From: Chlorokybus atmophyticus
Taxonomy: Eukaryota; Plantae; Mesostigma and Chlorokybus algae
Reading direction: 5' to 3'
Length of the DNA: 64,000 nucleotides
NCBI GenBank assembly: GCA_009103225.1
Contig: RHPI01003642.1
Location: forward strand, 156,451-220,450
This document shows positions 1-64,000 of the stretch, piece by piece. Below the pieces are notes generated by a model, which had not been told where the DNA came from, searched no databases, and saw nothing but the letters and a program-made list of their open reading frames with translations. Position 1 is the first letter of the stretch. Every line of letters begins with the position of its first letter. The position numbers and the translations under genes are program-made.

Positions 1-1206
1 TCCTATTCGTTTGCGGCGGCAGCGCACGCACCAGCGAGCTTGCCCTAGAAAAGCCGAGGAAGAGTCCAAGAACGCACCAAGAGAGCGCACGCCTGCTGGA
101 TAACATCCTCGGTACCAGGCTGCTACGATCTGCACGTGTAAGTACAGTTCTTTGCACACGCTTCAACTTGGGTCTAGTGGCATCTAGCCACGTGCTGGTA
201 CGGGCTGTCATCGTATTAGTCTGCTATGGAGGGAAGCGGGATGCCCTACCTGAAGTAGGCTACCGCATGACCTTACGAGCTTCCGTATTCGAGTTGAACG
301 TCACCCAAGCTGAGATGCTCTCTGCAGCGAAATGCAGAGTGGTGCGGCCCCGGGTGCCCCCTGCTTGTTCGTCACGCGAATTTTGTCTGACCTTATGGCT
401 GAAATTGAAATCACAGCATAACCTCTCTGTTACAAACCGCTGACCAAGAGATCTCGCCTTGTAAGAAACGTTTTAATGTGAACATATCAAACAAAAGCTG
501 TCCACTCCAAGATCAAGAGACCCCGCAGCAGGACCTCAACATCATCGATTTTTTCTTACACGAAGGGTGCGGTATAAAATGCATTAACGTATGCATGTTT
601 TGAAAGTTATATATTACTGGACGTAAGTAAGTGTCTTACAAATATTATGTGCCGGACAGCATGACATAGCATTAAACATTATACACGGCGTGATGTTTGT
701 GACGTAACCTCGACCTAAGAGTTCGATCTTTGACGTCGAGGAAATAGACACGTTTTATGAGATAAAATGTAGGAGGATGTGTCTTCTATTCGAACACACG
801 CTTCTGTGAGATGAAGTTATACTAAATGGTCAGGTGACACAGCTGCTTGCTGGGCGTGGCAAAGCTTTCGTGCATAGGGTAGCGAAACGAGGGAACAGCC
901 GACATAGGAAAAAATTGATGAAACTGGATGTTTGCTCATGCTCTACGTTGAAAGTTCCAAACATGTAGCAAAGGGCGGTTACTGAAGCCAGCTTCGGCTG
1001 CGACAAATACTATTGCGATAGAGCTGACGACTTCATTGACGGAATTTAAGCTGACCCACTCGACCAAGTCCTTATAGGTGCTGCACGTTATCTACGTACA
1101 CTGTATAATGCAGCATGTGGTACATGCTGCGCTAGAATGTAGCAGCAATTGTTGCAACAACCTACAAAAACCTACATGTTACTGGTTGAGCACTACCGTA
1201 TTTCGT

Positions 1207-1320
1207 CCCCCCCCCCCCCGTTTATTATGCAGGGGGGGCTTTGTTTGTANNNNNNNNNNNNNNNNNNNNNNNNNNNNNNNNNNNNNCCCCCCCCCCCCCC
1301 CCTACCCTCTTACACCCCCC
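1207..1320. repeat. Poly-C/poly-G tracts flanking an N gap
   Basis: C-run from 1207, G-run at 1232-1238, N gap ~1250-1286, then a further C-run. Typical assembly dropout at homopolymers. Confidence 0.9.
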
Positions 1321-1522
1321 GGGGTGGGTGGGGGTATTGGTGGGTGGAGGCGTGCATAAACATACACTAAGTTGTTTGAGGCATGATTAGGGCGACTATG
1401 ACCGTGGCAGAGCCACGGCCTTTACCGCTGCCACCCCCAATGTCGCCGCCGCCCCCTCCGCCGCCTGTTTCCGTTGTATCTCGCGCCTGCCGCCTGAGGG
1501 CAGGCGCGAAATACGACGCACA

Positions 1523-1561
1523 GTTACGCTGCGTCGCGTATCTGACGCGACGCAGCGTAAC
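1523..1561. repeat. Perfect 17-bp inverted repeat (hairpin, 5-nt loop)
   Basis: GTTACGCTGCGTCGCGT (1523-1539) - ATCTG - ACGCGACGCAGCGTAAC (1545-1561) are exact reverse complements. Confidence 0.9.
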
Positions 1562-1604
1562 GCCGCGCAGAAATACTACCGCCCGCGTCTCATAAGTTCG
1601 CCCT

Positions 1605-1658
1605 AATACAACCCCCCTAAACATAGGGGGGGCTTTGTTTGTAAGGGGGGGTTGTATT
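1605..1658. repeat. 13-bp inverted repeat with C/G tracts; contains a 19-mer also present at 1231-1249
   Basis: AATACAACCCCCC (1605-1617) pairs with GGGGGGTTGTATT (1646-1658). AGGGGGGGCTTTGTTTGTA occurs at both 1231-1249 and 1625-1643. Confidence 0.8.
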
Positions 1659-3782
1659 CGCACAAGTACGGTAATGTTGTCGTGCATACGAATTCCTTCT
1701 ATAGCATTTGCATATCGAGTACGTCATTGCACAATAACCTAACAAACTTCCGCTAATAACACAACAATAATTCAGACGTACTGAAACCCCGCAATGTGAG
1801 CTTTTCCACAATTCTCCATAAGGAAAACATGTAGGGAGGGACACAGTGTCTCTCCCTACTTGTAGGGCAAAATGTTAACTACTACTTGGATCTTCGGCTT
1901 CAACTTCAATCCCATCCATCTATTGCAGGTTGGAGTGAGGGTCTCAGGTTTGTGCTGTATTCGTATGCAGCACCGTTGTAGCATGCTCTGCCAAGATGTT
2001 ACGAAAAAGTTGCTAAAGCAAGTCAGCAGATTGTCATGTTAGACGCACGTTTCAACTTCATGACAGCATCTCCACGTGCTGAATGAACTATTGTCCAGGC
2101 AACAATATTGATGAGCACCCATGTGCATGAGCTTCACGACCTCTGCACGCCATGCTGCCTGTGGTTATTACTTTCTTGTTCAATGTGCTGGCAGCTCCAT
2201 AATGCAGTATCAACATCATTGGGTGTCAGTGGCTAAGAGTTGATAAGGTATCATTGGCTAACAGCAGGTGTGTGTAACATGCATCTTACATAGTCGTGGG
2301 TAAGCATCCACTGCAGTATGGGTCAATAAGTGAGTGTTACTTGTTGGGATCTAGTAAGACGCGAGTCAACCCTATCGTGGACGTGAACGCTATCGTGGAA
2401 GTTGAATTGAACATGGAGGAGTAGAAGGGACCCGGGTTGTCGAACAGGTTGGCGTTGCACTGCAGCCACAGCATGCGGCGCCGCATCCGACGGCCCTGAT
2501 GGTCATGGGGCAGCTCAAGACCCCGCCAAGTTGGCAACGCCAAACCCCCAGACGCAGCGACGCTTGGAAGCGGTTGGTGGACGTGGACGCTAGAAAAGCT
2601 GGACAGCGGTCGTCGCCAATTGCCCGACGCTTGGCCACCTGCAGCTTACTAAGCCCCGCAGCTGACGGAGGGACCTGCGTGGCTGGCGCCAGGCGGGGGT
2701 CGACGTGGAGGGGCTAGGCAAAGGTTCCTGCGGGGCTGAACGCTTGCCAGCCTTGCCCCCCTCCGCCGCCCCTGCAGCGCTTTACGCCCCCGCCTAGGAC
2801 CCTGGATACCTCCTCCTGCGCACTGACTGTCCTACCCTCACCCGGCGGACGCCGCTCCCGCACCAACTCCTGCTCCCTACCTGCGCCTCTCGCTTCAGCA
2901 CCAGCAGCTTCAGCGCTTCCCGCTCCAGCAGAAGAATCGCCCTGCTCCTGCTGCCCTCATCGCTCCCTTACACCCTCTCCGGAACTACACCCCCTTCCCC
3001 CTCACCCCTCCATCCGCCATCAGACCGCCGCAGCCGCGCCATCACTCAAGGCCCGTAAATGGCTGGCGGCAGTGAATCATTAATTTATCCCAACCTGGTG
3101 CCCGAGGCCTTGGGCCACAGTTAGCCAAACCTCGTAAGCTCCTTTCCTACTGCCGCGCCCCGCCTAAAGCATATAATGCATAGGGTATGTGTCATCTTTC
3201 ATAATGCATGTGCACATATTTGTAAAGCCCCTGTAATAATATAGGTGTTGCTCTTGCCTGTCTTTGTGTCTAGTTTGCTTGCTGCTTGTGCTGTTGCTTG
3301 TGGTGTATTTGGATTGCTTCTTTCCCCTACGACTTATACCTTATGCACGGTGCTTAATGGCCACAATCATGTGACGCTATAAATGGTAGCCCACAGTCTG
3401 CGGAGGTCATTGTACAATGTTCTAACCATGAATGCGTCCGAAGGGTTCAAGCATTGCAAGCTTTTTCCAGTATGTTTACAAGACCAAAAGCCTATTCTAT
3501 GCATGCAACACGCTTACTTCACACATGTTGCTAAGGTGCTCCCAACGAGCGCAGCAGCATCGACACCAGACAGTGCGAAGACTCTCAAGTGCCGATTTAA
3601 AACTGCTATGCCTAAGCCAATGATGATTTATCACTTTATCACAGCAATATTTGCCACAAGCATGCGTGCGTCATTCATGTTAGAACAGTAACTTACAACA
3701 CATGGAACCTAAGAATATTGTCAGGGTCTATATAGACAATGATGAATGAGGAAGGCAACAGGGTCACACAAGACACACGAAG

Positions 3783-6700
3783 CTAGCATTGTATGTACAT
3801 AGACGGACTAAACGGCTCGTAGCCAGGCCGGACTTCAACCATAACAGCAGCGGCATCACCCTGCAGGCGCGAACGCACCGGACTCACAGCAAATCCAGGA
3901 CCAAATGCCTCCAAGCTGAACGATGGCTGCACACAAGAAGCGAGCAATCAGTTGTGTCTACAGCTCGGCATGCAATTCAACCAAGCAAAAGACCTGCGGG
4001 CGCTCAGTACCTGACGGAAGACGCTGGCAACTTTCTCAAGAGCCTCATTTCTGTAGCCACCAAAAGGATTGGAAGATGGTGTCTCCATGGTATATGACGT
4101 TAGGGCCTCGATCATTGCATCTTGACCAGCATCAGGCCCCCAGGTATGAAGCAGCTCTGCTGCTCCATGGTAGACATCGGAGTTTGCATCCAGGTGTCGC
4201 ATCATTGCAAACAGCGCATCCTCATCGGGATTGTGAGTGTCAGCTTGGCCTTCAGACTCTCCAAAAGCTGCCGACTCCAGAGCAGATGCCCGCACAGCCT
4301 CCGCTTCATCCCTAACAACCTTGGGTGGTGCTGTAAACTGGTCCGCCATTGCCTGCCCCTTGTGCTCCATCATAAGAAGGCCAGCAGCAGACGTGAGCAT
4401 GTTCTCCATCTGCGGGACAAGCTCCGCAGATGCACGCGCCAAGTCAGCATTACAATCACCTAATTTTGCACCGCTGTGGCCTTCCAGAGAAAGGCTGCCA
4501 TAAGTTGGCCTGTGCGGCGTTGTCTTGAATGCTGAAGGAAGCTGAGCCTCTTCAAAAATAATGCGTGCACGTGTAGCAATCGCAATTGCTGATTGCGGCG
4601 ACTCCTGTTGAGGTGATATCTCAAACTCAAAGCTGTTGAGGGACGAGATGTCAGACAATCGCCTTCGTTTCCGCACAATAGACGGAGTTGACCCGAAAGA
4701 TGCAGCAACTTCGCGCAGTTTCAATTGGGGTGTATCCAAACAGTCAAATGGCGACAGAGCACTGCAAGGAGCACAATCAATGCTGTCAAGGCCATGTTCA
4801 ATAAAAGATTGCAAGGCAGCGATGCCGCCGCCGGCGCAAATGCGACTTACATGGTCTGCCTCAACCCAAGCGGACTGAATTGCCCATGCCGAACAATTGG
4901 TGTGCCGGTGCCAGTTGCCTGCCTGAACTCTGTTTGTAACACCTGCGACAAGGAAGCCTTGAAGAAAACCACACAGCTGCCAATGCCAGCATGGCGGAGG
5001 AACCCAACAAACCTTGAGCGCGTGACTCGGGTCGAGTGGTACACGAGGAGGCTCATAGCACAAGGCACCCTCCAACTCTTCAGCAGGAGCATCAATGCGG
5101 CCTGCACAAGGTGCCAGTTGTTAGGCCACAGCACAAGTGAAGCGTACTGTCAAAGTGTTAAAATATACCGCTGGGAGACGCCTCCCAGGTCGCAACGTGC
5201 GTAGCAAAGGTGCTGCCGTTCCCTTTGACACCAAACATAGCGCAAGCAGCAGCCTCAGGCCGCTGGGGTCCAAGGGCTGAGCCAACAGCATCTTCCAGCC
5301 TTCCAGTCATTGTCCAAGCCTTGCTGGGTGAACATGTACCTGGTGCACCTAGAGCTGCAGTGTTCGCGTAAGCACCGCAGACAGGTTGGCAGACTTGGAT
5401 AGGAGCTGGTGCGAACTGCTGGAGTCGAGGCGACATATGCGATTTCTGAAGTGGGCTTATCGGCGAGGTCGGCTGTAGAATGGCAGGTTTGTACCCGACA
5501 TGATGCCCTTGCGGACTCGAGGGAACTGGCAACATATTCATGATTAGGTTGAAGCAGCAACAGTAGCATCATCGCTAGGCAAGTATGCAGGCTGTTGTTG
5601 CAGCACTTACCTTGTCGTTTGGCGGGTGACATTGGAGGTAGTGATCCGTTGGTGTGCATACGAGGTGGCATAGGTCCGGCTGCGTTGCTAACAGTAGCTC
5701 CGGCAAATTGGCTGTGGATCCGCCGATCAGATTCACGCTTGGCAATCTCCTCTTGCTGCAGCTGTTCTTCAAGCTTGCGCTTCATTGTGCTGTTCCAGTG
5801 ATTCTTGATGGAGTTGTCAGTCCGACCAGGCAAAACCTTGGCGATCTCCGCCCATTTGTTGCCAAATTGTCGATGCGCCTCCAGCAACGCCCGGTCCTCT
5901 TCCTCAGTCCAAGCATCACGTCGTATGTCCGGGTTCAGGTGGTTGTGCCATCTGCACAGACGCTGTCAGCAGGTGCAAACACTAGGATGATACTGTGCAA
6001 ATCCAGCAACGTATATTCAGCAACATGCCAGTGTGTATGTGGGCAGCTGTATCCAACCATTAGTTCAGACATCATGGGAAGAACATGATTGCTTTACAGC
6101 GCGACTGATGCATCACTGATTTGTGCATCAGAGAACCAGAGGTTACCTCTCCCTGCATTGCTTGCCAATACGCCCAGGTAGTTTTTGAGCAATTTGTGAC
6201 CATTTCTTAGCACCATACTCCTTGACAAGACGCACAATCTTTTCATCTTCCTGGCAAAGCAGCGCAATAACATATCAGACGCAGAGCTTGGAAAAGTGCA
6301 AGTGGTGAAGACAAAGCTAGCTGCATACCAAACATGCTCCTGATTTCTGATACGAAACAAGCCAGATACTCTGCGGATCAAACCAACCTCTTTTGTCCAA
6401 GGGCCTTTTACGAGCTCGGGGTTCAACACCTTCTGCCACCTGTGCAAGCACTGTACATCTGTGCGGTCCGTGAAAAACTCCGCTGCAGCCACAACGATTG
6501 CATCAGCAGCTGCTTCAAAGGCATTCCAGCACAGAACAACCGCCAACCACGATTACCTATCTTCTTCCAGTTTTTGCCTTGATACAGCTGTACAGCTCTA
6601 CGCAGAGTTTCATCCTGCATATTGCGTTGCATAAGATACTACGATACCACATTTGAGCAGCATGCAATCATGCCTCATCCTACACCAGCAATGAATGCAT

Positions 6701-7148
6701 GAGCAAGCTTGCAGCAGTGTACATACTTCCTCTTTCGTCCAGCCGCCCTTTGATGATCTGCGCGTTGGGCCACCCGTTCGCCTGCAGCAGTCACAAGCAG
6801 TACCAAACAGTGAGAATTGAGCTTAACAACTGGTTAGCCAACATGGCGACAACGGCCGAACTGCGCAGATACTGCATCCCGCTGAGGTTTGGATGGCTTA
6901 CACCACGCAATGGCTGCAAAGCCCTTACAAAGACAGTACACAGCCCACAATACGCACCCTTTTACCGGAGGCAGCGCCTCTGCACCCGATACTGGGACTA
7001 AGCCTGTCGCCGGACGTGCAAGCAACGAGGCGGGCCCACTATCTGCAGCAGCACCGCTGGCTCCAGCATCGCTGCTGCCGCCCTCATCACTGCTAGAAGA
7101 CGTGCTCGGCCGGCCCTCTCCTCCTGCTTCCCTGCCTCCCAACACCAT
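3783..7148 (-). CDS. MYB3R: R1R2R3-MYB (3R-MYB) cell-cycle transcription factor, multi-exon
   Basis: Spliced exons give three MYB repeats: [79 protein letters not shown]...[31 protein letters not shown]...[29 protein letters not shown]. Also the MYB3R-type motif [16 protein letters not shown] and C-terminal FSPSMYIQC*. Start codon approximate. Confidence 0.95.
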
Positions 7149-7234
7149 TTTGCCCTTCCTCGACCACCCGCAGCAAGTTCACCGCCGCCGCCACCGGCAC
7201 CACCACCACCAGGTTGAACTAGCAGCTGCTAGCC

Positions 7235-7932
7235 AACGGCCTTCATGCCCCGCGGCTCCAGCGCCGCCTGGCTGCCAGCGCCATCATCAGGATCTCTGCA
7301 GCGAACCCAGCGCAGCTATATCCCGCATGTAGCACCGATGACACCACCTCCCTCCACCACAATGACACCGCCGGCGCCACGTCCGCCTACGCCACCTCCG
7401 CCCCTGCCCGCCGCCGCCCAGTAACCGCAAGCTGAATACGTAGCACTCAAAAACCAAAAATCCCACAGCTGTCCCCAACCCTACCCCCAGCCCGGGCAAA
7501 CCACAGCCCAAATGGGCCTCAAAGCCTGCTTTGCATGAAAAAACGGAACACTAGCGCCTTAACGGCCGAAAAAATTTGAAATGCGGCCGACAAATCGCAT
7601 TTCATGAAAAGAATCGACCCCTTAACCGGGATCTCTGGCCATCTGCTACGCCGATCCGACGGTATACCAAACCCATACTCAAGTCTACTCAACGGCTTCG
7701 ATGACCGTAAGTTGCGTTCAGCCCTTCGATCCCGGTTAGCGCTGCGGCCGTTGAGAGCTCAACCTCTCCGTGCTCAGTTATGTGAGCCGAGCCAGCAGTA
7801 CGTGTCGTGGGGTACGGTGCCGACCAAGCAGGCTGATTGGACAGGGTGACGGGGGACAGGATGTGCGGCAGATGCGATGGCGACGTCGGCCAAACTTTGA
7901 ACTCTGTTTGACGTCAGTGCTTTCTGTAACGG
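7235..7932. promoter_or_regulatory. Cluster of MSA-like (AACGG) and CHR-like (TTTGAA) motifs at the 5' end/upstream of MYB3R
   Basis: AACGG at 7235, 7542, 7561, 7691, 7928 and CCGTT at 7748; TTTGAA at 7575 and 7896. Function inferred. Confidence 0.5.
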
Positions 7933-7989
7933 CTCAACCAGTGTGAACTCTCAGAAGGCTTGCCACAGCCGGTCATTGGATGTAGCTCA

Positions 7990-8140
7990 CCAGCATGGCT
8001 GGTACCAACACTCTACCAAACCATCTTTGACCGTGCGAAGGTATGGGGCAACAAGCGACTGTACTTGGCGTTTCAAATTGCGCAGCGCACGTCGTACCAC
8101 TTACCCTGGTCCGCGCAAAGCCACAATCCAGTCAGAAGTT
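7990..8140 (+). mobile_element. Possible decayed Ty3/Gypsy integrase C-terminal (GPY/F-like) fragment
   Basis: Peptide KVWGNKRLYLAFQIAQRTSYHLPWSAQSHNPV loosely resembles the recalled pattern YxGPFxIxxR...xYxLxLP...HxV. No LTR or other TE domain seen. Confidence 0.25.
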
Positions 8141-10082
8141 CTGACTCAGAACAGACCAAGCCGAGACGAAGCCGCGATATCTTTGCTATTGCTATTTCCG
8201 TGATTGCATGAACACAACCAGGTACGTATGAGATTGTACATTACAAGTTACACATGGCCATAGTTGCTTGGTATGCATCATGTTCAGGCTGCCACCAAGC
8301 ATGACAGATGCAGTAGAGCACTTAGCGCAAGAGTAGGCACAAGCACAGTCATAAACTCAAGCACCAGCAAGCAGAAAAAGTCACGAATTACTTGCAACAA
8401 GTATCAGGTAGGGGTACCCACATTGTGTGCATGCAATTACTTGATTTGATGCATCGCTCCAGCCGCCATGGCGGCCTCATTATCATCGCACGACACAGCA
8501 CTGCTCCACACCCCTCACCCTGCGCTGCTGTTGCTGTAGGTTGCTGCAATCCACACGCGCACCTACCTCCGGCCTTGTGCCAACAGGTTTGCCTTGCAGC
8601 TTTGAGCGTGCTTGCCATTGCCTGCCCCGCTGCCTCTGCCCCTCCCCTCCGCTCATCACCAGCACATAACTTGGTTTGTGCCCTTGCCCTTGTCATTTAG
8701 GTGCTCTTGCACGTAATTGCAGTGCTTGTGCTTGGCGATGCAAGCATGATGTGTTGATATCTGAAAAGCTTATGCATAGCGGTGATGAAGCAACAGACAG
8801 GGACGTCATTGTCACGGCCTGCGGCGAGCGCGTGGGCATGACAACACAAGCGGCTCAGCCAGCCAAGCGCCGCAAGTATAGTGACCACACACCCAACACC
8901 TTCCACCCGCTAGCCCCGCCAGCTGTGAATGAAAACGCACGGAAAGGACTTTCATGGCGTTCTGCGCAGGTGCGCTCCTCAAGTCACGCAGGTGCGAGGG
9001 GTAGAGCAGCGACGCTTCGAGGGGTTCGTGTGTCTTGCGCTCTAGCGAGTCTCATGTGCACTGCAGCACGCGCAGGCCGTGGCACTCATGGAGCGTGGAT
9101 CAGTCGCAGTGGCGGTGATGCCGAAGTGGATATACTTATGACGCCAGGATCTCAACAACGGCCACCGACGGACTTGCTTAGAGTACTGCCCGTGCATGGG
9201 TTGCATGGAGTGTGTGTGACATGTGTAGTTTACCAATAGCGTTCGAAGTAGGCATGGTAGCTGCGCTGACAACTGGATGCTTGCATGTGATTGTGATATT
9301 ATGTACAATTACATTGACATGTATACATGTTTGTGGCAAGAAGTAGGCAGTGCAAAGTTGCACCAACCGACCAAGCACAACGGATATCGATCAATGATAA
9401 TGCGTATTGAGCGCTTTTGCAATTGAAGTTTGATTGGATGGAACCTTTTAGTAATAGTGGTACACTTGAATCTTTACATATGAAGTCCACGTTCTTCACT
9501 TATTGTTCCACGTCTTGAATGCATTCGTGCCTTGTGGTGCATCCATGCATTTGAATTCGTACAGTTGTGCAAGGATCATTCAATCAATCGCATTGTACGC
9601 ATCAAAGTGACCTTAGCACAACGAATGCTTAGACGCAGGAACCGCCATTGTCAAGGCCTCATGATGGCACATGTCGTTGCAGGCTTGGTGATCATGCTGC
9701 CGGTTGTTAGCCCTTTGTGGTATCCTGATGCATGTTCCCGGCCTGCAAAATAGCCCCATCTGCTTGGCGTCTCTTGCGAGTGTGGTAGCTCGTTGCAACC
9801 ATAATAGTGATTGTGAAGTTTGCAGAAAACAATCTTGAAAAACACTTCCTTGGCTTGTATGTACAGCGACAGCAAACTAACATTAACTTCAACACGTTCA
9901 ACCAGCCAACACGTCAACAACTCCCCCATCACCTAACACGCGTACACATGGACACTGCACCACTCTGGCTATATAGGACGTCACAAATCTTCATGGGCGC
10001 CATCACCTGCCAGCAACAATGTGCGTTAGTGTAGGGGCGTGACGTGCAGCCTCGTTTTTCACGAACCAATGTATCAACCACA

Positions 10083-11099
10083 TCATGTAGTAGTAACCTG
10101 ACTTTGGAGGGCAGACCGCATCCCATGGATACGGGAACCGCAACTCCGCAGCTGACTCTAATGACTCCCATGAAGGGTACGCATACCTGCCAACATGCAG
10201 TCGTTTGACAATTGAGTAAACATCTCAGGGACCCAGACGACCCGCAACGTACACTTGGATCGGTGGGTCCGATATAATGACTATGAACTGAAGCAGGGAT
10301 GCTCCAGTATTTCTGAGCTGCAATGGAAAATTGTTACTAATACCATGACACTTGTGAATGCATTCGCTTGATGTGAAGCGCAATGGCAACACCTGATGCA
10401 CTGCATCTGGGGCGACTGTGATTGTGTCATTGGCCTGTATGCGCTGTTTGATTGGCGTTGTGCCCCCTGACAGGGCCGTGAGCAGGGTGCCCTCCCCCTG
10501 TGTAGTAAAAGTAAATCATGGACTCAACAACCAACACAGTAGCGCAATTGGTGATGTGGGCAGGCGCTAGCTAACCTGTGTCACTACAAACACTTCCTCA
10601 CAATCGTGCCGATGTATTGGTGTACCAGCACCCGGAGCAAAGCCTTGCAACCAGACTTCAACCTGTTGCAGGCATGCACGCTGTGACGGTGGCCTCTGGA
10701 AGGAACCACTAATGGTGCCATGCATCCAGTTCGGCATAGTGACTGCTAGAGTAGTGACTGTACGCTGACTAACAAAGCTCAATCTGGGTGCAAGCCTGCA
10801 TGCACGCTTACCTTCTTCAAGCCATGGTGAATGGCTCCAGCCAGCACGATGTGAGCCAGTCCAGGCCGGCCGTAGCTGTCTTGGTACATGCTTCCCACGT
10901 GCCTCACTGCAGCTGGCTCTGAAAGAACGCAAAGATCTGTAAACTTTCAAGCAAACCGGACAGATTGCAGGCAAACATGACAAAACAAGACCTGTGGAAT
11001 TGTAAGTCTACCTTGCGGGGGGTGGCAGTCTGCAAGCTTTGCTGCTTCAGCCATATTGAAAACAAGGAGTAACAACCAACACCCCAAAAGTATTCTCAT
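10083..11099 (-). CDS. ABP1: Auxin-binding protein 1-like cupin, secreted, 5 exons
   Basis: Signal peptide MRILLGCWLLLLVFNMAEA; QDSYGRPGLAHIVLAGAIHHGLKK; VEVWLQGFAPGAGTPIHRHDCEEVFVV (box A); GEGTLL...DAVHQ; LRNTG..LQFIVIISDPPIQ; VYAYPSW...LRFPYPWDAVCLQSQVTTT*. Confidence 0.9.
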
Positions 11100-11112
11100 T
11101 CTTCCTGCCACA

Positions 11113-12144
11113 CTATGCGTCCTCGGCCAAGTTCTGAGCACGCTTGGCTCGCTCCAACTCTGCCTGCTGCAGCTGCTTGCGATCGTACTCTCGCTTCTCA
11201 TACCAAAGCGACCCAAGGATGGCAATGAAAGCTGCGGTGCCTATAAACCCGACAACCTGCCAAGTTGTTGCAAATCGTGAGGACAAGATGCTGGTCAAGT
11301 TGACGTGCTGCCACATTAAGCGGAGAACAGCATCGTGGATACATGTCTGTACAGACAGGCTCAATGTGCAAGCTGTTTCTCCAACCATCACTGATGGAGT
11401 CTTTCGTGAACGCAACCCCAACTCAAACACGGTTCAAGCCAAAAGAGAGAGCTGCTGAGCGTATGCATGTGCAAGTTTGTGCAGCCTGCATGCCCACCCC
11501 CAGTGGCCACTCTGACTAGTCAAGCGTGTACAACAAAAGCAAAGTGTCCTGTTGCATGCAGAGTTTCCTGTGGATGCAACGACAGCGGGCAGCAGCAGAC
11601 CTGCTCTCGCAGCGTCCCGCGATAACGGTAGCGCTGGCCTGGCCAAGACATGACAGGCGGAAGGCGCAACTAGCGCAAGCGCTTTCTCTCTAAAGCTCTT
11701 TTCGTAACGAACAATCAAAGCACACGCACGTAAACAGATATCAGCGCTCAAAACTCCCCAACACCCTGCACAGAGCAACCACCCTGCATAAGGACAGGAA
11801 CAACAACACGACAACATGCAAGAACCAAAGCATGCTTGCATGCACGCATGCAGTGACGTATGCATGCACGCATGCACACGTTACTGCATGCAAGCAATAG
11901 AATGTGCACGAAGGATGGATCAAGGCGTGCATGGATCTAAACTACTCACAGGGTTTGGCCTGACGAAGAGCTCGGGGTTGAGGATCCTGAAGAGTCGGGT
12001 GGACGGCTGCTTGTAAGGTCCGCAGGGAGGCACGATAGGGTCCACCGGCGGAGTCGGCGTCGACTGCTTTGCTGCTCCTGCTGCTGCCGCGCCGGCTGCT
12101 TTCCTATGCCCACCGCCCTGCCGTTCTGGCCCGGGCGCTGACAT
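11113..12144 (-). CDS. SMIM8/DUF4500-like small single-pass membrane protein, 2 exons
   Basis: Exon 1 ends RLFRILNPELFVRPNP (GTGAGT donor), matching the recalled SMIM8 motif LFRAVNPELFIKPN. Exon 2 VVGFIGTAAFIAILGSLWYEKREYDRKQLQQAELERAKRAQNLAEDA* has a TM helix. Confidence 0.7.
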
Positions 12145-12347
12145 CCCTTTTTACGCCTAGCTAGCCCCTTTGCCTGTGCCTCCTGCACCCCTGTGTCCTC
12201 GTCTTACTCCCCGCCCATCGCCGCCGTCACCCAGGCTAACACACCTCAAAGCAACAAACAGCTATCTGTGCTGCGCTGATTTGTTGTTTCAGTGTAAGCG
12301 GCGGCTGCGGCGGTGTGGTTGTCGTCGTGGTGGCTTGTGACTTGGGG

Positions 12348-14508
12348 ATGGCTGGCGTGTCGGTGGTGTCGTCGCTCTCCGCGTGGTCGTCATCGGCGAG
12401 CCTTGGCGACCGCCGCGGTCTCCGGGCGCCCTCTAGCGCTGCCTGCGTCAGCCGAGGTGAGTGAGCATGTTTCTGTGGTCGCACATTGCAGTGCATTATT
12501 TACTACTGTGGTTGTGATATGCTTTGGTTGTAATCCGAACAAAGTCGGATTCAACGGCGCATCGAAGATTGTATGCATGTGGCGTAGCGATTGAGTCGTC
12601 CAGACTGACTGCTGCGCATGATGCATTGGGGCAGCTGAGCCTACTTGTGTCAGGTGGAGTGACCTGGTCAGATTAGATGCCGTTTGCATGTTCAACACTT
12701 GAGCGTTACCCATGTTAAGCATGCCACCCGTGAAAGCCTTGACCGGGCTAGTGTTACATCAAATGGTCGCACACATCCGACGCATAGGCTGTATGTGGTA
12801 ACAGCCTGCATGTTGTGTACGCTGCTTTTCAAGGCACACTTTCTAGGTGCCCTGCATGCAAGCTTGCATGCGGGGTATTCAGATTCGTTGCACGACTCAT
12901 GCAGGCGTTTTGCCGGTTCGCTGTGGTGCGCTTGAGAAAGAAGAGTTGCTGAAGGGAGTTGACAAAGACAATCGCAATGCGGTTGTGCGCGCGTTGGAAC
13001 AGGTGCTGATGATTGGCATCCGACCAAAACAACCTGCAAGCATGGCGCAGAGTACTCGACTTCACCAACGTAACTGCCAGCTAGACTGAGGACTCAAGCC
13101 ACACTTTTGTTATCTGCAGGCTGAAAGAGCGGTGGATCGTTGGGTCATCACGCATACAGATTTCTTGACGCCTCCTGCACTGGCAGACGCTCGCCGGGCT
13201 GTGAATAGGCTCGGAGGAGTTGCATGCGTTGCAACAGGCGGCTACCCGGAGGTAATGCTGTGTTTTGGGGGGTACCTGCGCATGCAGCCAATGTTTGTTG
13301 TCAATCATGCATGTCAGTAAATTGCACTTTGCAGGCAGAGCGGTGTAGGCTGACGGTTGGAAGGGACGACATGTTGTTTGACGTCACGGATGGCATCGGG
13401 CATTCAGAAGGAGTCGCTGCGGTGAGGTGGGTAGTGATTTGAGCATACTTGGCAGGCGCAAGCACATGCCTTGGCATGCTGGTGTTTGTCCGGGAGAGTG
13501 GCCACGCTGACGTCCACATGCTGTTTCTCATAGATGGAATTGACGCAGCGTGGCGGGTCGCTTTGAGTTTGATCGCGCCAGTCATCGAGACTTTTTGGGA
13601 GCTATCCTCGGGACAGGCATTGACAGATCCAAAGTGGGCGACATACTCACACAGGTAGCACGCGTTTGTCAAATTCACCATGATCTGGCGTGAGTATATG
13701 CATATGCTTCTTGACTGAGAAGCCAACTTCTTGCAGGAAGAGACGGGTGCCCATATCATCGTCGCACCCGAGCTTGTGAACTATATTGAGTCAGCACTCA
13801 ACCAGGTATACGCCTGCCTAGAATGCTCTGTGTTGTACTTTTGGTGTCAACAACAGCGTTGATGCCTGCAGGTACGATCGATATCCGTCATCACCACCCA
13901 AATACCCTTGTCGCAGCTGAAATGGCGACCTGCAGAGTAAGGCAGCAGCAATGAGGCTGTGCCAAGACAGCCATTATCCTCTTTGCTGAGTGTTCGAGAT
14001 CCAGTTTGAGCTTACTACGCTGTTGGCACAGGGTTGATACCTTCCGTAGTGTGGAGGCCTCCACCAGAGTGGACGCTGTAGCTAGCGCCGGCTTCCGCAT
14101 TTCAAGAAGCAAGCTATCAGAGATGATCAGGTATCACGCATGCATTTGTGCATTCGCACCATCAACTGCGTGCATCAGAGCTCAGCTGACTGGGATCAGG
14201 ACTTACTAATTACTGCCATGCAGTTCTGGCGATCTAAAAGTGAACTGGAAGCGAATCAGTAAGGGTAGCTATGTGCTTCAAAAGGGTGACGTGGTGTCCG
14301 TGGCTGGGCTAGGCAGGATACAGGTACGGTACCATTGTTGGACTGGTGGTTACGCAGCCTCACACCGACATTGCATTTAGCCGATGGCACTGGCCAGGAA
14401 CATGTTGTGGTGCACTTGACGTATCATAACGCTCGCTGTGCACAGGTGGGCGAGGTCTCACCGACGAAAAAGGATAGGTTTGCAATTGAGCTGGTCCGTT
14501 TCCTGTGA
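12348..14508 (+). CDS. YlmH/photosystem II S4-domain RNA-binding protein, probably plastid, multi-exon
   Basis: Transit-peptide-like N-terminus; HTDFLTPP, GGYPEAERCRL, HRDFLGAILGTGIDRSKVGDIL, VEASTRVDAVASAGFRISRSKL, GDLKVNWK...KGDVVSVAGLGRIQVGEVSPTKKDRFAIELVRFL*. Confidence 0.9.
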
Positions 14509-15290
14509 TGACACAGTAAAGCAGCAGTACTCCACACGGCATCTGCGCAACAGGGCAGATGAGCCTAGCCAAGATGTTACGCATGCACGGCAGCGCACCT
14601 GCAGTTGTATTGCTGTCATCGGCACTTGGCATTGAAGAGCCTCTGACAGTGACTATTCTCGTCTCATTTTGGCACTCTTGGCAGCGATTTGGCGGCCATC
14701 ATCACTGCGTTCTCGTTTCTGGTACATTGGAACTTGGGACTACAGTTTGGTATGACACAATCCTTCGCAGCACAGGGAATTGTGAGCTCACCCATACAAA
14801 TGAATGCACAATGCGTGTCTTGGCATTTACCAACTGACATCTCATTATCAACCATTATTATTATTGATGCAAGTGTTCGATGTCAGTGCCACAACCATAC
14901 CTAATGGTCACTACGCCCAACTGAGGTCTACTGTCAGATTAGGATTGTGCTTGCCAATCTCTAGCTGTGGGTTACTGCTTCCGAGAATCCCATCGCTCCA
15001 CATGCAGCTACAATTTGCTTACTAGCTGCCCAACAACAAGCTCCCTTTTCAGTCGACAGAAATTGGTTGTCGGCATATCTGTGCCCACAACCACATCATG
15101 TCACCTGGATCAACCGCCAGCATGTACAACAGTTGTTTAAAGCCGCCAACACCGCAAGGCACCAACCCAGGACACGGCTGGCAATGTTCTCTGGCAAGCT
15201 AGCTTAATGTGACTGCCTGTCACGAGCAGAGCCTGCGACAACACACCAACAATGGTACACGCCATGACAATATTGGCCAAGTGCACCATC

Positions 15291-17005
15291 CTAGACAGCC
15301 AGCAGAGGTGCAACGTGAGTTGGATGCACGAGATGTGCATCAAACAGTGTCTGCAAGGCTGCCGGCTCAGGAAATTCCCCTACAGCAGCACCTAGTTCTT
15401 CTCGATGTATGCCACTTGTGATAAATATGGAGTCAATGCCAGCAGCTGCGGCACCTGCAATATCATGATGCAAGCTGTCGCCGACCATGACTGTGGAGGC
15501 ATGCTCAGCATCGGCTAGCCTCATGCACTCGGTGTATGCGACCTGTACAGCATGCAACAACAGTTCTCAAGTGTTCAACCAAACATGTGCGCATGGCTTT
15601 GCCGCTGCACGTTGCTCTGAACTAAAAGCCATAGTAGTACTCACCGGATCGGGCTTCCCCATGAGCCTCACAACACCTCCCAACTCTCTGTACATATTCG
15701 CCAATGTGCCAGGCATGATGGCTAGCTCATTGCCGCTCACAGTCACGACATCCTACCAGGCAAAGGCAAAACTTGAAGTTGTTAGCTGCATGCCTCTTAA
15801 AGACTGTCATTTATGAAGGCATTACCAAGCTGTGCATGCTTCTTGTCACAGCAATGCATGAGCTGCATCAGGTGATGCAATGACAAGCGTAAGCATACCG
15901 GGTTAGCGACAATCATGGGTATGCCTTTAGCAGCTGCTTCTGGCAGCAACGCTGACAGCTCCGCTATACTGCGCGGCTGCGGGGTTGCACCGTCAGGTTG
16001 GCCGAGCGCCTGTGTGCCGTGCGCGAGTATGAAGTCGGCGTGAGAGGGGTCTGCGGTGACAGCCAGGTCAAGCCCCTCCAGAGACACCGATCCACGATCT
16101 GCCCAAGTGAAGTGCAAACATGTCCTGCCCAATGTTGCAAACCAGGGATCGTGCCGGCTGCAGCGCATAAAACAACCAGAAAAGGATGTCACCAACACTG
16201 TTCTGATGATCAATGTGCCATGCAAAAGGCTGGAAGTGAAGCGTTAAACAGTACCTGAGCAGGTTCTGGTATGTAATCTCTCCGCTGGTGACAGCTCCAG
16301 CGAACCAGGCAGGATCAAACCCAAATGGCTTCAGCTTTGCAAGAGTAGTGTTGGCTCGCCGCGAGGAGTTGCTGAGCACATACAAGCGCAAGCCCTGTCA
16401 GAACAGTTCCAGAAATCTATCCAACACCTCAGTTGAGGACCACAGTATCTGACAATCACTTCCGCACAAGTGATTGTGCGGAAGTGATTTTCAGATGCTA
16501 CATCTGACAATATAGTATGTGACAACTACTACATTGTCAGCTGACTTGAAGAGTACTGCAAACCACGCAACAGGCACAACAAACCCTTACCATGGCATGC
16601 AGCTCGCGCACTGCCTCCACAGCTCTGGGATAAGCGTTCTTTCCGTCATGCAGCACCCCAAATTGGTCTAGCAGCCATGTCTGTTAAAGCAGCACAAGCC
16701 TTCAGGACATTGCAACAGAAAGCTCAAAGCTCGCGCCAACAGCTTGGGATGCCCGAACAATGGATGATGTGCACTTGCGCAAAGCTTGCCTTGTAAGGAC
16801 CAGCTGGCGAAGCCAATGCTCGGACATTGTCCAGGACAGCAGGCGCCAATGAAGCAGCAGCATTGGCAGAAGAACTGCAAGCTGAGACCACCATCAGCTT
16901 GCAGCGCTGTGCACGACGCGCACCCTTCACCACAACAGCAGCCTGAAGAGGATGCAATGTCGGCAGTGCTAGCCGCCCCACCACCGGCGCCAATGCCGCC
17001 GCCAT
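15291..17005 (-). CDS. HAD-superfamily hydrolase subfamily IIA, probably plastid, multi-exon
   Basis: WLLDQFGVLHDGK (motif I), LSNSSRR, GAVTSGE, PMIVANP, MPGTLA...GKPDP, MVGDSLHHDIAGAAAAGIDSIFITSGIH. Confidence 0.9.
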
Positions 17006-17230
17006 GAACAGCCACGTGCCAAGCCGCTGCGTAAGCAAAACGTGCGCAACAACAATCTGTCGTCTCTCTTCCACTCAGCAGAAGTGTCCGGAGGAATCAG
17101 CTGTTGGAGGCGGCGGTGAGGTTGCAGCTGCGGCGGAGGCTGAGGCGGATGGGATGGGCTTCATAGGCTTGCCTGACGCCGTGTTAAAGGCTTCTGGCGA
17201 CCGAAGCTAGGCGACGTCGCGCCTGCCGAG

Positions 17231-18403
17231 ATGGCTTACATTGTCAACGGTAAGCCTCCGCCCAGGGTTTTTGTGCACATCAAGCTCCTGCTGTGAGTGT
17301 GGCAGTCTCTCAGAATCCCTGCAAATCGGTCGTGATCAAAGCCTACTCGACCAAAAAGTTTGGCTAGTTGGGTAGGCGCTTTGAGCGAGCAGCGGGCCTT
17401 GTACGCTGTTTGCTGCAGCATGAAGTGCTGTCTGTTGCAACAGCAGTTTTGGTGTCATTGTAACCATCAAAGCGCCAATTCTGCTGAAGGATTTATTTTT
17501 TTTGATATCTGAATTGAATCTTATTGCGTGTGCTGACTATGTCGCATGCTGTCATGGCGAGCAGGGGAGGTTGTGCAGAAGCGGTCGCCCTGGCGCATAG
17601 ACTCAATTCCGCGGTTCTTCTGGGCCATCATCAACACCATCTTCTTTTTGTATGTGTTCTTCCAAGTGTTCTTCTTGTCCTTTGACTGTGCTGTACCTGT
17701 ATCTGCACCCTATCAGCGCGACCTTTGCTAACCAGCTGACTGACTTGTTTTGTGCTTCTCTGCACGGCAACACTAACAGCCTTCAGACCCTTTTTTCGGT
17801 AAGTGCGTATGCTGTGTTGGCTTGTTAGGTTGCTGACAGTGTGTTGTAAGGGCCCATTGCCATCCCCTCAATGAGGCTTGCATCCAAGTTCTCTCATGGC
17901 CTTGCGTGCGTGCTGCAGCCTGAGGCAAACAACAGCTACGGCAAGAAGGATGGCAACAACAGGCGCGGCCCGGGCGGCAGCGGGGGCGGGAGCGGGGGTG
18001 GCGGGAGGCCGGGTGGGGGTGGGGGTGGAGGTGGGGGCGGGCCGAGGCCACGCATCGCTGGCATGGACCGGATACGGCAAGCTAATACATGTGCGTGCTT
18101 TGCTCTATGTTAAGAGTCAGTCGGTGTTGCTGCTACTTGTCAGTAATGTGCAGTTGTTCTTCGCTACCATTGCTTGAGCAATACAGCAGCCATCGATGAT
18201 GCACATGCCTGCACAAGTCACCGTTGCGGTCACGTCAGGAGGATTCCAAGCATGTGTTGTGTTTGATTAGGCATTGACGTTTTTGTTGGTGTCTAACATA
18301 GCTCTGCACATTTCTTGTCAATGCAAGTAAGTCACGCATGGTAGTTGCTGACGCGTCATGCAAAGCAGGTGTGCCTGGTGGTGGTGGCGCATGATCTCGG
18401 TAA
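17231..18403 (+). CDS. SELENOK: Selenoprotein K (SelK/SelG family)-like glycine-rich membrane protein; 3' end uncertain
   Basis: Spliced MAYIVNG|EVVQKRSPWRIDSIPRFFWAIINTIFF|FLQTLFS|PEANNSYGKKDGNNRRGPGGSGGG...PRPRIAGMDRIRQANT matches the SelK pattern (M.YI..G.V...RSPWR, TM, Gly-rich tail). Last exon tentative. Confidence 0.8.
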
Positions 18404-19638
18404 GGCATTTGCATGTTGGCATTAGGCTTTTGCAGCTCAGCTGCTTGCCTAGCCGATGCAAGTGCCGCGTTCCGTCTCATATTCTCCCGGGCAGCGTAAC
18501 CAAGCGTGTCAGCTCATGAACGCTGCAATGAGCAAGCATCAGTGCGCCTTATGACACCAACTCAGTCAAACCTCGCCAGAGGGTTGGGTTGGTTGAACTG
18601 CTCACTGAGCTTGCCAGTCTTTGGGATTGCTTTTGTAGTGAACTGTGTACTACAGCTGTGTACTGTGAGTTAGCAGCCTGGGTGTAGCAAGAAAGGGTTT
18701 TAAGTGTTGCACCATGGTGCTAGAGTAAGTAAGTCCAGGAAAAGTTGCCTCTGCAATGCAGGGAGGGCAAGAGTCTGTTCTTTGTGCTGGTTTTCCTTTT
18801 GACGCTATCCATGTGTGTGACAATCATGGGCTTGTGTACAAGAGATAGTATGCTAGGTAGTCCGCATGCATAGGGTGTCATGCATAACGCATGCAAGTGC
18901 ATCCGCAACTAACCTTTATGCAACTTGACCACCGGGCTAGCCACTACATCTTCTACACTACTACCAGCCCCCGTTAGACATACAAGCATGCATGTTGTCA
19001 AATCACCTGCGTGTGCTGAGGATAGTCATGCTGTAGCCTGCATGACTGTGTCGCCTTGCTGGCACTTGCGCACAGGGTGACCGGGCAGCTGAAGGAATGG
19101 TTGCCTACTCCATGTGCGCTATAGGTAACAGGGAGGAAAGTTTGCATGGTGAGATGGCGTCGTGCTGACATGGGCAAATTTCCCCCCGAGTCATTGGAAT
19201 CCGCGCGCAACTGCATGTGAGGGTTGCAATCATCTATGCGAACCGTGGGTGATATACCGGCAAGCATGCACGCACATTCAGTTGATATGTGCGCTCAATC
19301 AATCGCTTAAACTCAAGTAAGCAGTGTGGGCTGGCTCAAGCCCTCAAACTCTACGAGTTGCATACACGAAAGCAGCAACGACTGCCTGCGGTATAACAAT
19401 CAGTAGTGAAAGAATCCGATGTGGTGACGGATCAGAACACTTGGGGACACAAATTGTACATGCGAGTTGCCATGCTGCTTCTCACAAGATTGCATGGTGT
19501 CTGCGCATCTTACAGGATGCACACAGTGGCACTAACAGCCAATATTTGCATCACCAAGGCTAGAGGTAATACATAGTTTACAGTGGCGCCATCCAAGTAG
19601 TTCTCGGGTGTTTTTAAAACTTGTATAACGTTGCACGC

Positions 19639-19725
19639 TTCGTATTGCGTGCCTCGCGCAATACGAACGCCTTGCTAGAACGTCGGGGGTATATCGTCAA
19701 ATGAGTTACCAATTGACGATATACC
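19639..19725. repeat. Two adjacent perfect hairpins (11-bp and 13-bp stems)
   Basis: TTCGTATTGCG (19639-19649) / CGCAATACGAA (19657-19667), and GGTATATCGTCAA (19688-19700) / TTGACGATATACC (19713-19725). Confidence 0.85.
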
Positions 19726-22700
19726 TTTCATGCTGTTGAGGCGGAGGTTTTTTCAGATAGTCATCGTTAGCATTCCCTTGCAAGTGTTGCGCGCGCTTCA
19801 AACTTGCACCTGATAGCGCGTAGCACCGGCAGCGTTAATTACAGACCGGGTTTACCGTTGCGGAGGTTGAGCGGCTTTGTGATACTGTTTCGCAAGCGAG
19901 TGTTGTGCGCGCTGCAGCGGGCGCAGGCGTGGGCGATGTTGCAGCGAGGGGCGGCGGTAGAGGCAATGCCCGGCTTGGGACCTCTCCACGTCGAGCTTAT
20001 GGCGACGGAGGAGGACGTTGCGCTGGGAGGCATGGTGTGAGTGTTGAGGCGCCACATGTGTTGAGATATTGATGCTGGTGATACGTGCTTGTGCATGTGG
20101 TGGTGTGTGTGGTTTGTGTTGATAGGCATGGTAGATGTTGACAGTCGAACACTTGCGCGTTCATCTTAGTGGTGAGCGAGAGAGAGAGAAGGGCGGGCCA
20201 TGTTAGCTTGTGCTATGGCTATCTCAGTTATTACTTCAAGATGAATGCATCGTACTCTTGATCCCCTATAAATAGATGTCGCACCCATTGTGATATAGTG
20301 CATAGCGGTACAACGGATGGCTATAGCACAGCCGGGCTAAGTAACGACACCTGGCAAATGGCATTACAATGATGTAAGAAGCATCAAGCACAACGCACAC
20401 ACAACCAACTAGCAAGCTGAGTGGGCGGCCCACTACTCTGGGCAAAGTGCACTAGCCTAAAGCATAGAGTAAAAGAAAGGGTGGAGGGAAGGGGCAAGGC
20501 AAGACCAAAGCAAAGGAGCATCTGCCAGCACTGCACAGAGAGGTTAGCGGAGCCCTCGCCGTCAAACAGCAAACACCGTGTCGGCGACTCAACTGCTATG
20601 AATGCGCTGTCTGTGCGCGCATGCCATGCACAAAGTTGTGCATGACATACCACGTCCATACTTTATACACGTTTCGACCGTTATGGCCCCTGATGGTTTT
20701 TGCTCGCTGCCAACTGTCTTATGGTCGGAGACTTTCGATGGCAGCTGCTGGCGATGCGCGCTCAAACAAATTGGCAATGCTAACTCAAACATACCAACCT
20801 TACTACCAATGCGGCTACCATGTTGCATCGTGCTGCTAACGAGCAGAGTGGCAGAGGTAGAGGGGCAGCAATATGCAATAGGGGTTGCAAGAGCACACCA
20901 TTGTACAACGCAGCACTGCAATCACCACCCTCGGTGTTTTAAACTTATGCCACCCTGAAGAGGAGCTCCTCTTCGCGGATTAATTGCCAACCTGTTCCAA
21001 CTTCCTAATTCCTACTACAGCATATGCATATGGTATATATCGTTGTATGTCATGCAAAAACATGCGTGCACAGGCATTGATGCATAGCAGGCACAACTTG
21101 GCAAGCAGAGGCACTTAATATTACACCCGGTGCCTTATTTTTGCTACCTTGAATACTAATATGTGCTGTGTGCAATGCACTAGCAGTGTGGCGGGCGTTT
21201 GATTGCATATCACACAAAGCACTTTGTGGTTTTAGTGCCTTGCCCACCCCTTCGCCCCACTTGCACGCACGCACTTAGCTGAGCATATAGTTAATGTGTA
21301 TGCCTGTGTATGCCCTCTGCTGAAACAAAGCCCTACCCTGTCTCTGCTTGCATTGCTGTGCCTCGCGCTTGTATGTTCTCATTGCATCTGCTACTCAAAT
21401 CAGCTTGAATAGCATTGCAAACACATACATAGCCAACATACACGCCCAAATACAAGCACGCCCTTTGTTGTGTACCTTGATAAGCAGGCCCTCAATATTC
21501 ATCACTCCTTGAGTTGCTATGTTTCCATCCTTGCGCTGGTTAATGCTGCTTGTGAGTGTATGCTAATGCAAATTGGCATATGCGCACGCAAAGGCAAACA
21601 AAGCCAGATGCTGCGCCGGCGTGGAATGAGGGAGGACTCGACGTCGGGGAAAATGAGAAGTTTTGGCGGACGTGACAGCTCCGGGCTGGTAGTACCGCAG
21701 TGCAGTTGTGTGTAGAATATATGCAATGCTGTGATTGTGACCAACACGACATACATGACACATGCATGCCCCTGGTTGGCAATGTCTCACGTGTGGCGCT
21801 GCGTGGCAGGTGCGGCGCTGTATTCTTCCTTCATACACTAACAGCGACAGCGTCACACCAAGCTACGTACTGTCAACCCTGCCTATCACTGCACAAGCAT
21901 ACTCACACGCATGCCAGCGGCATGCAAGCGCTGTATTACTTGCCACTGCTTCGCACGTCACGCAAGTGTTGCTGAGGGGCCCAGCACACTGCCACTCTTT
22001 GCTTGCTTGCCAACAGCCTAACGCTGACCTGTTCTTTGTGTACACCGTCCCCTCCCTCACCCCCGTTCTACCTCACCAACTTCTGCCTTGCTGGGTTGTG
22101 TATGCTATGTCTACCTAGTTGTGCTGTGTGTCATAACACGGTCCTTGCATATGCATGAGCAACAAGGTACAAAAGGTGGTATGCTGTAATGTGCATGGAG
22201 AACAAGAATAACCTGAACAATGTGTCCAAGTGTGTGGTGTAATGTGGTGTGGTGCTAACGAGGACACGCGGCGACGGCGAACATGTGCACATGCCAATCA
22301 CTCCCCTCACCAACATTATGCCATGGCTCCTAAGACAGGCACAGATTAGTCAGATTGACAGGAAAATATTAACGTCTGACAATGCAATTCAACCCTTACA
22401 ATATGGACGCTGTTTGCTATCACAGCACCTCGCACAATTCCGGGAGCTGGGGCATGCACAACAGAGCGGGCAAAGAGATGCAAATCGACTGATTCAGATG
22501 GCGACTTCATGCCTGTGTTCATGAAAAGTACAATCTGTTAATGAGCTTGGACAAGCAGACTGGTTGAATACTGCCATGACACTGAGTGCATGGAGGGTAT
22601 GTAAGTCTCAGCATGCTCCATAAGACACCAAGCAGATAGAGAGGCAGGAACTGGCAGATCTGCATAAAATGCAGCAGAGTTGCCACCAACTCCGCCTGTA

Positions 22701-23453
22701 ACCAGACACGCCAGCATAACAGCGCAGCAGAGGATTGACTGTTATTGCTCAGAAACCTGTGCACTGTCGCTAGGACCGACCATTGCACACAAGTTCAAGG
22801 TATCTGTTGAGTGCTGGCAACTTCTATCAAACAGACTCTTCAGCTTCAAGCTGATAGCACCCACTTCCCTGCGGAATGTAGCTGAACTAGCAGCCAGTTA
22901 TTGACCATGAGTGCCTGGTCTCAAACAGGTGGATAACCACCTGCTTCGCATTAATTGTTGTGCAGCCAGACATTGCTGTCAAAACTGCTTGGATCTGGAC
23001 ATAAGCTCCATGATTCCACTCGTTTCTTCTTCCTTGCTCGATCAGTCCAAGGTGCCAGAAGTGCAATGGCATGTCCACAGCGTGGACACACGTGACGTGG
23101 TGCAGTGTCTGTGCTGGTGTTTCATCTTTGAAGTGCTCACCAGTGAATGTGTCTCTGTAATGAGGTTGGTTGCTCACTGTCCATGCTGGCTCAAGAGGCT
23201 CCTTTCACCATCTCTTGACACGGCTCCTCAATGGTCGCCTCAGTGATATCAGCTCCATACAGTGGCCCCGGTTGAAATGCCATGCAGATACTTCCGGGCA
23301 GCATCTGCCAATGATCCTATGCACTCTTTCACTGCCTCGGCTCCCACAACTGGGGCTCCAGGCTGCTGCAGATGGGCAGAATCCGCCAATGCTACACACT
23401 GTCGGGACTACCAGATCTCCTTCCCTCCCCGCTTCCCCCCAACCCCGATCCCC

Positions 23454-23668
23454 NNNNNNNNNNNNNNNNNNNNNNNNNNNNNNNNNNNNNNNNNNNNNNN
23501 NNNNNNNNNNNNNNNNNNNNNNNNNNNNNNNNNNNNNNNNNNNNNNNNNNNNNNNNNNNNNNNNNNNNNNNNNNNNNNNNNNNNNNNNNNNNNNNNNNNN
23601 NNNNNNNNNNNNNNNNNNNNNNNNNNNNNNNNNNNNNNNNNNNNNNNNNNNNNNNNNNNNNNNNNNNN

Positions 23669-23715
<47 letters not shown>
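23454..23715. repeat. N gap followed by a long poly-C tract
   Basis: N run ~23454-23667 followed by ~47 consecutive C. Confidence 0.9.
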
Positions 23716-23717
<2 letters not shown>

Positions 23718-23927
23718 CCAGAAAAAGGTCAACTCCCCAAGCATGCTGTTAACAGCACTCTCCTGCCCATCAGAGCCGGTAGCAGTGCCTGTGTGCAGCA
23801 TGCCGGGTACCTGTGCGCTAAAGTGCGACTGTGCTACCCTACCCTAGCAATCAGGCAACGTGCTGGGGCAAGGACTATGTACAGTTGTGCGGTGCGTTGG
23901 TGCTGCAGTGCTGCGGTGCGTTGGTGA

Positions 23928-26299
23928 CTACCGACAGTAGACGCTGCGTTCTATCTCTGGAGGGATTGGCTTGATCTCTGTACCAAGTTCTTGCTCAATC
24001 TTGTACCTGCACATTGGTAAAGAGGGTCAGGTGCAGGCAGTGACGCAGGTCGAGATCAGTGTGACATGGAACATGCATCCCCACAGCATTGGCCGCAGCA
24101 ACTTACAGGTTAAAGCGGTCTTCATACGTGATAAGGTTAACAGCCAGACCTAGATGGCCGAATCGCCCTGATCGACCGACCTGAAGACAACACATTTAGT
24201 TCTTGATGTCCATCCATAGGTAGAGCGTGTTCCAGCCATGACAGCGGCATGGTGGCAACTGAGCTTACCCTGTGGAGGTACGTTTCTGAGTTCTTGGGAA
24301 AATCAAAGTTTATCACCACATTCACTGCCTGAATGTCAATGCCCCGAGTAAAGAGATCTGCACAACAGCCAATGTTAGCAGGAGCACCCACAGGACAAAC
24401 CTTCAGCTATGCAGGAATAGACATGTACCTGATGACACCAGGTTGCGGCATGCACCATTGCGAAAGTCGTGGAATACTCTATTCCTGTGAGACTGCAGCA
24501 TCTTGGCATGGATGTAGAAGCACGAGTAGCCAAGCTCTGTGATCTTCTTTGCCAGCAGCTCAACTCGATTCACAGAGTTGCAGAAGATGATGGACTGGTT
24601 GATTTGCAACTGCAGCCAGCACAGACGCAGAAGTTAGCGATGTCCATGACTACCGATTGGAATGTTACAAGGCTAGGAAAAAGCAGCCACCTTTGAGAAA
24701 AGTGTGTTCAAGCAGTGGACTTTCTGCCTCTCCTCAACAAAAGCATAATGTTGCGTTATGCCCTTGAGCGTCAGCTCCTCCATGAGGTTGATGATGTATG
24801 GCTTTCGCAAGAAACGATCTTTGAAGTCTTTCACAGTCACTGGAAAGGTGGCAGAGTAGAGCAGGATTTGCCGCGAAGGTGCCAGAAAACTAATGAGCTG
24901 CTCTACAAGTGGCTGGAACTCTGGTGACAGCAATTTGTCAGCCTGCCAACAAACGTGCTGAGTGAGAGGGGCTTCACACAGCAGATGTAAAGACTGCGCA
25001 ATGTCATCTCAGCATACCTCGTCCATGACAACCACTTGGCATTGTTTAAGGTTAGCAACGCCCTTGTTGGCAAGGTCAAGAATTCGGCCAGGGGTTGCGA
25101 CAACGATATGCACTGGCTGGTACAGCCGCATGATGTCATCCTTCAACCCTGTGCCTCCTGTGGTCACCATCACTTCGATCTTCATGTGTTTGCCAAGTTC
25201 CTTGCAAACTTGGGACGTCTGCAGTGCCAGCTCTCGGGTGGGCACAAGAAGCAGTGCTGTGGTCAGGACACAAGTTAGAAACGACTTGTGCATTCTTCCC
25301 GCATGTAATCAACAACACAGCGATCCATTAGCACGGAGCCTGAACAAGTGGGCCAGGCAGAGCATACTTGAGCCCCTTGCCCACACATTCCGGGGGTCAC
25401 GCACAGCAATGACAAGGGCGAGAGTACCTTGAATGTAGTTTTTGGTAGGGTCCACCTTCTCAAGCACTGGGATGCAAAATGCCGCGGTTTTACCAGTGCC
25501 ATTCTTGGCACGAGCCAGGATATCCCGGCCTGTCAGCGCTATCGGAATGCTCTCTTCTTGGATTGGGCTCGGCCTCTCAAAGCCTTTCTCGTAGATGCCC
25601 ATGAGCAACTCGCGTTTCAAGAAGTAGTCTTCAAACTCGTTCCCCTTGGTAGCTGTGACGTCCTGCACAACAGCAGCACATCAGTGGCAAACACAGCCAT
25701 AGTGGAGCAGAGGAGGTAAGAATATGATGAAAGAGCATACGTCGCAACTGATGACTACTATTGCTGGGCAACATCAGTTACCTCTGTCTTAAACCTGTCA
25801 TCTTTTGGGGGCAGAACAAGCTTTGACTTCCAGTCGTCAGCCAATTCGTTTGCAGACTGAGGTCTGTACCCGTACAAAAGACAGTTGGCACGCAGCCATG
25901 CAGACAATGTGAATGGTTGCGGCTGTATGCACGCCTCACCCGTGATCACAGTTTCAGCTAACTACACAGCGAGTTCACAAACCTGCTACTTGCGGGCTGT
26001 GCGGCCGCCTGTGGCTGCGAGGGCGGCTGTGCTGCAGGCTGCTGTGCTGGCTGGTAAGTGACAGCTTTCTGGTAAGAACCATGCTGCGCCTGTTGAGGCG
26101 TCTGCGGCTGCTGTGATTGCTGCTGCCGCTGCTGAGGCGGCTGCTGTTGCTGCGGCTGCGGCTTTGGGCGCTGCTGCGATTGCTGCTGTTGCTGCAGCTG
26201 CTGCGCCTGCTGGTAAGCTTGCTGAGGAATCATCTGCTGCAATACCTGTTGTGCCCTCGTGGGCGGCACCGCCCGAGGCATCATTGTCCTGCCGCTCAT
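23928..26299 (-). CDS. DDX6: DEAD-box RNA helicase DDX6/Dhh1 (plant RH6/8/12 type) with Gln-rich N-terminus, multi-exon
   Basis: [150 protein letters not shown]. Confidence 0.97.
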
Positions 26300-28424
26300 T
26301 GCTGCTATCAGCGACTGCTTCGCTGAGCTCACTCAACCCCTTGAACTTCTACTGTTGTCGCTGCTCTCGCCAACAACGCAAACACAGGCGACGCATTCCA
26401 CGGCAAGAGAACCCCAAATAATTTTGCTGCGAGACAGCGTTCCCCGCACCCTTGCGCCCCCTCCACGATCTGCTTAGCTGCGACCACCTCCTCGTCCTTC
26501 CCCTCCTCCGCCTGCGCGTCCGCCTCGTCCACCGCCGCCGGCTCGCCGAGATAACACCAATGCTTTGCCTCACAGCTATGGCGGATAATTGAAGGGGGTT
26601 TTCGAGACGATCGCAATTGGGGTTTCGGTATATTTGCCCTCCTGCGCAGACTACGCTGTGAACGCAGCGCGCGTCTCCAAATGGCCCTCGTCCATTGCAT
26701 GTGTTGAGCGACCGTTAACCGACGTGATCGAGACTTTTACACTGTTGAACCCCGTTTCCCACCGCACTACCGGTCGATTTCGTGGTTACGGAAACCGTCA
26801 TCAGTCCATCTGATATCAGCATACCGTTTCACTGTTTTGGTGTGAGCTTGTTCGTTCGTGTCCCCAATCAGCGGAGTTGAGATGTGAGACTCATTGTTCG
26901 TAACGGGAGGGAGTTTATCATCAATAAGGTTACACCGTACCAACTTCTTACAATACGCATTCAACTTTTCCACATTTCTCCTCATTGTTGAATTAGAACG
27001 AGTCCAAAGGTACTCCCTTTGTAGCAAAGATTTTAATTTCATCATTTACGACACAATATGATACATTTGATCGTACATGTGCGGTGCTTGCAGACGATTT
27101 TATGCATCTGCCTTTATCTTGCCCTTCCCACCCCAACCTACCCTTGCGCCCTTGCTCTCTCGGGTCTAGGCTAGTGCACTTAGTCCAGTGTAGTGGGCCC
27201 CCCGCTCAGCTTGCTAGCTTGCTCGTTTTCTGTATGTTTTCTGTTTGTTGCTTGCTGCCAAACCATCTGTATCTACGCCTATGTTTGCATGGTGAGAGCG
27301 ACTGGTAGGCTTCACTGCAGTGAAGAGGATCTGGCCCACTTTGTGTCATGACTACAACGACGGCGGGGTTATTGCATGTCTGCATGGTGTGAGCCACTCC
27401 TGCGTGTCTGCCTATTCCGTATGCCATCATACTACCACTTCTGTTGCCAAGAGTCTTGTATCTATGCCAGGCCCCTGCTGTGCTACATCCATCCGTTATA
27501 CCATTATACACGTCATTCAATGTTTGCATACGCATACAACATATATACGTGTCATATTTATAGACATACTATTGCTTGAACACGTAACCTATATAAGAGT
27601 AGCATAAAGCCAGCTCCACAACAAATGTGCTAGCATGCATGCGAGACACACATGCACTGTGGCAAGCACAAGCAAATGTAGCAGCGGTTACGGGGCCAAG
27701 GTAGGGCTCAACTTGAAGACATTCGGCTAGACGTTAAGATATCGATGCTAAATGACTATAAAAAATTTCCTCGGGCAACAAAGCAGGGCAAAGCTGGGGC
27801 AAACAGTTGATGAGAGACAAACTTGCACAACAACGGCAGCGTGGTCAGGGAGGAGGAGGCACCAATTGTGTTGTTGACGATGATGTGCAAATGCTGCCAC
27901 TGTCGTCGTCAATGCTGCTTTACATGCCGTTTGACAAGCATGGTAATGTGCACATCGTAATAGATTACACCAGCATGTATGTTGGTACAACATTTATGGC
28001 AATCATAAAGTGCTGAACCAATTGCATTGTAATACGATCATCACAATTCCATAAAGATAAACGCAATGAGTCACATTGTTGTTGGCATGATGCAAGTTGC
28101 ATGCCACCGTCATATCAAGGACATTGTGTAATTATGCGGGTTTAACCACTAAGCCATGGCCCATGATAGCAAAAGTCGTTGCCACAAGTGTACCGGGCCC
28201 CTCCACGTCACCACATCCTTTCAACAAAAGGTCGCACGAAGCCATGCGCAAGCACTGCACGACCATGCATGCAACATCATTTATCACCGATCATGACATT
28301 CTTAATATCAACAACCTGCTAGTGCGCGCAGAAAATGTCGCACTTGAGGTACACTCGCTGCTAACACATTGAGTACGCCAATGATGGGAAACGCAACGCT
28401 TGCAACTGCGCCAGCAACCATGTG

Positions 28425-31400
28425 TTAGTGTGTACGCTGATGCGTGACCAGATGCCCCATTGCTGTGTGGTACAGGCTTGCAATGATGACAAGCACAAAC
28501 CTGCAGCTGCCTCCGGTTCCTCCTCCATCTAATAAACCAACAGTATGTCAGGTTGAAAATCTGCCAAGCAGCCTCACAAGCAGCAACTGGAGCGGCCAAA
28601 AACTTACCAGTACCGTGACACCCGCAACATGACAACAAGACGTAACAGCAATGCCTCTGGCCAATGGGTTTGAAGGCGTCACCTGCACAGTTGCACGAAA
28701 GACTGTTCAACAGACCGCTCATAGTCTCATAGCAAGCTCCGGTAAAGAGTATATTCAATTGCAATACAGGGACATCAGTCAGTTCGGATACTCTGTGCGT
28801 TTGCAATCAATGTCTTGCTGGAGAGGTGTTCCGAGCGATGCTCGGGTACTTTACCCCAATCGCAGACAAGAGTGCTCTGGATATGCTCATGCCGAGGGTG
28901 CCGCAAGACGTGACCGCTGCCACAATCAAGCTTTCATCAGCCCGCAAAGGCATCGTCATAGCCAACGCCAAACCCAGTGTGCTCTGCAACCAAGTCAAAA
29001 CGGTTCCACTCAGTAATGTTGATTAGCACATGTTATGCGACAAAGCAATTGCACGCTGCTGACAGGTTTCGCTGTCCACGAACAAGCGGCCCCACTCACT
29101 GTTTTGCTGAGCGACGCAGCTGTCACAGGCCATGGTGCTTTGAGAAGGCGTCCGAGCCAAGCAGAACAGATGAGGCAACTGCATTGATGCAACATTCAGT
29201 ACCCACAACCGTCAGCCGCAGTTCACCACACGCAATGGCATCGCCTACCTCGGGACTGTTATCATGCAAGTGAGAAGAAGAGGTTTCAGGTTCTTCTTGA
29301 TAACTGCCCGCTCTGTATGCACCTGCAATAACCATATACATCTTGCAGTTGGTTGCCGGCATGGTTTGCCACACTTAATCTTATGCACATCACCCAAATA
29401 TCAACCTTAAAAGCCAGGGAAATGACCGCCGGCGTAATGAAAGCCATGATTGCCTTTCCTGCGTGGTAGCATGCACAGCACTGCCATCAGTCACAAGCCA
29501 CAGCCGCAGGCTCTGGGTAAACGTTGTAGCAAACACCCCTACCAGAGGTTTGCATGTAACACTGGATGCCAACTCGCCAGCCACTCAACCGCACGGCACC
29601 TACTACAGAGGCAGCAGCAGCCATCAACATGCCACTCAAGATGGCTGGGTTGACCCAAGTGCGTATAGCCTTCGGAAGCCTGCTTGCATGAGACAACAGT
29701 CACACCACAATCAGCCGTCAGCTGTCCACGCCCATTTCAAAGGGTTGGGTGCACCTACTTCGACATGAGTAGAAAGGCCATGACGCTCATGGTGATGAAA
29801 GCAGGTGCCGCCTGAGCCACACAAGACTATCATTGGGGACTTGTCGTTTATCAAGGGGAAAGCCTTGCAATACAAGTGAAGGACTAACACGCAAGGTACC
29901 GAAACAGTGGTAATCCGCTGCGGCCATGCGAACAAACTTGCACCGGATGCCGCAAAGACGCCAGCCTGAAGAGCGCTGTGCACTTTGGCCATACGCGCAG
30001 CCTTGTCTCGATGCAATCGTTCAGCTGCGGCAGCGGCATCCGCCTTGTCCAGCATACGCTCCAAGCTTCCAGCTGCAACAACTGCCGCACTTGCCACCTG
30101 CCAAGAGTGGTACTTGTGTGCTTGTTGCAAAAAGCAAGGCTGCTTTGATAAGATCTTGGCTCAAGCACACCTTGCCTCGGCCACCCAAAGCAATAGCAGC
30201 AGCGGAAAGCGCAATGGCACCTAGCTTGCCTGCAAGCGCATGGCAAGTGTGGTGTTATAACAAGCTTGCTTTTGCAGGCGATGCAGCTCTGTTCATCAAC
30301 TTAGAGCATCACCTGCATTGCGAGCGGCATCTTCACTTGCCTTAGTGAAGCTTTTTTGCGGATCAAGGGTCCTCTGAGGCTTGGTTGGCATATTATCAAA
30401 CAGTCTTTGTATTGCAAGGACGATGCCTGCCGTGGTTACGAGCGCATACAGACAGCCTGCACCTGCAATGCAATCTTCTGTTAAGCAATACAGCTTAAAC
30501 ATGGCGAGAACTTAAGACGTTTCCATGATGATGCCTATCATACCAACCATGATGGCGCCGCTGGACAGAGCGTGTGCTGGAATCGGAGAGAGTGCTATGC
30601 TTGCCTGCCAGCAAGCATAAGCACCATTACGTTGACCAACGCCATCCACCTGCTGTGAGCAGCATGCATTCCTTTCATACCATCGTTGGAACGTAGAATG
30701 CTTGTATCCAACGCTGAAGAAAGCCAATTGCAGGAGCAAACCACCTGTATACTGCATACGGCCTTCAGTGTTATCCCTTATGGAACAAGTGCCACAGCAC
30801 GCTATTGAATACACCATGCTTTTACCAGTGTCACTAAGCTTTGGGTCAGGAGCCAGCACCGCAGCAATAATGGCCAAGCAGACCACAGTTGACGGGAACT
30901 GAAAGCCGAGGGCTGATAGTCCCATTCCTACACCCCGGTCCAACGCAAAAAGCGCGCATATGCCTCCCACTATCCCTATTGAGCACCAAGGCAGTTCAGT
31001 GTGCCGTAGCAGCAGTTTGGAAAAGTCTGTGTTACTCACCTGCAACGTGTGCTGCGGTGCCAATAACAGTCTTCGCATCAGCGTTTGAGCTTCTTGCACT
31101 GTACAGGCTGCCGGTGCGGGCGGCACAAAACACCTTGCTGACTTCGTTGCCAAGTCGTCTGCCTCTGGTGTCATGCACATGCACGTGTCACAACATCGTG
31201 AAAGTCTCAGATGGTTGAGACACGGCCGTGTGTTTGGTACTTACCGGTGCTGAAGTGTAAGCCTGCTGTGGTTGCGGTTTGCGGCCTCATGAAGCCATCG
31301 CGCAGGCCGACAATGCCATGCGACTGCTTCGCCACCATGCCGGCGACGCAGACAGCACACTCCATGCCCATTGTGTAAGGCATGCAAAGCGGGGACACAA

Positions 31401-31429
31401 GCAGGTCGCTGGCATTGCAACACGCCCAT
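28425..31429 (-). CDS. LrgA/LrgB-family membrane transporter, PLGG1-like (plastid glycolate/glycerate translocator family), multi-exon
   Basis: Transit-peptide-like first exons; ALFALDRGVGMGLSALGFQFPSTVVCL; RLPKAIRTWVNPAILSG; STLGLALAM...LIVAAVTSCGTLG; NPLARGIAVTSCCHVAG. These fit recalled PLGG1/LrgB segments but are divergent, and some exon boundaries are unresolved. Confidence 0.7.
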
Positions 31430-32034
31430 GCTTTGCTCTTGCGAGCACTCTTGCAGGCAACACTGCTGCTGGCTAGGTGCAACTCGCAACTAGCCCTCAC
31501 TGCGAGTGCATGCCGCTCTCCTCATGCTGGTTTTATGCAGGGCCAAGAGTCCTGGTCACATAAACGGAATGACTCAAGGTCGGTGCGTTTGCTGGTACAT
31601 GCGTTCGCTCAACGTACAAGCAAGCCCCAAGGCTGACGAACAATACCATGCAGACTGTAAATGCACACTTTCTCGCAAACTCAAGCGACCGCTAAGAGCG
31701 CTGCTGTACTGCACCGAGAAGCTACGACAGCAAGCAAGCAGCTTGCGCAAAGCTCTGCGCAGTGTGCCGTTCATGCAGCGACACGCACTTACATGACAGG
31801 CATGAACACTGCCGACTGACGCTGACCCACAGCTTTTGCGCGCAATGCAGCTTGCTTGTTCAACCTTGCGTGCAGCGTCAAGCAACGCTGCTGCAGCCCT
31901 TCTGCTCCTTTCCCTGCTTGGCCTAGCTAGCAATCACGCCCGCCGCCGCTGCCGCTAGCAGACGAGCTTAAAGCAGGCGTTGCTAGCAGTTGAAACAGGT
32001 GCTTGTGTCGAGCAGTGAGGCGGTGGTCGCGGGG

Positions 32035-33718
32035 ATGCTGCGGGCGACGACGGCGTCCGGGGGGTTGTCGAGGCCGTCGTTGTCATCGTCGTCATTGTTG
32101 TCATTGTCGAAGCGAGGCGCAGGCAGCGCTCCGGCAGCAGGTCGGCCCAGGAGCGGCAGTTGCCACCGGACGTCAGCAGCTACTAACTCTTCAGCCTCAC
32201 GGCTCCGGACGACGACAGAGCGGCAAGTGCGTGTGTGGTCGCTATACTTTGACGCTTTGCTTTTTTGCACATTGTTTGCTGGGTTGAAGCACTACAAAAG
32301 GCATGCAGTCATTCGTCTGTGTTAGCCTGCCTGCTTTATGTATGCAAGCAAGCACAGATAGGAGTGCAATGTCCTGCAAAAGCGTCTTCATTGGCAAATT
32401 GTCTACTTATCAAGCTGCATTCACACAGAAGCAGCCTGCTTGCTGATGCTAGCATTATTACTAAGTGCTTTCACTGGCTGACCGTATGTGTTGCGGCTGG
32501 TTAACAGGCAAGGAGCAGTGACATTGTCGTGAGGTAAGTGTCGTGCACAGTGCTGCTAGTCTCCTGGTGCGAATGCAGTGCGGAGCGTGGGCCAACAGTG
32601 CCTGGCATGCATGTCATCTTGGTTGTGTTTGTAAGTTGTATGCGGTTATAAGCATGCAGACGATGTGTTTGGTTGATGTTGCAGTTCAGACAAGCGGGCT
32701 GTGGATGCGGACGAGCTCCGGCAGCTGTTGCTGACTGCATGTGCAGTTGCTGCTGGAGAGGTCGGTCGTTGTGCAGCAGGACACACTCACTACTGCGCCA
32801 TCTGCTCTTTGCCCAATTCTCTCACTACTCACTCGCTTCGTGTTGTGTTCTGATCCAGAATGATGCATTGAGGCAAGCCGAGAGGATTATCCCGAGTGCT
32901 GTGCGCCTGCAGTATGTGCTTGACCGGAGGTGTGAGACACAATCACATTGGTGCAGGTTGTGTTTACAGGTGATCATGATTGCCCATGTCTTACAAGCAT
33001 TTGCCCTTCTGCAGCAACGTACTGGCTGTTTCGGGGCACGTGTTTGAGGAAACAGATGATGCGTCCTGGTCGTTACCATGGCAGATGAAGCAGGCCGACC
33101 GCGTTGTACTCCCGTTTCAGGGCATTTGGCCAAGACGGCAGCAGCGCAGACTGGTGGCTTTCGCACGAGCGTCAACCGACTGCGCACTCGTAGGCGTGCT
33201 GCATGATGTCACAGTAAGCACAAACGTGTTACGTACTTGCAACAGCGTGCACTTGCACTGTTGTTCGTCAACACTGTCTCTTCGCAGGTGCTACCAAAGT
33301 ATGCTGAGGTGGGGAGACGAGTTGTGCGAAGACTAGTAAGGCAAGCAGCATACCTCATGAATGTTGCATCCATGCAGTATGCCAACAAGTGCAATCCATG
33401 TGGTCGGAATCATTTGCTGCTGGATTCAAAGTTTTGGACACTTATAGAGATCTGAAGCTTCGTGGGATCGAGGACATCGGGCTTTTAGCACCGGAGGGTG
33501 CACGGTACGTGTTCTGTTGCCAAGCGTCTATGTGTGATGTGTATGTGTGCCCACAGCTCATTTCAGCTATATGGGTGCATTGCAGGGACTTTTTCGCTTC
33601 TTGCGGCTTTGGGCCGGATTTGGAGCAGTCCACTGCGATGCTTTACACCAGGCGCGCCGTGCCGCCCCCGTTGCAAGTGCCCTTCAAGCTTAGGACACCG
33701 GACCTACTCGCAATGTAA
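32035..33718 (+). CDS. GNAT-family N-acetyltransferase, Ycf52/NSI-like, probably plastid, multi-exon
   Basis: Ser-rich transit peptide; RRLVAFARASTDCALVGVLHDV, GRRVVRRL, LRGIEDIGL, DFFASCGFGPD...STAMLY. Confidence 0.8.
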
Positions 33719-34063
33719 TGTAAGGTAGTAGTAAACCCTTCAATTGTCAATATACACTAATGTCCACACTGAGAAGTGTTTATTTTGAAAGTTACATTAC
33801 CAGAGTTGTGGTGCTGAATTCCTACCATTCGCTAACGCGCAATGCCTTGTGAAAACTGTGTCTGCTGGACCAACAATTGCACTTCAATTGTCACGACTTG
33901 CACAAGATTGCCAGACTTCAAAACTGCATGGGAAACGCTGTGTGACACCTTTTGCAACAAATTGTGTTGTTGGTGTGCATCCATGTGTCATGCATTACTG
34001 GCAGTACTACACAAACCATCAGCACCTCCACAAGCTATGCACAAGTGCGCAATTACGCACTCA

Positions 34064-36256
34064 TCAGTCAAACGGCCTGTCATCGCCGTTGAATATGGCA
34101 GTCAGCCCTTCTCTATAAGTGGGGAACATCAGCTGCACCGCAAGCTCTTCCTTGATGCGAGCATTGCGGACGCGCTTCTCCGGCACTCTGCTCGTTGCCG
34201 CAACATCATCACCATCCCGCTTGCCAACTTCACTCACGCCCGCCCTCTCGTCATCAACTACAGCTGCAGCAACAACCTCTGGACCTTTGCTACTGTCTTT
34301 TGCCACCAGTCGCCGTGCAAAGTCCAACACCTCCAAACGTGGGGCGGGATCATCATCCACCACATTGTAGATGCGGCTGCAAAGGACATGAGTGTTGAGT
34401 TGTGAGCGTGGTGTGTGTGATGAGTGTGCTTGCACGGTCTGGTCGCTTATGTTATGACAAGACATAAAGTTTCACCCTGGGTTTGGTCTGGTGATGCTTG
34501 CGGCGAGGACCTGGCAGATATCCGCAACGTGGCATCGTGAGGTGTATCTCCTAGCTGCACGCTGTCTTTGCCTCAGTGATCTCGCAGTGTCTCGCTTGCT
34601 CACCGCATCCAATGCACTGCGCACGCCCCGAAAAGAACCAACTATTTACTACATGCAGACGCGTGATTGTGTCTATCTGGTCGCTACTGACCTCCTTCTT
34701 GGGCCATAGATGCCCCCAAGGCGAAAGATGTGGGTGGGCACGCCATGGGAGGTGTGCAGCTCCAGCCAGCGAGCTTCCGCGCGCAGACGCGCCAGGGCGG
34801 TTGGCTCAGACCCCCGCGGTGGTGTGCTGCACTGCATATGTGAGTGCACGTGTACATGCGTGCGTGCATGTGCAAGCACGACAATGTATGTTCGGGTGCC
34901 TGTGCTCGTGGGCGCATATGCATGTGTGTGTACCAAGGAACGTCGAGGGTAGTGTGCATGTGCACGTGATTGCATGCGTGTGTGTACGCGAGTGCATGCG
35001 AATGTATCTCAGACCTATTATATCATGAAACGAATTCTTGGTTACCTCTCATCAACCCAATCCCCTTGCCAGTCACCGTACACGCCTGTGCGTGCATGTG
35101 TAAGCACAGGGCGAAGGAATGCATGCGAGAGTTTTGCTACAACAGTGAAGTCTTGTCCCTCAATCCTTACCAGTGGAGCTCAAATATCCAACCCAATGCA
35201 GGCGTGTAGCGAGGTCCCGCAAATCTCCAGTGTGCGCTTGCAGAACCTACACAACTACACTCGTTTCGCTCCACATACGCGCAGGCATGCCACAAAGCTA
35301 GTCAACCCAACACTCGCGCAAGCATCGCACCGGATCCTCATCAAAGTCCCCGTTGGGCGGGACGCTCAGAAGCACGTGCGTGGCTGTTTGCAGCGCATGC
35401 ATCCCGTCCTCGCTGTAACAAGCACGTCAGATTGTAGTTAGTGTGCGCCTGTATGCGTATGTGCGCGGAAATGCGTGTGGGCCTGTGCGTGCGTGTGTGT
35501 GCGTGTGTATTTGTGACTTTACTGCAGTTGGCCGTCGCTAACGCTGTCGATGTCCTCGTCATCATTGAATAGGTAGGCCGCAAAGCCGCGCAGAGACAGC
35601 GCCTCACACTTGTCCTCACTGCGGCACGTTCCCGACACCCGCCTGGTGGAGTACAAGTCAGGTGTGTAAACTGGCAGCAGGTGGCCATCAGCAACATTGT
35701 TGGAGGCACGTTTACTGTGGCGTACCAATCCATGGACATCGTACAAGTCGCATTGCTATGGCAGCAGCTAGCTGATGAATGGTTGGCGATATGAAAGTGC
35801 TTACGATTGCTTGGCCGTACAAACGATCTCTTTGCCTTCGATAGGTCCCAATCAGACATGCAGACAATCATCCACATGCGATTTATCTAACAGTCAGGGA
35901 ATTGCCACGGACATGTAGTGCAACACAACAATACGCTGAATTGTTTGTTGTTTCATTCCTCAGATTGATTCTTTAGAGCAAACTAGTAAAATTGTACATT
36001 CCTAAAAGCCTTCTTACCATCCTTGTTTGCGCAGAGTATTCGCCAGCCCAATGGCGGTGTAGCCCATCCCAAAGCTGAACAGGTGAGGCTGTTGAGAGGC
36101 CGGCAACCCACCTCCTCCGCCGCCGCCACTCTCTCCCGCTGGCCGCTGCACCGCTCTCACCCGCATGCATGGCCGCGGCGACGCCAACGACGCCGCCGCC
36201 CATCCCGCGCATGCCGCCGGCCACCTCGCCGCCCCCGCCCCCGCCCCCGCCGCCAT
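34064..36256 (-). CDS. NAD-dependent epimerase/atypical SDR (YeeZ-like), multi-exon
   Basis: HLFSFGMGY, RVSGTCRS, ATHVLLSVPP, GDWVDE, ARLRAEARW, IFRLGGIYGP, TSRCHVADICQVLAAS, IYNVVDDDPAPR, EKRVRNARIKEELAVQLMFPTYREGL. Confidence 0.9.
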
Positions 36257-36544
36257 AAATACCGAGATGACCGCCGCTGTCCGGACATCCTGACCGAAAA
36301 TGGCAGCGTCACGTGACAGGTTACGTGTAACCTTCGTAACGTTCAGTACGGAACCGTTTGTCCATCGGAAGTGAAGGCTTTGTTCCACTGAACAATATGC
36401 CGGGCAACGGAGTGCATTGAATCTTGCAGTGTTAGAGCGGAGCTCCTTTCTTGACTGGCGTTAATTTTCTATACATTACAATTCTAATTTGAGTCAGTCA
36501 TACAAGCACGCACTGGCCTGAGCCTGGTTTTGGCCCGGCCCAGG

Positions 36545-36710
36545 CTGGTCTGGTCTGGTCTGGTCTGGTTTAGGGATGCGGTGGTACTGGTCTGGTCTGG
36601 TGTAGGGATGCGGAGGTTGAGTCCAGCTTAGCTTGGTGGTGAGTGGTTGTGTTTGGCCTGACTGTTGGTCCTGATCTGGCCTGATCTCACTTTGATCTGG
36701 CCTGGTCCGG
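36545..36710. repeat. (CTGGT)n pentamer array with a duplicated TAGGGATGCGG unit
   Basis: CTGGT x5 at 36545-36569, x3 at 36587-36601; TAGGGATGCGG twice; degenerate CTGGC/CTGAT units continue to ~36710. Confidence 0.75.
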
Positions 36711-36830
36711 TTGTCTTAAGTCAGTGACTTGCAGAAACCAACATGCCGGATGAAAGTGTAGCCCAAGAACAGCAGATGAGGTGGTAGGTATTACGCAAGG
36801 TGAGGCATAGACACACAATACACAGCAGCG

Positions 36831-37795
36831 ATGGGAGCGATGACGCAAGCCAGGAGGAGAGCGTGGGCCAGGCCGATGGGCATGGATCGCACCAACGCGG
36901 ACTTCCCGGTAAAGCACTTTGGTCTCTTTGTAGCGAGTCATGTGTGCTGCCATAAAGAAGTTGGTACAGAGCTAGTTAACAAACGTTCTTTGATGAATGC
37001 AGGTGCTGAACCGCTTAACCGAGTTCAAGCGGTTAGAGCTCGTACGGGTATGCAGTGAATGTTATCATATTTTCTTGTGACAACAATGCTGTGCAAGTTA
37101 AGAGAGCGCACATATTCCCAGACCTTGACCTTACCGTTGTGATGCATACTCAGCATGCGCACGAGACATTGGTGATGAGGGCCCGCAAGGCGGGGACATC
37201 CCCGCCCTCGCGTCCGCCTCACCCGGCCCTGGACCTCACAGCTCCCGTTCGTTCCGCCCCCGCCCACTCCGCCCGGCCCCGCCACCTGATAAAAGGTGCG
37301 TGCCTGTACGTGCGTGGGTGAGATTGTGTGTTTGTGCATGTGCATCGTTGTATGTCAATGTTGATACAACGGTGACGCCAATCACAAACAACTGCAGAGA
37401 GGTGTGCTGCAATTGATCGCGAGAATGCCATGCTGTTGACCAAGCTGGAGGAGATCGCCGTGCGCGCATCTACAGGTCGTAGTACCATGCAATTCAGGTG
37501 TGATGCAGTTCCCACACAGCATACAGACACTTGCGCCGACAACAATGACAACAACTTCTCCCGTTCGCCTTCCAGTCCCGGACTTAGGTTGGACGCGCAT
37601 CAGAGGCCGGTGATCGACAACGTGGCGCCGCTGCGGGTGCACACGGGAGCCGGCAGCAATAACGCTATCCTGAGGAGAGAGGAGCTGGAGCGCATCAACT
37701 GCGAGAACGTTACGTTGCTCAGACGCATCAAGCACGCGCACAACCACGACGCTATACCCACCGCGGCCGACACCATCCAACAGGTGCAGTGGTAG
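36831..37795 (+). CDS. CFAP97/KIAA1430-domain (Hemingway-like) flagellar-type protein, multi-exon
   Basis: Two family-like helices, AAIDRENAMLLTKLEEI and NAILRREELERINCENVTLLRRIKHA, with RPVIDNVAP between them. 5' exons approximate. Confidence 0.55.
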
Positions 37796-38827
37796 AGGTT
37801 GTAGAGGTACCAGATATATTTCCCATCCTTGAGTGGCATTGAGATACAGCAGTCAAATGTAACGAAGCCCGTGCATCTGCACAGGAGGCTTATCTAGCGA
37901 ACATCTCACGCAACAACCGGTTGCTGCACGCCCTGAAGTTCGGAGCGGGCACTGCCAGGCAAGCCGATGCTGTGCATCCCAGCGTGTTGTCTCTTGAACA
38001 TTTCAAGCAAGGCATCAATGGGTTTTTCTTGCATTCATTTTCTATTTGGCTTTCCAGTGCACCAGGCACGCCACGGCGGTCTCTGTCGGTAGAGGGCGGG
38101 GGAGGGAGTCCGCGGGTCATGCTGCACACGTCGAGGGCAAGGCTGCAGTCCTCCCCACGCGCGCAGACGGTCAGCGCCACAACATAGGCTTCTTGTCCTT
38201 GCACTCTGTGCCTGTTATTGCGCCATACTGCGTTGCTGCTCATATCAAGCTGCGTCTCTGTCATACTTACACACGAGGTGTATCGTGTGCTGACAGGAGT
38301 CACCAAGGTTGGAAGCCAGGAAGCCTGGCAGGGAACCCAGTCCCGAAGGGGCGCTGCCTGCCATTACCTGAGGCTGTGTTGGGGCTGAAAGCGAGTAATG
38401 GAAATCCTTCCTTGCAAGCATGTGCTTGTGTAGTTATAGGCGAGCTTGTTGTACAAAATGTGCCGCAGCAACAGGCACAGTACGCACTCCACCGGACGCT
38501 CCAGGGTGTCAATTGTACCAGCTTGGTGTCACTTCCGGCAGAGCACTGTGTTGCGATAGTTAACACAGGCCTACTATACAGCTATACCCGTGTTCAAGTA
38601 CGCAATAGAACCTGCTGTAGTTCCACTCACCTCTTAAGGGCATTCGTAACCATCAGTTGCTGGTTACGACTACTACTTCATGCACCTGTTGCAGCCCTAC
38701 AGACTGTGTGGCACATCACAAATGCTTATGAAGCACTGAGTAAAGGTCAACCCAATCTCCAACTGTGCAACATGGCGGTGCGCATCAAAGGCAACTAGTT
38801 CCACACGCATTTTAAAAACACAAAGCA

Positions 38828-39994
38828 CTAGTAATTGAACTGCAGTTTTTGCCAAGTTTTCTCCAGATAAGATGGGAGTGGAGCAACAACTGTCAACAGC
38901 TTGCCTCGTCTGCTGGGTATTGGCAGTGCCAACTCTGCCACTAGCTGCGGTGCCAGTGTCACAGATCTGCAGTGCAAATGCAGCTGCTGCGCCGTGACAC
39001 GCGGAGCACCCCCAGTTGCTTCGTACCCATACTTGAAGTCGCCAACAATGGGAGATGACAAGGCAGCTGCACAGTGCAACCGCAGCTGGTGCTTGCGGCC
39101 GGTGATTGGTGCCAGTTCCAGCCAGGTCAGGCCATTGGCAGCTGTACCCATGACTCGGTACTCCGTAATGGCTGACAGCGCATCAGGATGGCCCACTTCG
39201 CAGAGCGTCATTCTCTCGAAGTTGCCTCGCGTGCGAGCTGGACGCACCAGATTCACAATCCTCCCTGCAGACCGAGGCGGCAGCTGTGTGGTCAATGCCC
39301 AATACCGTTTGGTGATGTTGGCAAAGTTTTGGCTGTCCTTCAGTGCCGACGATACGACCTTGGCAGCTTGCTTTGTTCTTGCTAGAAGTAAACAACCCGT
39401 CACTTCGCGATCGAGCCGATGCACAAGTCTGGGCGGTTCGTCACTGTCGAAGCAGAGCGCTGGATTCATCAGCCGATCCAACGACTGCTGCACGCCTGTT
39501 CCCCCTTGCACGGCAAGTCCAGCAGGCTTGTTGATGACAAGGAGATCCTCAGACTTGAACAGCACCAACTCTTGCAACCATGTTGCTGGAGGCAGTGTCT
39601 GCGACGCTTCGCTTTTGCGCACCTGTTGTTGCTGCACCAGTTCCAGCGTGGCTCTTGGAATGCATAGACAGGTGTTGGCAGACAGAACTTCGTCTGCAGA
39701 CACGCGCCTTGTGGTGGTTCCATCGAGCACACTCACTTGGCGGCGTCTGAACAGCCTTTGCAAAGTGCCAAAAGACAACAATGGACAAGCTGACTTCAAC
39801 AACCGGAACGCGGTCTGGTCTGCCTGCACATGCTCATGCTCGCCTTCTACACGAAGAGGTACATACCACGAAGTCAGAGCTTCTGACTCAGTTCCTAACA
39901 ACGTTGATGCTTGAGAGCCAAAGCATGCAGCCAAGGTGTTGACTCTGCTCGAGCACGCCACTTGACGAACAGCTTGCAAGGCTGCACGCCTCAT
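38828..39994 (-). CDS. RluA/RluC-family 23S-type rRNA pseudouridine synthase, intronless, organelle-targeted
   Basis: INKPAGLAVQGG, PRLVHRLDREVTGCLLLART (catalytic D), KRYWAL, AITEYRV, LELAPITGRKHQLRLHCA, PIVGDFKYG, LHLHC. Arg/Ala/Ser-rich N-terminus MRRAALQAVRQVACSSR. Confidence 0.95.
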   Translation of the reverse strand: MRRAALQAVRQVACSSRVNTLAACFGSQASTLLGTESEALTSWYVPLRVEGEHEHVQADQTAFRLLKSACPLLSFGTLQRLFRRRQVSVLDGTTTRRVSADEVLSANTCLCIPRATLELVQQQQVRKSEASQTLPPATWLQELVLFKSEDLLVINKPAGLAVQGGTGVQQSLDRLMNPALCFDSDEPPRLVHRLDREVTGCLLLARTKQAAKVVSSALKDSQNFANITKRYWALTTQLPPRSAGRIVNLVRPARTRGNFERMTLCEVGHPDALSAITEYRVMGTAANGLTWLELAPITGRKHQLRLHCAAALSSPIVGDFKYGYEATGGAPRVTAQQLHLHCRSVTLAPQLVAELALPIPSRRGKLLTVVAPLPSYLEKTWQKLQFNY

Positions 39995-40002
39995 GACTGT
40001 GG

Positions 40003-41478
40003 TCACAACTTCTTGGCCACGACCACATTCAGGGCGAGGTCGTCACCAAAGCCTGGCACGGTGAAGGGTATTGGGTAACTGCCTGTCTTTGCTATCGGCT
40101 CTGATATGTTGAGCAGCCGTGCATCCAACTTAACAAGTAGTTGTTGTTGAACCTGCACAGGCAGCAAACACCTCTTGTTCTTGCATACTGCGACAATGCT
40201 GCAATGCAGATGTTCTCATACACTGCACGATGACATACCGCTGTGACAATGTCGTCAGCACTGATAGGCTTGCGCAACTCCAAACTTCCTTCCTCAGCTG
40301 CTTTTGAGCAGAACCGCCTCAGTTTCTGCAAAGGATGCACAAACTCAGCTGCTTCTCATGAGGCAAGTGTACAAGTACTCGGATCATCTGAGAGCAGGCT
40401 ATACCACGCTGCCAGTCGTCAAACGCAAAACAACTGCAGCAAGCTCGCGCTTTGCTTTCTGTTGCGCCTCATGTGCAAGCTGTGCTACTGTCTTCGCTAC
40501 AGGCTGAGAAGTCTGCAGCCACAACCAGCGAAACGTTAATTGACTGCCTTAGCTAGCAAGCGTGTTCATAAGATATTGCCACAGCGCCGAACCTTCAAGG
40601 CTGCTGCAGCTTGAAGGTTCTTCTCGGTACCCAAATTGACCACCCTACGTGGATACAAAAAGTTGCGTGCAAATCCAGGCGCGACCTTCACCACCTCACC
40701 CTTCTCACCCAGCTTCTTGAAGTCCTGCAATGAGCCAAGGTACTGCAGGTTAGCAGGCCGCACCAGGACAACTTCAATACGAGCTAGTCGTATACCTGCG
40801 TCAGTACGACCTTCAGCTGGGGATTTTCTCCAAAGCAGCGCACGTTGACTGCTGCTATACCTGGTATGAAGGTCGTAACGCCCTGCTCAACAACAACGTG
40901 GGCGTCAGTAAGTGCTGTGACACAATGCGCATGTATGTGCTTGAGCGCCTGCGTGGACGCGCTTACAATCACATCGTCTACATAATCAGTCTCCGCATCA
41001 ACCAGAACGCAGCTTGGCATGGCTGAGAAGTAGTGTGTACAAGCCAGAGCTACAGCCAGAACTACAATGCTTCAGTAAATCACAGCCAGGTTGTTAGGCG
41101 CCTGGCTGTCAGTTAGCAGTCACCACCATACCGTCTCGTATGGTCAGTCCTTTGCACGCTGTGTGACCTGCACCGAACATCATGTGCGCACGGGCTACCT
41201 TAATACTGCTGCAAGTACGTTGCATGGTGCTCAATATCAGGATGCGAGCGGGTAAACTGACCACATGCAACGGGCTTACAGCCGCTGGCAGTTACCATGC
41301 ATCGCTACATATACACGCACGAAAGCACACATAACGCAACTACATTGAATCTCAACGTTGGTGAAGCTGTTCAGCATGCTCTTCAGCAGTTTACCGAACA
41401 AAATACACTCCAAGCAGGCGCCGGCAGCAGTACCTGACGTCCCTTCCCGCCGAAGCCTTGCGCGACCTGCCGCCACAT
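40003..41478 (-). CDS. RPL9: Organellar (bacterial-type) ribosomal protein bL9, 6 exons
   Basis: LKVVLTQ|DFKKLGEKGEVVKVAPGFARNFLYP (L9 N-domain) and ISADDIVTAVQQQL...ISEPIAKTGSYPIP...LALNVVVAKKL* (C-domain). All six exons join in phase 0. First exon/start is the least certain. Confidence 0.9.
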
Positions 41479-42001
41479 GTAGAGAGCTGCGTCTGTACAG
41501 GGTAAAGCACCTGTTGCGTTGTGCCTGCAGCGAGCCCCACAACGATGCCACCGCCAACGACACCGCCAGCACCGTCTCCGCCGCCACCAGCGGTTCAACG
41601 CAATTGTCAGGCAGCGCCATCATAGACTAGCTGGCGTCGCGCAGTGCGGTGTCCTAGCAGAACTGCACTGGCGGGCATCGCACTGCGTCCATATTGCTGC
41701 TTCCCACCCAGCTGCTAAGTTTCAGCCAGCCTGACGCTTAGGCCAGGCCAGGCAGGCGGCGGCGTGAGCGGCTGCGGCAGGGCCGAGAGGCTGCCTGCGC
41801 TGAGGCATTGATCCACGTAGGAGTCTGTTCGGAAGCTTGCTGAAAACAGCGCGAAGGAGCTAGAACAGGAGGGCGTGATGATGTTGCTGCCTGCTTGAGA
41901 GGGCTGCAGTGCGTTGCGTCCTGCGTGAATGTCGTCCGTCTTGGGTGAGCTGCGAGGTTGCACAAGACGTGTGTCTCTGAGAAGCACTGCTTTGGGCGAC
42001 A

Positions 42002-45000
42002 ATGGGTCAAAACGAAGCATCCGGCGCAGCTGCTTTCACCCCTAACGACATTGGTCCCATCTTCAATCTGCTGCAGCAAGCGCTCAACCAGGATCAGCGA
42101 GTGCGCCAGCCTGCTTCAGAAGCCCTTGCATCATGCGAGGATCGTGCCGGCTTCTGCTCCTGCTTGCTGGTAGGTCGCAGTCTCGTTGATTCGCCTTTGT
42201 TTCACTGACATGCGCTATCTGGACGCATCCATAACAGCTGCGTTCCGGCATTAGTTGCGTTCGTGCCTCATGCATCCAAAAAGGGTTGGAATCGGTCTGT
42301 CACACCTCACATTGTGATCTGTTGACATGCATGTTGTCTGTGCTACCTGGCTGAAGCTTGAGAATGATATAGAGTGACCTTACGTGCTGCGTCCCAGGAA
42401 ATTGTGAGCCATGCGTCCACATCAAGCGACGAAAGCGCAAGGTGGCTGGCAGCCGTGCACTTGAAGAACTGCGTGATACGGCATTGGCGAATGCGCAGGG
42501 ATGGCAGGTGTGTACAACTCAGCAGCTGGTTTGCGTGTAGGCAAGTGAGGCTGACTGCTTGTGTGTCGTCTTTCGATTCCTTTGCCTGCCCGTGTCAGTG
42601 GAATTGGCGAAGGTGAGAAAGCTCATCTTCGTTCCAAGTTGCTTGATGTGTTGGGAGATCGCAACAGCCAGGTAGTAAACATAATGCTTACCATTGTCTA
42701 GTCATGTAGTCGTATGCATTGTTGTGCTTTGGTCACGCAATTGTTGTCGATCCATGCGCTATAACGCGACTCGCCTTGCAGATTGCAGTGCAACTAGCAA
42801 TAGTGGCCGCAAAGATTGCTCGATTTGACTTCCCACGTGATTGGTATGTAGCTCTACTCTGTTTTTCTATTGGTAGCCCCTGGCGTGACGTTGCAGGTTG
42901 TGCATCTTGCAAGAGGCCATGTGTGGTTGGTGGTTGAGTGCAACATTATGACACATGCGGACATATCATTTTGCTGTGCGTATATGCCAGGCCACAGCTG
43001 TTTCCAACACTCCTCAGCAAGCTGCAATCACCAGATGTGTTGCTCACAACTCGCATATACCTGGCACTGCACCATATCCTCAAGGAGCTGGCGTCAAAGA
43101 GATTGATGGCTGATCAACGACACTTTGCCCAGGTGAGGTTCCACAAACTGCTGGCTTTGGTGTGAATATGCTGTAGTCGCAGGTAACTCACACAGGAAGT
43201 TGCAGATTGCTTTACAGCTTTTTGACTTGGTTTGGTCACACTGGTGTGCGGATACACAACGAGTTGTATCTGCACTGCCGGCCATATCACAAGCCTCCAT
43301 GGAAAGCATTCCAAACGATGAGGCAGCTGCACTGTTGTTGGCATGTGAGCGATGGTTGCTGGCGCTAAAAGCTCTGCGGCGACTGTTGCTTTTTGGATAT
43401 GGTCAAGCGGATGGGCAAGCAGTGCAGGTACGTGCATGCCGCTAGGCTTGCACTAACATGTGCGTGCAACGCCCAGCATTGTTGACTTGATTCTGTCACA
43501 GTTGATGGGGCGTTTGTCAGCAATGGCAGCAGCATCCATCCCACAGGATGTACCACAAGTGGCAGTCACCGTTCCGGTCTTGCTGCAAGCACTACAGTCT
43601 CTGCTGCCATATTGTGAGTTAAGACTGCTGCTTGAAGAAGATATGACATTGTCTGTTGACCACGTGACCTACATGGACAGTCTGGCACGCACTTCAAAAA
43701 CATGAGCATATGTGAGACAGCCTGCACTGGGCAGCCACTGACTTGCAATGCTTGACAGGGCGTTCCATGCAGCAGAGCCAGCATGCTCTGCGATGGGTTA
43801 CAGAGCGTGGCAGCTTGAAGGTTATGAAGACTATGATTGACATACAGTTAACCCATCCCAGCTCATTTCGACATCAAGCCGTGATGCTGCCCGTGCTGGA
43901 CTTCTGCTACAATCAGATGTGCAGTGCTGAAGACATTGGTGGACCTGCCGTATTTGAACGACTCCTGATACAGTGCATGGTGTTTATCCAAAACGTTGTA
44001 AAGTGCCCAATTTATCGGCCAGGCACAGAAGGTCCTGGTTTGTATGGAGATGTTGGGCCAGCAGGGCGAACCCCTGAGATGGAACAGCAGAAGCGACTGA
44101 TTGCATCTGACGGGAAGTCAACCGTGGACGCCTTTCTCAACCAGGACCGCCTCATATCGCTATGCATCATCCTGGTAGAAAGGTGCGAAGCGTGTTGCAC
44201 ATGCATTCGTACTGGTGATTCGTCGGTGTTTCATCTAGCAATCAATGCGGTGATTGCGGTTTGTGAAATGTGAAAACAACTTAGGTACTTTACGCTCTCT
44301 GTTGCTGATCTAGAAGAGTGGGCTCAGCACCCAGAAGGGTTTCACCAAGAGCAAGACATCACGCACTGGAAGGACAGGCTTCGGCCATGTGCTGAAGCTT
44401 GTTTCTTGGTGTTGATGGAGAAGCACCGCGAGGTAATTGCCTGCATCTGCGTTCGTGTGTCCCTGTTCCTGTCCATGTAACCCATGGGTATGCTGCGCAG
44501 GTTCTTGCTCCCGTCACCACCTCGCACTTGCAGCAAGCTGTTGCAGCCTGCCCACCCTCTCAAAGTGATGATGCACACACATCTGGCCACATCTCTGCCG
44601 AGATGTTGCGGAAGGAAGCTTGGTACAATGCAGCGGGGATTGCCTCATCTGATCTCGCTGATGTCATTGACTTTGAAGCCTGGTACAAGAGTAGCCTTGC
44701 ACTCGAGCTAGCCAACAGGCAACCCAACGGAAGGATATTGAGGAGGCGGGTAGCTTGGCTCCTGGGTTGCTGGGTCAGCAAGATCACGGAAAGTATACGG
44801 CAGTCGGTGTACGCGTCCCTGGTTAACCTCATTGCAGAAGATGATGCCGTCGTGCAGCTCGCAGCCGTCGCGTCATTGCGTGCTGTAATAGACGATTGGC
44901 ACTTTTACGAGCAGTCGTTTTTACCATATGTTGAAACCTGCCTCGCCTACCTGTTTCGCATGCTGCACACTACCACCGAGTTTGACTCGCAGCTGCAAGT

Positions 45001-46621
45001 CTTCAACCTTGTCTCCCTGATTGTGGAGCGGCTTGCCGACAAGATAAGTCCCTACGCAGAAAAGATATTGGCGGCGATACCTGACGTTTGGCGTGAGTCG
45101 GAGGGACAAAGCCTGCTGCGCATTCAAGTCATCACCGCACTGCAGCGAGTGGTGTCTTCACTGGGCACTCAGTCACCCATGGCGTATCCCGTCTTGATGC
45201 CCATCCTGCAGCACAGCACCGATGTCAACCAGCCTGATGAGCTCAACCTGTTGGAGGACGGCATGCAGCTTTGGCAGGTCACGCTACGACAAGCATCCTC
45301 GTTGACAGCAGACTTGATGGCTCTGTTTCCGCATCTTCCAGCAGCGATCGAGCGCAGTTTTGAGCACCTGCAAGTTGCCATGCGCATCCTGGAAAGCTAC
45401 ATCCTGCTTGGTCGCTCAGAATTTCTTAACCAGCACGCACATGGAGTTGTTAACATTCTGGTGCATGTGGTGGGCAACGTCAAAGACAAAGGCATGGTTC
45501 TGACTTTGCCCATTATAGACACGCTCGTACAGTGCTTTCCTCAACAGGTCAGTCTGTAGCGCTATGTAAGCTGTCGCACTTGTCAAGGTATGACTAGCTC
45601 CTGTAAAAACCTTTTCAAGGTTATTCTTGAGCACTGGCCCAATGATCTGTTCATGGCAGTCACCACCGCTGCTGGAGCCAGTGCTTCACAAGCTGCTCAA
45701 GATGGTGTTGGATGGCTCACAATCTGAAGTCGTAGCTGCCGCGATCTGCTCAGTTTTGGCCAGAGTGTTGCTTCAGAACGCTGGTTTCTTCATGCAATTC
45801 ATCCAATCCCATGCAGCAAGTGTCACGACGCAAGATGGCAAACTCTTGACTGCACAAACACTGCTGTTCCAGTTTCTCAGTACCTCTCTTGAGAAGGTAA
45901 GTCATAGCTCGCAACTTAGTCTGGCAATATTTACATTCTTCACTACATTCAGATGGACTCCATGACCACCACGGCTAAGAGAAAACTCTGCGCCCTCGCC
46001 CTTTGTGTGTTGCTTCCCACACCTGATGCACAAATATTGGAGTACCTGGACCTGCTGCTCAGGTATGTTAGGCGGCTTGCGGTGTTCATGCGGGCGGCTT
46101 AGGGTTGCACGCTTTATAGAATCAGGGCCATTATTCTCCTGCTGTCAAATGCAGTGCGTGTACGAGCGTGTTGTGCGAGGTGGAGGGTGACAGACCAAAC
46201 ATGCAGAACGGGTAAGCCAGGATGTGCTTTTGTGGCTGTCAACCAGCAAGTGCTGCTTTTACTTACAACCGCCCTTTTCAGGTATGATTATTGGGTGACC
46301 CGAGTTGATACGGATGAGACAGACGCAAACCCTGCAGAAAGTGAGGTTGCACGCAGGCGTCAGGTGCGTTCAGCTCTATGTGTGCACTGTGCTGTGTATT
46401 CGTTGTTTTTGTTGCTGCTTGTGGCTGCGAAGCTCACTGCACCGCTGCAATCTCTCTCGCAGTTATTCAACTCGGACCCGATCAACAACCTTCGCCTTGG
46501 TGCCGTTCTGAAGGAGAAGCTGAGTGCCTGCGCATCCGTGCATGGTGAAGCCTTTCAAGCAGCCATGTCCAGGGTGGATCCGGCCATACTTGGTCAGTTG
46601 CAGCAGTTCGTTGGGTCATGA
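42002..46621 (+). CDS. IPO11: Importin-11 (KA120-like) karyopherin-beta, multi-exon
   Basis: IBN_N: LQQALNQDQRVRQPASEALASCEDRAGFCSCL, RWLAAVHLKNCVIRHWR; IAVQLAIVAAKIARFDFPRDW; RYFTLSVADLEEWAQHPEGF; RILRRRVAWLLGCW; RAVIDDWHF; DELNLLEDGMQLW. Confidence 0.93.
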
Positions 46622-47013
46622 GCACAGCATGGTGGGTGTTGTTTAGCGCGCATTAGGGTTAGATTATCTGCGATTGCTGATAGCGTGTGTGCATCGCCGC
46701 CTGACAGATTTGTGTTTGTAGCCGTGCACAATTGTGTGCCTGTACTATGTGGGAATTAGCACAGTTGAGCAAGGGTGTGACTGTGGAACATGTCACTACT
46801 TGTTCTGAGCAGCATTTCAGTGAACATTGTGTTTCTTGGTGTAGTTGGCCGGGTGTGATGCAACAAGACATCACTCAACTAGTTGTTTGGGATCTGCTGC
46901 TATACTTATATCGTCTGGCTTGTCTAAGCACATGCATGGCAACTCCGCAATCACAACACGCACATAATACCATTTGACCCAGGCGGGCACACACAACGCC
47001 GATGAACGCCCTG

Positions 47014-47967
47014 TCATTTGACTAGCCCATCTATGCTGAGCTCAGGCAGCACAGGCAGATGATTACATATGTCGGTTTGCCAGGTGCGACAACTTTGAGG
47101 AACTGCTGCCAGGTGTTTGGTAACAAAAAAGAAATTGATCCGCAAGGGCATGCCTGCAAGCTGCGAGAAATGTGCCACCACCACCTTGCCCGCAAACCTT
47201 CCAGGCATCAGCATACCTGCTCACCTCGCACAACTCTACAGCTGCGCTGCTATGCTCCTCCCACCCGTGACGTGCGGCCACCTCGCACAGCCCACGCCAC
47301 GCGCAGTCACTGAAGTCACCCCTTGACACGGCGTTGATGTCCCCGCACAACACAACATTACGCATTGGCATGTTGGAAGAAGAGCACAGCTGCGCGAACA
47401 CCGCACGTAGCTGCTCAACGCGTAGAGCCTCCGCCCTGTTGTCCAGATGTACCGCGCAGATATTGAGCGGCTCCTCAGCGTGCATGCAACAACACAACAT
47501 CATGCGCAGTTCGTGCCCTTCACGTGTCGGCAGTGGGTGCGATCGCATGTTGTCTATTGGGTAGCGGCTGAGCACCGCCATGCCGTGGTCCTCATTCCCA
47601 GGTGCAAACACTACCTGCACATAGCCAGACCAGCAATAGCTTAACCTGTCGCATGCAAGAAGTGGACTCACTCGCATCGGCTGCATGGATGTGAAGTGTG
47701 TTGATGTTGTCATTATACGGTGGTATCGGTGTAGTCAACACTGTGGCGCTGCCAGACTACACATAGCAGCGAGCAGTGTGCGTGCGTGTGCGCGCGGCTC
47801 TGACTCACCTGCCAGTTGAGCTGTTCTGCCACGCTGCGTGCAAGCTCTTCGGGCGTCATCTGCAGTGCAACAACATCGGTGCCAGCTTGCGCCAGAACCT
47901 CTGCCACGCCGCCACTCGTGCAAGCTTCGCTCTCCGCTCCGCAGAGGTTCCACGTCATCAACCTCAT
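47014..47967 (-). CDS. Endonuclease/exonuclease/phosphatase (EEP) family protein with altered catalytic residues; possible pseudogene
   Basis: RLMTWNL, DVVALQM, GMAVLSRYPI, AVHLD, VLCGDIN, DAW, then a frame change to LRINFFFV...CNHLPV. Needs a 37-nt intron (47161-47197) or a frameshift. Confidence 0.7.
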
Positions 47968-48038
47968 AGCTACCTACCATGCACATTAACGCCAAGTCGA
48001 GGGCCGGAGCAGAATAGACGCACCAATCAGCTGCGGGT

Positions 48039-48041
<3 letters not shown>

Positions 48042-48090
<49 letters not shown>
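48042..48090. repeat. (TC)n/(GA)n microsatellite, ~24 units
   Basis: Uninterrupted TC dinucleotide run. Confidence 0.95.
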
Positions 48091-48093
<3 letters not shown>

Positions 48094-48551
48094 CAGCTCC
48101 AGGCAGGAGCTGGCTGCTTGCTGTTAGGCCTAGCATTTGAAACATCTTCAACTTCAAATCTCAAACACTTCCGACAAAGCCATAGCCGTACAGCGCTGCG
48201 CTGCGATAACATCGTTGCACTTCTAACCAAAATGTCTGATATCGCCAATCTGGCGTAGAACGGGCTGAAGGCGGCGGCGGCGGCGGCGGTGGGCGGGCTA
48301 GCGGGCGGGGCGTCCTGCTGGAGGTAGCAAGAGTGCAGGGGACGTGCACGCGCAAGGGGCTGTCAGCGTAGGATCTTTGTTCATGACGGTAAGCACAAGG
48401 GCAACATTAGGGGTATCGCAGTGCTACGGTAGCGGCGGCGGCCGGGGCGTACTCATCGTTGGAATCGTCTTCGTCGCTGTATGAACGGCAAGGCAGCTGG
48501 CGGAAGCGCTGCAGAACGTAGTGTAGTTTGCATGCGTTCCTGGTGGCTTCA

Positions 48552-50586
48552 ATGTCCGCGGTGAGGGCGGAGCTGCTACGCAGCAATGGGGGGGCATCCG
48601 GGAGTGGGAGGGTTGGGAGCGAGCAGGGCGCTGATGCCAATGTGGAGGGTCCCAACTCATGGCTGCGGGAGGTTATCGCCAGCCTGCGGGTGGACATGCA
48701 CCCGTCGCACGCTGGCCCGCGCTTTGCTGCCGGGCTGCGGAGCCATCTCAACAAGCTGCTCATGCGGTGCGTCTTTCCTTTGCCCAACCGCTGTCTTGGT
48801 TCACATTGTTGCACACGGTGTGGTGTCTTTCACATTCAGACACCTCCTTAGGCTGTTTACATGGCAATGATGTGTGATTGCATGTACGCATTTGAAACGG
48901 CTGAGATGTGTTTTAAGTGCATGCATGCATTGAGCAGTACGCATGCGCATGTTTGCACAGCCAAAACAACTGATTCTCTTCACAATGTTATTGTCGGCAG
49001 AAGCTTGTGTAACAAATGGATACGTCTACGTATCAAGTTATTTGAGATCCGCAATGCAACCTGCTGCAGGCATCGTGATATACGATGGGTTACTGCTTCT
49101 TGCGTCAAAATCATGAGATAATGGGAGGCTATTGCTTTGATCTTGTTCAAGTGCATGCGCCCTTCTGCTTTAGTATGCCATGGTCTGGCCTGTTGAAGCG
49201 CTCATGGTCGAATCGCAGTGTTACAGCTGTACAAAGCTGCAGTGCTGCGGTTCGACCATGGTCTGTACAAAGCAGCTGGATTGCCTGCCAGTCAATGCTC
49301 AGCAGATAGGTTGCCAGTTAAAGGTTGTCTGGTTTTGTAACAATGGAACATGTCCTGGGTTGTCATCTCAGCAGTTGTAGCAATGCCCTTCGGTTGTTGT
49401 TGCCGCAGTGGTAGTTTTTCTTGTTTAAGCAGATGTCAAATTTCTGCCCACACTTGACGGGACAGGTTCAGCTGTTCTAGCAGCTACGTACTCACGAGCG
49501 CTGCATGGATTGTGTGCGCACGCACCCCCCACGTGCGGGTTGGGGGAAAAGATGGGTGGGAGTGGGGTATGTCCCTAGTGTTCATGTTCTCATGGCATGT
49601 ATCGCATGCAAGCATTGTCCGAGCAAGCACTTGTTTGCAACAGGTACAACAGCGGGCTTGGAGGGGTGGTGCTCGCCTACTTTGACGAGAAGCTGGCGAG
49701 CAAGGACATACCGCTGTTGCCGGGGATCAACCCGTACTTTCGGGTCCAGCTGACGGCTCGTGTCCTACTATTCACGCCCGTTGTCGGCAGCCGCCTTGGT
49801 ATGCTGCAGTGCATCTGGTCAAGCACATATGTGTGCATAGCATGTTGTCAAGTCCTGCATGAGCCCATTTGATCACAGCCGTTGCACATAGCTTGTCTGC
49901 TAAAAGCACTTTTGTTGTCTTTGCAGCTGGCAAGGTAATGACGGTACCTGCTGACTTCATTGGTCTACTTGTGTTGGGAGTCTTCAGCAGTACCATACCA
50001 GCCGACAGCATAAGGCCTTCGCTAAGATTCCATTCTGGAGCAGGTTGCTGGCAGGATCAGCAAGACAGCTTCCACCAATTTACAGAAGCCTCCGACGTGG
50101 TGTTTGTCGCTTCGCAGTATGTGGTCTGCTTGGATGCAGTTGTGCTCTCTAAGAATGCAGCAGTGACTCATGTTGTTTATCACCTTTTGCCAGAGTCAAT
50201 GTGGATGATGACTTTGTCCACATTATGGGGTCCCTGACCGAATCGCAAATCGGCAATATTACACATGCACCGCTGAAACTCAGTCACAAGGCTGCAGCAG
50301 TCAGGAGACAGTTGCCCAACATTAATGTGGCAAATGGCGACAGGTACATGTGTGGTGATCACTGTGCATGGAGTGCTCACGGTGAAGCTTTCCTGTTTGT
50401 TTCAGTTGTATTGCGTTGTTAATGTGGACGCCTTTGTTGGACAGTGGAGGACATGTGGCGAAGGTAGCAAAAGTGAAGCGGCAGAGGACAGCCAACGGCG
50501 AAAACAGTGAGATCTTGCAGACCCCTGCTATAGAGCCAAGTGGTGTCGAACACCCCAGTAAGAAGAGAAGGACAGCACCAATTTGA
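48552..50586 (+). CDS. RPA43: RNA polymerase I subunit RPA43-like (Rpb7 family), multi-exon
   Basis: LRVDMHPS...GLRSHLNKLLMR|YNSGLGGVVLAY...INPYFRVQLTARVLLFTP..G.RL|GKV...FIGLLVLGVFSSTI, then a basic C-terminal tail. Confidence 0.85.
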
Positions 50587-50789
50587 TCAGCCGCGACCAA
50601 GCCTGGCAGCTCACAATTGTTGAATGTGAAGTATGATCATGTTGCAACACAATGTAATCATTACAGAGTTGATTATGAAATACAGAGTTGATTATGAAAT
50701 GCAGACTGACAGTTATGTAGTCACTGCTTTCAGATATAGGTAACAGAAGCTTGCAACAGGCAACGCGATGTTGCGAGTCGCCAAATGTA

Positions 50790-52781
50790 TCACCGCGCAC
50801 GGGTGTTATGGTCGCTACTGATGAAAGGCAAGTCTCCTAGTGGCGGCAGATTCAAGTATCGGGGCAGTGACTCAACCTCAAGAGCTACATCGCTTCCCAA
50901 GTCCTCACCCGTGCTCGTCCTCTTGTTCTTGACCACGAACCCTGTGACGCGCTCGCGACGCGGGGCTCGAGGAAAGGCATAATGTATAGTGTACAGCTGA
51001 TGTTCCAATAAGAACTGGTTCCACAAGATGGTCCAGTGTTGCTGTGGCTGATTTACATAACCGGCCGCATCCAACCAGCCGTGAAAGCTCTGCCATGCTG
51101 TGGGCAGTGCAAGCATTGCCCATTCACATGCTCGTGGCGACCTGTAGATGGGCTGTGACTTGTAGTCTTCATGCCACACTGACATTTGCAGCAACAGACA
51201 TGTCAGCAGAGATACTAGTCATGCGCTTGGGATATAGGATGACTGACGACGTATTGTGCTGCACATTAGAGTGGAAGCAGCCTGTTACCTGGGTGCAGGC
51301 ATAGGGATGCAGCGCTTGGGTCAGTCTCACGTACGTAGTACTCCATCACCATGTTGCGCAAGAACTGGTACATTAGAGGGCTGCGCTGGTGGATGGCAGG
51401 CAATGTCTTAGGTGATGACTCGCAAAGTATCACAAGGTGCTTGCAAGCTTACAAAATGTGTGCGCCAAGACTCTGTTCATGGTCATGCTGACAGCAACTA
51501 CCTGTCGATGCAGCCTTCACTGCCTGTACCTGACTTCAGTGTCTTCTTCAAGAATCAAGCCCACATTCCTGAGAGAAACAGGCTCAAACGCTTCTAGCCA
51601 TGCAGTGGTCCAGCCTGCAGGCCTCGCACGCCAGATGACTCGCTGATTACCGTGGGGCCAGTTCGTGCTCGTGGCAATGTCTCTGCACCTGTGCTGCAGA
51701 AGTGTTTGCGAGCAGAAGAGGTGTATAACACTCGATATGTGTTTTGCACAACACTGTGGTTGTTGCGCATGTGCGCTGTACAAGCACTGTGTCTCCTACG
51801 CACACCTTCTGTTGTGAGCTGCATCCCCGCAACGGTCACAGAACACATCCAGGTTGACCCAATCGCCAGTGTAGTTGACGCGAGCAAGAGAGTTCAGAAG
51901 CCTTTGCAGCCCATCCAGATGACGGCACGCAAGCACCTTCGCACCAAAAACTGCAAGTAAGTGCATGCACAGTTGCTGACAGCAGTATGTACTGGGGCAA
52001 GCCGAAGGTCCTACAACAATCCAAAGTCCACAGCACCCTTCGAACGTATGGTGCAACTTGCAGTGAAACATGCCTTCTGCAAACACCCTCTGCACTAATC
52101 TGTTAACTTGACCAAGTGCTATGGTCCAGTCAGCAATTTGCTGAAAGTTTCGCGTCCTGGCAAGCGCAGTGACACACCTCAGCTATCCAAGGTAAATGGC
52201 AATCAGACTGCTGCCAGTTAGGCTTAATTGAGATTTGACAGTGGTTCAAAGCCGTTGACTATGCAAAAGTCAACCACCAAAGCCGTGTCACTGAGTGTCG
52301 CGTTCAAACGCTCCTCCATGCACTGTAGTTCTTGCAGCGCCTTGGCTGCTCGAGGACCAATGCAGAAACTTGCTTGTCCACAATGCGGAAGGAAGAACTC
52401 AATCAGCAGAGGTGCGATCGACCTCACCTTGATGTCAAGGATGAAGGATTCCTGCACATCCTGCGTGAGGTGTGGCGCTAGCACGGGCAGCTGCTGCTCA
52501 CGGAGTTGGTGGCTGCGTCGGGCAATGCCAGTGGCGGTGCTGAGGAAGTTTAACTGCCCCTCCTGGTCGTCAACCCCAGCGCCGGCGTGGCCCCCACCCA
52601 CGACGCCCCTCGAGAACGCCACGGCGGCGGACAGGACGCCGATAAGCAGCAGCAGCATCCACAACCAGCGCCGCTGCTGCAGCGCTCGCCGCCTCTTGCT
52701 CGCCCCTGGCGTCACCGGCGCCTGCGCCCCTGGCGCCTGCGCCCCTCCTCCTCTCCTAGCCGACGGCGGCGGCGACCACAT
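50790..52781 (-). CDS. Type II membrane (Golgi-type) putative glycosyltransferase, multi-exon
   Basis: N-terminal TM WLWMLLLLIGVLSAAVAF; RHLDGLQRLLNSLARVNYTGDWVNLDVFCD; WPHGNQRVIWR..PAG...WLEAF...LILEEDTEV (DxD-like). Resembles a plant glycosyl-transferring family. Confidence 0.7.
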
Positions 52782-52981
52782 GTTCGTCTCCCCCGCGCCT
52801 CCTGCTCCTCACCCAACCGCCATGAGCACCCTCTCCGCCGCCACCACCACCGCCGTCACCTTCGCCTCACCCATCCTCGTCGTCGCCGTCCACCTCATTG
52901 TCGTTGTCAACGTCGTCGTTAGCACCTCTGAGGCTGTTATCGCCGGTAGCAGTGTGCTCCACTAGGGTTTTGGAGCGCACC

Positions 52982-54883
52982 ATGGCGGGGGGCACAGGCA
53001 AAGGTGGGCATGCGGGGTTGTCGGAGGCCAAGCGGCGGCGCCTGGAGGCGCTGAGTTCCGTCTACGGCGGTGGGGGCAAGCAGCCTTCATCAGCTGGGAG
53101 AGACACTCCTCCTACAACTCCTATTCATCCTACTCCTGCTGCTCATGTCGCTATTGCTGCTGCTGTTGAGGGGGCATCTGTCTCAGGGCGGCCGCCTGCA
53201 AGCTTGACTCAAGGACGCAGTCCTTCCACAAAAGGTAGTTGTCAAGCAAGCACAGCTGTCCAGCACAACACATGCTGAGTGCCGCACCCGCATTGCTTTA
53301 TCCTCACTGACTGTCATAGTCTGTGACCAGTGTTGCATGCATGCGCGGCATGAAGCCATGCATTGCGTAATGTAACTCACAGGCACTCAGCTGCAAGACA
53401 GAGGTCAGCGTGTTGTTCCCCCATTGGTGCAAACCCGCCCAAACCAGCCGCCAAGACAGCAGACATTACAGCAACACAGACAAGCACAGGTGCCTCCGCC
53501 TTCGCACTGCACGCCGATAGCAAGGCTGCTGCCACCTGGTGCGGTTGTCGACAAGCTTCAGGTGGTCAAGTGAAATGCTGCGTTGCAATTATTCATCGCC
53601 ATTGGTTTGTCCAGTTCTCGGTGTGTGATATGAGACACGTGCTTGCGTGTATGCTGTCCATGTTGTGTGCAAACAATAGTCGCATATATGTATGAGACTG
53701 TATGTGGTTACTCAGGCGTTGAGGTCGAAGAGCGGTCCGGACGGCGAGTATGTTGATGCTTTGGTCACGGAGTTGCTGTCGACAAACCCAAAGGTAAGCG
53801 ACCCTGCCACTGACCCTGCCACTGCCACTGTGCTGCTTGCACCCACATAACTCACACCGCATCTTGTCACGCAGTGGTTGGATGCCACCTTTGTGCTTGA
53901 CTCCAAGGTGCGAGACAAAGTGGTGCTGCTTGACAATCCCACAGCGCAGGTGACTACTTTCAAATTCTTACACAATACCATATGTCACTTTGGCTAGTAT
54001 GTAAGAGGTTGTAACACGCAAAGAGGGTGCTTGCATGTACGCAGTTCTCCCTAGAAGGATCCCGTGTAAAGGAGAGGGCCCGCACCGTTGCTGCAGCGCG
54101 CAAGCGAGCAGCGAGCTCTGCGGCTATGAAGGCCATGCGCCTGCATGACATGCCTGCTGAGCTCTGCAGGTATGCTTTACTTACATAGCGCAGCTGGTGC
54201 TGTTGGTTCTTAATGCAGTAACTGTGCCCCAGGCATGAGATTTATCAACCGCTGCAAGCGATTTGGGAGGAGTATGCGCAAGACTTGCTGCAGGGCTGCA
54301 GGTGTGGACCAGTTACACATACCCAACAATCGCACAATCATGTGGCTTTTTGACAGCTGCCATAAACCTTTACCTTGTTGTCTGACTGCAGTGATGAGTC
54401 AGCTTTGCTGTCGCGCTTGATGGTTATGGACCGGCATGGTGCTGTGCTAAGACGTGAGTGTACAAAGAGCCCAGACTAGGTCACTGGTAACGCGCATCGT
54501 GATGTGGTTACGTGCACTTATACGTGTACTGTTGCCTGCCACAGTTACACATGCACGCCAGCCAACTTACGTGGGACTTGAGGGGATAGTTGTGATGGAA
54601 ACGGCGTGTACGTTCCGGTTGGTAACCAAGCACAACAAATTGCAAGGTATGATGCACTTGAGCACAACAACCTGCTCGTTGCTCACTTCAGAGGCCACGT
54701 ATGTTCTCACACATGCTCTTTATGGCAATTGCAGTGGTGCCCAAGCAGGGAGCGGTGTTTGAGATGCAGGTGGGTCTGCGCACCGTCGTCTTGTACGGGA
54801 AGCAGCTGTTGCAAGCTCCAAGAGGCGCAGCAAAGCGCTCCAGAGCCAACACCGCATCGATGTTGCCGACCATTGAGTTGTAG
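52982..54883 (+). CDS. POP4: RNase P/MRP subunit p29 (Pop4/Rpp29), multi-exon
   Basis: KVRDKVVLLDNP; IYQPLQAIWEEYAQDLL; DRHGAVL; PTYVGLEGIVVMETACTFRLVTKHNKLQ|VPKQGAVFEMQV...VVLYGKQL. Confidence 0.88.
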
Positions 54884-56144
54884 GCCGCGCATGAGGCTGC
54901 AGCCACAGGGATATTCATCAATAACGCTTGGTTGCAACAGGTGACTACTACTCACATACAACTAGCCAACACCAACTCAGCCTGTGATGCTTGTCTGCAT
55001 CTCCGCCATGACAGAATTGGAGGACCCCACACTCTCGCTCTTTGCCTGCTTGTAAGTTGCGAGAGATTGATATTGCGGCCAGCAGAAGATCCAAGAACTA
55101 CCTGTGTGGCAGTACCCGCGCAACCGTGTGACTCGGCTACTTCAGGTACGCAAGCCGACTTTCAATGTTTTGTTTTTCTCTCGAACTTATCAAACTAAGC
55201 CACCCAGACAACCTCCTCTAGCATGCAAACCTTCACCAGCTGTCTCTGAAGCCCTTGATGTGGAGCTTCAGTTCAGGCCAATGAGGAACGCAGCCAAATC
55301 AAGCCCTGCCCAATATGACTGTAGCTATCCTCAACACCCTCCGTAACGGTGGCTGTCGCAGCATCTGCTCCCCCTCCAGCATGTGTATGCTTTGGCGCAA
55401 GCAAGCCTCAATGACAGACTGCTACAAGTGAAGGGGGCATGCTGTCATCGCCTCCTGCAGCCCCCAGGCTGCCCAGTGGCGCTCTGCCCGATCTGCGTTT
55501 TGAAGCACTGCGTGCAGTACCCCAGCTGCCTACAGTAGCACGTGCCTACAGTAGCACCCGGCAATGACATATGCGCAAGCGCAATGTAACGATGTGAAGC
55601 CGCTATTTGTAGCAAGAAACGCATTGCTTCATCACAACGCATTCATGTCCATTGAGGGTAAAACTGCGCCTGTATGCTGGCATGACTGACAGGGTTGGAC
55701 CGCTTTGGCAGTTGTTGCTACTCTGATACACGATGATGCTGTATAGTGGTATTGATCTTGAGTTGGCATGGAGAGTGGTGGTGTGTATGTGATGTACGCA
55801 TAGCCCACAAAGTGACGCGCTTCCGTGTAGCACACTTCATACATAACAGTGAAGTTGTAAAGCCACGACTCTGGTTTGTGATACGATTATGGAAGTCTGA
55901 GGTCATGTGCAAGACTGCGAGCAGGCATGAACTCATGCCACTGCCGTGGGTCACTTGGCTGCTGCTAGCAGTGCAAGCGCCAGCACTGCAGGACAGTCAT
56001 GTTGGCAGTGACAAGTTCAGCAGATCCAAATGCAAGGGCACAACACGAACACTAGAGATGGTGTCTGAGTATTGAATGAAGTCAACGGAGAACATGTTGA
56101 CCAAGAAAGAAAGAAACACCAAGAGAGGGACTCTTGTGCACTGG

Positions 56145-59100
56145 CTACCTCCCGTTGCCGTTTGCTGCATGTTTGACATGCCCATTGACAAGCCCGTTGG
56201 CTTTGCTTTTCTTGACCACTTCTGTGAGAACTTCAACTGCCCCGTTGGCAGCTGGTTTCCCAAGCGCTTCTTCAAGCCCGGAGCTAAACAGCGCTGCATG
56301 GTGTCGAGCTTCAATGGTTGCCTTGCGATGATGCTCTTGGACCTTATGCTTGATGACGTCTTCAAACAACTGCGCTGTCAAGTTTGGATGCTCTTGAGAA
56401 AACACTGCGGCTTGCAGAGCAGCCATCAACTTGGCCAGCTCTCTCCCTGAGAAGCCTTCAGTCTGCTTGGCTGCTTGATCAACCAGAGCTGAGTTCATGC
56501 TGTCTGCACCTATGGCTGTTGGTTTTCGCTTTGTCAGCAGGCCACCAGCTTTGATGGACAGATACTGAGTGTAATACAGCTCTAGCAGTTGCCGTCGCTG
56601 CGGAAGCGCCGGAAGGTCAAACTCCAACCACTCGTCTACTCGATCCGCCACCGCTGCGTCCAAGTCGCCCGGGCGATTGGATGCAAGCACGAGCAGAAAG
56701 GAGCTCGTCTGGCAACCAGTTCTGTACAACACTGCATTCAGTGCTGAACGCAGCTGCTCGCCCATGGCTGCTCCCACCTGTATATCACATGGATGAGACC
56801 ACAGACAATAGCCAACGCACATTTGAATTTTGCAAACAAACACAGTACCACACCTCGCTTGCATCACGTCGCCTCAGAAACGCATCTGCTTCATCGATGA
56901 ATAACAATAAGCCTCGTCGGCTGCAAAGTAGTTTAAGGTCAGTCATGACATGAGTACTGAGCTCCAGCAGTGCAGACGCTAATGTGCACACATGGTGTAG
57001 ACGAGACTTCAAGGTCGCTGACCTTCTAGCAGCCCAGTCAAAGAGTTTATGTAGTTCTGTGACCGCATGTCGTCCCAAGGGGCCGACATCACCGCCACTC
57101 ATGATGGCATAGTCCATTCCACACGAGCGAGCAAGCCTCTCTGCTGCCATTGTTTTCCCTGGATACACAGAAAACAATCTCAGTTCCCTGAAGCAGTTCT
57201 TGGACACGAGTCCTTTCAGCTAGTAAGCAGCCATTGAGCAGATGCAGTGTCAAGCTGTTTTGTGTCAAATGGCATACCAGTTCCTGGTGGGCCATAGAAC
57301 AGCATGTGTCGGAACGGCATGTGATGGTGTCGCTGATTGGCGATTGATGATGCAGCTTGCTGCAAGCGCTTGTACAGGTTGTCCGCAAGTACAATGTCGT
57401 CAAACATTTTGCTTGAATCCTGGCGCACGCGCCACATAGAAAAGATACCAGCTGACGTTTCACGCACAAGCCGTGGCTTGCCAATCAGGCTCTGCAACGA
57501 CCACAGCAATTTTAAGTGTGATCCGAACCAGGTGTCAACAATGAGATCGGATCAGCCTTGCAATCCGCATGAGCTGAGTCCCTGCAGCAAGCCTCATGCT
57601 CACCTGCAGCAGCTTGGTTGCGAATTGCGCCATAGCTTTGGACATGAAGTACGCCAATACGCACGCAGACACTGCCCCGGCCAGCAGCATCAGTCGCCGC
57701 GGATCAAGCAGCAACCCATGGATGCCTTGACCCATGCGGCTGAGTGCAGCTTCAACCATCTGCTGACGAGCATGCCCCTGCGCAGCAATCTGACGCAGAG
57801 TGACATCTTCGTTCTCGCGGGCCTCCCTGCAGTGCAAGCAACAATCTCAGCTTCCAGCTCACAAGCGTTGGTACTGCTAACAGCTGATGATGCTTGATGA
57901 AGTTGCTTGTGTATTGTTCTCACCTGATGCGCCCGTCTGCTTCAGTCAGCGCGCGTTCTCGTGCCGTAGCCTTGTCCAGCTCGGCTCGTTCTTTATCGGC
58001 ATCCAGCTGCAGCCGCAGCAAGCGTGCTTCAGTCTCATGCCTGCGCCCCTCTTGGCGTAATGTTACTGCCTCCTGTAGCTTCACCAACTCCACCTGCCAG
58101 AGTACCGGTAACTGTGTTAGCAGGACTCCTTCATAACGGTCGCTCCCTCTGCAACAGATAAGTCTCCGACCACAACATCTGGCACGAAATACAACGTAGA
58201 CCAAGGCAAGGTCATGCTCTTGAGCACTACCTGCTGAGCCACGGCCAGGTCTGCTTCTGCTCGGGCTCGCTCCAGGCTGAGCTGGTACTCGTACTGCGCC
58301 AGCTGCCATTGACAACCCAGCTCTGCGGCGCAGGATCCACCATGGTGCACAACCGACAAGCTGTTGGACTTGACATTCTGGTTGCCAGTGATATCAGTAA
58401 CAGACCCAGCAGGAACAACTACTGTGACTGCTCCTACACCAGATGGCTGGATTGTGGCTGCATAGTGGGTGTCATTCGACTTGCCAAAGGTGGAGATGCT
58501 CCCACCAGCGCTACCAAGCAACACCTGTGCAGTGCACTGGTTGTTTGATTCGGTACAATGTACACAGTGCATGCATTGAGTAGTTGCAGCAAGGGCAGGT
58601 ACCTTGGACGCCGTGAAGTCGTCTACCGCTTCACTCCACGAAAAGGTTACATTGAAAGGGCCGTCCTGCTCCGCATCAGGGCCGTTGACCACGCATTCTG
58701 GAGGAACCTCATCGCGATAGATTCCCACAGCCACAGGCGACTCGAAACCCCGGATGGTGTTGATATGCTCTCTTTGCTTGTTGAAGACGACTATGCTACC
58801 AGCCTTATCAGCCACATAGATATTGCCCCTGGTATCCACCTCAACACCCGTTGGCTCCACGAGCAATCCCGCTCCGAACTCCCCTACTGCGTGTCCTGTC
58901 TCATTGAACTCGCGCACTACCTTGCCAGAAGCATCCACAGCAAACAGCCTGCCCTCAGCACTCACTTCAACTGCAACAGGGCGGAAGTCTGCGTGGCTTA
59001 CAAAAGACTGCTTGTAATTCATATTTGCATCAAATTGTAGCACTCGCGCATTGGGGCTGTCAGCGATGTACACCTGGTTCTTGCCATCCACCTCAATGCC

Positions 59101-61846
59101 CATGGGAGCTCGCAGCTCGTACGAACCATTGCCACCACTGCCGGAGCCAATCGTAGCGACCTTGCGGAAACCAGCATCATAGACAACCACCTGGTTGGCA
59201 CCAGCATCGCATATGTACATGCGCCCGGTGCTGTCTACATCCATGCCGGTGACTTGGATGAACCCGGCAACTGTGTTCACGAGCGTGTGGCTGCCATCAT
59301 AGACGCGAACCTGGCCTCTCGCATTGTCAGCGACGAATACCCTTCCCACAGAGTCCGATTCCACAGTCGACGGCTGTTGGCAGTCGCGAATGTTGCCCAC
59401 AACCTTGCCATTGCTATTCACCACTGCAACACCCCCTCTTTCTGCCACATACAGGTTCCCACTCGCAACCCGGACGGTCAGCTTGTGCGACTGCTGAGTG
59501 TTGACGTTGCCAGCGACATCAGAGGCACTGCCGGGTGCAACCAAGACAATGCTGTTGCCAACGCCATGAGGTGTGACTGTGGCAATGAACTCCAAACCTC
59601 CCGGCAACTGCGTAAAGTTCGAAATGGCGGCTGGCACGCCCTCGAGCATAACGCCCGTTGCTGAAAATCCATGCACTGGCTCATCCCACACAAGGTGTAT
59701 CTCCCAAGGCGCGTCTTGTACTGTAGTAGGCCCACTTATGGTGCACACTGGTGGCTCATTGTCGTAAGTAACCATCACTTCATTGGACGCGGCTGTGTTG
59801 GTGCTGCCAGCAGTGTCTTTCAGCTTCCCAGCAGGCACATGCACAAATAGAACTCCTGGTGCGTTGGGTGCAATAGTGAATGTAAACTGCGAAGAAGATT
59901 GAGACTGCCACTGCGTCACCACGCCACCAACCCCACCCAGCACGAGGCAGTCTGCGGTGCAACCAATGACCGGCTCACTGCAGCTGGCAATTATGCGCGC
60001 TGAAGCACTTACAACATCTCCACTCAGTAGGCTAAGGTGGCAAGTTGGAGGCAAGTCTACTTCCCACTCCCATGCTTCCGAGTCTGCAACGCAGAGAGCA
60101 GCAAGTGAGTAGCCAAGAGAGCAAGTGGCTCAGTGTGCATCACCAAAGCCACACACTTACCCGCACTGTTGCCGGCTGCATCAGTAGCCCTCACACGCAT
60201 GCTGTGCGGACCTTCTGCAAGGCAATGATTAATGGAATGAGTGTCTGCAGCGCGCGTCAGCGCAAGCAACGCAAAGCCTGATGAGCGTACCTGCCAGCCC
60301 AACGTAGACCATAGGGGACGCACACGGCATGAAGTCTCCACCGTCAAGTTGACAGCTCATTGAGGCGACTCCGGAGGCTGCATCTTCACCAGCAAACACA
60401 AACCTTGCTACATCGGCATCTGATCGTGTCCAGGTGTCTTTGTCAAGACGTGTCACCGGGGCTGTTCTATCAACCAACCATGTCACGGTGGTGGGTTCCT
60501 CTGCTACGTTCCCAGCCCTGTCAACAGCTTTCAGCAGGAAGCTGTAATGCCCTTCACCAAGTCCTGGATATACAGCAGGTCAAGTTATGAGAGATGAACA
60601 TGAACAGACTCCACAGCACATGTCGGCGTCTGAGCCTCTAGCTGACCAGTTGCACTCACCCGTGAAGAGGGCGGGACTGGTGCACGAGTGATAAGCTTGA
60701 GCGTGCCAACTCAGCTCCGACTCAAGTGCACACTGGAAGGATGCAATGCCAGTTTCTTCATCTTCCCCAGAGAACACTACTCTAGCTACTGATGCATTCG
60801 TTGCTGTTGGAGGATGGCTGTGAATAACGGCCAACGGCGGCGTCTTATCTAATAAGTAAAAGTACTCCAATGAGGGCCTGAGTGCTTCTATAGGATGGTC
60901 AGAGGTGGCAAGATACGCCCGCGACCAGCACTGCAAGACAAATGCATTTTGTGAATTGACCCAGCTGCTGCGCACAACAAGCAATGGGTACACTGTGAGG
61001 AAGCCACTCAAACAAACAAGCTTGAAACAAACCTGTCTGTCGTTACCCAGCAGCAGGAAACCTTGATTGGTCGCTGGCTCTTGTAGCCAACTCTTCAACG
61101 CTTGCGAAATATCTACACTATGCTGTGCCCATGACCCTCGCGCCTGCATTGCAGCTGGTAAGCACCACAGCACCATGGTATGCATTGCAACGACTGGTTT
61201 ATAATCAACATGCCTGCGGGGTCAGGTCTAGCCTGCCAATGGGAACGCTGGCATATCGCGGCTTGGTGCTGTGCGCCAAATCCCGCTCGTACCATGCGTC
61301 CAGCACCGGATACACCGAGATGCTTGTTTGAGCAGCTTCATACCTGTACACAGTCGCTCAGCTGGTGCATGCACGGCGGGTGCATGCAGATGTACGCCAA
61401 CACAGTGCAAATGAACAAGTTTGCTGTGCATTACTGAGCAGCGCCTACTTTGACAAGTCTTTCGCTGCTGTACACCGCATGCAGCAGACGTGCACGTAGC
61501 ATACGCTTGCATGTGAGCTCACTCACCGGCGAACGTGCAGCTGAAGCAGAGCGCTTGACAGCTGGACGCCCTGCAGTTCCGCAACACTAAACCGGACGAA
61601 AGCAAAGTACTCGCCTCCAGGCTTCCCATCTTCCGGACACCTTCTGCCGACATACATCAATGGATCGCTCCCGTTGACGTTGTCGGTGAAAGAGGCGTCA
61701 GTGAAGCTGTCCTGCCCTTGGCCAGGCCCAGGCTTAAGCGTTCCCTGCTGCTCAACCCAAGCAGCATGGACACCAGTGATAGCTACACTGACCAAGCAGC
61801 ACAGCAATGCCACCGAATAGACTAACTGCTGGCTGGTGGCCATCAT
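56145..61846 (-). CDS. Fusion gene: signal peptide + DNRLRE-like domain + bacterial Ig-like repeats + NHL propeller + Ig-like + ATAD3-like coiled coil/TM/AAA+ ATPase
   Basis: All exons join in frame by GT(GC)-AG introns. AAA part: [22 protein letters not shown]|KT (Walker A), [26 protein letters not shown] (Walker B), [39 protein letters not shown]. The ATAD3-type coiled coil [15 protein letters not shown] begins inside the same exon as the last Ig-like domain. Confidence 0.85.
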
Positions 61847-62073
61847 GAGCAATAAAGCTAACTTCACACAACCGAGCGTCCAGTTATGATCAGGAAATTA
61901 GATGCAACTCCGCTAATTCTGCTGTAGTTTCGGTTGTGGTTTGCGAGCGGACAGCTTGTCCTGATGTTTCCTCCTCCACCGCCTGGTTAGCGGCGCTAAG
62001 CTCAGCCACTTGTGCACCCACATGTTGATCGCCAGTGCCGCGTACATTGCAACTTACACGGTAGCAGTAACAC

Positions 62074-62096
62074 CAAGCAAGCAAGCAAGCAAGCAA
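62074..62096. repeat. (CAAG)n/(GCAA)n tetranucleotide microsatellite
   Basis: CAAGCAAGCAAGCAAGCAAGCAA. Confidence 0.85.
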
Positions 62097-63034
62097 CGCA
62101 GCGCAATGTCACCAATGTCATACAGCTGTTCATAACAGCGTGCAAATGCGATAATCAGCTGCGCTTCGCCAAGCACACCGCTGCGCTGCACAGTGCAACA
62201 CAGTCCCCAAAACGCACGCCAAGCACAACGCCGACACAAGGCGGTTACGAGCGACCAACTGTCGGTGCAGTGGCTTTGAATCGGACGACCAGCTGCGTTT
62301 GACCGCGTCGCCAAAGCGATGCCTGTCGTGAGATGCTACAGAACCGTCATAACGGTCGACGGTGGTGGCACTGTCGGCGCATGAGCACCGTGCATGTGAG
62401 CAGCTGCATTGCTGGGCTGGGTTGGGCGGTGGCGGTGGCGGTGGCGGGAGCGGCGGAGGCGGAGGCGGAGGAGGAGGTTAGCTGTCAGCGTTGGTGGAGT
62501 TGGATTCGGTGGAGCTGCTTTTGAAGGATGCTACTTGCGTAAGCAAGCTGCTGGTGGCACGGCCAGGACGGTGCTTGCGGCAGGCCCAGGAAGCCGAGCA
62601 GGCTGTTGTGTTTGCGTGCATGTTGTTGGGAGCGGCGGTGCTAGCTGCAGGCGCGTTCTCTTCCGTCATTGGGTGCATGCTGGCCCAGCCTGGCGTTCAA
62701 GCGAGTGGTTGCAGCGTTGTAGGTGTATAGTCGTGTGCGTCCACAATGTCATCGGCGGCAGTTACGCCCGGAGCGCCGTCCGCGATGGGTCCGGAAGGAC
62801 AGGACTGCGCTGCGCGTTGAAAGCCACTGTGTGTCCCTCAGCCTATCGTTCTTAAAACCGACCATCGCGGTAAGTCCCTTCCCTGTAGCTTCTCTAAGCC
62901 TGGGGATTGCAACTGCTTTCATGCCGTGCTTGTGAAGCCCTGACTACTGCATTACACTGCATCCCAGCCAGTGTACTCACGGCTGCGCGACATGCAATTG
63001 ATCTATCTCACAATGGTGCTCACAGTTGCGGCTG

Positions 63035-63388
63035 TTACACATAGTGCAACTGATGTTGGATGAGCCGTTGAAGGAGGAGCTGGACATGCGTGTGCTCATA
63101 GCGCTGAGTTGTTACATCAACATGCGGGTTGAACGATATGAATGGCTGTCCTTCAGTGGTGTTGGGGTCAGTGTGGCCATTCCGTGAGCTGCTTGCATGC
63201 TGTATGATCTGATCGATTAATGTGTTGATGCCTGATGTGCAATCATCATCAACAGATGCAGGCGCAACCTGTTCCTGACCATCTACGACGACAAGTAGAG
63301 ACAAGCTGCCGCTTATTATCATTTGAAAAAACAGACCGGGTATGATGCTACACATGTCATCAACCGCACTGAAGCGGTTATATAGCAA
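63035..63388 (-). CDS. Possible exon of an unidentified gene
   Basis: Open frame with protein-like composition (SLLVVVDGQEQVAPASVDDDC...GQPFISFNPHVDV). No recognised motif. Confidence 0.25.
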   Translation of the reverse strand: MLYNRFSAVDDMCSIIPGLFFQMIISGSLSLLVVVDGQEQVAPASVDDDCTSGINTLIDQIIQHASSSRNGHTDPNTTEGQPFISFNPHVDVTTQRYEHTHVQLLLQRLIQHQLHYV

Positions 63389-64000
63389 GCAGCTGTATGA
63401 CGTACATCGTGTTATGCGCCAGTATCATGGTAGCATAAGCCTAGGTTTGGCTGTCGTTAAAGAGTGGTGAAACATGTGTGCTGTACAATGGTGCTGACAA
63501 CCTTGCTGTACAGGCAGTGTTGAAGTCAACACAGATGTTCACTATGTTCCCTGAGTTTGCCAAATACATTATTGGGGACCCACTCACGCAGGCTCCTGCA
63601 GTCAGCCAACCAGGTGATGAGCTATTACTATGAAGTGAAATGATAGACATGCACGCTGAACAGGTTGTCATGTGAACTGACGTTGTGGACGCAACCTGTA
63701 AGGTCTTTTCTCTGTTGCAGGGTTGGACTAATTGGCATACGTGACATTGCTAAACCAGCTGATGATGATGTGCACGCAACTAAACGAGGATGCCAATCTG
63801 CAGAACCATAATACATTGCCCATCAGATAGCCTTACTTTATGTAAGTGCTTCACTGCATTACCTGCATGTGTCATTGCAGCCATTATTGCAAACTGCTCG
63901 TGAGGTGGTCGCTGGCTGACAGTTGCTTAACTGCAGCAATTCCTTAATCTGACACGTGCGGAAACCAATGCCTTCAAGAAGCGAGTTGAAGAGCAGCAGT

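What the first reader, a model, noticed from the sequence alone, without database searches (positions are those of the whole stretch)
38828..41478. Candidate bicistronic locus: ribosomal protein L9 followed 8 nt later by an intronless RluA-family pseudouridine synthase
Seen: the L9 stop TGA (40005-40003) is followed by CCACAGTC and then the ATG of the synthase (39994). The in-frame GTG at 40006 overlaps the stop (GTGA). There is no room for a 3' UTR, polyA site or promoter. The assembled L9 protein has no internal Met, and the downstream ORF has no introns. Established: polycistronic nuclear mRNAs are described in chlorophytes such as Chlamydomonas reinhardtii and Chromochloris zofingiensis, with leaky scanning proposed as a mechanism. 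Inference: an operon-like unit co-expressing two organellar large-subunit ribosome factors. Three out-of-frame AUGs in the L9 CDS mean reinitiation is as plausible as leaky scanning.
Basis: partly seen in the sequence, partly recalled or inferred. Interest (0 to 1): 0.75.

Follow-up and report, generated by a model that had tools for sequence, protein, structure and literature searches.

The report
Two-gene mitoribosome mRNA in Chlorokybus
In the early-branching streptophyte alga Chlorokybus, a spliced gene for mitochondrial ribosomal protein L9 and an intronless gene for a mitochondrial rRNA pseudouridine synthase lie 8 bases apart and assemble as one spliced RNA, a likely new example of the two-proteins-from-one-mRNA layout known from green algae.

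Summary
On the minus strand, a six-exon, 202-residue L9 gene with no internal Met ends at TGA 40005-40003. Eight bases later (CCACAGTC), at ATG 39994, a 388-residue intronless RluA/RluC-type ORF begins.

- **Organism:** Chlorokybus, a streptophyte alga. Its public gene model Chlat1/5085 fuses the two ORFs through a 10-nt and a 203-nt invented intron. The RNA contigs contradict both.
- **Proteins:** L9 matches plant mitoribosome bL9m best. ORF2 is the Viridiplantae orthologue of mitochondrial PUS4/RPUSD4/mt-LAF3, with the catalytic HRLD motif intact.
- **RNA evidence:** Contigs from two studies are spliced at all five L9 introns and run unbroken across the spacer. One 1,821-nt contig spans both ORFs. 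The contigs stop in the intergenic gaps on either side (about 230 and 240-300 nt).
- **Limit:** These are short-read contigs, so a single molecule is not proven.
- **Translation signals:** The weak L9 start context, short 5' UTR and weak internal AUGs fit leaky scanning. AUG depletion is not significant.
- **Conservation:** The pairing was absent at seven homologous loci elsewhere.

This is a new member of a known kind. The scan already holds the same layout on another piece of this genome (s1-192572).

The parts
41512..41738 (.). About 228-nt gap between the 5' end of the L9/PUS RNA contig and the end of the contig of the divergently oriented importin-like gene. Presumed shared (bidirectional) promoter region.
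   Evidence: table 8: the X1 record 2 joint side of 79 nt reaches about 41511, and X1 record 4 ends at 41739.
41479..41511 (-). 5' UTR of at least 33 nt, with no AUG. The upstream ATGs at 41623/41620 used by the public model lie outside the RNA contig.
41434..41478 (-). L9 exon 1 coding part. ATG at 41478-41476 in weak context CTCTACATGT (T at -3, T at +4). Start of a basic presequence.
40883..41433 (-). Intron 1 (551 nt, GT..AG), much longer than the other four introns.
40796..40882 (-). L9 exon 2 (87 nt)
40593..40724 (-). L9 exon 3 (132 nt), holding the Ribosomal_L9_N domain. Intron 2 is 40725-40795 (71 nt).
40405..40512 (-). L9 exon 4 (108 nt), with an out-of-frame ATG at 40472 (17-codon ORF). 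Intron 3 is 40513-40592 (80 nt).
40239..40325 (-). L9 exon 5 (87 nt). Intron 4 is 40326-40404 (79 nt).
40003..40152 (-). L9 coding part of the last exon, including stop TGA 40005-40003. Out-of-frame ATGs lie at 40124 (10 codons) and 40028 (46 codons, running past the ORF2 start to 39888). Intron 5 is 40153-40238 (86 nt).
39995..40002 (-). 8-nt inter-ORF spacer CCACAGTC. ORF2 is in a different frame from L9.
38828..39994 (-). ORF2: a 388-aa intronless RluA/RluC-type pseudouridine synthase, orthologous to plant mitochondrial PUS4 and human RPUSD4. ATG context is ACAGTCATGA (G at -3). HRLDREVTG catalytic motif at residues 192-200. Basic, acid-free first 35 residues.
38765..38827 (-). 3' UTR as far as contigs reach. 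The X2 contig ends at 38765 and the X1 contig ends at 38825. No AATAAA, ATTAAA or TGTAA here or anywhere in ORF2.

Best explanation
This is a nuclear bicistronic gene of Chlorokybus. One promoter, in the roughly 228-nt gap shared with a divergent importin-like gene, drives one pre-mRNA. Its five introns, all inside the L9 part, are removed. The mature mRNA of about 1.85-1.9 kb carries ORF1 (mitochondrial ribosomal protein bL9m, 202 aa), 8 nt of spacer, and ORF2 (mitochondrial large-subunit rRNA pseudouridine synthase/assembly factor of the PUS4/RPUSD4/mt-LAF3 type, 388 aa).

Each ORF has its own basic N-terminal presequence, so two separate precursors are made and imported. Most ribosomes start at the first AUG and make L9. 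A fraction of scanning 40S subunits pass this weak AUG and three weak out-of-frame AUGs and start at the better-placed ORF2 AUG (leaky scanning). The result would be much structural protein and little enzyme from one message.

Shown: the anatomy, the protein identities, the splicing, and RNA continuity across the junction in contigs. Inferred: that it is a single molecule, that there are no monocistronic forms, that ORF2 is translated, the translation mechanism, and mitochondrial targeting.
For: - **Spliced contigs:** In one search, the X1 contig of 1,821 nt is spliced at all five GT..AG introns, so it is RNA-derived. It is colinear from about 41511 to 38825 and therefore spans both ORFs with 0 mismatches.
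- **Second study:** An X2 contig of 877 nt from 2013 carries the same five joints and runs 275 nt into ORF2. Further X2 contigs cover the rest to 38765.
- **Internal control:** The same assemblies break in the gaps on either side, about 230 nt upstream (41511/41739) and about 240-300 nt downstream (38522 versus 38765/38825).
- **No polyadenylation trace:** No loose ends and no joint were reported inside ORF2.
- **No room for other signals:** An 8-nt spacer leaves no space for a promoter or poly(A) site.
- **Start contexts:** The L9 AUG has T at -3 and T at +4. Internal AUGs have C/A, T/C and T/T. The ORF2 AUG has G at -3.
- **Published hallmarks:** The 5' UTR is at least 33 nt. A short UTR, weak ORF1 context and weak internal AUGs are the hallmarks reported for chlorophyte bicistrons (PMC11892635).
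- **L9 identity:** Its best solved relatives are plant bL9m (9evs 3.2e-17, 6xyw 5e-15), against chloroplast bL9c at 1.9e-5. TIGR00158 scores 65.6 bits, above its cut-off.
- **ORF2 identity:** Its best solved relatives are trypanosome mitoribosome assembly factor mt-LAF3 and human RPUSD4 (1e-25). Its named relatives are 'RNA pseudouridine synthase 4, mitochondrial'. It sits inside a Viridiplantae clade (SH-aLRT 97).
- **Intact and targeted:** The HRLD motif is intact and both N-termini are basic and acid-free for 33-35 residues.
Against: - Contigs assembled from short reads merge overlapping transcripts. A monocistronic ORF2 mRNA starting inside the L9 gene, or L9 mRNAs ending inside ORF2, would give the same contig.
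- No raw reads, long reads, TSS or poly(A) data could be examined.
- AUG depletion upstream of ORF2 is weak: 3 observed against 5.7 in dinucleotide shuffles (P=0.09), and no depletion against synonymous-codon permutation.
- Zero internal Met also occurs in 17-29% of L9 homologues.
- The AUG at 40028 opens a 46-codon ORF that overlaps the ORF2 start and would divert some scanning ribosomes.
- The L9-PUS4 adjacency was not found at seven homologous loci in other organisms, so conservation gives no support.
- There is no evidence that ORF2 protein is made.
Confidence: 0.6

Rival explanations
1. There are two overlapping transcription units. L9 mRNA reads through ORF2 as a long 3' UTR, or ends inside it. 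The synthase is actually translated from a separate, shorter mRNA whose start site lies inside the last L9 exon or an L9 intron. The contigs simply merge the two.
For: The read-laying output itself warns that a contig across two genes shows no single transcript. Partially polycistronic loci with monocistronic forms are common in chlorophytes (PMC7896298). The genome is compact, with promoter-sized gaps of only about 230 nt. The pairing is not conserved elsewhere.
Against: No contig begins or branches inside the L9 gene in either run. In X2, the contig reaching 275 nt into ORF2 carries all five L9 splice joints. An internal promoter would have to sit within coding exons or 71-86-nt introns. The context pattern of the five AUGs fits scanning from the L9 cap.
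Confidence: 0.22
2. One bicistronic mRNA exists, but ORF2 is reached by termination-coupled reinitiation. After finishing L9, the 40S subunit stays on the mRNA and restarts at the AUG 8 nt downstream, or at the GUG overlapping the stop. Leaky scanning is not the route.
For: The stop and start are only 8 nt apart, and a GUG in the ORF2 frame overlaps the stop as GUGA. The three out-of-frame AUGs and the overlapping 46-codon ORF are obstacles for scanning. PMC11892635 does not fully exclude reinitiation.
Against: By established knowledge, reinitiation efficiency falls steeply after long ORFs, and ORF1 here is 202 codons. Classical reinitiation also needs a longer spacer to reload the initiator tRNA complex. 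No UGGGA (TURBS motif 1) occurs anywhere upstream of ORF2. In-vivo tests in green algae favoured leaky scanning (PMC11892635). The weak ORF1 context is what leaky scanning predicts, not reinitiation.
Confidence: 0.12
3. ORF2 is carried passively in the L9 3' UTR and is translated little or not at all: a gene relic or a silent passenger. The functional synthase would then be encoded elsewhere.
For: No protein evidence exists. ORF2 has a long branch in the tree (1.64). It is intronless next to an intron-dense gene, which could suggest a retrocopy.
Against: The 388-codon frame is intact, with a full PF00849 domain (1.1e-27), the catalytic HRLD motif and a presequence-like N-terminus. It is the only Chlorokybus relative listed. 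An orthologue is also a single uninterrupted ORF on a 12.7-kb genomic contig of a land-plant-like relative (L002), so lack of introns need not mean retroposition.
Confidence: 0.05
4. A single fusion protein, L9-synthase, is made by splicing out the stop and spacer, as in the public gene model Chlat1/5085 (570 aa).
For: The public model P0001 carries both Pfam domains. Its 203-nt intron (40026-39824) has GT..AG ends.
Against: RNA contigs of two runs are continuous across 39824-40026 and across the model's 10-nt 'intron' at 41467-41476. No joints or deletions are reported there. A 10-nt intron is a frame-fixing artefact. The model's start at 41620 lies outside the RNA contig. The fusion would delete the ORF2 presequence. 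No other protein combining the two domains was found.
Confidence: 0.03

Closest known systems
Exclusively polycistronic nuclear loci of chlorophyte green algae (Gallaher et al. 2021, PMC7896298; Duenas et al. 2025, PMC11892635), for example the mitochondrial TOM22-like/SDHAF3-like bicistron
   Same: There are two non-overlapping same-strand ORFs with a very short spacer; published medians are 40 nt in Auxenochlorella and 183 nt in Chlamydomonas. ORF1 is about 600 nt, the median of the 2021 Chlamydomonas set. The 5' UTR is short, the ORF1 start context is weak and the ORF2 context is better. Both products serve the mitochondrion.
   Different: The organism is a streptophyte alga; the published sets cover chlorophytes only. 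The gene pair is not in the text or held supplements of those papers. Support comes from short-read contigs, not Iso-Seq, ChIP or proteomics. AUG depletion is not significant. ORF1 is longer than the refined-set medians of 291-357 nt.
CDC26-TTM3 bicistronic transcript of land plants and green algae (cited in PMC11892635)
   Same: It is a nuclear bicistron in the streptophyte lineage in which the downstream enzyme ORF is translated from the same mRNA as an upstream ORF.
   Different: CDC26 is a very short ORF and the pair is deeply conserved across Viridiplantae. Here ORF1 is a full 202-aa ribosomal protein and the pairing appears lineage-restricted.
Readthrough 'polycistronic' transcripts of Arabidopsis suppressed by NMD (PMC9768141)
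   Same: One RNA covers two neighbouring same-strand genes.
   Different: Those are minor by-products of genes that each have their own promoter and terminator. Here 8 nt separate the ORFs, and the joined form is the form assembled at high depth.
bL9m of plant mitoribosomes (PDB 9evs, 9gyt, 6xyw)
   Same: The alignment is full-length (query 31-181 to chain 42-198) and includes a comparable N-terminal extension.
   Different: Identity is only about 30-35%. The Chlorokybus protein has no internal Met.
Mitochondrial RluC-like pseudouridine synthases: plant PUS4, human RPUSD4 (5uba), trypanosome mt-LAF3 (6yxx)
   Same: It has the PF00849 catalytic domain and the HRLD motif, and it belongs to the Viridiplantae PUS4 clade.
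   Different: It is shorter than plant PUS4 (388 aa against about 475). The S4 domain is not detected by Pfam. It has a long branch in the tree.

Membership tests
Green-algal type polycistronic nuclear mRNA | Two or more complete, non-overlapping ORFs on one strand with an inter-ORF distance far shorter than normal intergenic spacing | tested here: met
   The spacer is 8 nt, against gaps of about 230-300 nt to the neighbouring transcripts.
Green-algal type polycistronic nuclear mRNA | Single mature, spliced, polyadenylated molecules span all ORFs (full-length reads) | tested here: inconclusive
   Spliced contigs from two studies span the junction, and one spans both ORFs. Contigs cannot show single molecules, and no raw or long reads were available.
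Green-algal type polycistronic nuclear mRNA | No monocistronic forms: one TSS and one poly(A) site | not testable with these tools
   This needs CAGE, 5'-RACE, 3'-end sequencing or long reads. The only data are the absence of contig ends or loose ends inside the unit.
Green-algal type polycistronic nuclear mRNA | Both polypeptides are produced | not testable with these tools
   No proteomic or ribosome-profiling data are on hand.
Green-algal type polycistronic nuclear mRNA | Weak Kozak-like context at ORF1 and at internal AUGs, a better one at ORF2, and a short 5' UTR | tested here: met
   The -3/+4 bases are T/T at ORF1; C/A, T/C and T/T at the internal AUGs; and G/A at ORF2. The 5' UTR is at least 33 nt. 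This was judged by the general -3 purine/+4 G rule, not by a Chlorokybus-specific matrix.
Green-algal type polycistronic nuclear mRNA | Depletion of AUG upstream of ORF2 | tested here: inconclusive
   There are 3 AUGs against 5.7 expected (P=0.09). There is no depletion against synonymous-codon permutation. Zero internal Met occurs in 17-29% of homologues.
Ribosomal protein bL9, mitochondrial form (bL9m) | L9 N-terminal domain and full-length L9 architecture | tested here: met
   PF01281 scores 8e-17. PF03948 is marginal (22.0 bits against a 23.2 cut-off). TIGR00158 scores 65.6 bits against a 58.6 cut-off, covering profile positions 1-132 of 148.
Ribosomal protein bL9, mitochondrial form (bL9m) | Closer to mitoribosomal than to plastid or bacterial L9 | tested here: met
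   Plant bL9m chains score 3e-17 to 5e-15, bacterial L9 about 4e-13 and plastid bL9c 2e-5. The nearest library protein is a Mesostigma protein (1e-19).
Ribosomal protein bL9, mitochondrial form (bL9m) | Imported into mitochondria and present in the mitoribosome | not testable with these tools
   The only evidence is a presequence-like N-terminus: 5 K/R, with the first acidic residue at position 34.
RluA-family pseudouridine synthase, mitochondrial PUS4/RPUSD4 group | PseudoU_synth_2 catalytic domain with the catalytic Asp in the HRLD motif | tested here: met
   PF00849 scores 1.1e-27, covering profile positions 1-152 of 152. HRLDREVTG is at residues 192-200.
RluA-family pseudouridine synthase, mitochondrial PUS4/RPUSD4 group | Orthology with plant mitochondrial PUS4 rather than recent bacterial origin | tested here: met
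   It lies inside a clade of land-plant and chlorophyte sequences (SH-aLRT 97), apart from alphaproteobacterial RluC. This was a quick tree and the query has a long branch.
RluA-family pseudouridine synthase, mitochondrial PUS4/RPUSD4 group | Pseudouridylation of mitochondrial LSU rRNA, or a role in LSU assembly | not testable with these tools
   This is inferred from its relatives.

The most novel reading that the evidence does not exclude
Bicistronic nuclear mRNAs are not a chlorophyte speciality. They are a working mode of gene expression in the earliest-diverging streptophytes as well. Here it would form a true functional 'mini-operon', in which a mitoribosomal structural protein and the enzyme or assembly factor that modifies the same subunit's rRNA are co-transcribed. 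Their ratio would be fixed by leaky scanning. Together with the other candidate bicistrons noted in this genome, that would push the origin of the mechanism back to the common ancestor of Viridiplantae.
Probability: 0.35. Interest if true: 0.6.

Novelty: new member of a known kind. Interest (0 to 1): 0.45.

Why it matters
If confirmed with full-length reads, it extends nuclear polycistronic expression from chlorophytes to a basal streptophyte alga. It would also be an unusually clear case of functional coupling, with a mitoribosomal large-subunit protein and a large-subunit rRNA pseudouridine synthase/assembly factor on one mRNA. Most published algal bicistrons pair proteins of unknown function.

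There is also a practical consequence. The public Chlorokybus gene model (Chlat1/5085, 570 aa) is a chimera. It fuses two proteins, deletes the synthase presequence and adds a false N-terminus. Such forced fusions may hide other bicistrons in this and other algal annotations.

Tried and rejected
1. **Exact-protein look-up of ORF2 and of the Mesostigma L9 (P0236).** I wanted transcript or genome context, but neither is on record. The sister lineage Mesostigma therefore could not be tested.
2. **Word search with the L9 part.** It gave only two bacterial hits. The full HMMER search was needed to find the eukaryotic bL9m relatives.
3. **Search for other proteins combining L9 and PseudoU_synth_2.** None was found besides the Chlorokybus model.
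4. **Context of PUS4 or L9 homologues.** I checked seven loci: L001, L002, L007 and L005/L006 (Logan contigs), plus Elliptochloris L003 and Trebouxia L004. None showed the adjacency.
5. **AUG and Met depletion statistics.** They were not significant.
6. **Poly(A)-signal motifs (AATAAA, ATTAAA, TGTAA).** They are absent both inside and after ORF2, so they are uninformative.
7. **TURBS motif 1.** It is absent.
8. **Rfam on 38300-42100.** No match.
9. **Recent bacterial transfer of the intronless ORF2.** Rejected by the tree.
10. **Published bicistron lists.** The terms pseudouridine, L9 and MRPL9 were not found. The 2021 paper's supplements are not held.
11. **Spliced L9 protein in search tools.** My own joined L9 protein was used only inside scripts to check the frame. 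Searches used single exons by reference and the stored public model part P0001:50-237, which equals L9 residues 6-193. The first 5 and last 9 residues were therefore not searched.
Full report
**Observation.**
The sequence is ...AAG AAG TTG TGA (stop 40005-40003), then CCACAGTC, then ATG AGG CGT... (ATG 39994). The downstream frame stays open for 388 codons to TAG 38830-38828. A GTG at 40006 overlaps the stop as GTGA and is in the ORF2 frame, which is open back to a TGA at 40045-40043. Pfam finds Ribosomal_L9_N in the exon at 40593-40724 (1.8e-14) and a complete PseudoU_synth_2 domain in ORF2 (1.1e-27).

**RNA evidence.**
Four public runs hold parts of the stretch, and I laid all four on 38300-42100. 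Run X1 (study P1, 2021) has one contig of 1,821 nt at depth 323. It lies on 38825-40150, 40237-40325, 40405-40512, 40593-40723, 40795-40881 and then on 79 nt from 41433 upward, with no mismatch. The five skipped segments are GT..AG introns on the minus strand: 551, 71, 80, 79 and 86 nt. The contig is therefore RNA-derived, and it runs from the L9 5' UTR to 3 nt past the ORF2 stop.

Run X2 is from a different study (2013). It has an 877-nt contig with the same five joints that continues 275 nt into ORF2, to 39719. Two further X2 contigs cover 39491-39728 and 38765-39442.

The same assemblies end at 41511 and 41739 on the upstream side, and at 38765/38825 and 38522 on the downstream side. They therefore break in gaps of about 230 nt upstream and 240-300 nt downstream, but not at the 8-nt spacer. 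No joints, indels or loose ends were reported inside ORF2. The limit of this evidence is that these are de Bruijn contigs, which merge overlapping transcripts. They show neither single molecules nor ends. Runs X3 and X4 laid nothing.

**Gene model.**
Joining the exons in a script, for the frame check only, gives an mRNA of at least 1,820 nt.

| Feature | Position in mRNA | Window coordinate | Notes |
|---|---|---|---|
| L9 AUG | 34 | 41478 | 202 codons, Met only at position 1, stop TGA |
| Out-of-frame AUG 1 | 338 | 40472 | frame +1, 17-codon ORF |
| Out-of-frame AUG 2 | 521 | 40124 | frame +1, 10-codon ORF |
| Out-of-frame AUG 3 | 617 | 40028 | frame +1, 46-codon ORF overlapping the ORF2 start |
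| ORF2 AUG | 651 | 39994 | 388 codons |

The start contexts (-3/+4) are T/T for L9; C/A, T/C and T/T for the internal AUGs; and G/A for ORF2.

**Organism and the public annotation.**
The best database relative of ORF2 is EukProt jgi/Chlat1/5085 (Chrsp33S05103), a 570-aa protein carrying both PF01281 and PF00849. The window is therefore from Chlorokybus, a streptophyte alga. That model (P0001) matches the window residue for residue where it overlaps. It has three problems:
- It starts at an upstream ATG (41620).
- It removes a 10-nt 'intron' (GTGGCGGCAG, 41476-41467) to change frame.
- It removes a 203-nt 'intron' (40026-39824) that deletes the last 7 L9 residues, the stop, the spacer and the first 61 residues of ORF2.

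The RNA contigs are continuous over both places, and they begin downstream of 41620. The fused model is therefore an annotation artefact. No other protein in the word search combines the two domains.

**Identity of the two proteins.**
The L9 part was searched as P0001:50-237, which equals residues 6-193.
- Its best solved relatives are plant mitoribosomal bL9m: 9evs 3.2e-17, 9gyt 6.7e-17 and 6xyw 5e-15.
- Bacterial L9 follows at about 4e-13, and plastid bL9c is far behind at 1.9e-5.
- It passes the NCBIfam L9 equivalog cut-off, 65.6 against 58.6 bits.
- In the full HMMER search, the nearest protein is from Mesostigma viride (P0236, 1e-19), the sister lineage of Chlorokybus. Next come proteins of Mesotaenium, Tetraselmis, Myrmecia, a fern and a conifer.

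For ORF2:
- Its best solved relatives are the trypanosome mitoribosome assembly factor mt-LAF3 (6yxx/7aoi, 1e-25) and human RPUSD4 (5uba, 2.4e-25).
- Its named relatives are 'RNA pseudouridine synthase 4, mitochondrial' of land plants (33-36% identity) and alphaproteobacterial RluC (37-41%).
- A quick maximum-likelihood tree of 39 sequences places it inside a clade of land-plant and chlorophyte sequences (SH-aLRT 97), separate from the alphaproteobacterial sequences. The gene is therefore vertically inherited, not a recent transfer. Its branch is long (1.64).
- The catalytic motif HRLDREVTG is present.
- Both ORFs begin with basic stretches free of acidic residues for 33-35 residues. This fits separate mitochondrial presequences, and so separate translation starts. 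Targeting itself is inferred.

**Mechanism.**
Nuclear polycistronic mRNAs are established in chlorophytes. Gallaher et al. 2021 report 87 and 173 exclusively polycistronic loci, with a median ORF1 of 600 nt in Chlamydomonas (PMC7896298). In-vivo tests favour leaky scanning. The reported hallmarks are short 5' UTRs (medians 54-83 nt), weak ORF1 contexts, weak internal AUGs, short spacers (medians 40-183 nt) and AUG depletion (PMC11892635).

This locus shows most of them: a short spacer, a 5' UTR of at least 33 nt, and the expected context pattern. It does not show significant AUG depletion. There are 3 AUGs against 5.7 in dinucleotide shuffles (P=0.09), and none against synonymous-codon permutation. 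Of L9 homologues, 17-29% also lack internal Met.

Classical reinitiation is disfavoured, by established knowledge, after a 202-codon ORF with an 8-nt spacer. The viral termination-reinitiation motif UGGGA is absent. I therefore favour leaky scanning, with reinitiation as a minority possibility. The overlapping 46-codon ORF from 40028 should lower ORF2 yield. That would suit an enzyme needed in far smaller amounts than a ribosomal protein.

**Conservation.**
I could not find the pairing elsewhere.
- **PUS4 homologues.** None has an L9-like sequence upstream by tblastn. The loci checked were the genomes of Elliptochloris (L003) and Trebouxia (L004), a 12.7-kb genomic contig (L002) and two transcript contigs (L001, L007).
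- **L9 homologues.** Transcript contigs of an L9 relative (L005/L006) have no synthase downstream.
- **Arabidopsis.** By my own knowledge, the Arabidopsis genes At5g53070 and At3g19440 lie on different chromosomes. The latter is named in hit P0017.
- **Mesostigma.** It could not be checked, because no contig is on record.

ORF2's lack of introns is not in itself a mark of retroposition. The L002 orthologue is also one uninterrupted ORF, whereas the trebouxiophyte orthologues are split into several pieces.

**Literature and earlier notes.**
No paper in the library links nuclear polycistrons with Chlorokybus or streptophyte algae. The land-plant CDC26-TTM3 bicistron is the streptophyte precedent. 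The scan's notebook already holds the same layout on 'another piece' of this genome (s1-192572), with a follow-up that reached the same reading. It also holds other candidate bicistrons in Chlorokybus: s1-078875, s1-183755, and s1-177357 in this window. These are unchecked AI notes and not independent evidence.

**Verdict.**
The most likely reading is a bicistronic nuclear mRNA for two mitochondrial large-subunit factors, with ORF2 translated by leaky scanning. I put the joint confidence at about 0.6, and at about 0.75 for the single-mRNA part alone. The main rival is a pair of overlapping transcription units with an internal start site (about 0.2). This is a new member of a known kind, of moderate interest, and it corrects a chimeric public gene model.

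Noticed in passing
window 41435 (exon-1 donor of the L9 gene), run X2: One X2 contig lies on exon 1 down to the donor site and then continues for 255 letters that are not in the laid stretch. The adjacent 30 letters are absent from the whole 64-kb window. This is either a chimeric contig or exon 1 joined to an exon elsewhere, or it comes from a second copy of the locus.
   Followed up: partly
window 41739-42616 (+ strand): An importin-beta-N-terminal-like gene starts head-to-head with the L9 gene, with ORF pieces at 42002-42208 and 42374-42616. Its RNA contig (4,669 nt in X1) ends at 41739. That leaves about 228 nt for a presumably bidirectional promoter.
   Followed up: no
window 41155-41316: A low-depth (3.1) X1 contig lies inside the unusually long first intron, which is 551 nt against 71-86 nt for the other four. 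It may be unspliced precursor, DNA carry-over or a small separate RNA. There was no Rfam match.
   Followed up: partly
window 38825 versus 38765: The high-depth X1 contig stops 3 nt after the ORF2 stop codon, while the X2 contig runs 63 nt further. This may reflect several very proximal poly(A) sites or a polymorphism. No canonical poly(A) signal is present.
   Followed up: no
public model Chlat1/5085 (P0001) on window 41620-38828: The reference annotation fuses the two ORFs with a 10-nt and a 203-nt invented intron and a false upstream start. Similar forced fusions could mask other bicistrons in this annotation.
   Followed up: yes
window 10083-12144: The scan's notes list a second candidate bicistron in this same window (SMIM8-like micro-protein upstream of ABP1, 13-nt spacer; s1-177357). 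I did not examine it.
   Followed up: no
L002:99-1583: In a 12.7-kb Logan genomic contig (SRR33208241) of a land-plant-like relative, the PUS4 orthologue is one uninterrupted 494-codon ORF. The neighbouring lipoxygenase gene is split into pieces. Lack of introns in PUS4 may therefore be old in streptophytes.
   Followed up: partly

What the first reader, a model, noticed from the sequence alone, without database searches (positions are those of the whole stretch)
56145..61846. Receptor-like AAA+ ATPase: bacterial-type Ig/NHL/DNRLRE ectodomain fused to an ATAD3 coiled-coil-TM-ATPase
Seen: one in-frame spliced reading frame runs from a cleavable-looking signal peptide ([28 protein letters not shown]). 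It continues through a DNRLRE-like domain ([13 protein letters not shown]...FAFVRFSV...SALLQLHV; [10 protein letters not shown]; [11 protein letters not shown]...NQGFLL) and two Ig-like repeats of the DxTPP...FSGED...FQCALE...CTSP...DRAGN type. Next come two SEPV.G...FTFTI.P...VPAG...D.AGN repeats, about six NHL repeats (e.g. [32 protein letters not shown]) and another Ig-like repeat. Without any stop or required intron it then enters [25 protein letters not shown]|[10 protein letters not shown]...[30 protein letters not shown], a TM ([17 protein letters not shown]) and an AAA domain with intact Walker A and B. Established: ATAD3 proteins are mitochondrial membrane AAA+ ATPases with this coiled-coil/TM/AAA order and no secretory ectodomain, while DNRLRE, these Ig-like repeats and NHL arrays are typical of bacterial surface proteins. 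Inference: an ATAD3 paralog retargeted to the secretory pathway as a type I membrane protein, with a lumenal/extracellular adhesin- or glycan-binding ectodomain coupled to a cytosolic hexameric ATPase. I know of no described protein with this architecture.
Basis: partly seen in the sequence, partly recalled or inferred. Interest (0 to 1): 0.88.

Follow-up and report, generated by a model that had tools for sequence, protein, structure and literature searches.

The report
Surface-type ATAD3 ATPase of green algae
This is a real, expressed gene of the alga Chlorokybus in which a mitochondrial-type ATAD3 motor ATPase carries a secretion signal and a roughly 920-residue bacterial-style sugar-binding/adhesin outer domain; the same undescribed design is conserved across deep green-algal lineages.

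Summary
A spliced RNA contig covers the gene with 13 introns and gives one 1458-aa reading frame, window 61846-56145 on the minus strand. Domain order:
- signal peptide
- DNRLRE/CBM96 jelly roll
- two OmpL47-type barrels
- two Big_12 Ig domains
- six-bladed NHL propeller
- one more Big_12
- conserved Cys-x5-Cys
- second half of the ATAD3_N coiled coil
- one transmembrane helix
- intact AAA domain

One exon (58524-58231) encodes both the last Ig domain and the start of the coiled coil.

The genome is Chlorokybus atmophyticus, and its public annotation already holds this model. Chlorokybus also has an ordinary 597-aa ATAD3, so this gene is an extra paralog.

Proteins with the same layout and the same ATAD3_N breakpoint (profile position 101/102) occur in Chloropicon, Pycnococcus/Pseudoscourfieldia, a pedinophyte and Prasinoderma. 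In Chloropicon the gene is one uninterrupted ORF. These proteins form a single clade (support 100/99), separate from canonical plant ATAD3.

The signal peptide and four invariant or near-invariant ectodomain cysteine pairs are conserved, and most members obey the positive-inside rule. This fits a type I secretory or cell-surface protein with a cytosolic AAA ring, but localisation is inferred, not shown.

I found no paper describing this family, and the scan's earlier notes did not mention it.

The parts
56145..61846 (-). Complete coding region of the surface-type ATAD3 paralog. It has 14 exons and encodes 1458 aa, stop included. CDS exon segments: 61846-61527, 61343-61214, 61143-61033, 60930-60660, 60563-60291, 60214-60161, 60083-58603, 58524-58231, 58093-57924, 57826-57604, 57491-57278, 57158-57023, 56920-56854, 56777-56145.
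   Evidence: Spliced RNA contig with 13 joints. Splice-site check. Spliced translation. Matches public model P0001 apart from 5 aa.
61763..61846 (-). Signal-peptide-like N-terminus, aa 1-28. It has an uncharged n-region, a 16-19 residue hydrophobic core and V-H-A before the predicted cut. The mature end begins A-W-V.
   Evidence: Kyte-Doolittle peak of 2.38. Equivalent hydrophobic N-termini occur in P0154, P0155, P0156, P0160, P0199, P0200, P0202 and P0217, each followed by a conserved Trp. The AlphaFold model starts its first strand directly after the cut.
60865..61711 (-). DNRLRE / CBM96-like jelly-roll domain, about aa 46-209, spread over exons 1-4. It holds the conserved pair Cys70 / Cys188 (Cys193 in P0001 numbering).
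   Evidence: NCBIfam DNRLRE_dom 58.4 bits, cutoff 34, profile 2-162 of 164. Pfam CBM96 in orthologs P0158 and P0154. Foldseek hit to the chondroitin-sulfate-binding CBM 8wab_B, TM 0.67. Cysteine conservation.
60043..60819 (-). Two OmpL47-type / Big_13-like beta-barrel Ig-like domains, about aa 225-400. Each carries an invariant cysteine pair: 254/270 and 348/358 in my numbering, 259/275 and 353/363 in P0001 numbering.
   Evidence: NCBIfam barrel_OmpL47, 2 stretches, 66.5 bits, cutoff 40. Pfam Big_13. Cysteines invariant in 11 of 11 family members.
59458..60045 (-). Two Big_12 bacterial Ig-like domains, about aa 400-595.
   Evidence: Pfam Big_12 68-72 bits. AlphaFold model ma5890b9a055a shows beta-sandwiches at pLDDT around 90.
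58720..59481 (-). Six-bladed NHL beta-propeller, about aa 588-841.
   Evidence: Pfam NHL 47-50 bits, cutoff 20. About 24 strands in the model. Foldseek hits: TRIM2 NHL 7b2r (TM 0.72, rmsd 3.2), six-bladed Pizza6 designs (TM up to 0.83), Lin41 filamin-NHL.
58354..58668 (-). Third Big_12 Ig-like domain, about aa 859-937. It is interrupted by the in-frame 78-nt intron 58525-58602.
   Evidence: Pfam Big_12 on P0001 864-942 and on exon 8 alone. Intron joint in the RNA contig.
58231..58524 (-). Fusion exon (aa 881-978). A single exon encodes the end of the last Ig-like domain, the invariant G-G-x-C-x5-C-x-W-Q-L-A-x-Y motif (Cys945/Cys951, about 58312-58332) and the first 25 residues of the ATAD3 coiled coil.
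   Evidence: Sequence and translation. The RNA contig piece 58229-58522 is joined to both neighbouring exons. The junction motif is conserved in all 11 aligned family members.
57462..58305 (-). C-terminal half of the ATAD3_N domain, about aa 954-1119. It comprises the second coiled coil, the transmembrane segment and the conserved G-K-P-x-L-V-R-E-T-S linker. The first ~100 positions of the Pfam profile are absent.
   Evidence: Pfam ATAD3_N 77.6 bits, profile 102-265 of 265. The start is at position 101/102 in 11 of the 12 clade members scanned, and later (144) in P0169. Canonical copies cover profile positions 12-22 to 265.
57643..57693 (-). Single transmembrane helix, aa 1080-1096.
   Evidence: Hydropathy peak of 1.72. 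A hydrophobic segment aligns here in all family members. The N-side flank is net negative and the C-side flank net positive in 10 of 11 members.
56616..57305 (-). AAA ATPase core, about aa 1172-1302. Walker A, Walker B (F-I-D-E-A-D), sensor-1 Asn and the conserved N-R-P...D-R arginine region are all present. The lid domain and C-terminal tail follow, down to 56148.
   Evidence: Pfam AAA 77.2 bits. Motif alignment with 37 canonical and paralog ATAD3 sequences. 44% identity to the canonical Chlorokybus ATAD3.
61144..61213 (-). GC-AG intron (70 nt) used in the RNA contig. The public model uses a shorter GT-AG alternative, which adds 5 residues.
   Evidence: Joint 61141/61212 with 6 ambiguous letters. 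Only a shift of +2 gives a known splice-site pair. P0001 carries 5 extra residues at this point.

Best explanation
The locus is one expressed gene of Chlorokybus atmophyticus. It encodes a 1458-aa member of a conserved green-algal clade of ATAD3 paralogs.

In this clade the N-terminal third of ATAD3 is replaced. The lost part is about the first 100 positions of ATAD3_N, which is the region that in animals reaches the outer mitochondrial membrane and cytosol. In its place are a cleavable signal peptide and a disulfide-bonded ectodomain of roughly 920 residues built from prokaryote-type surface modules. These are a DNRLRE/CBM96 jelly roll, two OmpL47-type barrels, two Big_12 domains, a six-bladed NHL propeller and a further Big_12.

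Shown here: the gene, the fusion, its conservation, the separate canonical copy and the intact ATPase motifs.

Inferred steps:
1. The signal peptide takes the protein into the ER.
2. The ATAD3 transmembrane helix acts as a stop-transfer anchor, giving a type I orientation with the N-terminus outside and the C-terminus in the cytosol. This is the same orientation relative to the membrane as in canonical ATAD3.
3. The AAA domains form a ring on the cytosolic face. The retained ~110-residue coiled coil forms a membrane-proximal stalk on the lumenal or extracellular side, and the invariant Cys-x5-Cys staples it at its top.
4. The stalk presents several copies of a glycan- or matrix-binding head.

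The most likely role is ATP-dependent coupling between the cytosol and the cell wall, mucilage or another extracellular or lumenal polymer, for example in assembly, anchoring, adhesion or sensing. This would be analogous to the way canonical ATAD3 bridges the inner membrane to the outer membrane.
For: Gene and fusion:
- A spliced RNA contig with 13 joints spans all the exons and gives a 1458-aa ORF.
- One exon carries both halves.
- The Chloropicon primus ortholog is a single uninterrupted ORF.

Family:
- The same domain order occurs in P0148, P0152, P0154-P0158, P0160, P0199, P0200, P0202 and P0225.
- The ATAD3_N breakpoint is at profile position 101/102 in 11 of the 12 clade members scanned, Chlorokybus included. 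These 11 include the two longer variants P0183 and P0217, whose N-terminal regions differ; the third variant, P0169, matches only from position 144.
- Named members are Chloropicon primus and C. roscoffensis, Pycnococcus, Pseudoscourfieldia, Pedinophyceae sp. YPF-701 and Prasinoderma.
- The clade has support 100/99. It is separate from the canonical Viridiplantae clade, also 100/99, which contains the canonical Chlorokybus copy P0449.
- The canonical copy exists in the same genome.

Topology:
- There are exactly two strongly hydrophobic segments, the N-terminal signal and the transmembrane helix.
- The signal-like N-terminus is conserved and is followed at once by the first strand of the folded domain.
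- Four cysteine pairs are conserved in the ectodomain (three invariant, one near-invariant), against one partly conserved cysteine in the ATPase half.
- The transmembrane flanks follow the positive-inside rule in 10 of 11 members.
- The closest non-family relatives of the NHL-Big_12 module are giant prokaryote-type surface proteins. P0005 is 4129 aa and sits in a compact PhoU/ABC neighbourhood.
- Foldseek retrieves receptor and adhesin ectodomains: Eph, RPTP, SiiE, Sevenless, LRP6.

ATPase: all catalytic motifs are conserved.
Against: - No signal-peptide, transmembrane or targeting predictor could be run, and there are no localisation data. Type I secretory topology therefore rests on heuristics and conservation.
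- N-glycosylation sequons are not enriched in the ectodomain: 51 observed against 50.8 expected across 11 members.
- In the Chlorokybus protein itself both transmembrane flanks are net +2, so the positive-inside rule does not decide the orientation there.
- The linker after the transmembrane helix is retained. In canonical ATAD3 it lies next to the inner-membrane anchor and could still carry mitochondrial targeting information.
- Hexamer formation and coiled-coil oligomerisation are carried over from canonical ATAD3 and were not modelled.
- The RNA evidence is an assembled contig, not single long reads.
- The proposed function has no direct support.
Confidence: 0.72

Rival explanations
1. The protein is still mitochondrial, like canonical ATAD3. 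The transmembrane helix sits in the inner membrane and the AAA domain in the matrix. The large N-terminal region lies in the intermembrane space or reaches the outer membrane and cytosol. The N-terminal hydrophobic segment would then be an outer-membrane anchor rather than an ER signal.
For: - The ATPase half keeps the ATAD3 coiled coil, transmembrane helix and post-helix linker, with 44% identity to the canonical copy.
- Human ATAD3A is described as spanning from the matrix to the outer membrane and cytosol (PMC13249166).
- The intermembrane space is also oxidising, so conserved disulfides do not exclude it.
Against: - A canonical ATAD3 is present in the same genome, so the mitochondrial job is covered.
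- The N-terminus has the shape of a cleaved signal: a hydrophobic core, small residues at -3 and -1, and a folded domain starting straight after it. This is conserved in the orthologs.
- All the ectodomain modules are families of prokaryotic surface proteins.
- A ~920-residue multi-disulfide beta-rich region is unlike known intermembrane-space proteins (established knowledge, not tested here).
Confidence: 0.12
2. It is a type I protein of an internal compartment (ER, Golgi, vacuole, or scale- or wall-forming vesicles) rather than the cell surface. The lumenal CBM/NHL head binds glycan cargo and the cytosolic AAA ring acts on coat, cytoskeleton or membrane.
For: It shares the topology evidence of the main reading. 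Nothing in the sequence tells the plasma membrane apart from endomembranes. The cytosolic tail (about aa 1400-1458) is poorly conserved, so no shared sorting motif is evident.
Against: The nearest module relatives are extracellular adhesin-like proteins, and the fold matches are cell-surface receptors. Neither point excludes a lumenal site.
Confidence: 0.14
3. The fusion is an artefact. Two neighbouring genes, a secreted Ig/NHL protein and a truncated ATAD3, have been merged by read-through, by contig assembly or by gene prediction.
For: The RNA evidence is an assembled contig, which by itself does not prove a single molecule (the tool's own caveat).
Against: - No stop codon separates the halves, and both lie in one exon.
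- The junction motif is among the best-conserved stretches outside the AAA core, across 11 proteins from three green phyla.
- In 11 of the 12 clade members scanned ATAD3_N starts at profile position 101/102.
- Chloropicon has one uninterrupted 4.5-kb ORF.
- An ATAD3 lacking its first 100 positions would have no start of its own.
Confidence: 0.02

Closest known systems
Canonical ATAD3 (human ATAD3A/B, Arabidopsis ATAD3 proteins, Chlorokybus P0449)
   Same: It shares the second coiled coil, the single transmembrane helix, the G-K-P-x-L-V-R-E-T-S linker and the AAA domain with all catalytic motifs. It is 44% identical to the canonical copy of the same genome and 43-46% identical to plant and algal ATAD3. 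The orientation relative to the membrane is the same: coiled coil on the outer side, ATPase on the inner side.
   Different: - It lacks the first ~100 ATAD3_N profile positions.
- It carries a signal peptide and a ~920-residue ectodomain.
- It forms its own clade, separate from canonical Viridiplantae ATAD3.
- Its predicted site is the secretory pathway, not mitochondria (inference).
Giant prokaryote-type surface proteins with alternating NHL and Big_12 modules (e.g. P0005, 4129 aa), DNRLRE-domain proteins and Leptospira OmpL47
   Same: The same module families are present, at about 30% identity over the NHL-Big_12 region.
   Different: Those proteins are long repeat arrays with no ATPase, no coiled coil and no eukaryotic signal or anchor. 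Here each module type occurs in a fixed order that is conserved across the family.
FtsH and mitochondrial m-AAA/i-AAA proteases
   Same: They are membrane-anchored AAA rings with a domain on the far side of the membrane. FtsH is among the sequence matches of the AAA core.
   Different: They have a protease domain, two transmembrane helices in FtsH, and a small periplasmic domain. They have no coiled-coil stalk and no adhesin-type ectodomain.
Animal type I receptors with jelly-roll/Ig/FN3 or beta-propeller ectodomains (Eph, RPTP mu/kappa, Sevenless/ROS1, LRP6)
   Same: The overall ectodomain layout is found by Foldseek: an N-terminal jelly roll followed by beta-sandwich domains, and a propeller flanked by beta-sandwiches. 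Both have a single-pass type I design.
   Different: There is no sequence relationship (7-14% identity). The cytosolic enzyme here is an AAA+ ATPase rather than a kinase or phosphatase.

Membership tests
ATAD3 family (AAA+ ATPase) | ATAD3_N domain (PF12037) above the Pfam gathering score | tested here: met
   77.6 bits against a cutoff of 25, but only profile positions 102-265 of 265. Canonical copies cover positions 12-22 to 265.
ATAD3 family (AAA+ ATPase) | Complete N-terminal region (first coiled coil and proline-rich part, profile positions 1-100) | tested here: not met
   It is absent here. In 11 of the 12 clade members scanned the match starts at position 101/102, and in P0169 later, at 144. 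The signal peptide and ectodomain take its place.
ATAD3 family (AAA+ ATPase) | Hydrophobic transmembrane segment between the coiled coil and the AAA domain | tested here: met
   Hydropathy peak at aa 1080-1096, aligned in all members.
ATAD3 family (AAA+ ATPase) | AAA domain with Walker A, Walker B, sensor 1 and the arginine region, closest to ATAD3 among AAA proteins | tested here: met
   Motifs are intact. It scores 359 bits against the canonical Chlorokybus ATAD3, against about 100 bits for the best solved AAA proteins, Cdc48/p97 and NSF.
ATAD3 family (AAA+ ATPase) | Falls inside the canonical ATAD3 clade of its lineage | tested here: not met
   It belongs to a separate clade (100/99), and the canonical Viridiplantae clade (100/99) holds P0449 instead. 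The branching order among the paralog clade, the canonical green clade and other eukaryotes is unresolved. No non-ATAD3 outgroup was included.
ATAD3 family (AAA+ ATPase) | Mitochondrial inner-membrane localisation | not testable with these tools
   The signal-peptide-like N-terminus argues against it, but no predictor or experiment was available.
DNRLRE / CBM96 domain | Match above the NCBIfam cutoff and a jelly-roll fold | tested here: met
   NF033679 scores 58.4 bits against 34, over nearly the full profile. The model has pLDDT around 80-90. Foldseek finds CBM 8wab_B with TM 0.67. Glycan binding itself was not tested.
OmpL47-type beta-barrel / bacterial Ig-like domains | Matches above the curated cutoffs | tested here: met
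   barrel_OmpL47 66.5 bits against 40, two stretches. Big_12 72.2 bits against 27 and Big_13 32.6 bits against 27.
NHL-repeat six-bladed propeller | NHL repeats above the cutoff, folding into a six-bladed propeller | tested here: met
   NHL 47-50 bits against 20. About 24 strands at pLDDT around 90. TRIM2 NHL TM 0.72 at rmsd 3.2, and Pizza6 TM 0.83.
Type I single-pass membrane protein of the secretory pathway | Cleavable N-terminal signal peptide | tested here: inconclusive
   The hydrophobic core, small residues at -3 and -1, and conservation in orthologs all fit. SignalP or an equivalent was not available.
Type I single-pass membrane protein of the secretory pathway | One further transmembrane helix with the positive side C-terminal | tested here: met
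   There is a single internal hydrophobic segment. The C-side flank is more positive in 10 of 11 members, and the two flanks are equal in Chlorokybus.

The most novel reading that the evidence does not exclude
These proteins could be cell-surface AAA+ machines. A cytosolic ATPase ring would use ATP to move or re-set an extracellular coiled-coil stalk that holds several glycan-binding heads. That would be an energy-driven link from inside the cell to the wall or matrix, a kind of transmembrane enzyme with no described counterpart. It would already have been present in the common ancestor of green plants and later lost in land plants.
Probability: 0.3. Interest if true: 0.9.

Novelty: new variant of a known kind. 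Interest (0 to 1): 0.72.

Why it matters
ATAD3 is known only as an essential mitochondrial membrane ATPase, and its mechanism is still unclear. This work finds a sister family, conserved in all three green phyla (Prasinodermophyta, Chlorophyta, Streptophyta), in which the same coiled-coil, membrane-anchor and AAA core is joined to a signal peptide and a large adhesin-like ectodomain.

If the predicted topology holds, it would be the first AAA+ ATPase built like a cell-surface receptor. It would also show that the ATAD3 core is a portable module for linking an ATPase ring across a membrane to an outside structure. That gives a second, possibly more accessible system for asking what the ATAD3 ring does to its stalk. 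It also offers a candidate player in wall or matrix biology of early-diverging green algae. Several members are abundant in marine metagenomes; one cluster at 90% identity has 96 member sequences.

Tried and rejected
- Exon-by-exon Pfam scans were too weak to identify the N-terminal domains. Full-length P0001 and NCBIfam resolved them.
- The PDB sequence search found no solved ATAD3 structure, only generic AAA proteins.
- N-glycosylation sequon density gave no signal, with 51 observed against 50.8 expected in the ectodomains. I dropped it as evidence.
- Literature searches for ATAD3 together with algae, signal peptide, Viridiplantae, prasinophyte genera, DUF3523/PF12037 and receptor-like AAA+ found nothing relevant. 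One apparent hit, PMC10735309, uses "ATAD3" where the tRNA deaminase ADAT3 is evidently meant.
- The scan's own notes had nothing on ATAD3 or a related gene in this genome.
- P0269, the best canonical hit, was considered as a possible Chlorokybus copy. I rejected it because it lies on compact intronless metagenome contigs. The real canonical copy, P0449, turned up. Its contig is not in the look-up collection.
- I considered independent fusions in different algae and rejected the idea. The breakpoint and junction motif are shared and the clade is monophyletic.

Full report
**1. What is in the sequence**

The feature lies on the minus strand. One 645-aa ORF (58117-60054) runs from Ig-like and NHL sequence straight into Q-L-A-Q-Y-E-Y-Q-L, the ATAD3 coiled coil.

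Four runs of one organism were found that hold this DNA as RNA. Laying them on 56000-61990 gave one 4515-nt contig of run X1 that covers the gene with 13 joints. Twelve introns are GT-AG on the minus strand. The thirteenth (61144-61213) fits only as GC-AG. Splicing at these joints yields a 1458-aa ORF from the ATG at 61846 to the stop at 56145-56147, with an in-frame stop upstream in the same exon.

- The coiled-coil intron is 58094-58230.
- One intron is GC-AG.

Exon 58524-58231 encodes the end of the last Ig-like domain and also the first 25 residues of the coiled coil. The two halves are therefore joined within an exon, not by a splice model.

**2. Identity of the genome and of the protein**

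An exhaustive search with the largest exon returned P0001 (1463 aa). This is the same protein apart from 5 residues at the GC-AG intron. Its source name is jgi/Chlat1/5091, so the genome is Chlorokybus atmophyticus, an early-diverging streptophyte alga.

Domain scans on P0001 give:
- DNRLRE_dom, 58.4 bits (cutoff 34), residues 46-214
- two OmpL47-type barrels, 66.5 bits (cutoff 40)
- Big_13, and Big_12 on both sides of the propeller
- NHL repeats
- ATAD3_N, 77.6 bits, covering only profile positions 102-265
- AAA, 77.2 bits

AlphaFold models built on family alignments are confident, with pLDDT 82.6 for residues 29-405 and 87.9 for residues 398-962. Foldseek shows a CBM96-like jelly roll followed by beta-sandwiches. 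The overall layout recalls Eph, RPTP and SiiE ectodomains. The middle part is a six-bladed NHL propeller flanked by Ig-like domains: TRIM2 NHL has TM 0.72 at rmsd 3.2 and Pizza6 has TM 0.83.

Hydropathy finds two strongly hydrophobic segments, the N-terminus (aa 8-26) and aa 1080-1096. Walker A, Walker B, sensor 1 and the arginine region are all intact.

**3. It is a family, not a one-off**

I searched with the ATPase half while allowing long proteins. This found the same architecture in Chloropicon primus (P0156, 1514 aa), Pedinophyceae sp. YPF-701 (P0200, 1618 aa) and about ten metagenome clusters. Cluster look-ups add Chloropicon roscoffensis, Pycnococcus provasolii, Pseudoscourfieldia marina and Prasinoderma coloniale. 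All three green phyla are therefore represented.

Evidence for a single origin:
- In 11 of the 12 clade members scanned the ATAD3_N match begins at profile position 101 or 102. These 11 include the two longer variants P0183 and P0217. The third variant, P0169, matches only from position 144.
- The whole ectodomain is collinear across the family, with mean column identity of 36-43%.
- The junction motif G-G-x-C-x5-C-x-W-Q-L-A-x-Y is conserved in all 11 aligned proteins.
- The Chloropicon gene is one uninterrupted ORF (L005 3001-7545 within ORF 2482-7545). This proves the fusion independently of any splicing.

**4. Paralog or replacement**

A search with a canonical algal ATAD3 returned P0449 (jgi/Chlat1/1605, 597 aa). 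It has a near-complete ATAD3_N (profile 15-265, 267.7 bits) plus AAA, and is 44% identical to the ATPase half of the fusion.

Maximum-likelihood trees (LG+C20, 38 and 43 sequences) put all the fusion-type proteins in one clade with support 100/99, with Chlorokybus sister to the rest. Canonical Viridiplantae ATAD3 forms another clade, also 100/99, and P0449 sits at the base of its streptophyte branch. The branching order among these two clades and other eukaryotes is unresolved, and no non-ATAD3 outgroup was used. The duplication is therefore at least as old as the green lineage, but it cannot be dated more precisely.

**5. Where the protein goes (inference)**

Complete orthologs all start with a signal-like hydrophobic segment. 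It ends in small residues and is followed at once by a conserved Trp, which begins the first strand of the folded domain.

Four cysteine pairs are invariant or nearly so in the ectodomain: 70/193, 259/275, 353/363 and 950/956 in P0001 numbering. The ATPase half has only one partly conserved cysteine. This indicates an oxidising compartment.

The transmembrane flanks are net negative on the N side and net positive on the C side in 10 of 11 members. The ectodomain modules belong to families of prokaryotic surface proteins. The nearest non-family relatives of the NHL-Big_12 part are giant repeat proteins such as P0005, on a compact 3.2-Mb contig next to PhoU and ABC genes.

Together this favours ER entry, a type I orientation and a cytosolic AAA domain. 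That is the same orientation relative to the membrane as canonical ATAD3, whose ATPase faces the matrix and whose N-terminal part reaches outward (PMC13249166).

Weak points:
- No targeting predictor and no experiment were available.
- Sequon density is uninformative.
- The linker after the transmembrane helix is retained.

**6. How it probably works**

By homology with ATAD3, the AAA domains should form a ring and the retained ~110-residue coiled coil should oligomerise. In this paralog the coiled coil would stand on the outer side of the membrane, with the invariant Cys-x5-Cys at its top. That position suits a disulfide staple within or between chains, as seen in other extracellular coiled-coil proteins (my own knowledge, not tested).

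The stalk would display several copies of a head made of a CBM-like jelly roll, five beta-sandwich domains and a propeller. I therefore read it as an ATP-dependent link between the cytosol and an extracellular or lumenal polymer such as wall, mucilage or scales. Which membrane it sits in, what it binds and what the ATPase does are all unknown.

**7. Rivals**

- A mitochondrial location is possible but disfavoured, because a canonical copy is present and the N-terminus looks like a cleaved signal.
- An internal secretory compartment cannot be told apart from the cell surface with the data here.
- An artefactual fusion is effectively excluded.

**8. Novelty**

The gene model and its orthologs are already in public databases under generic names ("AAA domain-containing ATPase", "ATAD3A/B"). 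Seven full-text searches found no description of the architecture, and the scan's earlier notes do not mention it. It is best classed as a new variant of a known kind: an ATAD3-family ATPase with a new N-terminal half and, probably, a new cellular address.

Noticed in passing
window 61144-61213 (minus strand): The RNA contig uses a GC-AG intron of 70 nt. The public JGI model (P0001) instead uses a 55-nt GT-AG choice, which adds 5 residues (S-A-M-Q-A). This is either alternative splicing or a small annotation error.
   Followed up: partly
window 58525-58602 (minus strand): A 78-nt intron stays in frame and has no stop, so the genomic ORF reads straight through it. Intron retention would insert 26 residues into the last Ig-like domain.
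   Followed up: partly
P0217 (2039 aa), P0183 (1050 aa), P0169 (1091 aa), from metagenomes: These three proteins fall inside the paralog clade, but their N-terminal regions are different or unrecognised. P0217 is longer and has a signal-like start. P0183 has an N-terminal anchor-like segment and no Pfam match in its first 490 residues. Both keep the breakpoint at position 102, whereas P0169 matches ATAD3_N only from position 144. The outer part of the family seems to be exchangeable.
   Followed up: partly
Hits: P0162-P0166 and many others of about 850 aa (MMETSP; Perkinsus, Amoebophrya); P0153 (Thraustotheca); P0234 (Symbiodinium); P0226 (Steinernema): Other unusual ATAD3 architectures turned up. 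Alveolate ATAD3s carry a PF13884 match between ATAD3_N and AAA. An oomycete protein has a PF13640 oxygenase domain in front. A Symbiodinium protein has JmjC and ankyrin domains in front. A nematode model is fused to a topoisomerase, which may be a merged gene model.
   Followed up: no
L006 2001-14390 (P0005) and P0002-P0150: Thousands of giant proteins (2,000-7,700 aa) are built from alternating NHL and Big_12 modules. The one inspected lies on a compact prokaryote-like contig. They are the nearest relatives of the algal ectodomain and a possible source of it.
   Followed up: partly
L001 3001-4749 (P0269): The canonical ATAD3 most similar to the Chlorokybus paralog comes from compact, intronless marine metagenome contigs of an unidentified green alga. 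In the tree it sits near the base of the streptophyte branch of canonical ATAD3.
   Followed up: no
window 52500-53000 and 62300-62900: These are G+C-rich stretches (0.59-0.69, against about 0.52 around them) next to the neighbouring genes. They were not examined.
   Followed up: no
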